DNA from: Candidatus Babeliales bacterium
GTDB lineage: Bacteria > Babelota > Babeliae > Babelales > JAUPTZ01
Reading direction: 5' to 3'
DNA: 31,075 bases
Assembly: GCA_044347985.1 (NCBI GenBank)
Contig: JBIKTS010000001.1
Coordinates: 1-31,075, forward strand
Shown: positions 1 to 31,075 of the stretch, piece by piece
Position numbering within the stretch: position 1 is the first letter of the stretch
Layout of the letters: each line of letters opens with the position of its first letter
Made by a program: the position numbers and the translations under genes
The notes under the pieces: model-generated
What the model was told of the DNA's origin: nothing
Databases searched by the model: none
What the model saw: the letters and a program-made list of their open reading frames with translations, nothing else

Positions 1-1
1 T

Positions 2-220
2 AAACAAAAAAAACTTCAAACGCTCTTCCAGCACACGCAAGCACATCGGACCTCTGCTGACTTTAAAGAAGAAACAAAACAGCTTTATAAACAAAAAAGA
101 ACCGAGCATCGGCATGAAAAAGCAATTGTGAAAGAAAAACAATCATTCAAAGAAGCCCAAGAACAAGCGATCCAAAAAAGACAAAATATCCATAACGCAG
201 CGAGAAATGCTTTACGATAA
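2..220 (+). CDS. 3' end of a hypothetical K/Q/E-rich coiled-coil protein (starts before the window)
   Basis: Open frame from nt 2 reads KQKKLQTLFQHTQAH...QAIQKRQNIHNAARNALR to TAA at 218-220. Not in the ORF track because it has no start in the window. Confidence 0.7.
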   Translation, partial: KQKKLQTLFQHTQAHRTSADFKEETKQLYKQKRTEHRHEKAIVKEKQSFKEAQEQAIQKRQNIHNAARNALR

Positions 221-312
221 TAGATTTTTATTAAAATCTGAGTATACTCAATTATATCTCCTGCATTATTCCATGCATATGCAATCTCATTTTTACTCTA
301 TCAAAACGCACC

Positions 313-981
313 ATGAATCACATTCTTCGGGGTTTATCCTCTTTATTTTTGATGCTTGCAGTACACATGCCCTGTGAAGCAAAACTATCAAGAAAGCATC
401 AAAAGACCATTCTCTATTCTGTTCTTGGCACAGGTCTTGTTGCTATCACTGCAGCAGGAGCGGCATATGTGTATGCCACACATGGCAGTAAATCGAAAAA
501 TAAGGTCCGCATTCCAATACTAGATCTCCCACCAATACGTGAAGTAGGTGATGGCAACGTTCCAAAAACTCCAAGAAAGCCTGAATTACTCGACCTTCTT
601 CAAAGCCCCTCATCTCTCGCACAAACTACTCCAGCATCTGGCACATCACCCTCTTTCTTTCTCTCACCAGATACTTCAGGCGATTCACTAATGTACTCAC
701 CGCATACGCCGAGTGATTTTAATAGAACAGACACACCTAAACACACAACACCGAAGGCAAACACAAATGCACGTCCCCCGCGCACACCATTTAGAAGAGG
801 GACAACATCATATAACGATGCCGGAGTTCTCGTTCGAGAACAAATAAAATATAGCGGCGAGGGAATGCCAGCAGCTCATGTAGGCGCAACACCAAACAAA
901 CGCCGCCCCGGCATGCCACGAATCAAATTAAGCCCCAGATATAAAAGGCAGCTTTTTGGCAAATCACCAAAACACAATTGA
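313..981 (+). CDS. Hypothetical exported/membrane-anchored protein with S/T-P-rich disordered tail
   Basis: Signal-like N-terminus ending CEA-K, hydrophobic segment ILYSVLGTGLVAITAAGAAYVYA, then a Pro/Ser/Thr-rich basic tail. Confidence 0.8.
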   Translation: MNHILRGLSSLFLMLAVHMPCEAKLSRKHQKTILYSVLGTGLVAITAAGAAYVYATHGSKSKNKVRIPILDLPPIREVGDGNVPKTPRKPELLDLLQSPSSLAQTTPASGTSPSFFLSPDTSGDSLMYSPHTPSDFNRTDTPKHTTPKANTNARPPRTPFRRGTTSYNDAGVLVREQIKYSGEGMPAAHVGATPNKRRPGMPRIKLSPRYKRQLFGKSPKHN

Positions 982-1003
982 CGTCGCGGTAAGTTTTATG
1001 ACC

Positions 1004-1023
1004 AAGGCTCATTTGCCTTTTTT
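1004..1023 (+). terminator. Weak intrinsic terminator for 313..981
   Basis: AAGGC-tcattt-GCCTT followed by TTTT, about 22 nt after the stop. Confidence 0.4.
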
Positions 1024-1086
1024 AGAAGATTACATTGCTTTCATTGCCCGATCTGCGCCCACTGTTCAAATCGGTTTCAGGTTTTG

Positions 1087-1115
1087 TTGACACAGAAAAA
1101 CCCGATTGATAGTCT
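1087..1115 (+). promoter_or_regulatory. Sigma70-type promoter TTGACA-N17-TAGTCT with extended -10 TG
   Basis: TTGACA 1087-1092, 17-nt spacer, TAGTCT 1110-1115, TG at 1107-1108. Same hexamers and spacing as the atpE promoter. Confidence 0.7.
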
Positions 1116-1120
1116 CCGCT

Positions 1121-1245
1121 GCGTAGTAAGAGAAAACACCACTCAGACACGTGCTACTCACTATAATGTCCCTAAATGAACAATGCTTTACTGTATTGTT
1201 CGCCCCCAACCCTCCGATTTCTCTAAGTCGGGGGGTTCCCTTTTT
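1121..1245 (+). ncRNA. Candidate small non-coding RNA (about 125 nt) convergent on the atpA 3' end
   Basis: Bounded by the promoter above and a terminator hairpin. Internal 9-bp hairpin at 1178-1201. No credible RBS-led ORF. No known family recognised. Confidence 0.5.
1208..1245 (+). terminator. Intrinsic terminator, + strand
   Basis: 13-bp stem AACCCTCCGATTT/AAGTCGGGGGGTT (two G-U pairs on the + RNA, which become C-A mismatches on the - RNA), 4-nt loop, then CCC-TTTTT. Confidence 0.7.
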
Positions 1246-1249
1246 AAGC

Positions 1250-2767
1250 TTACGCTGCATCCTTTGGCTTTGAGAACACCAAAATAAACTCTTCTGCTGC
1301 TCGCTTAATTGCTGATTCAACCGTTTCAGTGAGTCCGTCTGGCGCTTCAACCGCATGAAAAACCTGTGGGTAAATTTCTAGCAAATATGAAACAAATTGG
1401 CGGGCAAACATATTAATCTGAGCCATATCAAGACGGTCAAAGAAATTCTCTTGCAGCAAAAACAAAAATATAATTTCTTCTGCTTGGCTATATGTTGCAT
1501 GCAAATCCTGCTTCAAAAGCTGAATCGCACGCTGACCCCTATCAATAGCCCGCTGACTTGTTGTATCAAGCTCAGAGCCAAACTGCATAAATGCCGCAAG
1601 TGCTTCAAATTGTGCAAGCTCAAGCTTGAGCGACCCAGAAATCTTTTTCATACTCTTAATCTGTGCAGCGCCCCCAACACGAGATACTGATAATCCAATA
1701 CTAATAGCGGGACGAATACCATTATTAAACATATTAGTATCGAAAAACACCTGGCCATCGGTAATAGAAATCAAATTTGTCGCAATATACGCCGCAATAT
1801 CATCGCCTTGCGTTTGGATAATTGGCAGAGCGGTCATAGAACCACCACCGTGATCAGCATGCATCTTGCCCGCACGCTCAAGAAGTCGTGAATGAATATA
1901 GAAAATATCCCCTGGATACGCTTCACGTCCTGGGGGACGGCGCAGTAACAATGAAAGCTCACGATACGCAATAGCATGATTACTTAAATCATCATACACA
2001 ATCAAAACATCCTTACCTGCATCCATGAAATACTCGCCCATGGTGCATCCCACATAAGGAGACAGAAACTGCTCAAGAGCGGTTGCTTTTGCGCTTGCAT
2101 CAACAATAATAGTATATGAAAGCGCATCATACTGCTGCAGGAGGTGAATCATTTTTGCAGTGTCAGACTGCTTGTGTCCGATCACAACATAAATACAAAT
2201 AACGTTCTTGCCTTTTTGATTAATAATAGTGTTGATAGCAGTTGTTGTTTTACCAGTACTTCTGTTTCCAATAAGCAACTCACGTTGCCCTTTTCCAATT
2301 GGAATCAACGCATCAATAACTAAGCATCCTGTTTCAAGCGGCTGACATACCGGCGTTCGAGTAATAATCCCAGGTGCTGTACGCTCAATGGCTCGCATTT
2401 CACTGGCGACAATTTCTCCCATCGCGTCAATCGGCTCCCCTGACGGGCTCACTACCCGCCCTAAAAGTGCATCGCCAACCGGAATCTGAAATAAGTGCCC
2501 CGTGCGCCGTACAACTTCTTGTTCAAAGACATCAGCAGCATGATTAAGCAAAATAATTGAGACGTAATCTTCATCAAGATCCATTACTATCCCGCGCGCA
2601 CCTGACTCAAATAACACAAGTTCGCCATAAATAACGTTGGTTAAACCATATACTTTACAAATACCATCACCAACTCCAATAACGGTACCAACTTCTTCGA
2701 TTGCAGTTTGTGCATTTGGTGTTAATGCTTTTTCAATAAGAGAAATAACACCTGCTGTTTGCTTCAT
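1250..2767 (-). CDS. atpA: F1F0 ATP synthase subunit alpha
   Basis: GDGI, LLGRVV, QRELLIGNRSTGKT, YDDLS, RRPPGREAYPGD, SVSRVGGAAQ motifs. Start placed at ATG 2767 (AGGAG 5 nt upstream); ATG 2770 is possible. Confidence 0.97.
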   Translation of the reverse strand: MKQTAGVISLIEKALTPNAQTAIEEVGTVIGVGDGICKVYGLTNVIYGELVLFESGARGIVMDLDEDYVSIILLNHAADVFEQEVVRRTGHLFQIPVGDALLGRVVSPSGEPIDAMGEIVASEMRAIERTAPGIITRTPVCQPLETGCLVIDALIPIGKGQRELLIGNRSTGKTTTAINTIINQKGKNVICIYVVIGHKQSDTAKMIHLLQQYDALSYTIIVDASAKATALEQFLSPYVGCTMGEYFMDAGKDVLIVYDDLSNHAIAYRELSLLLRRPPGREAYPGDIFYIHSRLLERAGKMHADHGGGSMTALPIIQTQGDDIAAYIATNLISITDGQVFFDTNMFNNGIRPAISIGLSVSRVGGAAQIKSMKKISGSLKLELAQFEALAAFMQFGSELDTTSQRAIDRGQRAIQLLKQDLHATYSQAEEIIFLFLLQENFFDRLDMAQINMFARQFVSYLLEIYPQVFHAVEAPDGLTETVESAIKRAAEEFILVFSKPKDAA

Positions 2768-3321
2768 CATGACTCCTGTATGCATAACTGTTGTTGCAAC
2801 TGACGTATAGTTCTGGCAACACTATGTTCCCAGTAATACAAGGGGGTTTGAATTTTTATTCCAGCAATAAGTGCTGTGTCGAGTGTATACATAAATCGTA
2901 GTGACCCTGGAATTTTAAGTCGCAACTGAGATTCAAGCGCGTTGCGCGCTTCATCAGTAAGCGCATGAGATGTTGTTACCATCACTTCATGAATACCTTG
3001 CATTCTTTTAAACTCATCTTCAAGCATATCAAGAATGCATGCCAATAAATCAAATTCTTTATAGCGCAGCACAGCACACAGCAAATCACCAAGCGCTGGC
3101 ACCAGCTGTAGACGCTGCGAAAGCGCTGCAATTGCTTGATATTTTTCTTCGCTGTGCATGCTGCTTAATTCCAGCACATGAAACACCATAGGGCTACTTG
3201 TCAAACATTCTTTCAGGCGGGCAATCCCTTGAAAAAGATCTTGTTCAGAAATGGCCTGCACTCGCAAAAATGCGCGTGCAAAATTACGCGCTTTCTGTTT
3301 TTTTTGTGTAAACCGATTCAT
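2767..3321 (-). CDS. atpH: ATP synthase subunit delta (divergent)
   Basis: C-terminal D-x-x-LIAGIKI...WEHSV matches the delta pattern. Lies immediately upstream of atpA with overlapping stop/start. Confidence 0.85.
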   Translation of the reverse strand: MNRFTQKKQKARNFARAFLRVQAISEQDLFQGIARLKECLTSSPMVFHVLELSSMHSEEKYQAIAALSQRLQLVPALGDLLCAVLRYKEFDLLACILDMLEDEFKRMQGIHEVMVTTSHALTDEARNALESQLRLKIPGSLRFMYTLDTALIAGIKIQTPLYYWEHSVARTIRQLQQQLCIQES

Positions 3322-3829
3322 ACACTGTATCCTTTTTATCCATACTTGCTAATTTTCCCGCTGCCGCAGTCATATAGCGGCCAAAGAGAGCATCTGTATC
3401 GCGCTGCACACTCTCAGTAACCATGCTCACAAGATCACGTCCTGCTTGTGCTGCCAGGCGAGCTTGCGCCGCTGCATTCTGTTGATGCGCCGCCCGCTCA
3501 TTAATAATACGCGCGCGATCAGCAACCATGCTCTCACGCTCTTTTTCTTTATGATAACAAATCAAATGCCATGATTCTAATTTTGCAGTCAACAATGCAA
3601 TCTGTTTTTCTTGCTGCAAAAACTGCGTGGCTAATTGTTTTTTTTGCGACACTAATAAAAGATGTTCTTCTTGAAGCTGCATCCATTTTTCATATGAATC
3701 TTGTTTGTGTTCACGCAGACGCGGCAAAACATATTCCTGCAGCAGCCCCCACGCTTTAACCAAAAACAACACAAACAAAAGAAGTTGCACAACCAGAGTA
3801 AGTACCGGGATTCCGCTAATTTCCAGCAT
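3284..3829 (-). CDS. atpF: ATP synthase b-type peripheral stalk subunit
   Basis: N-terminal hydrophobic helix then a long charged coiled coil; lies between the other b-type gene and atpH; GGAG RBS. Confidence 0.7.
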   Translation of the reverse strand: MLEISGIPVLTLVVQLLLFVLFLVKAWGLLQEYVLPRLREHKQDSYEKWMQLQEEHLLLVSQKKQLATQFLQQEKQIALLTAKLESWHLICYHKEKERESMVADRARIINERAAHQQNAAAQARLAAQAGRDLVSMVTESVQRDTDALFGRYMTAAAGKLASMDKKDTVYESVYTKKTESA

Positions 3830-4175
3830 GCAAGCGCTCCTCTAACTGCTTTTTAAAAACCAGCAGCTCTTCAACCGACAAAGGTTTTAAATGAACCCGA
3901 CTTGCTGACTGAGGACTGAGAGGAATATGAATAGTATCACTAGCAAGCTGCACTTTTACATCTTGCTGAAATTGAATCAACTGCGATGCTTTTTCAAGCT
4001 GAAAACTTGCTATGTCTTGCTTCTTCAGAATAATCTCTTCGGTGAGCCGACGTTCTTCAATGCGCTGTTTAATCAATGCATCAATCACGGGGTCAAAAAT
4101 CATTCGACGCAAAAAATAGTACACGACGCAAAAATTTATAATTTGAACAATCAGTGTGAGATTAAACGCTATCAT
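3816..4175 (-). CDS. atpF: ATP synthase b/b'-type subunit (short)
   Basis: FNLTLIVQIINFCVVYYFLRRMIFDPV is a typical b-subunit N-terminus; follows atpE. Confidence 0.8.
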   Translation of the reverse strand: MIAFNLTLIVQIINFCVVYYFLRRMIFDPVIDALIKQRIEERRLTEEIILKKQDIASFQLEKASQLIQFQQDVKVQLASDTIHIPLSPQSASRVHLKPLSVEELLVFKKQLEERLHAGN

Positions 4176-4199
4176 GGCACCCCAAAATTGAACTATTAC

Positions 4200-4448
4200 C
4201 TATGCACGGAATAATAGCATTAATGAAATAATAAACGCATAAATAGAAGAGGTTTCTGCTGCTACAAGTGCAAACATCATTGTACTAAAAATTGAGCTGT
4301 AACTTTCTGGATTGCGGCTGATACTTTCACACGCCTTACCACCAATATACCCTTGACCGAGTGATGGCCCCAGAGCTCCAATTCCCATGCATAGTCCAGC
4401 ACTTAAATTAGCGGCTGCTTTAGTCCAATTTATGATCTCTGTTTCCAT
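4200..4448 (-). CDS. atpE: ATP synthase subunit c, predicted Na+-binding type (82 aa)
   Basis: Two hydrophobic helices with RNPE loop. P28, Q32, E65, T66, S67, Y70. Start at ATG 4448 after AGGAG. Confidence 0.95.
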   Translation of the reverse strand: METEIINWTKAAANLSAGLCMGIGALGPSLGQGYIGGKACESISRNPESYSSIFSTMMFALVAAETSSIYAFIISLMLLFRA

Positions 4449-4494
4449 ATATGCTCCTGATAATAAGTAACGCCATGTAACCACAATTGCCCAT

Positions 4495-4523
4495 AGACTA
4501 AGGCGCCACTAAACAGTTGTCAA
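4495..4523 (-). promoter_or_regulatory. Sigma70-type promoter for the atpE cluster
   Basis: TTGACA (4523-4518)-N17-TAGTCT (4500-4495) on the - strand, about 46 nt upstream of the atpE start. Confidence 0.75.
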
Positions 4524-4569
4524 ATAATTGGCAATTTAATACCAATACCGTGGTAAAAGGCGTACTTTT

Positions 4570-5205
4570 CTAAAAACTTAAAACTGCACGCGCCGGCGCT
4601 CCATCGGTACCAACAAATGGAAGCGGCAAAAGATGTAGCTCATAGACTCGCGTTGTATCAACAGGAGCAAGTCGGAGTCCTTCAACAATAATAATTCCTG
4701 CATCAAATAACGCTCGATGCGATGCATATCCAGGCTGATCTCGTTCAAGGCCAAGCCCATCAACCCCTACCAAAAGCACCCCACACTCGGCCAGATAGCG
4801 TGCAGCACTTGCGGCTAGATATATTTCTTGCAGATTATAAGAACCTATGGCAGGCATGGCACTATTGCGTGTTTTAAGCAAAATTCGCTCGCCGTTCTGA
4901 ATTGAAAATTGCACCAAATCGGTCGCCTCAATCCGCTCACCAATAATCTGCGTTAAATCCAGCACACGACAAGGTCCATTCATAGCTGCAAGAGAAAGCG
5001 TTTCCACCCCTGCGCCACCTTCAATACAGTGCTTTGGTGCATCCACATGGGTGCCGGCATGCATATGCAGCTGGCAGCACCGCGAGTCTGCAATTCCATG
5101 CTCAGCAAAAGTGCGGAGCACTTCAATTTTCAATGGATGACGGTTTTTATATGAAACCATGCCCTCCTGTAATGGCCAGCTAATATCAACAAAGCATCTT
5201 GTCAT
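4570..5205 (-). CDS. Cyclase / kynurenine formamidase (KynB)-family metal-dependent hydrolase
   Basis: HAGTHVDAPKH motif, ILLKT, VGVD, HRALF, IIVEGL, GAPARAV. Confidence 0.9.
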   Translation of the reverse strand: MTRCFVDISWPLQEGMVSYKNRHPLKIEVLRTFAEHGIADSRCCQLHMHAGTHVDAPKHCIEGGAGVETLSLAAMNGPCRVLDLTQIIGERIEATDLVQFSIQNGERILLKTRNSAMPAIGSYNLQEIYLAASAARYLAECGVLLVGVDGLGLERDQPGYASHRALFDAGIIIVEGLRLAPVDTTRVYELHLLPLPFVGTDGAPARAVLSF

Positions 5206-5210
5206 ACTAT

Positions 5211-6128
5211 TTATCCCTGCCGTTCTTTTTCAACCGGATGACCACCAAACGCATTACGTAATAACGCAACCAATTTTGTTGCATAATCACCACCCGTCTC
5301 GCGTGAGCGAGATCGCACAGCAAGCGACTCAGCAATAACCGGCATTTTAATCTTTTGCTTTTCTGCAACAGCAAGCGCCCAACGGCCGGTACCATTTTCA
5401 TTAATCACGCCACTTGTTTCTCCAATGCGCTGCTCATCGCTGAGCACGCCTTGCAGTAAATGAAGCAGGTGCGAACGAATAACCGAACCGTGCTGCCATA
5501 ATTGTGCAATATGCGCCGAAGCTGCATCCACAATCGGACTTTTTTGCAGCATATGAAATCCTTCTGCGTACGCTTGAAGCAGTCCATATTCAATTGCATT
5601 ATGAACCATTTTTACATAGTGACCTGCGCCAATACCCCCAACATGTGCAAAGCCACCTGGCATAGCAAACGCCTGCAAATACTGAGCAACTACGGCGAGA
5701 GCTTCAGTTGATCCACCTGCCATCACACAGTACCCATCAACTGCACCGTGCAAGCCTCCTGAAACACCAGCATCTGAAAAAATAATACCACGCCCGAGCA
5801 ATGCTTCATGGCGCGCAATAGTATCGGTATACAAACTGTTACCACAATCTACCACAAAACAAGATTTTCCTGTTGCTTGCAGTGCAGCTTCCAGTGCCAG
5901 AGAAAATAAGACTTCATCTATCACTTCACCAGCAGGCAATAACAACAAAATGCACTGCACAGCTTGATACATATGCGCAAGAGATGCGACACGAACAACA
6001 CCCTCCGGTGTTTGGGCATGTGCTGATTGATCATATCCATACACATGATATCCAGCGGCCACTAATCTGCGGGCAATGCCGCCACCCATACGACCAAGAC
6101 CTATAATGCCAACATTTTTCTCACTCAT
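5211..6128 (-). CDS. gnd: 6-phosphogluconate dehydrogenase, decarboxylating (short type)
   Basis: GLGRMG Rossmann motif, DCGNS, DAGVSGG, GAGHYVKMVHNAIEYG, LRNAFGGH. ATG 6128 overlaps the zwf stop (ATGA). Confidence 0.93.
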   Translation of the reverse strand: MSEKNVGIIGLGRMGGGIARRLVAAGYHVYGYDQSAHAQTPEGVVRVASLAHMYQAVQCILLLLPAGEVIDEVLFSLALEAALQATGKSCFVVDCGNSLYTDTIARHEALLGRGIIFSDAGVSGGLHGAVDGYCVMAGGSTEALAVVAQYLQAFAMPGGFAHVGGIGAGHYVKMVHNAIEYGLLQAYAEGFHMLQKSPIVDAASAHIAQLWQHGSVIRSHLLHLLQGVLSDEQRIGETSGVINENGTGRWALAVAEKQKIKMPVIAESLAVRSRSRETGGDYATKLVALLRNAFGGHPVEKERQG

Positions 6129-7450
6129 ATAATCCACTCAATACCATGCTTTGCTGAAAATTCTGCGAGTTCATCTGGGCCAACGCTCCCTGCTTTATAT
6201 GAATGAACCGGCTGCTTATATGATTTTGCTTCATCTATAATTCGCCATGACTCAAGAATTTCATCAATCGTTACAGAAAATGTTTTTTCGCCAGCGATCA
6301 TAAATTCTAAAATGCGCCCATATGCACGAAGCGGATCTGCCATCGCTTGCGCAGTACTTGCTTGTAATGCATTTTTAATTGCAGCAGGATCGCTGAGAAA
6401 TGTTGCTCCATTATCACCCTGCACCACACAACCAATACTTAAATCACTCTGATCTGTATCAACACATAATCCATACATAACCGCTCCTGCTGGTGCAATT
6501 TTTTTACCTGTCTTGATAAAAATTGCAACATCTTCCCATTGGGGTAAATCGATCTTGAGTTTTGCAGCAACAAATGTTTCTGTTTTAGAACGCGGAGCAA
6601 CATGCGCTTCTTTGCGATACCCCGTATACTGCCCCAAAAGCACATCTTCAACGGTGCATGCGGCAAGAATTTCAGTTTTATTAAACCCCAAATATGGTTG
6701 ATGCAATACCGGCTCAGTCATCGCAACTAATGCGAGAAACTGCAACAGATGACCTTGGACCATATCTTGGAGCGCCCCGCGCGCATCATAATATCCACCA
6801 CGGAGTCCAATACCATCTTGTTCATTCACCACAATCTGGAGGGACTTAAATCGCACTGATTGCCATGCTTGGTTAAAATGAGGGTCAAGCAAACGAGCGC
6901 CTAAAATACTCATTGGGCCTTTCTTTGCGGTGTAATGATCAATTCTAAACACTTGCGACTCATCAAGCATATTCATGAGCGCATCGTGCAACGCTTGTGC
7001 AGATGCCGCATCATGTCCAAACGGTTTTTCATATGCAATACGGTGCCACATTTCTTCGCCAGAATTATTTTTTTTAAGAATACCAGCCGCAACAAGTCCT
7101 TGCGTGATAGGTAAAAAATAATCAGATGCTGTTGCACAGTATATAAGCGTTGGCGTCGTTTGCGCGCCTAAAACACCGGCAATTTTTGAATAAAGTGTGG
7201 CATCAGTAAAATCGCCTTGCACATATTCTATGTTATCGCACAGCTTTTTCCATATTGCCTCATCACACTGCGCGACATACGGCTGCGCTCGATGCATTAT
7301 TTCTTTGGCAGTTATTACATCATGCGCAACTCCCACAACGCGCCACTCAATAACTGGATCACTTTTCATCACTTCATGAAACGCGGGAATCAATTTACGC
7401 ATTGCCAAATCACCACTCGCTCCAAATAATACCATCGTATGCGTCGTCAT
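6125..7450 (-). CDS. zwf: Glucose-6-phosphate 1-dehydrogenase (divergent)
   Basis: FGASGDLA, EKPFGHD, RIDHY, GYYD..GALQDMVQGH, KTETFVA motifs; AAGGAG RBS. Confidence 0.9.
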   Translation of the reverse strand: MTTHTMVLFGASGDLAMRKLIPAFHEVMKSDPVIEWRVVGVAHDVITAKEIMHRAQPYVAQCDEAIWKKLCDNIEYVQGDFTDATLYSKIAGVLGAQTTPTLIYCATASDYFLPITQGLVAAGILKKNNSGEEMWHRIAYEKPFGHDAASAQALHDALMNMLDESQVFRIDHYTAKKGPMSILGARLLDPHFNQAWQSVRFKSLQIVVNEQDGIGLRGGYYDARGALQDMVQGHLLQFLALVAMTEPVLHQPYLGFNKTEILAACTVEDVLLGQYTGYRKEAHVAPRSKTETFVAAKLKIDLPQWEDVAIFIKTGKKIAPAGAVMYGLCVDTDQSDLSIGCVVQGDNGATFLSDPAAIKNALQASTAQAMADPLRAYGRILEFMIAGEKTFSVTIDEILESWRIIDEAKSYKQPVHSYKAGSVGPDELAEFSAKHGIEWII

Positions 7451-7546
7451 ATACGCTCCTTCTTAAAACATTGCTCGCAAACAAGAGAATCTCTTTTACT
7501 ACAAGATTCATTTTTATGCCATTCATAGTCATGAGAAATGAGACAT

Positions 7547-7577
7547 AAAAAAAGAGGGCGCACTTTCATACGCCCTC
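7547..7577 (-). terminator. Intrinsic terminator
   Basis: On the - strand GAGGGCG-tat-GAAA-gtg-CGCCCTC followed by T7; GNRA loop. Confidence 0.75.
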
Positions 7578-7604
7578 ACCTACTAATGCTAGACAGAGTA
7601 TTAA

Positions 7605-7754
7605 TTATTCAGATGGTTCTGCTGATTCGATCTCGATGTTTAAGCGAATTTTATAAACGCTATAACCATTTGTATTTGCCGTCATTGTCATAACCAGACC
7701 AAATACCACGCCGACTAATGGCAGAATCAAAAATGCATAAGACGTTTTTTTCAT
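7605..7754 (-). CDS. Small 49-aa membrane or secreted peptide (not in the ORF track)
   Basis: MKKTSYAFLILPLVGVVFGLVMTMTANTNGYSVYKIRLNIEIESAEPSE; AAGGG RBS-like site upstream; terminator 28 nt downstream. Confidence 0.6.
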   Translation of the reverse strand: MKKTSYAFLILPLVGVVFGLVMTMTANTNGYSVYKIRLNIEIESAEPSE

Positions 7755-7796
7755 AGGAAATCCCTTTTCTTATTATAAATTCAATTTTCCATACCC

Positions 7797-8807
7797 TCAA
7801 CCTTTATGTATGATGTCTTCTCTGTTTTTGTTATTTGCTGGATGATACGGCCAATACAATTCTTCTATCACATCAGGCGTTTGCCGCATAGCCTCAAGAA
7901 TATAATCAGGTAAATATGGCAGCATAAAAGGATTAACTACCAACTCAATTTTACCAAAATTAACATCTGAAATCACAATAACCGGCTGATGCCCCGGCCA
8001 GATGCGCTCCCACCACCCATGCCGTAACATTACCACAACCTTTTCATATACGCACAACGGATACTGTCGTCTCAACGCAAGAGCAGCCCCATTCCTAACC
8101 CCAAGAGTTCCACTACTACTAATCAACAATCGCTTCGGCAACGTCATGCCGCACATATACCCAATAGTGCGCTCTGCATCTTCACACACTGCAAAACTTG
8201 CCACCGCATGCACCTGGGCAATCCGATTATACACCACATCTGCCACCGCTGCGGCGCCAGCAACTCGCTCAACAATCGGCTCAAATCCTATGCGCTCAAG
8301 CTCTCCCGCAACACCCAAAACCGTAGATTCATACTTATCGGTTTTATGCTGCACATCATATGGAATAAGAATTTTATTAATATACGGCAACAGCCATTTG
8401 AACATATCTTGCGTGCCCACAAATGTTTTCATCGGAGCTCCCTCTTCATACACGCCCGAAAACCATCCACCCGGAGACTCAAACGAGTCAATCAATCCAT
8501 GTCCTATTGGATCACTCGGACAAACAAACAATGTAGGAACCGGCTTAATTTCGGTATATATTTTTTTCAATATACACGAAATACTTGTTCCAATACTTAA
8601 AATATAATCAGGGCGCGGGCATCCTTTTAAAGAAAAAACATTACGCACCGCCTCCTCAGTCTCCTGCGCTAAGAGGCACAACTGTGGACTATACACTTCA
8701 CCTTCTTGCAACACAATACGCCTAAATGCAGCGAGTAGATTTTGTGCTATGTGCACATGCTGAGACCGCGCTTGAAATCCAATTATATATACGACACAGG
8801 CACGCAT
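7797..8807 (-). CDS. ABC_sub_bind-like (TrpX-type) solute-binding-fold protein, divergent
   Basis: DPIGHGLIDSFESPGGWFSGV resembles the family motif DPV-x-x-GLV-x-S-x-x-x-PGGN-x-TGV; KILIPYD strand. Confidence 0.6.
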   Translation of the reverse strand: MRACVVYIIGFQARSQHVHIAQNLLAAFRRIVLQEGEVYSPQLCLLAQETEEAVRNVFSLKGCPRPDYILSIGTSISCILKKIYTEIKPVPTLFVCPSDPIGHGLIDSFESPGGWFSGVYEEGAPMKTFVGTQDMFKWLLPYINKILIPYDVQHKTDKYESTVLGVAGELERIGFEPIVERVAGAAAVADVVYNRIAQVHAVASFAVCEDAERTIGYMCGMTLPKRLLISSSGTLGVRNGAALALRRQYPLCVYEKVVVMLRHGWWERIWPGHQPVIVISDVNFGKIELVVNPFMLPYLPDYILEAMRQTPDVIEELYWPYHPANNKNREDIIHKG

Positions 8808-8831
8808 AACACACCTCTTATATGACAGGCG

Positions 8832-9911
8832 CTAATATTCAATAACATTTACATCAGACGCAGATTTCATGCGTATAAGCTCTTCACGATCTTTGGACAA
8901 CTCAACTCCCTGCGGCTCGAACGCACAGTCATTAAACCGCATTCCCGACTGTTGCGGAATTCGATACAACGACCATCCCATACTTTGCTCAAGGCCACGT
9001 TCAAAAAACAAATATTCTACAATTAATGCAGCAAGCGGGACTGTAAACGCAGCACCAGTAATACCGCACCCAAGCGCCGCACCATCATTAACTGAATCAA
9101 GTTCTGATGAACACACAAATATATTTAATGCGTTACAAAATTTAATCAATGCACGCTTGTGTGCTGCAGCAGCCGGCTCATGTAACGTAATAACACTATC
9201 GGCACCATCCAGCGCAAGGCGCAATCCTTCACTGTTCATATCTTGCGATGTCCAATTATGAATACTCACATCAATTAATTGTTGTTTAAATTTTTCAGTC
9301 AATTCGGCCACTTGTGCGCGCAGATTGTCACGCAATATATCGCTTGATGTATTTGGATCATACACAATACACACTTTTTTAGCATATGGGCGAAATCCAA
9401 TAATAGAATTCACGTAGCGTTCTGAGCGCATAGCCATATTGTAAACGCCACCAACAATAACTTCCTCAACGTTATGTACCAACGTTCTTTGCAGAAGCCT
9501 GCTCGGCTCGCCCCCTGGCAAACATACCCATTGTTTATAAGGTAGCACTCCTCCTGCATTGGCAAGCACCACAAACTGACTCTCCCACCAGCCGGGGGTA
9601 ATAATAAATGTCTGATCACACTCGTTCTGTGAATACGCTGCATAATATTGCGCAAGCAATTGAGTGATTTCCATCTGAGTTCCTGCAATCAGCAACAGGT
9701 CAACCGAAACAGCCAACGTTGGCGCAAGCGTACCCAGCGTATCGATTAACTGATGTTTGGCTTGCAGGGCCCACTCAGTATGCTCTTTTGAATGAGTGAT
9801 AATAAAATGAAGCGAGCGTAAAGACTTGGTGTTTTTATCAACTTTAATAACTCCCGTATTTTTATAGTTTACGGAACCTGCAGTAAGTTGGCATTCTTGG
9901 TGTTTTGGCAT
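8832..9911 (-). CDS. ABC_sub_bind-like solute-binding-fold protein, divergent paralog
   Basis: RPYAKKVCIVYDPN and SVNDGAALGCG resemble family C-lobe motifs; tandem with 7797..8807. Confidence 0.55.
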   Translation of the reverse strand: MPKHQECQLTAGSVNYKNTGVIKVDKNTKSLRSLHFIITHSKEHTEWALQAKHQLIDTLGTLAPTLAVSVDLLLIAGTQMEITQLLAQYYAAYSQNECDQTFIITPGWWESQFVVLANAGGVLPYKQWVCLPGGEPSRLLQRTLVHNVEEVIVGGVYNMAMRSERYVNSIIGFRPYAKKVCIVYDPNTSSDILRDNLRAQVAELTEKFKQQLIDVSIHNWTSQDMNSEGLRLALDGADSVITLHEPAAAAHKRALIKFCNALNIFVCSSELDSVNDGAALGCGITGAAFTVPLAALIVEYLFFERGLEQSMGWSLYRIPQQSGMRFNDCAFEPQGVELSKDREELIRMKSASDVNVIEY

Positions 9912-10128
9912 CGTTCGCCTTCCTTTTAATAATAAAACTTTGGTTTCCCCAAACCATTATTACTTCAATAATCATACGCGCATATAACCCGCATACACAC
10001 CAAATGATATACCCATTGATATAAAAATCAAATTTTTATTGCCCCAAAAAACACAAACATAATGAGATCGATTTATTATTTTTAATCAAAATAACGTGCA
10101 GATCGACTCAAATACTACAAGCCCCCCA

Positions 10129-11064
10129 CTACGCCCAGACACCCTTGTGGGATGTATCTGAGTCATAATCAGCATCGCAACCTGAATCTTCAGCCGAGTC
10201 GTATACGGCCGGATTACCTGGCCTGCTCTCAATACCTCCAGCATCTACATCAGTTTCAGTAGCTGTCTCAGCTTCTGCGCCCGCCGATGAAAGAGCACAT
10301 TCTACAAGGAGCGCCCAATCAGTCTCATCTGCTAATGGCGGCTGAAGAGAAAACAAAGGTGGCGAAACGCTTGGCGCAAGCGGTGGCGAAAACGCGCTCC
10401 GCGCAGAAGCAGGAGAAGCTGCCATTTCCATATGATGAGTAGAGCTTTGTGTTTCTAGCTCTACTGGCGTATTCTCAAGAAAAAACAATAAAGAAAGCGG
10501 CAGCAGCTCTCCTGTTTCCCACACCATACACGGAAACATTTCTAAAAAATCATCTACACTTGAAGACGGCAGCGCAGGCACTGGTATCGGCATAAGCGTT
10601 CCCTTTGGCTGCACAAAAGAAGATAATGCAATAACAATAAGCTGCCCCGCTGCGCGATGTAAATGGGCGCCATATACTATGCGTCTGCTCGGCATGATAT
10701 CTACTTCTCCTGCAGCATTAGTTTTCGAGCACACATTGCCATCAAAATTCACGACTTTATTAAATTTTTCTGAAGGAGCTTTAATGGTTAAAATACAACT
10801 ATTTTCAGTAACAAGAGTACACGTCACCTGCGCATGAGTTCGGCACAATTCAGTAACAACGTAAGTACACTCTTTTTTTTCATCATAACGAACAGATCTT
10901 TTATACCAGCAGAGCATACTTTTTGCTTGCGTTGTATCGCATACCAAAAAATAATCACTCATCTCGCGCCGGCCATAAAAAGGAAATTCTGGCCCAGCAT
11001 CAGACGCACACATATAAGAAACTACAAACAAACTAGAAATTAGAAACCCACCCCGAGTCATCAT
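10129..11064 (-). CDS. Hypothetical secreted protein with Pro-rich and acidic tail
   Basis: Probable start MMTRGGFLISSLFVVSYMCAS (signal-like) after GGGG/GGTGG. Tail has SPPL-type repeats and D/E-rich low complexity. Confidence 0.7.
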   Translation of the reverse strand: MMTRGGFLISSLFVVSYMCASDAGPEFPFYGRREMSDYFLVCDTTQAKSMLCWYKRSVRYDEKKECTYVVTELCRTHAQVTCTLVTENSCILTIKAPSEKFNKVVNFDGNVCSKTNAAGEVDIMPSRRIVYGAHLHRAAGQLIVIALSSFVQPKGTLMPIPVPALPSSSVDDFLEMFPCMVWETGELLPLSLLFFLENTPVELETQSSTHHMEMAASPASARSAFSPPLAPSVSPPLFSLQPPLADETDWALLVECALSSAGAEAETATETDVDAGGIESRPGNPAVYDSAEDSGCDADYDSDTSHKGVWA

Positions 11065-11183
11065 ACAAAGCCACCCCTGGCTATAAAATAAAAATGATTG
11101 ATTCGCTGTGAGGGAACGTGCTCTAGTATAGCAATCTTTACAAAAAACCACACTGCCATATCAAAACGCAGAAAACCAGGAGA

Positions 11184-11212
11184 TTTATATATACACCATT
11201 TTCATTTATAAT
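11184..11212 (+). promoter_or_regulatory. Possible sigma70 promoter for the HD gene
   Basis: TTTATA-N17-TATAAT about 35 nt upstream of ATG 11248. Confidence 0.4.
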
Positions 11213-11247
11213 GTCCCTTCCCGCACGATTCTTGTATAAAGGTTTTT

Positions 11248-12381
11248 ATGAAACGATTTTTACTCCTTTTTCTGCTTGTGCTCTCATGCGGGACTATTGC
11301 AACTTCTCAACTTAAACAAAAACATACGCCCCCCGCACTGCACGCAGCGCATACATACGATCACACAGCGGCATGCCTGCCAACTGAGATGACAGTGGAA
11401 ACTATTTTTGGTCCCCTGCACATTACCGAGCCTATTCTGATAGAACTCCTCCATCACCCTGTCATGAAAAGAACGCAAGAAATTGATCAACATGGTCCAC
11501 CAACCTATTTTGCGCAGCAACCAACCTTTTCACGCTATGACCATTCACTTGGTGTTTTGGCACTCTTGCGCATACACAATCGACCACTCACTGAACAAGT
11601 TGCAGGACTTTTGCATGACGTTTCTCACACCGTATTTTCTCATGTCGCAGACCATTTATTCAAAACCGGCAACCACATAAATTATCAAGATACCATTCAT
11701 GAGTGGTATTTAGAAAAAATGAATCTCACCCCACTCCTTGCCCGGCATAATCTAAGCATTGAAGAAGTCAATCCAGACAATCTAGAATTCTGCGCCCTGG
11801 AACAAAAATCACCCAAACTGTGCGCTGATAGAATTGAATACATACTGCATACCGCACTCGTGTTTGAAAAAATCACACCAGAAGAACTTACCGAGCTGGC
11901 AAAAACACTCCACTTTGATGGAGCGCACTGGTATTTTTCAAACCAAACACATGCACGCATGCTTGCAGACTTTGCATTGTATTTTACAAAAAACTTTTGG
12001 GCCACCGCCAGTAATCTTGCATGGCGTCACTGGCTCTGTAGCGCAATAAAACAAGCAATTGCGCGCAACCTAATTACTTCCGACGACATACACTTTGGCA
12101 GCGACGCACTGATGCTTTCTATACTCAATTCATCACAAGACACTTACATTACAGAAATGATGGATAAGTGCTATCACCACAGCGACCATTACACGCAAAC
12201 AACGTCAGATGATACCTACGACCTGAGTGACCATTTTAAAGTGCGTGCTGTTGATCCACTTATACTTCTTGAGGATGAAACAACACCGCTCCCACTCTCG
12301 CAGCGTGACAGCGAGTACAAAAAAGAACTCGAGGAAACAAAACGACTGATTACACAGGGAACATATATTTGCTGGACATAA
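11248..12381 (+). CDS. HD-domain phosphohydrolase (dNTPase/SAMHD1-like motifs) with signal peptide
   Basis: FSRYDHSLGV, GLLHDVSHTVFSH, LCADRIEY; N-terminus MKRFLLLFLLVLSCGTIA. Confidence 0.85.
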   Translation: MKRFLLLFLLVLSCGTIATSQLKQKHTPPALHAAHTYDHTAACLPTEMTVETIFGPLHITEPILIELLHHPVMKRTQEIDQHGPPTYFAQQPTFSRYDHSLGVLALLRIHNRPLTEQVAGLLHDVSHTVFSHVADHLFKTGNHINYQDTIHEWYLEKMNLTPLLARHNLSIEEVNPDNLEFCALEQKSPKLCADRIEYILHTALVFEKITPEELTELAKTLHFDGAHWYFSNQTHARMLADFALYFTKNFWATASNLAWRHWLCSAIKQAIARNLITSDDIHFGSDALMLSILNSSQDTYITEMMDKCYHHSDHYTQTTSDDTYDLSDHFKVRAVDPLILLEDETTPLPLSQRDSEYKKELEETKRLITQGTYICWT

Positions 12382-12521
12382 AGCAACTAGATAAACCATA
12401 AGAGACTGTGTATGTATTGCTTTATTTTCACATTACGGTAATATTTCACACATTCGTATATATCAAGCAATCTCATTATTACTATGAGTGTGAATATTGT
12501 CTTACGCAGGAGTTGATCACT

Positions 12522-12812
12522 ATGGCACTACTAGTACCACTTCATGATCGAGTGTTAATCAAGCGAACTGAAAAAGAAGAACGAACAGCCTCGGGAATTA
12601 TTATTCCGAGCACCGCTCAAGAAAAAGCACATTGGGGAACAGTCCTTGCAACCGGTCCAGGAAAAACTGACGCCCATGGCACACTCCATCCAATCGCAGT
12701 AAAAACAGGTGACTTGGTTATTTTTGGCAAATACACTGGCACCGAATTTAAATATCATGATGAAGAATATTTAATTTTAAAAGAAGACGACATTCTTGCA
12801 ATCGCTCAATAA
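12522..12812 (+). CDS. groES: Co-chaperonin GroES
   Basis: PLHDRVLIK, TASGIIIP, VKTGDLVIFGKYTGTE, EDDILA. True start ATG 12522 after CAGGAG. Confidence 0.97.
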   Translation: MALLVPLHDRVLIKRTEKEERTASGIIIPSTAQEKAHWGTVLATGPGKTDAHGTLHPIAVKTGDLVIFGKYTGTEFKYHDEEYLILKEDDILAIAQ

Positions 12813-12841
12813 ATTCATAGCTTTTTTTAAAAAAGGAATAA

Positions 12842-14467
<1,626 letters not shown>

Positions 14468-14487
14468 TAACAACTGTTCCCAACAAC

Positions 14488-14526
14488 AAAAAACGGCGGC
14501 TCTGCTTTTAGCACCCGCCGTTTTTT
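14488..14526. terminator. Bidirectional intrinsic terminator between groEL and 14564..15163
   Basis: Perfect 12-bp inverted repeat AAAAAACGGCGG...CCGCCGTTTTTT between convergent genes. Confidence 0.85.
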
Positions 14527-14563
14527 GGCATTTACACACTATGTATGACGAGAAAATTAGGCT

Positions 14564-15163
14564 TTACAGAGAACCTAAATATTGCTCTTTCGCACTTCTC
14601 GCATGCTCAAGATCTTTGTTAAATCGAGACATCGGGCGTCCAAAAGACCATTCAACGTCTTCAAACGGTGTCTGGCTATCAAATATCTGACTCATCAGTG
14701 ACTGCTGCTTGCGATATACAAATTTTCGTGTATCCACACCAGCTGTAGCTATAGCGCTTGTAGCAGCACTAGCAGCGCCTCCCAGAGCAGCAAACATTGA
14801 CGGTGCACCAATAATCCCTGTTCCTATAAGCAGGAAACGATACCCACCTATTTTGCCTTGAAGTTTCTTAATTTTTTTCTTAAGATTTTCTTTGCCCTTC
14901 TCATCAAAACTATCCGCTTCTTTTAATTCTTTCTTAAGCTGCAGCATTTCTGCGTTATATTTTTTTAATATTGGAACGACTTTTTTAATCAGCATAATCC
15001 AACCAGCAGAAAGTCCACCAAACAGTAATCCATTAACTAACCCAGGCGTTGCATACGGTAAATTCCATTGCTTTTTTTCTTTTACATGAGATTTTTCACT
15101 CGCTGCTATTGGAGTGATACCAGCCATAAGCAGTAACGCCAGTACGTAATACGATAGTTTCAT
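14564..15163 (-). CDS. Hypothetical exported membrane protein
   Basis: Signal peptide, Gly-rich hydrophobic segment, Lys/Glu coiled coil, second Gly/Ala-rich hydrophobic segment. Confidence 0.75.
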   Translation of the reverse strand: MKLSYYVLALLLMAGITPIAASEKSHVKEKKQWNLPYATPGLVNGLLFGGLSAGWIMLIKKVVPILKKYNAEMLQLKKELKEADSFDEKGKENLKKKIKKLQGKIGGYRFLLIGTGIIGAPSMFAALGGAASAATSAIATAGVDTRKFVYRKQQSLMSQIFDSQTPFEDVEWSFGRPMSRFNKDLEHARSAKEQYLGSL

Positions 15164-15483
15164 AGAGTTTCCTTTGTTTGCTGAATACTATTCTATTTTT
15201 ACTTTATCAAAAGCAAAAAAGCTAAAACAATACATTAACATAAAAGTCGTAAAATTATATTTAGAAAAAGGCTTTCTATTCATAAAAAAGTAAGTCTGCG
15301 TGTACGCCCTACACAAGCGCACACGCAGTGGTCCATTTATTTGCATCACCGCGGCACTAAGCGCTTTGCAAAAAAGAGAGCGCTACAAGACTTAAAAAAG
15401 GTAAGCATTGACAGGGAAAATCACTTATTGAGTATGCTGCTCGCTCATTATGTACCTCCATCTTACGCATGAAAGGACTGTCC

Positions 15484-17268
15484 ATGAGACGTCGCGTAAT
15501 AGCAATAATTTCTGCAGTACTTGCCATTAATAGCGCAACGCACTGTTTTCAGCCGTATTTAGAATTCACACCAGCGCCACAACAAGAACTTTCACGTAGA
15601 CAAGAATCAGATTCGCTCTTTGTTGTCGACACTCAAACCACCATCTATGCAAAACAAGCACATCAATGCTTTCTTGATGATTTACGCATCCAAGAGCCAC
15701 TCAGCGCACTCTACTTCAACAAAAGCGACTTTCGATTAAGCACCATCTTTCAAGATTGTTTGGTGCCAACAAATACCGAGTTTTATAATCCGTACATGCG
15801 TGTACTCCGCCTCCAGCCCAAAATACTATACAATGAGGTCGGCACCATCATCAGCGCACGTGCAGAAGGAGCATTTGGTCACCAAAAATGGTTCCATCTG
15901 GGTATTAAAGCGTCATTACCTATTAAACAAAGAACCATCTCGCGCATGGACACCGGTGCACGCGGACCTGCAGAGCAACAAGACCTCATTAGCCAAGCAG
16001 AAATTCAATTTGCAGACTCAGAAACATCAACCCCCAATGCCCGTGCCTATCGGTTAGATTTTATTGAAGCACTCCCTCACAACGCAAATTTTGATGAAAG
16101 CATACAGTACAACGAAGAAGAAGGGGCACTCACTATTTTTGATACCTCAGTCAGTGCCAGTGATGGAAATATTAATGCTGCCATTATTCGCAAACCAGAA
16201 ACACATGTTCCACGAGGCGTAGCGGTTGCAACACTCTATCCAAGTCTTGGGGAAGAAGACAGCGCAGTAGCGGCAAATCTTCCGACCACAATTGGCTTAA
16301 GTGAAGAAAATACCATCTACCAGTTTGCTCAAGGAGAAGAAAATTATGTCACCATGCTTGACTCGGCAGAAAAAACAACGGCAAAAAGAATCAAAGACCA
16401 AAACACCAAAGCATCACTGTGGCTTATTGGAACATATGACACAGAAGGAATAGCAACCGATGGCTTTTTTACTATCGACCAACTGCTGCTTGATAAAGTA
16501 AATCAGTACCGAGAAAACGTGTATGAATGGTTTCATGATCGCAACTACATTCTTGATTCACAGCGCGAACAAGGTATTGGTGACGCAACTATTGAAGCCT
16601 ACATCGCCTGTGATCTCTTTACATCATTCCAAATTCGCTTAAAAGGTGGCGTGGTTGTGCCCACTGCACGCCAAAAAACAACCGCACAAAATCCGTATGC
16701 TATCTGCCTAGGAAATCGAGGACATACCGAAGGCTTTATAGGGGCAGGCTTTACCCTTTTAATCCCTCATAGCTCCCTCTCAATCACCACAGATGCACAA
16801 TACAATACTGCACTCAGCGCACTTGAAAAAATAGCTGCGACTTCAAAAGGGGCTCTTATTAAAAATATGGGGCCTGAAACAACTGCCGATGTCTCATGGC
16901 ATAGCGCGCAAGGAAATGTATGGCTTCATATCACTCACCCAAAAGCAACAAATATAACCTTTGGTGTCGGCTATGATTGGTATGTAAAAACCGATGATGT
17001 TATTATTTTTACAAGCGACACCGTTCCCTCATTTCTCGGCAAAACATTTAATACCACAACCCGAAAATATGACGGCGACAATACACTCACTCTTGACCCG
17101 GCACTTGCGGCGCTCCACACCGGTGCAGTACGCCATGCGATCTGCTTTCACACAACCTATACTCCATCGCCATACTTGAGCTTCTCTGCGCAAGCAGGAT
17201 ACGTACTTGGTGGCCGCAACATTCCACAAACGATTGAATGCTCAGTTGGATGTACCATTTCTTTGTAG
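15484..17268 (+). CDS. Hypothetical secreted protein, probable outer-membrane beta-barrel
   Basis: Signal peptide from MRRRVIAII (AAGGA RBS before 15484). Alternating aromatic strands: FHLGIKASLP, FGVGYDWY, FSAQAGY, terminal IECSVGCTISL. Confidence 0.6.
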   Translation: MRRRVIAIISAVLAINSATHCFQPYLEFTPAPQQELSRRQESDSLFVVDTQTTIYAKQAHQCFLDDLRIQEPLSALYFNKSDFRLSTIFQDCLVPTNTEFYNPYMRVLRLQPKILYNEVGTIISARAEGAFGHQKWFHLGIKASLPIKQRTISRMDTGARGPAEQQDLISQAEIQFADSETSTPNARAYRLDFIEALPHNANFDESIQYNEEEGALTIFDTSVSASDGNINAAIIRKPETHVPRGVAVATLYPSLGEEDSAVAANLPTTIGLSEENTIYQFAQGEENYVTMLDSAEKTTAKRIKDQNTKASLWLIGTYDTEGIATDGFFTIDQLLLDKVNQYRENVYEWFHDRNYILDSQREQGIGDATIEAYIACDLFTSFQIRLKGGVVVPTARQKTTAQNPYAICLGNRGHTEGFIGAGFTLLIPHSSLSITTDAQYNTALSALEKIAATSKGALIKNMGPETTADVSWHSAQGNVWLHITHPKATNITFGVGYDWYVKTDDVIIFTSDTVPSFLGKTFNTTTRKYDGDNTLTLDPALAALHTGAVRHAICFHTTYTPSPYLSFSAQAGYVLGGRNIPQTIECSVGCTISL

Positions 17269-17278
17269 GAGTTTATTT

Positions 17279-20200
17279 ATGAATTACATATACCGCGTAT
17301 TACTCCTCTGCTGCATATCAGTAATCAGTTATGTGCATGCAGGTCCAATCGATACGTTTATTACTACAACTGCCACAACAATTACCACGCACACAACAAC
17401 AGTAAATGACCTTGCGTTATTATTTGGATCACTGCGATCATCAGCAGCTGCTGATGAAGGCGATGCACTCCTTGAATTAAGCGAATCTATTGATGCAGTA
17501 GTAGGTGGATCACTGGGCGCATGCAGCGAAGAACAACTTACTCTGCTCAATGAGCAACTTGACGATGTTCAAGCTCTGAGTTCTTTATGCCTTGATTATA
17601 TATTTCTCGGCGATGCACACCAAGCAGTTGCTACACAACTTGAAGCACTTGCTGAAATCGACGTCACTCTGGAGCCTGCAGAAATCACTGATATTATTAC
17701 TACCGCAAAAACTGCACTCGATGAGGCCAAAGCAACCTACACAAACGCATACTCTCTGGGCGTAGGCCACATGGACGGTATTATTACAGACACAGCATGG
17801 GCAGAATTTTTAACAGAACGGACACGCGCAACTGCGGCGTATGATCTTGCCGAAGCACTTCGTGTTGCAAGTACCGATTACACCGCATTTGTAGCAGCAC
17901 ACAGCTCACTCCCTGATCCTGAAGATGACACACTTGAAGATTACGACACAAGCTACCTTGACGCACAAAACGATATCAAAACAGAAGCAACCGCAACACT
18001 TGCAGCTCTTACAAACGCCTCATCAACACTGACTGCACTTACCGAAAGTGATGCAGCCGATGATGAGCATATTGATTTTATTGCGCAAGCAGCACTGAGC
18101 ATTCAAGACAAAGTGAACCAGTTTACTAATGAACTGCTGGCACGAAAAATTGGAGCTCAAGGAGCACCAAGCAGTGTGGGGATTCGCGTGCTTCAAAGAC
18201 AACTCTTGTTTGACGCAACCGATTTTGCCGCCAAAGACACCATTAGAACAGCCTTGATTGCCGCATATCAAACACAATCAGATGCAACGGCAGATTTGGA
18301 TACTGCAGCAACTGCTGCGGCTGCACTTATCAGTGTTGATATAACTCCGTTTGAAGAAACGCCTCCAGCAGCTGCACCTGACGGAGAGCGAAGCAATATG
18401 GGCGTTATAGTTGATGAAAAAGTGGCTGAATTTCTGAGCAAAATGCAACTCAAAATCCGAGGCATTTTTGAATCATTGAATGCACCTATTGCGCAATCTC
18501 AACTCGATAATATTACCGATACCTTAAGCCCCGCCGTGTATCTACAAATGACTGCCACCGTTATGAATGATTGGCTGATTGATAGAAGCGCTCTGCTCCT
18601 TGGTATGGAATCGATTGATGATGTTGTGGCAGATTTTGAACGTGAATGGGATGAGCTCGTAGCTATTCTGAATGCAACAAAAGCAGAACCGCTGATCAGC
18701 GCAACAGCGCGCACGGCAGTTACTGAAGCACAAACAGTGCCCTTTTTTGCAAGCCTCTTTAGTGTTACCACACATGCAACAATTATTACCCAAAAAGCAA
18801 CCGCGCTCGTGAAACGACCGAGCGGCAGCGTACGCCGAATCATGACACAAGGCAGTGCAGAGTTTCAAAGAATACTCCTCAGTCTTGTACCGCAAATTCT
18901 CAATAACTCGGTTACCAAACCGGTTACTCTCAGAACTAATGCCAGCGCATCAACTCCTGCACCACGCACTGTACCTGAAACACCCTCAACCACTATTGCC
19001 GATTCAACTGTGCTCAATGCGCAACTTGAAGACGGCGAAGAAGTACTCATAACCGGAAGCGGCACACTAGCAGGCCGCCTGCGAGACGTTTATTTTGCAA
19101 GCACAGTCGCCAACAAACTGACCGCTGATCTCAAAATTTTTCTCAATAATAGTGCCCGTATGGGTCTGGGAACCGCTTGTACCGATAATACCAGTGACTC
19201 AGGACAAACACTAAACTTGCTCGGGGGAAGCGATGTCGATAGTGATTCCTCGGTGCAACTGATCCCCGATGGAAATTGCACAATCGATCTCAATTCAGAC
19301 ATCATTATTGGAGGAAGTAAACCAATTGTTCCTACCGCTGAATTTGGCAAAGCAGAACATCGCATCACGTTCACCTCAACAGTCCCCCGCACCATTACGG
19401 TTCTTGCAAACGTTACGTGGGACCTCACCGACTTTGGCACCGTAGGCGCCGAATATGTCGAATATGGAAAACAAATAGTATTTGCAGGGCAAGTACGATT
19501 AGTGCTTGAGCCAGGCGCAAAAATTAGATTCCCTCACGTTGATCCAGCCGACATTAAAAAAACAGTAGTCCTCTATTTCAACGAAGAGTCATCATTTGTC
19601 ATCCAAGGAGACCCACTGCTTATTGGCAACCCATGGCGTGATCTCTTAATTGCAGGAAGCGACTGTAAACGCAGCAAGCTCCTTGGTATGGGAGAAGTGT
19701 GGCTCAGTAAAAATGCGCTCATGACTATTCATAAACCAGCGCTCATGGGGATTGAAGCGGACTACATAACGCCAAAAACAGATATCACGTTCAGCTTGCA
19801 AGGTGAAGCGCAAATCGCGCTCGGCACTGACACAATCGCAGGAGGCGCACTTCAGATAGGCAATATGTTCTTTGGAGGCAGTAAAGCGCATCCACACAGC
19901 GATGACCCTGATCCAAATTTTCCTAACAGCGCAGTAAATCCTGCCTATGAAGATGAAGATGAACCATTTGTTCCCCACAAAACCACTATCGACTTTACAC
20001 TGCGGCTGGGTGGCAGTAATACACGCTTTAAAATTGGCCGCCAAGGATTTTTGGGATTTGCGGCCGGTGTTGTTAACAAAGATGGCGCGCCAAGCAACAG
20101 CAATGCAGGGCCTAATGGCGCTGTAGGAATGAGCAACAGTGCCTGGCAGCTCCAACGACTCTATAACGTTGGTAATATTACCATTGATATCTCCCAAGGG

Positions 20201-20860
20201 GTCTTTGATCACAGCATTAGCGCTGATGGCGACAGCGCAAGTTGCTCAATGCTGGCAATTGGCAAACTTGCTAACGCATTTCCTCAAAGCAAATATCTCA
20301 TGCGTCTTGGCACTCTGGGACAAGCAAGTATTTACGGCGGAGGAATGCTCTATTTTGTTGATAAAGACGCGAGCATGACACTCACCAGCGAAGGCAGCGT
20401 GGTACCATCTCCACATACTGTTACCGAATTACTCGATGAGGTGGTTGATATCAGCTTTATAACTTCAAATACTGGCGTTTACGCGCCACTTGCCTCCAGT
20501 TCTTCAACCCGCAAACGGAGTGAGAGAATCCCCGGAATTACCGATTACAACATTTTTGGACGTGGTATTGTAAAAAGTGAAGTAGGTTCTCCGTATGTAT
20601 TTGCAGGGCCTACCGAAGAATTCTTTTATGCACTGAAACTGTTTAACTACAGCACCAGCAAAGAAAACTTTGTGCCTGCATCGGTGACTGATGGCGTCCC
20701 ACTGGTCACTTCCGTAAGTGGTAGCACTATCGGACGATTAGTCCTTACTTCTGAAAGAATTCGGGATGGATCACTCTCTGATGCGCTCGACTACCGATAC
20801 CTTAAAGGAACAAAGCAGCGCCTTGGTCGTCCTACCGAATTCTGGCTGCCTGTTGAGTAA
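17279..20860 (+). CDS. Large (1193 aa) hypothetical secreted/surface protein
   Basis: True start ATG 17279 after TAGGAG. Signal peptide ending YVHA, Ala/Thr/Asp-rich helical N-half, Pro/Thr linker, Gly-rich beta-strand C-half. Confidence 0.8.
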   Translation: MNYIYRVLLLCCISVISYVHAGPIDTFITTTATTITTHTTTVNDLALLFGSLRSSAAADEGDALLELSESIDAVVGGSLGACSEEQLTLLNEQLDDVQALSSLCLDYIFLGDAHQAVATQLEALAEIDVTLEPAEITDIITTAKTALDEAKATYTNAYSLGVGHMDGIITDTAWAEFLTERTRATAAYDLAEALRVASTDYTAFVAAHSSLPDPEDDTLEDYDTSYLDAQNDIKTEATATLAALTNASSTLTALTESDAADDEHIDFIAQAALSIQDKVNQFTNELLARKIGAQGAPSSVGIRVLQRQLLFDATDFAAKDTIRTALIAAYQTQSDATADLDTAATAAAALISVDITPFEETPPAAAPDGERSNMGVIVDEKVAEFLSKMQLKIRGIFESLNAPIAQSQLDNITDTLSPAVYLQMTATVMNDWLIDRSALLLGMESIDDVVADFEREWDELVAILNATKAEPLISATARTAVTEAQTVPFFASLFSVTTHATIITQKATALVKRPSGSVRRIMTQGSAEFQRILLSLVPQILNNSVTKPVTLRTNASASTPAPRTVPETPSTTIADSTVLNAQLEDGEEVLITGSGTLAGRLRDVYFASTVANKLTADLKIFLNNSARMGLGTACTDNTSDSGQTLNLLGGSDVDSDSSVQLIPDGNCTIDLNSDIIIGGSKPIVPTAEFGKAEHRITFTSTVPRTITVLANVTWDLTDFGTVGAEYVEYGKQIVFAGQVRLVLEPGAKIRFPHVDPADIKKTVVLYFNEESSFVIQGDPLLIGNPWRDLLIAGSDCKRSKLLGMGEVWLSKNALMTIHKPALMGIEADYITPKTDITFSLQGEAQIALGTDTIAGGALQIGNMFFGGSKAHPHSDDPDPNFPNSAVNPAYEDEDEPFVPHKTTIDFTLRLGGSNTRFKIGRQGFLGFAAGVVNKDGAPSNSNAGPNGAVGMSNSAWQLQRLYNVGNITIDISQGVFDHSISADGDSASCSMLAIGKLANAFPQSKYLMRLGTLGQASIYGGGMLYFVDKDASMTLTSEGSVVPSPHTVTELLDEVVDISFITSNTGVYAPLASSSSTRKRSERIPGITDYNIFGRGIVKSEVGSPYVFAGPTEEFFYALKLFNYSTSKENFVPASVTDGVPLVTSVSGSTIGRLVLTSERIRDGSLSDALDYRYLKGTKQRLGRPTEFWLPVE

Positions 20861-20946
20861 TGTTGAGTAGTAAAGAGAGGCAAATCAATAACACCTAAGA
20901 TCACTACACTGCTTTTTATAGCACGCAATACCACTGCGCAACCAAT

Positions 20947-20994
20947 TTTTACCAGTATTTTAATACATTGCTATGTCGCAAAATACTGGTAAAA
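20947..20994. repeat. Perfect 15-bp inverted repeat with 18-nt spacer
   Basis: TTTTACCAGTATTTT (20947-20961) / AAAATACTGGTAAAA (20980-20994); overlaps TTGCTA-N16-TAAAAT (20968-20995). Confidence 0.85.
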
Positions 20995-21074
20995 TGAGTA
21001 AGATATATACAAATAAAACAAGCACCATCTATACTCAAACAAGTAGTAGTTATAAATGCTAGAGCAGGATCTGA

Positions 21075-22361
21075 ATGTATAAACTTCGTCACATTGAAGG
21101 TGAATTGCGCAACATGGCGCGCCTTTTTAAAGTAATTATCGTTACCGGCGCGCGTCAGGTAGGAAAAACAACACTGCTTCAACATGTTTTCCCTCATGCC
21201 AAAACGGTCACTTTTGATCCCAACGAAGACGTGTACCAAGCGCGCCAAGATCCAGCGTTTTTTTTTCAAACACAGCCAAAACCACTGATTCTTGATGAAA
21301 TCCAATATGCTCCCGAACTGCTTCCAGTGCTCAAAAGATTGGTAGATCAGAGTCCTGAATATGGGCAGTATTTTCTCACCGGATCGCACAACCTCCAAGT
21401 TTTGAAAAGTGCTGCTGAAAGTATGGCTGGCCGAGTCGGTATTCTTAATCTTACTTCGCTTACCACCTATGAAATTTCCGAGTCATTTTCATTCAACTCG
21501 CAAGATCAACCTAGTCCTCCATTATGGCTCAAAGAATATTTAGCCGACCCTCTTTCACTTCCCGCAAAAATTGGTGGAGTAACCCCACAATCAGCTGTTG
21601 AAGCTCTCTGGCGAGGAGGGTTGCCTGGCACGCTACATTTCCCAAACAAAACACTGTCTCGTTATTTCTCCGCTTATTTTCAAACATACATCCAGCGAGA
21701 CATTCGCAGCATTGCCCAGATCGATGACCTCACGGCATTTCAGCAATTTGTCAGAATTATCAGCACACTCACCGGACAAGAAATTAATAACGCCCACCTA
21801 GGACGAGAAGCTGATATTGATCCTCGCACAGCACGTAATTGGCTTCGTTTATTACAACACAGCTATCAATGGCACGAAATAGTTCCGTACAGCAGAAATG
21901 CTATCAAGCAGGTAGTGAGTACAAAAACCAAAGGATATCTCAACGACACCGGCCTTGCGTGCTTTTTACTAAAAATTACTGACGAATCTTCCATTCTTGC
22001 TCACCCTGCTCGCGGTGCGTTATTTGAAACGCTTGTTGTTAATCATATTGTTACGATGATCCACATCCTTGGAGATATTGCACATATCTACTACTGGAGA
22101 ACACGAAACGGCGCCGAAGTCGACCTCATTCTCGAGCACAATGGGGCGCTCTACCCAATTGAAATAAAAATGAAAGCAACTCTGAGCAGCAATGATCTTT
22201 CTGGGCTCCGGGCATTCAGAGAAGCTAATAAAGATAAATCAGTTATTAAAACAGCACTCGTTATCTATGCCGGCACTGAATGTTATTGGCTTGATAAAGA
22301 TACTCTTGCGCTTCCATGGAACGCGGTGTGCAAAGATTTTGCACAATCACCAATCGAATGA
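21075..22361 (+). CDS. AAA_14 ATPase with C-terminal DUF4143 domain
   Basis: GARQVGKTT Walker A, LILDEIQ Walker B, FLTGS, GGLP, YLNDTGL, GALFETLV, YYWRTRNGAEVDL...PIEIK. Confidence 0.9.
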   Translation: MYKLRHIEGELRNMARLFKVIIVTGARQVGKTTLLQHVFPHAKTVTFDPNEDVYQARQDPAFFFQTQPKPLILDEIQYAPELLPVLKRLVDQSPEYGQYFLTGSHNLQVLKSAAESMAGRVGILNLTSLTTYEISESFSFNSQDQPSPPLWLKEYLADPLSLPAKIGGVTPQSAVEALWRGGLPGTLHFPNKTLSRYFSAYFQTYIQRDIRSIAQIDDLTAFQQFVRIISTLTGQEINNAHLGREADIDPRTARNWLRLLQHSYQWHEIVPYSRNAIKQVVSTKTKGYLNDTGLACFLLKITDESSILAHPARGALFETLVVNHIVTMIHILGDIAHIYYWRTRNGAEVDLILEHNGALYPIEIKMKATLSSNDLSGLRAFREANKDKSVIKTALVIYAGTECYWLDKDTLALPWNAVCKDFAQSPIE

Positions 22362-22367
22362 TACTAT
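22339..22367 (+). promoter_or_regulatory. Probable gltX promoter
   Basis: TTGCAC-N17-TACTAT with extended -10 TG at 22359-22360, 40 nt upstream of the start. Confidence 0.55.
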
Positions 22368-22407
22368 ACTGAGTAATATCATATATTTTGCTTGTGAAAG
22401 ACTGTTT

Positions 22408-23853
22408 ATGACCATCATGCGCACGCGCTTTGCACCATCTCCTACCGGCTATCTTCATGTGGGCGGACTCCGCACTGCACTGTTTTCCTACCTACTCGCC
22501 AAAAAACATGGCGGGCAATTTTTACTGCGCGTAGAAGACACCGATCAAGCACGCTCAGTACCTGGAGCTGTCCAGAACATGATTGAATCACTGAAATGGG
22601 CCGGTATCGAGTTTGACGAAGGCCCCGGAAAAGATGGGGGTTGCGGGCCATACATACAATCAGAGCGGCTGCATTTGTATGCACAGTACGCCCAGCAACT
22701 GATTGCGCAAGGAAATGCTTATTACTGTTTTTGCTCATCTGAGCGCCTGGACGCCATGCGCGCAGAGCAAGTGGCACAAAAACTTCCTCCCGCATACGAC
22801 AAGCGCTGTAGAAATCTAACTCCGCAAGAAATCGCCGACAACAAAGCTACACACCCACACGCAGTCATTCGGATGAAGGTTCCCCTGGAAGGAGAGATGA
22901 CGTTTAATGACCTCATTCGCGGGCCGGTGACATTTAGCTATAAAAACGTAGATGACCAAGTGCTTATGAAATCTGATGGGTTTCCCACCTACCACCTTGC
23001 GGTTGTAGTGGATGACCATTGTATGAATATCTCACACGTTATTCGGGGCGAGGAATGGCTCTCATCAACACCAAAACACATACTGCTCTATCAATACTTT
23101 GGCTGGCACGCGCCTCAATTTGCTCACCTCTCATTACTTCTCAATAGCGATCGCAGCAAGCTCAGCAAGCGCCAAGGCGATGTAGCCGTGGAAGACTACC
23201 GTAATAAAGGATATCTGCCTGAAGCACTCGTTAACTTTGTGGCGTTTCTTGGCTGGAATCCGGGCGATACCCGTGAGATTTTTAGCATGCAGGAATTGAT
23301 TACCGATTTCTCACTTGCTGGCGTAAGTAAAGCGGGTGCTATTTTCAATATTGAAAAACTTGATTGGCTGAACGGGCAATACATCCAAAAAATGACCGGC
23401 GCTGAGTTACTGACTCGCGTCAAGCCACTTCTTGAAGAACAAGGACTCGCTACGCGCGACGATGCATATCTTGCCGCAGCATTAGAACTCCTCAAAGAAC
23501 GTGTGACGGTCTTGCCTGATTTTTTAAGCAACGGCGCATATTTCTTTACCGCGCCAGCCTCGTATGATGAAAAAATTGTCGCAAAAGCATGGAAGCCGGA
23601 AACGGCACTGCTCATAAAAGCACTGGTTGATCTGTTTGCCGCTTTGCCAGTATTTGATGCAGGCACCATTGAAACAGCGCTCAGAGAATATGCAACGCAG
23701 CACTCACTTGGCATGGGGGCGATTATTCAACCACTCAGACTTGCACTCTCAGGCGTTGGCCAAGGACCGGCGGTGTATCAGATTGCTGCGCTGCTTGGCA
23801 GAGAAGAAGTTATACGCCGCTGTACAGCGATGTGTAATGCTTTGAGCATATAA
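22408..23853 (+). CDS. gltX: Glutamate--tRNA ligase
   Basis: RTRFAPSPTGYLHVGG (HIGH), LRVEDTD, HVIRGEEW, KLSKR (KMSKS), PLRLALSG. Start at 22408 or 22417. Confidence 0.97.
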   Translation: MTIMRTRFAPSPTGYLHVGGLRTALFSYLLAKKHGGQFLLRVEDTDQARSVPGAVQNMIESLKWAGIEFDEGPGKDGGCGPYIQSERLHLYAQYAQQLIAQGNAYYCFCSSERLDAMRAEQVAQKLPPAYDKRCRNLTPQEIADNKATHPHAVIRMKVPLEGEMTFNDLIRGPVTFSYKNVDDQVLMKSDGFPTYHLAVVVDDHCMNISHVIRGEEWLSSTPKHILLYQYFGWHAPQFAHLSLLLNSDRSKLSKRQGDVAVEDYRNKGYLPEALVNFVAFLGWNPGDTREIFSMQELITDFSLAGVSKAGAIFNIEKLDWLNGQYIQKMTGAELLTRVKPLLEEQGLATRDDAYLAAALELLKERVTVLPDFLSNGAYFFTAPASYDEKIVAKAWKPETALLIKALVDLFAALPVFDAGTIETALREYATQHSLGMGAIIQPLRLALSGVGQGPAVYQIAALLGREEVIRRCTAMCNALSI

Positions 23854-23952
23854 AACGAGATATTTTCAATGTCCTGGGCTACTTCACTACGCTCGCAGAG
23901 ACGCGCGGTGAAGCGCTGCTGTAGGCGCAGCGCTCTCGTATCGGCAGAAATA

Positions 23953-25884
23953 TTATGATTCAGGCGCTTGCCGAGACGCTTGCGTAAGAGCTCCCACAAA
24001 CGCACTACGAAGAGGTGACCAGCGAGTTCGTCTTGCGATTTCTTCATCAAACAAACGACGAGTTGTTCCTTCTTGGTCAGTTTCAGCAAATTCAGCACTC
24101 TTAATGAGAGCATCAACAGTCATCCCACAACTGTCAGGAATGTCAACGCGCGCATTGTTCTCGAGTAAAAATTTTATCACTTGTTCATCTTCATATGGCA
24201 TTACCTGATGAAGCACTGTGCTCTGATATGAAGAATATTGCGAAACAAGATTAATATCGGCTCCGCGCGTTAAAAGAAAAGAAGCAAGAGCAAAGCGCTC
24301 ATCAAGAGACATTCTTAAACGATCATTAAAAATTTTCATAAAAGGAGAAAACCCTTTTTTATTATACCCATCAACATAAGCACCTCGATCAAGCAGACAC
24401 TGCATGACCGCTATTTTATGTGGGATACTTGATCGTATAACAGCATGCAAAGGAGTATCTCCCTCAGAATCATGTGCGTTAGGATTTATACCAGCATCCA
24501 GTAACCTGTTTAATGTCGCAAACCAATTAGGATCACGGTACACCCGACTAACAATATAATCAGTCACTTCAGAAACCGTAACTATAGCACCTTTTGCTTG
24601 TAGTTCAGCTACCAAGGTATCTTGAACTCCTCTTCTGAGAGCTTCACACAAAGATCCTCGAAGATCATTAGCGCCATTATCTAAAAGAAATCTCACTGCT
24701 TCCAAATCAGCAGATCCAACACAATATGCCAATAAAGGCAACTCAGAAAGAAATATCCCTCCCTGATTGATATCAGCTCCTGCATCTAATAATAATTGAG
24801 CCAACCCTACATTGGATGGTTTTTTATAAGCTTCATCAAAACCTAATGCTATAGCCAAAAGAGAAACATTTCGATCAGGAATATTGACCTGAGCGCCACG
24901 ATCCAACAATAACCTAACCATTGCTTCGTTATTGTTTTCTAGAGCATAGCGCAAAGGATCTCCAATCTCACAACTTCCATTCACTGACATACCAGAATCA
25001 AGAAGAGCGGTCACTGTATCTATATCATTTCTCTTCACAGCAACTTCCAATTGTGGCTCAGGCGGCAGTGGAGGAAAATGAGACGCTAAACGATCTAAAA
25101 CTGCGTCTGCTATCGCACTCAAAGCGGCTGTATGTGGATCAGAAGGATCTCGACTCCCAAGCATTCTAGACATTATCTGTGAACGAGATTGATCTACCCA
25201 GCTACCCTGGTTCAGGTTAGTAACAGTGCCTGACGCCGCTCCATCAACTGTTGGCCCTGGCTGAAATGCTGTATCCCTTAATGGTTGCACAGGAACTGGA
25301 TCAACTAACGATAAAGGCATGTTTGGACACGCAACCACCAATAACCCCGGCATCTCTGCGTGCACACGTTGAGATGCATCAAAAACCTCACGTTTACCTG
25401 TATGCAATAATGGCAACTCAGATGCATTAGATAATCGCCTCATCTGAGCACGTGCAGCAACTATCGCCAGTGTCATGATTGCAGCGCTTCCTAAACAAAT
25501 CCCCCACTTTGCACTAACACTCAACCCCCTGTTTCTACGCGTAAGCTGATTAAGCAGTAGCTGAATCGACACCTTTGTATCGTTTGCAAGTGACATCTTG
25601 ACTAAATCTTTCTTTAACTGAAGGCACTGACGTTTAAAATTTTTTGGTGGCCGCCCCCCTTTAAAATCCATCCAATCAATCAGTTTATAAAGTGCCTCAA
25701 GAACTTTTTGCGCAGCCTGAGTACCTTCTGCTTCTAATTTTTCAATTGCCACCTCTGATAATTGCTGCAATTGAGGATTTTTTGCCATAATTGAGCCAGG
25801 CATAAACTCCACAGTAGTGCTTTGAATTGAACCTATCGACAGGGCTGCAACAATACCCACAATACTTATTCTCATGTAATTCAT
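23953..25884 (-). CDS. Ankyrin-repeat protein with signal peptide, family linker domain and membrane anchor
   Basis: About nine ankyrin-like repeats (LLLDRGAQVN, LLLDAGADIN, GDTPLHAV, FLLTRGADIN). N-terminal GSIMAKNPQ module. Confidence 0.9.
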   Translation of the reverse strand: MNYMRISIVGIVAALSIGSIQSTTVEFMPGSIMAKNPQLQQLSEVAIEKLEAEGTQAAQKVLEALYKLIDWMDFKGGRPPKNFKRQCLQLKKDLVKMSLANDTKVSIQLLLNQLTRRNRGLSVSAKWGICLGSAAIMTLAIVAARAQMRRLSNASELPLLHTGKREVFDASQRVHAEMPGLLVVACPNMPLSLVDPVPVQPLRDTAFQPGPTVDGAASGTVTNLNQGSWVDQSRSQIMSRMLGSRDPSDPHTAALSAIADAVLDRLASHFPPLPPEPQLEVAVKRNDIDTVTALLDSGMSVNGSCEIGDPLRYALENNNEAMVRLLLDRGAQVNIPDRNVSLLAIALGFDEAYKKPSNVGLAQLLLDAGADINQGGIFLSELPLLAYCVGSADLEAVRFLLDNGANDLRGSLCEALRRGVQDTLVAELQAKGAIVTVSEVTDYIVSRVYRDPNWFATLNRLLDAGINPNAHDSEGDTPLHAVIRSSIPHKIAVMQCLLDRGAYVDGYNKKGFSPFMKIFNDRLRMSLDERFALASFLLTRGADINLVSQYSSYQSTVLHQVMPYEDEQVIKFLLENNARVDIPDSCGMTVDALIKSAEFAETDQEGTTRRLFDEEIARRTRWSPLRSAFVGALTQASRQAPES

Positions 25885-25918
25885 ATGTTATCCAATAATA
25901 AAAATGCTATCTCAATGG

Positions 25919-26731
25919 TTACGCGTACAGTTGAACTTCTGGCGATTGCAGCGGCTGCTCCATTGCAGGGTTTTCTACAGGCTGATACACCGGATTTGGA
26001 TCATGGGTCGGCGTAACTGGAAAACCTCCTGCTGGCACTTCAGACTTGGGCCCTGTTGGTGGGCTAGGAAGGCGTCTAAATTGATCCCATAACGAACTCA
26101 ATAAACTTTTCTCATCAGAAGCATCAGGCGCAACTGCACGACCACCTTTACGTTTATGCATGCGTATTGAGCTTCCCATACCCCCTGAAGGATAGTCATC
26201 TGAACCCCAGCCACCACCTGAACTGCCTCCCAAACCTTGATGGTAGTTCCTTTGAAGCCATTGCCTTCTCGCATATACAGCAGCTCCGGCAGTACCACCC
26301 AGCAACGCTAAAGCAGCCAAAGATGTTGTAACCGCGGTAACCACTGCTTTGCGCACTAGTGCGCGTCTTGCACGCGTTGCAAATTGCCTCAAAAGCTTCT
26401 TTTGTATGGTGCTCAGCACAGTATTGGACTTAACACTGCGCAAAAACTCTTTTGCTCGTGCACGAAACTCTTTAACAGACTTTCTTTTTTTCAAAAGCAC
26501 CCATTCGGAGAGTTGATTAAATTTGGCGGTAAAATCAGTATCGTGAACCGTACGAGCAACGTCCTGGGCTTGCTCATACAGCGCCGCAATTTGAGGGTTT
26601 TTTGCCAGTAATGAACCACTCTGATATGCAGTAGCCACATTCTTTTTTACATTCTTCTTTGCATCAAGCGTCGCTCCGAAAAGCAGACAACTCAATAAAA
26701 CACTCATGCAACGATACTGCAAATTATTCAT
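25919..26731 (-). CDS. Modular family member with Gly/Ser- and Pro-rich tail
   Basis: Start ATG 26731 after GGAG. Signal ending LDA-K, GSLLAKNPQ module, hydrophobic anchor, disordered tail. Confidence 0.8.
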   Translation of the reverse strand: MNNLQYRCMSVLLSCLLFGATLDAKKNVKKNVATAYQSGSLLAKNPQIAALYEQAQDVARTVHDTDFTAKFNQLSEWVLLKKRKSVKEFRARAKEFLRSVKSNTVLSTIQKKLLRQFATRARRALVRKAVVTAVTTSLAALALLGGTAGAAVYARRQWLQRNYHQGLGGSSGGGWGSDDYPSGGMGSSIRMHKRKGGRAVAPDASDEKSLLSSLWDQFRRLPSPPTGPKSEVPAGGFPVTPTHDPNPVYQPVENPAMEQPLQSPEVQLYA

Positions 26732-26876
26732 ACATATTCTCCATATAACATCATAACTCACTATACATTATCATACTCTTAAAAGACCATAAGTTGTTTA
26801 GGTTCAAACTGGTGGCCACGTAATCTCATTTTAATCAACAATCTGGATCGCCACGGCACGCAGTGCCTCGCGAAGA

Positions 26877-27449
26877 CTAGCGCTGTGATGGTGGCGAAGG
26901 ATAGCCTGGTGGCGGTACAACAACCGCAACCCACGGTGAATCAATAGGCGGCGCCGAAGGAGCATGAGGATCTTTTGGCAAAGATTCCTTATTCCACTTC
27001 ACCACACCAATCACCCCTGCAGCAGCCACAACTGCTAAACTTGCTATCACAACAGGAGCAACCAATTGTCGCTTTTTCTTACGCAGTCGCCGGCACACAT
27101 CACCAAATAATGCTTTTTCATTATCTGTCAGCCACTCAGATGCGTTTACTTTTTTGGCTAAATTTTTGAGACGCATATGAAATTTCGCCGGCGCCTTACC
27201 TTTTTTGAGACAAGCCCAATCAGCCAGCGCGCGCAATTCACGTGTTATTTCCACAGTGCCTTGAAGCGTAAAAAATGTATCAAGAAGACGGTGATATGCT
27301 TCAGAGAGTGTAGCATCTTTTGCCAGCACTGATCCGGGCTGACACTGGAAAAAAGTTTCACGAGAGCTCAGAACTCGCAGCTCTGCTGCAGATACTGACA
27401 AAACACAACTAAACGCAAAAATTATAAACCCATACAAAGGATTACTCAT
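26877..27449 (-). CDS. Modular family member with short Pro-rich tail
   Basis: Start ATG 27449 after GAGGG. GSVLAKD module, LADWACLKKGK, anchor LVAPVVIASLAVVAAAGVIGVV. Confidence 0.8.
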   Translation of the reverse strand: MSNPLYGFIIFAFSCVLSVSAAELRVLSSRETFFQCQPGSVLAKDATLSEAYHRLLDTFFTLQGTVEITRELRALADWACLKKGKAPAKFHMRLKNLAKKVNASEWLTDNEKALFGDVCRRLRKKKRQLVAPVVIASLAVVAAAGVIGVVKWNKESLPKDPHAPSAPPIDSPWVAVVVPPPGYPSPPSQR

Positions 27450-27497
27450 ATATCCCTCTAACATAAAAGATTATGTTTTAATTATAAAAACCCATTC

Positions 27498-27581
27498 TTT
27501 TAAGGTACCAGAGATAACATTAATTGCAAGAGCAAGGCAGCCCTATCAAAATTTATACGTAACTCTCAACTGACCGCCACT
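27498..27581. repeat. Direct repeat, copy 1 (84 bp)
   Basis: 77/84 identical to 29552..29635. On the - strand it encodes SGGQLRVTYKF-stop and carries TTGCAA-N16-TACCTT. Confidence 0.95.
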
Positions 27582-27594
27582 TAAGTCCCTCGAA

Positions 27595-31075: not shown

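Follow-up and report, generated by a model that had tools for sequence, protein, structure and literature searches.

Dependentiae (TM6) are obligate intracellular parasites of protists. They have been reported to export a very large share of orphan proteins (PMC6561590). [quoted passage not shown] In Theileria annulata both proteins are membrane-anchored, largely disordered and proline-rich with many S/T-P sites (PMC4117643, PMC3649978), and they are products of polymorphic, lineage-specific genes of an intracellular parasite. We examined the 222-residue protein P0001, encoded near the start of the window (the whole stretch of 31,075 nucleotides that was analysed), and found that it resembles TaSP and p104 in these respects. 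There is, however, no sequence homology between them, and Theileria is a eukaryote that lies free in the host cytosol and whose surface exposure is established, whereas P0001 comes from a diderm bacterium and is known from sequence alone.

Chlamydial Inc proteins are small orphans with two close N-terminal hydrophobic segments and a host-facing tail, some of them with phospho-dependent linear motifs, and are exported by a type III system. P0001 likewise has two hydrophobic segments (residues 3–21 and 32–56) with a basic loop between them, but the first, a short one, has the look of a cleavable Sec signal peptide, the genome yielded no FHIPEP gene and P0001 has no sequence similarity to Inc proteins. 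EPEC Tir, Chlamydia TarP and the EPIYA effectors share with P0001 a disordered region with clustered host-kinase motifs and fast evolution, often by recombination; they are, however, tyrosine-kinase substrates delivered by T3SS or T4SS, while the P0001 sites are Ser/Thr-Pro and no such system was found. Tir was also a weak feature-space neighbour of P0001, with an Atlas score (0.48) far below a meaningful level. In Plasmodium ETRAMP proteins (PF09716) a signal peptide, a short segment and one TM helix are followed by a charged tail that faces the host across the vacuolar membrane. P0001 is similar in architecture, and 1 of the 8 family members gave a sub-threshold match to PF09716 (E = 0.013), with no member at the gathering score; the likeness is one of architecture and composition, not of homology.

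The source genome (G000) is a Dependentiae genome of 858 kb with ~780 ORFs, 84% complete. The ORF at 313–981 (codons without the stop, 313–978) is a genuine accessory gene. An identical protein was called on 3 independent contigs, and identical DNA was present in 4 lake-water metagenomes. An exhaustive phmmer search recovered the homologs, 7 orthologs from other metagenomes that occupy the same slot (uvrC, 148-aa gene, P0001-type gene, atpA). The frame is open in all 7 syntenic orthologs despite many indels, and the 8 alleles of the family (222–279 codons) are uninterrupted through saturating divergence and many in-frame indels. The hairpin and TATA[CA]T box upstream of the gene, kept in a 6-allele alignment, likely mark a promoter of its own, which we infer rather than assign because a consensus promoter scan upstream of P0001 gave no full sigma-70 match; the gene is without a clear Shine-Dalgarno sequence. 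The coordinates of all features are given in the table.

Table. Features of the P0001 gene and its surroundings, in positions of the window (residue numbers refer to P0001).
Feature	Position	Strand	Basis
Divergence island: promoter region, whole CDS and ~85 nt of 3' UTR	200..1065	.	sliding comparison, window vs L018
Hairpin past the stop of the upstream 148-aa gene (222-239), then TATACT -10-like box (243-248); likely own promoter	222..248	+	sequence reading
CDS of the 222-aa protein P0001, stop codon included	313..981	+	ORF listing and translation
Signal-peptide-like N-terminus, residues 1-23	313..381	+	hydrophobic segment 3-21; AF2 helix 2-18
Short basic loop, residues 24-31, net charge ~+4	382..405	+	read directly from sequence
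Single Ala/Gly-rich transmembrane helix, residues 32-56	406..480	+	hydropathy segment 32-56
Basic, intrinsically disordered tail, residues 57-222, holding all 13 [ST]P sites	481..978	+	AF2 and composition
Invariant T86-P87 (P-K-T-P-R-K in this allele)	568..573	+	8/8 alleles
Invariant T132-P133 in P-x-T-P context	706..711	+	8/8 alleles; P at -2 in 7/8
Invariant T146-P147	748..753	+	8/8 alleles
Most conserved tail block, residues 166-203, Y-x-D-[AG]-G-V-L-[VI] ... G-M ... G ... K ... R	808..921	+	8-allele alignment
R-Q-L-F-G, Cy-like motif, allele-specific (R212 at 946-948)	946..960	+	translation

The gene is confined to a narrow clade of one freshwater Dependentiae genus. The family profile matched 0 of 260 other genomes of the order, and in the same-genus genomes G001 and G003 the slot holds an unrelated signal-peptide protein. 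A word-indexed single-sequence search with P0001 returned no match beyond P0001 itself, a third profile search added 0 further members, a scan of the genome collection with the family alignment found no relative, and BLAST against all ORFs of the genome found no paralog. P0001 matched no Pfam family at E ≤ 0.01, and all 8 members likewise gave nothing usable. A PDB profile search retrieved nothing relevant, and the ESM Atlas search by features and structure was no more usable (best score 0.62, TM-scores ~0.2).

P0001 appears to be a small bitopic membrane protein consisting of a Sec-type signal peptide, an 8-residue basic loop, a TM helix and a 165-residue basic disordered tail. In all 8 family members a signal peptide and one Ala/Gly-rich TM helix precede a basic tail, which AF2 models as disordered. 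The signal-like N-terminus has one Arg, an h-region of ~12 residues and then P-C-x-A before a Lys; M1, L8, L11, A16, P20, C21 and A23 are invariant in the 8 alleles. It would presumably be cleaved, and the genome encodes a signal peptidase I. A lipoprotein reading of the invariant Cys21 was rejected, as a lipobox does not accommodate the Pro at position -1. S26 of the basic loop is invariant and the basic character of the loop is kept in all alleles, while T32, Y35, G39 and Y54 are the invariant residues of the TM segment in the 8-allele alignment. The best 19-residue Kyte-Doolittle window of the TM helix (1.74) lies at the 27th percentile of this genome's polytopic TM helices; being in the normal range, its hydrophobicity is uninformative as a test of escape from stop-transfer, and we discarded it as a sign of such escape. 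For the tail, AF2 with the 8-sequence alignment gave a mean pLDDT of 49 and no fold, and the composition (K+R = 27, D+E = 12) includes 76% disorder-promoting residues. Disorder of this kind, as modelled, is consistent with carriers of short linear motifs. The basic cluster at residues 196–205 is loosely conserved in the basic C-terminus across alleles, and an NLS reading of it was considered.

Export of P0001 is suggested by one feature, the signal-peptide-like N-terminus, which is found in about one third of the ORFs of the genome. The P0001 sequence does not decide on which side of the membrane the tail would lie. The positive-inside rule gives no preference, the TM helix being flanked by basic residues on either side. 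Textbook topology for a stop-transfer helix behind a cleaved signal peptide places the tail in the bacterial cytoplasm. A positive charge cluster directly after the signal cleavage site is, on the other hand, unfavourable for Sec export, and the cytoplasmic-tail topology is not clean either because the +4 cluster follows the predicted cleavage site.

We detected 13 [ST]P sites in P0001 (T86, S98, T106, S112, S118, S129, T132, T141, T146, T158, T193, S207 and S218) against 4.4 expected (p = 1.3e-5 by residue shuffling; 13 of 1,000,000 shuffles reached 13), and only 3 occurrences of the reverse dipeptide P[ST]. The ratio of observed to expected [ST]P was 3.0 in P0001 versus 1.18 genome-wide, and among 780 ORFs P0001 ranked 1st by density and 2nd by p-value. 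Three sites match [ST]-P-x-[KR] (TPRK at 86, TPFR at 158 and TPNK at 193), a marginal excess of the full CDK consensus (3 observed vs 0.7 expected, p ~0.03). In the family, P-x-[ST]-P was above shuffle expectation in all 8 alleles (p 0.000–0.037) and [ST]-P-x-[KR] was 3–6 times above it in most (p 0.001–0.09); each of these two contexts stood 3–10 times above shuffle expectation in most alleles, but they do not separate kinase classes and partly follow from the [ST]P excess. A DNA-level cause of the motif excess was rejected: tandem repeats are absent, and the island borders have no direct or inverted repeats of note. We also rejected a Cdc4-type phosphodegron reading of L-[LV]-T-P, since the residues after the motif are basic. 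Translation confirmed what the first-pass annotation had read in P0001, that is the 13 S/T-P sites, the three [ST]-P-x-[KR] matches, KRQLFG, KRRPGMPRIK (196–205) and AAGAAYVYA (47–55); its count of about 23 prolines in the last ~140 residues needs correction, as the last 140 hold 20 and the 23 belong to the 165-residue stretch after the TM helix.

The S/T-P cluster is genuine and has been maintained in evolution. The number of [ST]P sites exceeded expectation in every allele (observed/expected 13/4.5, 16/6.1, 10/3.2, 7/3.2, 7/3.6, 6/3.9, 9/4.3 and 8/4.1), including 7 of 7 orthologs, with three invariant T-P sites and Ser/Thr interchange elsewhere; the interchange is seen between alleles at the L-[ST]-P-E site, and the residue before P208 is S, D or T. 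At least 2 conserved [ST]P column pairs were found, compared with 0.03 in shuffled tails realigned the same way, and 23 invariant tail columns, compared with 4.5 in shuffled controls, although S, T and P were not clearly over-represented in the invariant columns (9 of 23 vs 33% composition, in one tail-only alignment). In the conserved block, D169, G171, V172, L173, M185, G191 and R203 are invariant in the 8 alleles, and DNA identity to the L018 allele is 65–77% there versus 20–50% elsewhere in the tail. A FFAT-like (VAP-binding) reading of its Y-x-D-[AG]-G motif was set aside: the flank upstream of it carries basic and not acidic residues, and position 7 lacks an acidic one. As in multisite proline-directed substrates, the S/T-P cluster stands above expectation in a disordered region and is maintained in orthologs. 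It looks as a proline-directed multisite phospho-acceptor region would, and the P0001 tail may be a host-kinase substrate.

The divergence island around the gene stands out strongly from its flanks. Between the window and L018 the flanks are 80–93% identical and the island mostly 20–57%, and at the amino-acid level atpA is 97.4% identical versus 46% for P0001. Omega was 0.76–1.17 in the P0001 tail against ~0.05 for uvrC and the 148-aa gene, and 0.2–0.7 in the N-terminal module of P0001. L018 and L019 have identical uvrC (100%) and nearly identical 148-aa proteins (97%), while their P0001-type genes are 54% identical; the breakpoints are sharp and lie where the TM segment ends and ~120 nt beyond the stop codon. 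Near-identical strains carry swapped tail cassettes. The contigs from the 4 lake metagenomes share the same P0001 allele with essentially no variants, and so there is no evidence of within-strain hypervariation. In its sequence evolution the gene resembles a host-interaction gene; a tail omega near 1 is also what is expected of a weakly constrained disordered spacer.

We searched the genome for kinases, phosphatases and secretion genes. Neither G000 nor any of 5 further genomes of the family, including two that are 97–98% complete, yielded a Pkinase domain (PF00069), while G000 has 5 eukaryote-type PP2C domains. PP2C domains alongside a search negative for Pkinase may point to traffic with host phospho-signalling. 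PP2C genes adjoin the P0001-type gene in the P0005-P0009 clade and adjoin atpA in G002. The T3SS gene FHIPEP (PF00771) had no match in G000 at its 84% completeness and the T4SS gene VirB4 was not found there. The export genes found were Sec, signal peptidase I, three secretins and one T2SS/T4P ATPase, and therefore there is no known route by which a TM protein would reach a host membrane.

The first-pass annotation had also suggested that the protein is a linker-less relative of the array family encoded further along the window (23953-29502). This relation was not borne out: BLASTP of P0001 against P0002 gave E = 1.7, which leaves a link to the 25919-26761 family without sequence support, P0001 has no paralog, and BLAST of its N-terminus and tail against all genome ORFs returned no array member among the hits. 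The only shared feature is AGAA-x(0-2)-VYA, a 7-residue Ala/Gly TM string found in these two proteins alone. The array proteins have a helical module of ~100 aa between signal peptide and anchor, with the TM helix at ~127-164, whereas in P0001 only 8–11 residues separate the hydrophobic segments.

The resemblance to a CDK substrate or inhibitor, proposed in the first-pass annotation, holds for the S/T-P cluster, which is far above chance, and fails for the inhibitor part. That P0001 would be a p21/p27-like cyclin-docking CDK inhibitor or mimic, acting through RxLFG and CDK consensus sites, is very unlikely. It shares disorder with the Cip/Kip proteins p21 and p27 and, in this one allele, R-x-L-F-G, over which AF2 places a short helix (208-215, pLDDT ~60), and the several-fold excess of [ST]-P-x-[KR] in most alleles also speaks for such a reading. 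RQLFG is, however, restricted to P0001, with KQLL in P0003, an out-of-register motif in 1 allele and none in 5, and RxL alone is no more than chance because 31% of shuffled tails contain a [KR]xL[FLIMV] motif; the full-consensus excess can mostly be put down to surplus [ST]P sites lying in a basic tail. No member of the 8 matched CDI (PF02234) at E ≤ 1, no other Pfam or PDB match and no similarity to any Cip/Kip protein was found, the AF2 tail model has no kinase-inhibitory-domain-like element, and P0001, in contrast to the Cip/Kip proteins, is bacterial and membrane-anchored. P0001 is not a p21/p27-like CDK inhibitor. It is scarcely credible, too, that the ORF is non-functional, either a chance frame or a remnant decaying within a variable island between genes. 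The tail omega near 1, the orphan status, the absent fold and the unclear Shine-Dalgarno sequence agree with such a view; against it stand the open frame kept in 8 alleles, the lower omega of the N-terminal module, the excess of invariant tail columns and an identical allele that persists in several lakes.

Two readings do without a host partner. In the one, which we regard as somewhat doubtful, P0001 would be an envelope protein without a host partner, with an inner-membrane anchor and a Pro/Thr-rich, polyproline-II-like spacer that spans the periplasm or is displayed on the surface; the C-proximal block would contact a wall or outer-membrane component, the S/T-P sites would be structural or glycosylation-type linker elements, and hypervariability would stem from weak constraint or from selection exerted by phages or by host recognition. 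The anchor, Pro-rich disordered region and short C-proximal block do resemble TonB-, TolA- or ZipA-style tethers, the omega near 1 suits a spacer, [ST]P is mildly enriched in post-TM segments generally (observed/expected 1.36) and no effector-type secretion system was found. A spacer would not need the asymmetry of [ST]P over P[ST] (13 vs 3) or the P-x-T-P and T-P-x-K/R contexts, though, and the motifs are isolated conserved islands rather than a repetitive PT linker, with no tandem repeat found. Pfam and PDB profile searches gave no TonB_C, SPOR or other envelope domain, and one would not expect a housekeeping tether to be absent from 260 related genomes or to be replaced within the genus. 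The other reading, which seems to us unlikely, takes P0001 for a type I inner-membrane protein whose cytoplasmic tail is a disordered adaptor or regulator of a bacterial partner, for instance a membrane-anchored PP2C of the same orientation. It has the default topology, a TM hydrophobicity in the normal range and the neighbouring PP2C genes on its side, but the kinase search yielded no Pkinase-family Ser/Thr kinase to write the sites, hypervariable, recombining and clade-restricted genes are unusual for cytoplasmic regulators, and the charge cluster after the predicted cleavage site disfavours Sec export of that end.

We tentatively favour the reading that the P0001 tail is a host-facing scaffold of linear motifs or a substrate for host proline-directed kinases, a plausible explanation that falls somewhat short of probable and in which we infer export, topology, phosphorylation and partners. 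The tail would act as a string of short linear motifs and not as a fold, its elements being the maintained S/T-P cluster, with many P-x-T-P or T-P-x-K/R contexts, and the one conserved C-proximal block. It would be exposed where parasite and host meet, whether on the bacterial surface, on vesicles or on a host-derived membrane, and there host proline-directed kinases of the CDK/MAPK class, or readers of phospho-S/T-P or PxxP, might phosphorylate or bind it as a substrate, decoy or docking scaffold. Selection would hold the motif islands while the sequence between them drifts or diversifies, and recombination would swap whole tail cassettes between strains. The textbook cytoplasmic-tail topology and the searches negative for T3SS and T4SS genes argue against a host-facing tail. 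A more specific version, that P0001 is a bacterial counterpart of TaSP/p104, a Sec-exported, anchored and hypervariable protein whose T-P cluster is written by CDK/MAPK-class kinases of the protist host, is rather doubtful; in that version the parasite might remove the T-P phosphates with anchored eukaryote-type PP2Cs of its own.

Dependentiae are protist parasites that occur widely and of which almost none is in culture; a large share of their proteins have signal peptides and many are orphans, and none has a known mechanism. If the tail faces the bacterial cytoplasm or periplasm, the P0001 gene is merely a fast-evolving envelope orphan. The gene is otherwise a concrete, testable candidate for host-parasite signalling, with its defined membrane anchor, its conserved block and a handful of invariant T-P motifs. 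If the TaSP/p104 comparison is true, the parasite would be coupled to the host cell cycle or host signalling without a T3SS or T4SS, and the tail cassettes, as they recombine, would follow differences in host or in host defence. The mosaic, near-neutral evolution marks the gene and its slot, from the 148-aa gene to atpA, as a hotspot of strain-level diversification, and variation in this slot could serve to track host association in lake populations.

We detected in P0001, the product of the studied gene, all 13 [ST]P dipeptides that the first-pass annotation had counted (residues 86, 98, 106, 112, 118, 129, 132, 141, 146, 158, 193, 207 and 218), together with its three [ST]-P-x-[KR] sites (TPRK, TPFR and TPNK), the KRQLFG string (R212 at 946-948), the KRRPGMPRIK cluster and the AAGAAYVYA string of the transmembrane (TM) helix; its figure of about 23 prolines was too high, with 20 present in the last 140 aa. 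The S/T-P cluster is more than chance, because shuffled versions of the 165-residue post-TM tail contained on average 4.4 such dipeptides and 13 out of 1,000,000 reached 13. The reverse dipeptide, P[ST], occurred 3 times in P0001, and no tandem repeat was found as a source of the excess. Among the ~780 ORFs called across the whole assembly of the window's own genome (G000), P0001 ranked 1st in [ST]P density and 2nd by p-value, with an observed/expected ratio of 3.0 versus a pooled 1.18. The full CDK consensus was marginal (3 observed, 0.7 expected, p ~0.03), and the [KR]xL[FLIMV] string occurred in 31% of shuffled tails, so the RxL motif alone is not beyond chance. In the 98 G000 ORFs that combine a signal-peptide-like N-terminus with one TM helix, the pooled [ST]P ratio was 0.96 before the helix and, even when P0001 was left out, 1.36 after it, a mild genome-wide asymmetry.

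AlphaFold2, run on the 8-sequence alignment (mean pLDDT 49, pTM 0.15), modelled no structure beyond the N-terminal helix and a short one at residues 208-215; given this and the low pLDDT, the tail is predicted to be intrinsically disordered. The hydrophobicity of the TM helix was ordinary.

Features of P0001, its gene and the window (nucleotide positions unless marked as residues)
Feature	Position	Strand	Details
P0001 CDS	313-981	+	222 aa, ORF translation
Sec-signal-peptide-like segment	residues 1-23		one Arg, ~12-residue h-region, P-C-x-A ahead of Lys
Basic loop	residues 24-31		
Ala/Gly-rich TM helix	residues 32-56		
Basic tail	residues 57-222		K+R = 27, D+E = 12
Best conserved tail stretch	residues 166-203		Y-x-D-[AG]-G-V-L-[VI] ... 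G-M ... G ... K ... R
Terminator-like hairpin	1208-1237	+	within non-coding 1162-1246
Signal-TM-cargo layout ORFs	23953-25884, 25919-26761, 26877-27464, 27595-29502		~15 more on other contigs

P0001 is encoded by a real gene and is a member of a small, new orphan family. A Pfam search gave no match, and among 5.8 billion proteins a word-indexed search matched P0001 alone; an exhaustive phmmer search recovered three homologs (P0003, P0004 and P0005; E 9e-30 to 3e-10), and a profile search then yielded P0006 to P0009. Elsewhere in the order, 260 species-representative genomes (at least 90% complete in 189 cases) gave no match to the family profile, and no paralog was found in G000 (858 kb in 121 contigs, 84% complete; the window is contig 57). 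The open frame was kept in all eight alleles (222-279 codons) despite numerous indels. In the seven alleles whose slot was checked (contigs of all but P0008), the common order was uvrC (reverse), a gene for a 148-aa signal-peptide protein, the studied gene and atpA (reverse), with at least one extra gene, PP2C included, ahead of atpA in the P0005-P0009 clade. The same-genus genomes G001 (L011 3996-4766) and G003 (L012 3852-4691) encode there an unrelated protein of 256/279 aa that has a signal peptide and a C-terminal TM helix and lacks a Pfam match; thus, the position flanked by the 148-aa gene and atpA is itself a gene-replacement site.

The PP2C gene of the P0005-P0009 clade is membrane-anchored and lies between the slot and atpA (L020 10438-12120, L105 3061-4377, L107 2330-2638). 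In genome G002 (L016 1-1416) a PP2C gene adjoins the 3' end of atpA (this contig stops short of the slot), and the window's lineage has no PP2C gene at that position. The upstream 148-aa protein (window 2-220; full-length e.g. L018 5461-5907) consists of a signal peptide followed by very K/R/E/Q-rich helical sequence, without a Pfam match; it is conserved genus-wide (omega 0.05-0.08), in sharp contrast with the neighbouring P0001 gene.

The most striking result concerns the evolution of the P0001 gene, which is a divergence island. Between the window and L018, a related locus, AtpA was 97.4% identical (dN 0.021, dS 1.23) and P0001 46% identical (dN 0.52, dS 0.98); DNA identity was 80-93% in the flanks and mostly 20-57% over ~200-1065, rising locally to 65-77% over the conserved block. 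L018 and L019 come from near-identical strains (UvrC 100%, 148-aa protein 97%), with P0001 orthologs of 54% identity and a dS of 1.18 versus 0.05-0.14 in the flanks. Their identity was 95-100% until ~codon 45-50, the end of the TM segment, then ~40% over the tail and ~120 nt of 3' UTR, and abruptly 100% again; this is allelic cassette exchange through recombination. L103 and L104 form a second mosaic, with a breakpoint near codon 180. In close pairs, omega was 0.76-1.17 in the tail, 0.2-0.7 in the N-terminal module and ~0.05 in UvrC and the 148-aa gene. The P0001 allele is itself stable, recurring virtually unchanged on contigs from four further lake metagenomes.

Just beyond the 3' border of the island (~1065-1070), the non-coding stretch 1162-1246, between the P0001 gene and the atpA stop, was 85-87% identical in the same-genus/same-family genomes G001, G003 and G005, where the adjoining coding island could not be aligned. 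It had no Rfam match, and its conservation is compatible with a separate sRNA candidate of the first-pass annotation.

We found that some S/T-P sites are conserved across this divergence: T86-P87, T132-P133 and T146-P147 were invariant in the eight alleles, which amount to about four independent lineages because P0005 to P0009 are closely related. T132-P133 lies in a P-x-T-P context in most alleles, one further site reads L-T-P-E in some and L-S-P-E in others, and P208 is kept in three, preceded by S, D or T. The [ST]P observed/expected counts per allele were 13/4.5, 16/6.1, 10/3.2, 7/3.2, 7/3.6, 6/3.9, 9/4.3 and 8/4.1, and P-x-[ST]-P was also enriched in each. Compared with tails shuffled independently and realigned with the same aligner, the real tails had 23 versus 4.5 invariant columns and 2 versus 0.03 conserved [ST]P column pairs; S, T and P were not clearly over-represented among the invariant columns of this control-matched alignment. 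The RxLFG motif was not conserved, being KQLL in P0003, out of register in P0004 and absent from the other five orthologs. At residues 154-159, P0001 and P0003 read R-P-P-R-T-P (proline-directed) and the other six alleles R-S-[RC]-R-I-S, of the basophilic R-R-x-S type; judging from the alignment, the consensus type appears to have changed at this homologous position.

The organism is a Dependentiae (TM6) bacterium: its atpA shared 87% identity with the one in a same-genus MAG, and the closest informatively named record was 'candidate division TM6 bacterium' (61%). The order comprises many families, with genome sizes ranging over 0.8-1.9 Mb, and the window DNA was present in lake, pond and freshwater metagenomes. 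Dependentiae in culture are obligate intracellular parasites of protists. Neither G000 nor five other genomes of its family, of which two are 97-98% complete, gave a Pkinase (PF00069) match; G000 carries five eukaryote-type PP2C domains (contigs C57, C111 (two), C115 and C77). Three secretins, one T2SS/T4P ATPase and signal peptidase I were present, and the G000 search found neither FHIPEP (T3SS) nor VirB4 (T4SS). About one third of G000 ORFs have an N-terminal hydrophobic segment. A putative signal peptide is present in 44% of the C. destructans coding sequences, a set enriched in orphans (PMC6561590). Around 20 G000 ORFs share a layout of signal peptide, ~100 aa module, TM helix (~residues 95-165) and long C-terminal cargo (ankyrin, PP2C or unassigned, the window's ankyrin and PP2C proteins included), which is a large expansion given a genome of 858 kb. 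The first-pass suggestion that P0001 is a relative of the window's array family did not hold when membership was tested.

The results are consistent with a disordered, membrane-anchored protein that carries short linear motifs, with S/T-P sites under selection. We tentatively favour, at somewhat less than even probability, a tail that would be displayed to the host, whose proline-directed kinases or their reader domains would phosphorylate or bind it, because of the selected S/T-P sites, the lack of a Pkinase-family match, life inside eukaryotic cells and an evolution like that of host-interaction genes. Exposure is the weak link of this reading, and the absence of a detected effector-type secretion system counts against it. 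A periplasmic or surface Pro/Thr-rich tether with no host partner is a less probable rival and rather unlikely. By default, the combination of a signal peptide and a subsequent stop-transfer helix leaves the tail in the bacterial cytoplasm, as a cytoplasm-facing adaptor would have it; charge rules leave the topology undecided, since both TM flanks are basic, and we consider this adaptor improbable.

The p21/p27-like cyclin-docking inhibitor proposed at first pass draws on the KRQLFG string and the CDK-consensus sites, and with the former neither conserved nor beyond chance it is very unlikely; P0001 did not qualify as a Cip/Kip CDI or ETRAMP family member, and the CDK-inhibitor framing should be dropped. 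A non-functional ORF, for all the divergence of the tail, is the least credible explanation beside a frame kept in every allele.

The closest functional analogues of P0001, to which it has no homology, are TaSP and p104 of Theileria. These surface proteins of the schizont are anchored, disordered and proline-rich, and their p-Thr-Pro epitopes vary over the cell cycle of the host (PMC4117643). Similar in kind are the Inc proteins of chlamydiae and disordered effectors that the host phosphorylates (Tir, TarP), but proteins of this type depend on a T3SS or T4SS. The motifs of Tir and TarP are tyrosine motifs, whereas P0001 carries S/T-P sites. Judged by its motifs, P0001 would be a pathogen protein with host-type linear motifs, a kind already familiar. 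To our knowledge, no protein of this kind has been characterised so far in the Dependentiae phylum. The points to follow up are the presence of multiple PP2Cs where no Pkinase-family kinase was found and the hypervariable cassette behaviour of the P0001 gene, which is accessory, fast-evolving and recombining, as is typical of host-interaction genes.

Follow-up and report, generated by a model that had tools for sequence, protein, structure and literature searches.

Positions 1087 to 1245 (+ strand) of the 31,075-nucleotide stretch of DNA analyzed here, referred to as the window, very probably specify a free-standing, conserved gene for a small noncoding RNA (sRNA). The evidence for this gene from this one genome alone is modest; the decisive support is comparative, in that promoter, predicted structure, and sequence are all kept across the phylum Dependentiae (TM6). 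Judged by that record, the gene belongs to a genuine, uncatalogued sRNA family, notable for its phylum-wide conservation. The reading that we prefer joins such an independent, conserved sRNA gene to a hedged mechanism, pairing in trans with mRNAs, and taken jointly the two are probable.

Anatomy of the sRNA locus

The sRNA gene is housed on the + strand of a 268-nt gap that separates an ORF at 313..981 (+) from atpA (1250..2785, −; Pfam ATP-synt_ab, E = 1.2e-76), the convergent neighbor, which lies outside the RNA. The initial annotation, made from the letters of the window, had described here a TTGACA-N17-TAGTCT promoter with an extended −10 element, a 9-bp hairpin, and a 13-bp terminator that works on the + strand only and ends 4 nt short of the atpA stop codon, and all of these are present. 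The −35 hexamer TTGACA lies at 1087..1092, with relatives having it at the equivalent position, and is separated by a 17-nt spacer from the −10 hexamer of an extended −10 element at 1107..1115, made up of TG (1107–1108), one base, and TAGTCT (1110–1115). This −10 hexamer agrees with TATAAT at three of six positions only and is for that reason missing from a generic promoter scan; it retains T1, A2, and T6 together with the TG extension. The full motif, TTGACA-N14-TGnTAnnnT, has a single site in the 858-kb assembly, the sRNA promoter itself, against 0.74 expected.

From the geometry of this promoter, transcription is predicted to start at about 1121–1123, at the head of a variable 5′ part of the RNA (1121..1164). 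The conserved 3′ domain that follows (1165..1245) is the match of a covariance model over 81 nt, with 85.7 bits and E = 1.5e-20 within the window. Its first element is the motif ss1, UCCCUAA, at 1169..1175, conserved column by column and predicted to be unpaired. Hairpin 1 (1178..1201), defined by fold and alignment, pairs 1178–1186 with 1193–1201 over 9 bp and encloses a loop that varies in length in the family. The alignment and folds then place an unpaired C-rich linker, ss2, at 1202..1209, which reads GCCCCCAA here and C6-7 followed by C/U-AA in relatives. An intrinsic terminator, found by both a terminator scan and folding, closes the domain at 1208..1245 with a 13-bp hairpin (1208–1237) and then CCCTTTTT up to 1245. 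The approximately 125 nt downstream of the promoter fold into a weak 5′ hairpin, the 9-bp hairpin 1, and the 13-bp terminator hairpin, with a fold z-score relative to shuffled versions of −4.69 on the + strand and −1.48 on the − strand. Read on the − strand, the terminator hairpin is followed by the G-rich TTGGGGGCG and no U-run, and it therefore terminates + strand transcripts only. Four nucleotides (1246–1249) lie between the 3′ end of the sRNA (1245) and the stop codon of atpA.

Two further elements that had been read from the window frame this unit. The upstream gene had been credited with a weak terminator of its own at 1004–1023, and the sequence there does hold AAGGC (1004–1008) and GCCTT (1015–1019) followed by TTTT, a hairpin below the threshold of the terminator scan. 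A promoter with the same hexamers had been placed upstream of atpE; it lies at 4523..4495 (−), so that the window contains two TTGACA-N17-TAGTCT sites against 0.17 expected, and this promoter-like twin (4495..4523) has no TG extension.

In a sequencing-run lookup, no RNA run matched the window sequence itself. Four metatranscriptome runs from freshwater or wastewater hold half of four sampled words of the consensus core; contigs from these runs cover the core at a depth of 3 to 18 and extend 48 to 255 nt past the terminator, and they may include DNA and are uninformative on strand, ends, and level.

Phylum-wide conservation of promoter and structure

Dependentiae occur widely as parasites of protists, amoebae among them; they are for the most part uncultured, and their genomes measure about 1 Mb. 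When 41 related genomes were searched at the DNA level, the last ≈75 nt of the sRNA were matched at 72 to 87% identity, once per genome, in 22 that represent many families. R1, a covariance model of the family, was run on a phylum-wide sample of 151 genomes and matched 143, nearly always once, and the best match per genome ranges from E = 3.2e-9 down to 3.2e-26. The family is single-copy in ≈95% of the Dependentiae genomes searched. Three genomes have a second, far weaker or partial match to R1, with E values of 2.6e-4 in G063, 1.7e-6 in G157, where the match lies at a contig end, and 9.8e-4 in G158; these could be decayed extra copies of the gene or chance matches. An exact-pattern scan covering 185,579 prokaryote species, each represented by one genome, returned 107 matches. 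Titles were listed for 80 of the 107; judged by title only, most of those that name a group read Candidatus Dependentiae, Babeliales, Babelota, TM6, or Vermiphilus pyriformis, and the others read “bacterium,” “uncultured bacterium,” “uncultured Pseudomonadota,” “Proteobacteria,” and, in one case, “Epsilonproteobacteria.” We presume the non-Dependentiae labels to be labeling errors. Across the 143 genomes with a match, the RNA keeps ≈80 to 95% identity along 84 nt and is better conserved than most Dependentiae proteins.

The promoter is conserved with the RNA. A dedicated promoter of the form TTGACN-N17-TAnnnT lies upstream of the core in 110 of the 116 distinct loci, and two of the six that lack one are cut by a contig end. 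Among these 110 promoters the −35 hexamer is TTGACA in 109 and TTGACT in one, the spacing is exactly 17 nt in every case, and the TG extension (TGnTAnnnT) is likewise present in 110 of 110. This conserved TTGACA-N17-TGnTAnnnT unit documents a strong-promoter form in Dependentiae. The sequence between the −10 element and UCCCUAA at the start of the conserved core is unconserved and spans 15 to 89 nt (median, 37), and the predicted RNAs are therefore 82 to 160 nt long, with a median of 109. Of 108 loci, 102 have a convergent gene as the first one beyond the terminator, so that the RNA is not a leader or attenuator. The genes upstream are diverse and lie on either strand; they encode a P-type ATPase, an ABC ATPase, a glutamine synthetase, a pseudouridine synthase, and others. 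That the sRNA is an independent unit and not the tail of the 313..981 gene, as the initial annotation had proposed, fits the promoters present in 110 of 116 loci, the varied upstream genes, and the convergent next gene; on these comparative grounds, independence of neighboring genes, as opposed to an origin as the 3′ UTR of the upstream gene, is strongly supported.

Conservation and covariation in relatives, to which the initial annotation had looked for a check on the RNA, are both found. The conserved 3′ domain comprises ≈84 nt in the family and is arranged, from 5′ to 3′, as an A-rich run, G-UCCCUAA-A, hairpin 1, an unpaired (G/A)CCCCCC(C/U)AA, the terminator hairpin, and a U-run. Fifteen copies align almost gap-free except in the two loops, and RNAalifold recovers both hairpins. 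In a larger set of 100 sequences, 85 of them distinct, the two helices contain 21 pairs, and 98.1% of helix cells form standard pairs, with changes on both sides of the helix at 12 of the 21 pairs. None of 500 column shuffles reached the observed values of pairing and covariation, and sliding the partners by one to three columns reduces pairing to 34 to 47%. Hairpin 1 is formed in the family by GAACAAUAC, a loop of variable length, and GUAUUGUUC, giving 9 to 10 bp; changes on both sides are found in 8 of 10 modeled pairs, and 96.4% of cells are paired. In the terminator hairpin, the 5′ arm of which starts with CCCU(C/U)C and the loop of which is mostly close to GUYCUAA, 99.7% of cells are paired, and compensatory changes occur at four pairs, including CCCUCC/GGAGGG versus CCCUUC/GAAGGG.

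The two segments outside the helices are also conserved. Among the 85 distinct sequences, UCCCUAA shows 94 to 98% identity per column, and the C-run linker ss2 has five columns without variation, namely four of C and the first A. When 110 predicted full-length RNAs were folded with a partition function, the mean predicted unpaired probability was 0.83 for UCCCUAA and 0.90 for the C-run, and the two segments with the invariant letters are predicted to be unpaired in 94% and 99% of these homologues. The most divergent homologues have lost UCCCUAA and kept the C-run, to which one of them adds a further GCCCCCCUAAAG within the hairpin 1 loop; of all parts of the RNA, the exposed C-run therefore seems the hardest to do without.

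The family comprises two sequence types, defined by C...CCCUCC/GGAGGG (type 1) and U...CCCUUC/GAAGGG (type 2). The unpaired C/U in alignment column 67 and the paired C/U in column 74 are perfectly linked, with 35 distinct sequences of one kind versus 50 of the other, a linkage that may simply mark two clades.

Relation to known RNAs and candidate modes of action

A comparison of the window with Rfam 15, which the initial annotation had also suggested, yielded no match at the gathering score and, at E ≤ 10, a single 14-bit match, attributable to chance, to a hairpin from a plastid 3′ UTR, so that no relevant family was recovered at either threshold. ARAGORN finds no tRNA or tmRNA in the window. 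Identity with the signal recognition particle RNA or with tmRNA is rejected, as the genome carries its copies of both on other contigs (SRP RNA, G000:C37:4904–4996; tmRNA, G000:C40:2075–2549). A full-text literature search retrieved no paper on an sRNA of Dependentiae, and of the surveys of structured bacterial RNAs that were listed, none mentions TM6. The family is absent from Rfam and from the literature searched and is in this sense uncatalogued.

The closest parallel in design is RsaE/RoxS of Bacillales, an RNA of ≈100 nt with its own promoter, an intrinsic terminator, and unpaired C-rich or UCCC motifs that is conserved beyond one genus and is believed to pair with G-rich ribosome-binding sites, with Hfq not strictly needed. 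The Dependentiae sRNA likewise has its own promoter, a terminator, and invariant C-rich motifs that are predicted to be unpaired; it differs in belonging to another phylum, in lacking a match to the RsaE/RoxS model (RF01820) even at E ≤ 10, in motifs that read UCCCUAA and C6-7(C/U)AA, and in its variable 5′ part. Yfr1 of cyanobacteria is a short, phylum-wide sRNA in which two stem-loops flank an ultraconserved unpaired motif; the Dependentiae sRNA is distinct from it in motif and sequence and has an additional unpaired motif 5′ of hairpin 1 as well as a variable 5′ extension. The chlamydial IhtA is a small RNA kept in host-dependent bacteria with reduced genomes and no Hfq, and the present family, while unrelated in sequence to IhtA and similar RNAs, is likewise a lineage-wide RNA of host-dependent bacteria.

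A short RNA that ends in a terminator and exposes several C-rich motifs has the hallmarks of an RsaE/RoxS-type regulator, and pairing in trans is therefore our leading model. Transcription from a near-consensus σ70 extended −10 promoter, ended by the intrinsic terminator, would yield a predicted RNA of ≈125 nt, the functional part of which would be the conserved 3′ domain of ≈84 nt. This RNA would act in trans, its exposed C-rich stretches pairing with G-rich, Shine-Dalgarno-like sites in mRNAs and thus blocking translation in the manner of RsaE/RoxS; such pairing would work without Hfq and might be aided by KhpA/KhpB. We advance this trans-acting pairing tentatively, at somewhat less than even odds. 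A protein search of five Dependentiae genomes, 97 to 99% complete except for the metagenome-assembled genome (MAG) that contains the window, which is 84% complete, found no Hfq, CsrA, or ProQ, and a KhpA-type KH protein and Rho in all five; a second, longer KH protein is also present.

In the complete, 27%-GC genome G096, 11 genes have a G5 run in the Shine-Dalgarno position, and 6 of the 11 runs read UUAGGGGG, versus 7 of 108 G5 runs elsewhere; UUAGGGGG is the exact complement of CCCCCUAA in the G096 sRNA, and four of the six genes are paralogues. At G096:C1:95257–96209 and 812666–814030 are two near-identical pairs of small membrane-protein genes (85–95 aa), each gene preceded by a TTTAGGGGGA(C/T)AAATG ribosome site that is the exact complement of the C-run of the G096 sRNA. 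These UUAGGGGG ribosome sites are a weak hint in favor of pairing. The G096 genes with G-run ribosome sites share no common theme, the G-run sites are absent at those orthologues that are readable in the genome of the window, and the best genome-wide duplexes in G096 are unremarkable.

Broader searches returned null results of several kinds. Duplex energies at 692 translation starts of the window's genome are no better than those of gene interiors. Exact or near matches to the complement of the C-run tract occur no more often than for a reversed control, in either the 41 or the 5 genomes searched, and those near-matches that were examined are mostly KGLG-type codons, for example in FtsZ and YchF. 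No longer antisense partner of the sRNA was found in five genomes. By hand tallies, UUAGGGGG-N3-12-ATG occurs ≈3.3 times per genome versus roughly 2 for the reversed control, and UUAGGGGG before an ATG is about equally frequent in type-1 and type-2 genomes, including those in which the sRNA has CCCCCCCAA. None of these searches found an mRNA target conserved across genomes.

That outcome is one of several points in favor of a housekeeping or protein-binding RNA, in which the pyrimidine motifs and helices would bind KhpA/KhpB, Rho, or RNA polymerase and thereby sequester or guide the protein. KhpA and KhpB carry KH domains, and Rho prefers C-rich, unstructured RNA; KhpA and Rho are the proteins recovered in five of five genomes. 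The repeated pyrimidine motifs (UCCCUAA, the C-run followed by (C/U)AA, and a terminator loop near GUYCUAA) would suit such a partner, as would an RNA that is near-universal, single-copy, and conserved phylum-wide with its stems included, since sequence-level conservation of helices throughout a phylum is commoner among housekeeping RNAs bound by proteins than among regulators that act by base pairing. The promoter, moreover, has the strongest possible form and occurs in that form only once in this genome. 6S RNA is a rod of ≈150 to 200 nt with a large central bubble that is closed by the 5′ and 3′ ends. The Dependentiae family resembles it in being near-universal, single-copy, and probably highly transcribed, and the Rfam 6S model has no match in the five Dependentiae genomes, so that the 6S niche looks empty. 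However, the RNA itself is not 6S RNA (RF00013), the model of which it does not match: at 82 to 160 nt it forms two separate hairpins and no long rod with a central bubble, and as its 5′ part is unconserved and can be as short as ≈10 nt, it cannot be a 6S-type rod. The poor fit to a 6S-type rod, together with a variable gene neighborhood that points to no protein partner, makes a protein-binding role unlikely in our estimate.

A bolder version of this idea, which we rate as less likely still, is that the sRNA is no ordinary base-pairing regulator and instead belongs to a novel class of RNAs, with a housekeeping or host-directed function, in these obligate protist parasites. One possibility is that it would be an abundant, protein-bound RNA that replaces the undetected 6S RNA or titrates Rho or KhpA/B. 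Far more speculatively, it could be an exported RNA that addresses G-rich host sequences: CCCUAA in ss1 of both types, CCCUAACCCU in type 2, and CCCCAACCC in type 1 can be likened to the C-strand of the eukaryotic telomeric repeats TTAGGG and TTGGGG, a resemblance that may well be coincidence.

Whichever way the RNA acts, its conservation, its textbook-strength promoter, and its persistence in genomes that yielded no Hfq, ProQ, or CsrA in the search suggest a central role that has survived genome reduction. The family provides a new marker RNA for the phylum and a candidate for Rfam, and it would correct the annotation of hundreds of MAGs; it also offers an entry point to post-transcriptional control in the cultured members, namely Vermiphilus, Babela, Chromulinavorax, and the Noda2021 strain.

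Facing genes and the convergent atp operon

The genes that face the sRNA differ between the two sequence types. Of 52 type-1 loci, 45 have a convergent atp operon (subunits c, b′, b, delta, and alpha) facing the sRNA, as against 0 of 64 loci of type 2; over all loci, atpA is convergent downstream in 46 of 116. In 41 of the 45 atp-facing type-1 loci, a small gene separates atpA from the sRNA; in the other four, which belong to the genus of the window, this gene is absent, and atpA itself abuts the sRNA. The intervening gene is conserved, directly follows atpA, and encodes ≈157 residues with a signal peptide and a lipobox-like FVSSC (e.g., L107:2727–3266, +); this lipoprotein-like product has no Pfam match. 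Type-2 sRNAs face genes for PilO-like proteins (26 loci), M23 peptidases (12 loci), and others, and never atpA.

This arrangement bears on the proposal that the role of the sRNA is mainly local: strong convergent transcription and antisense overlap would act on the transcript of the facing operon, here atpE-b′-b-atpH-atpA, by ending it, processing it, or tuning it. The initial annotation had likewise suggested, with reserve, that the sRNA might be antisense to the 3′ UTR of the atp transcript. On the − strand, the facing atp operon lacks its own terminator and the sRNA hairpin lacks a U-run, and across the family not only is the next gene convergent as noted, but its stop codon lies ≤40 nt from the sRNA hairpin in 72 of the 102 convergent loci; the frequency with which type-1 sRNAs face the atp operon points the same way. 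In most type-1 genomes, however, the lipoprotein gene and not atpA faces the sRNA, and atp facing is absent from the type-2 clade, the RNA core of which is equally conserved next to PilO-like, M23 peptidase, and other genes; antisense action on atp therefore cannot be the common function of the family. Nor would a purely local role require unpaired motifs to stay invariant and helices to covary throughout a phylum, and as both clades share the invariant motifs, a local effect cannot explain them. We therefore regard a local antisense or interference effect on the facing operon as possible in itself, and as an account of what the RNA mainly does as improbable. That there is no separate gene at all, only a long 3′ UTR or terminator of 313..981 or a small protein gene (ORF 1151..1273), is scarcely credible: the upstream gene does lie on the same strand with a weak terminator at 1004–1023, and a 40-codon ORF does span the region, but the unit recurs with its own conserved promoter beside unrelated upstream genes on either strand, the ORF reads on past the terminator and into atpA, the AUG overlapping hairpin 1 (U at column 16) is present in at most ≈64% of sequences, and no reading frame is conserved, with loop lengths that vary by one or two bases, non-multiples of 3, and so break the frame.

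The atp operon itself can be followed in the window through − strand ORFs for atpH (2767–3321), two b-type subunits (b and b′; 3284–3829 and 3816–4175), and atpE (4200–4484). The GTG-started atpE call (4484) probably overshoots, because an ATG with CAGGAG upstream of it lies near 4447. The F-ATPase genes of the window are those for c, b′, b, delta, and alpha only, with no gamma, beta, or epsilon gene after them, and a gene annotated as “putative cyclase” (4570–5205) occupies the place expected for subunit a. Next to it, at 5211–7450 (−), a 6-phosphogluconate dehydrogenase-like gene and a glucose-6-phosphate dehydrogenase gene are adjacent; the oxidative branch of the pentose-phosphate pathway is thus retained in this reduced genome.
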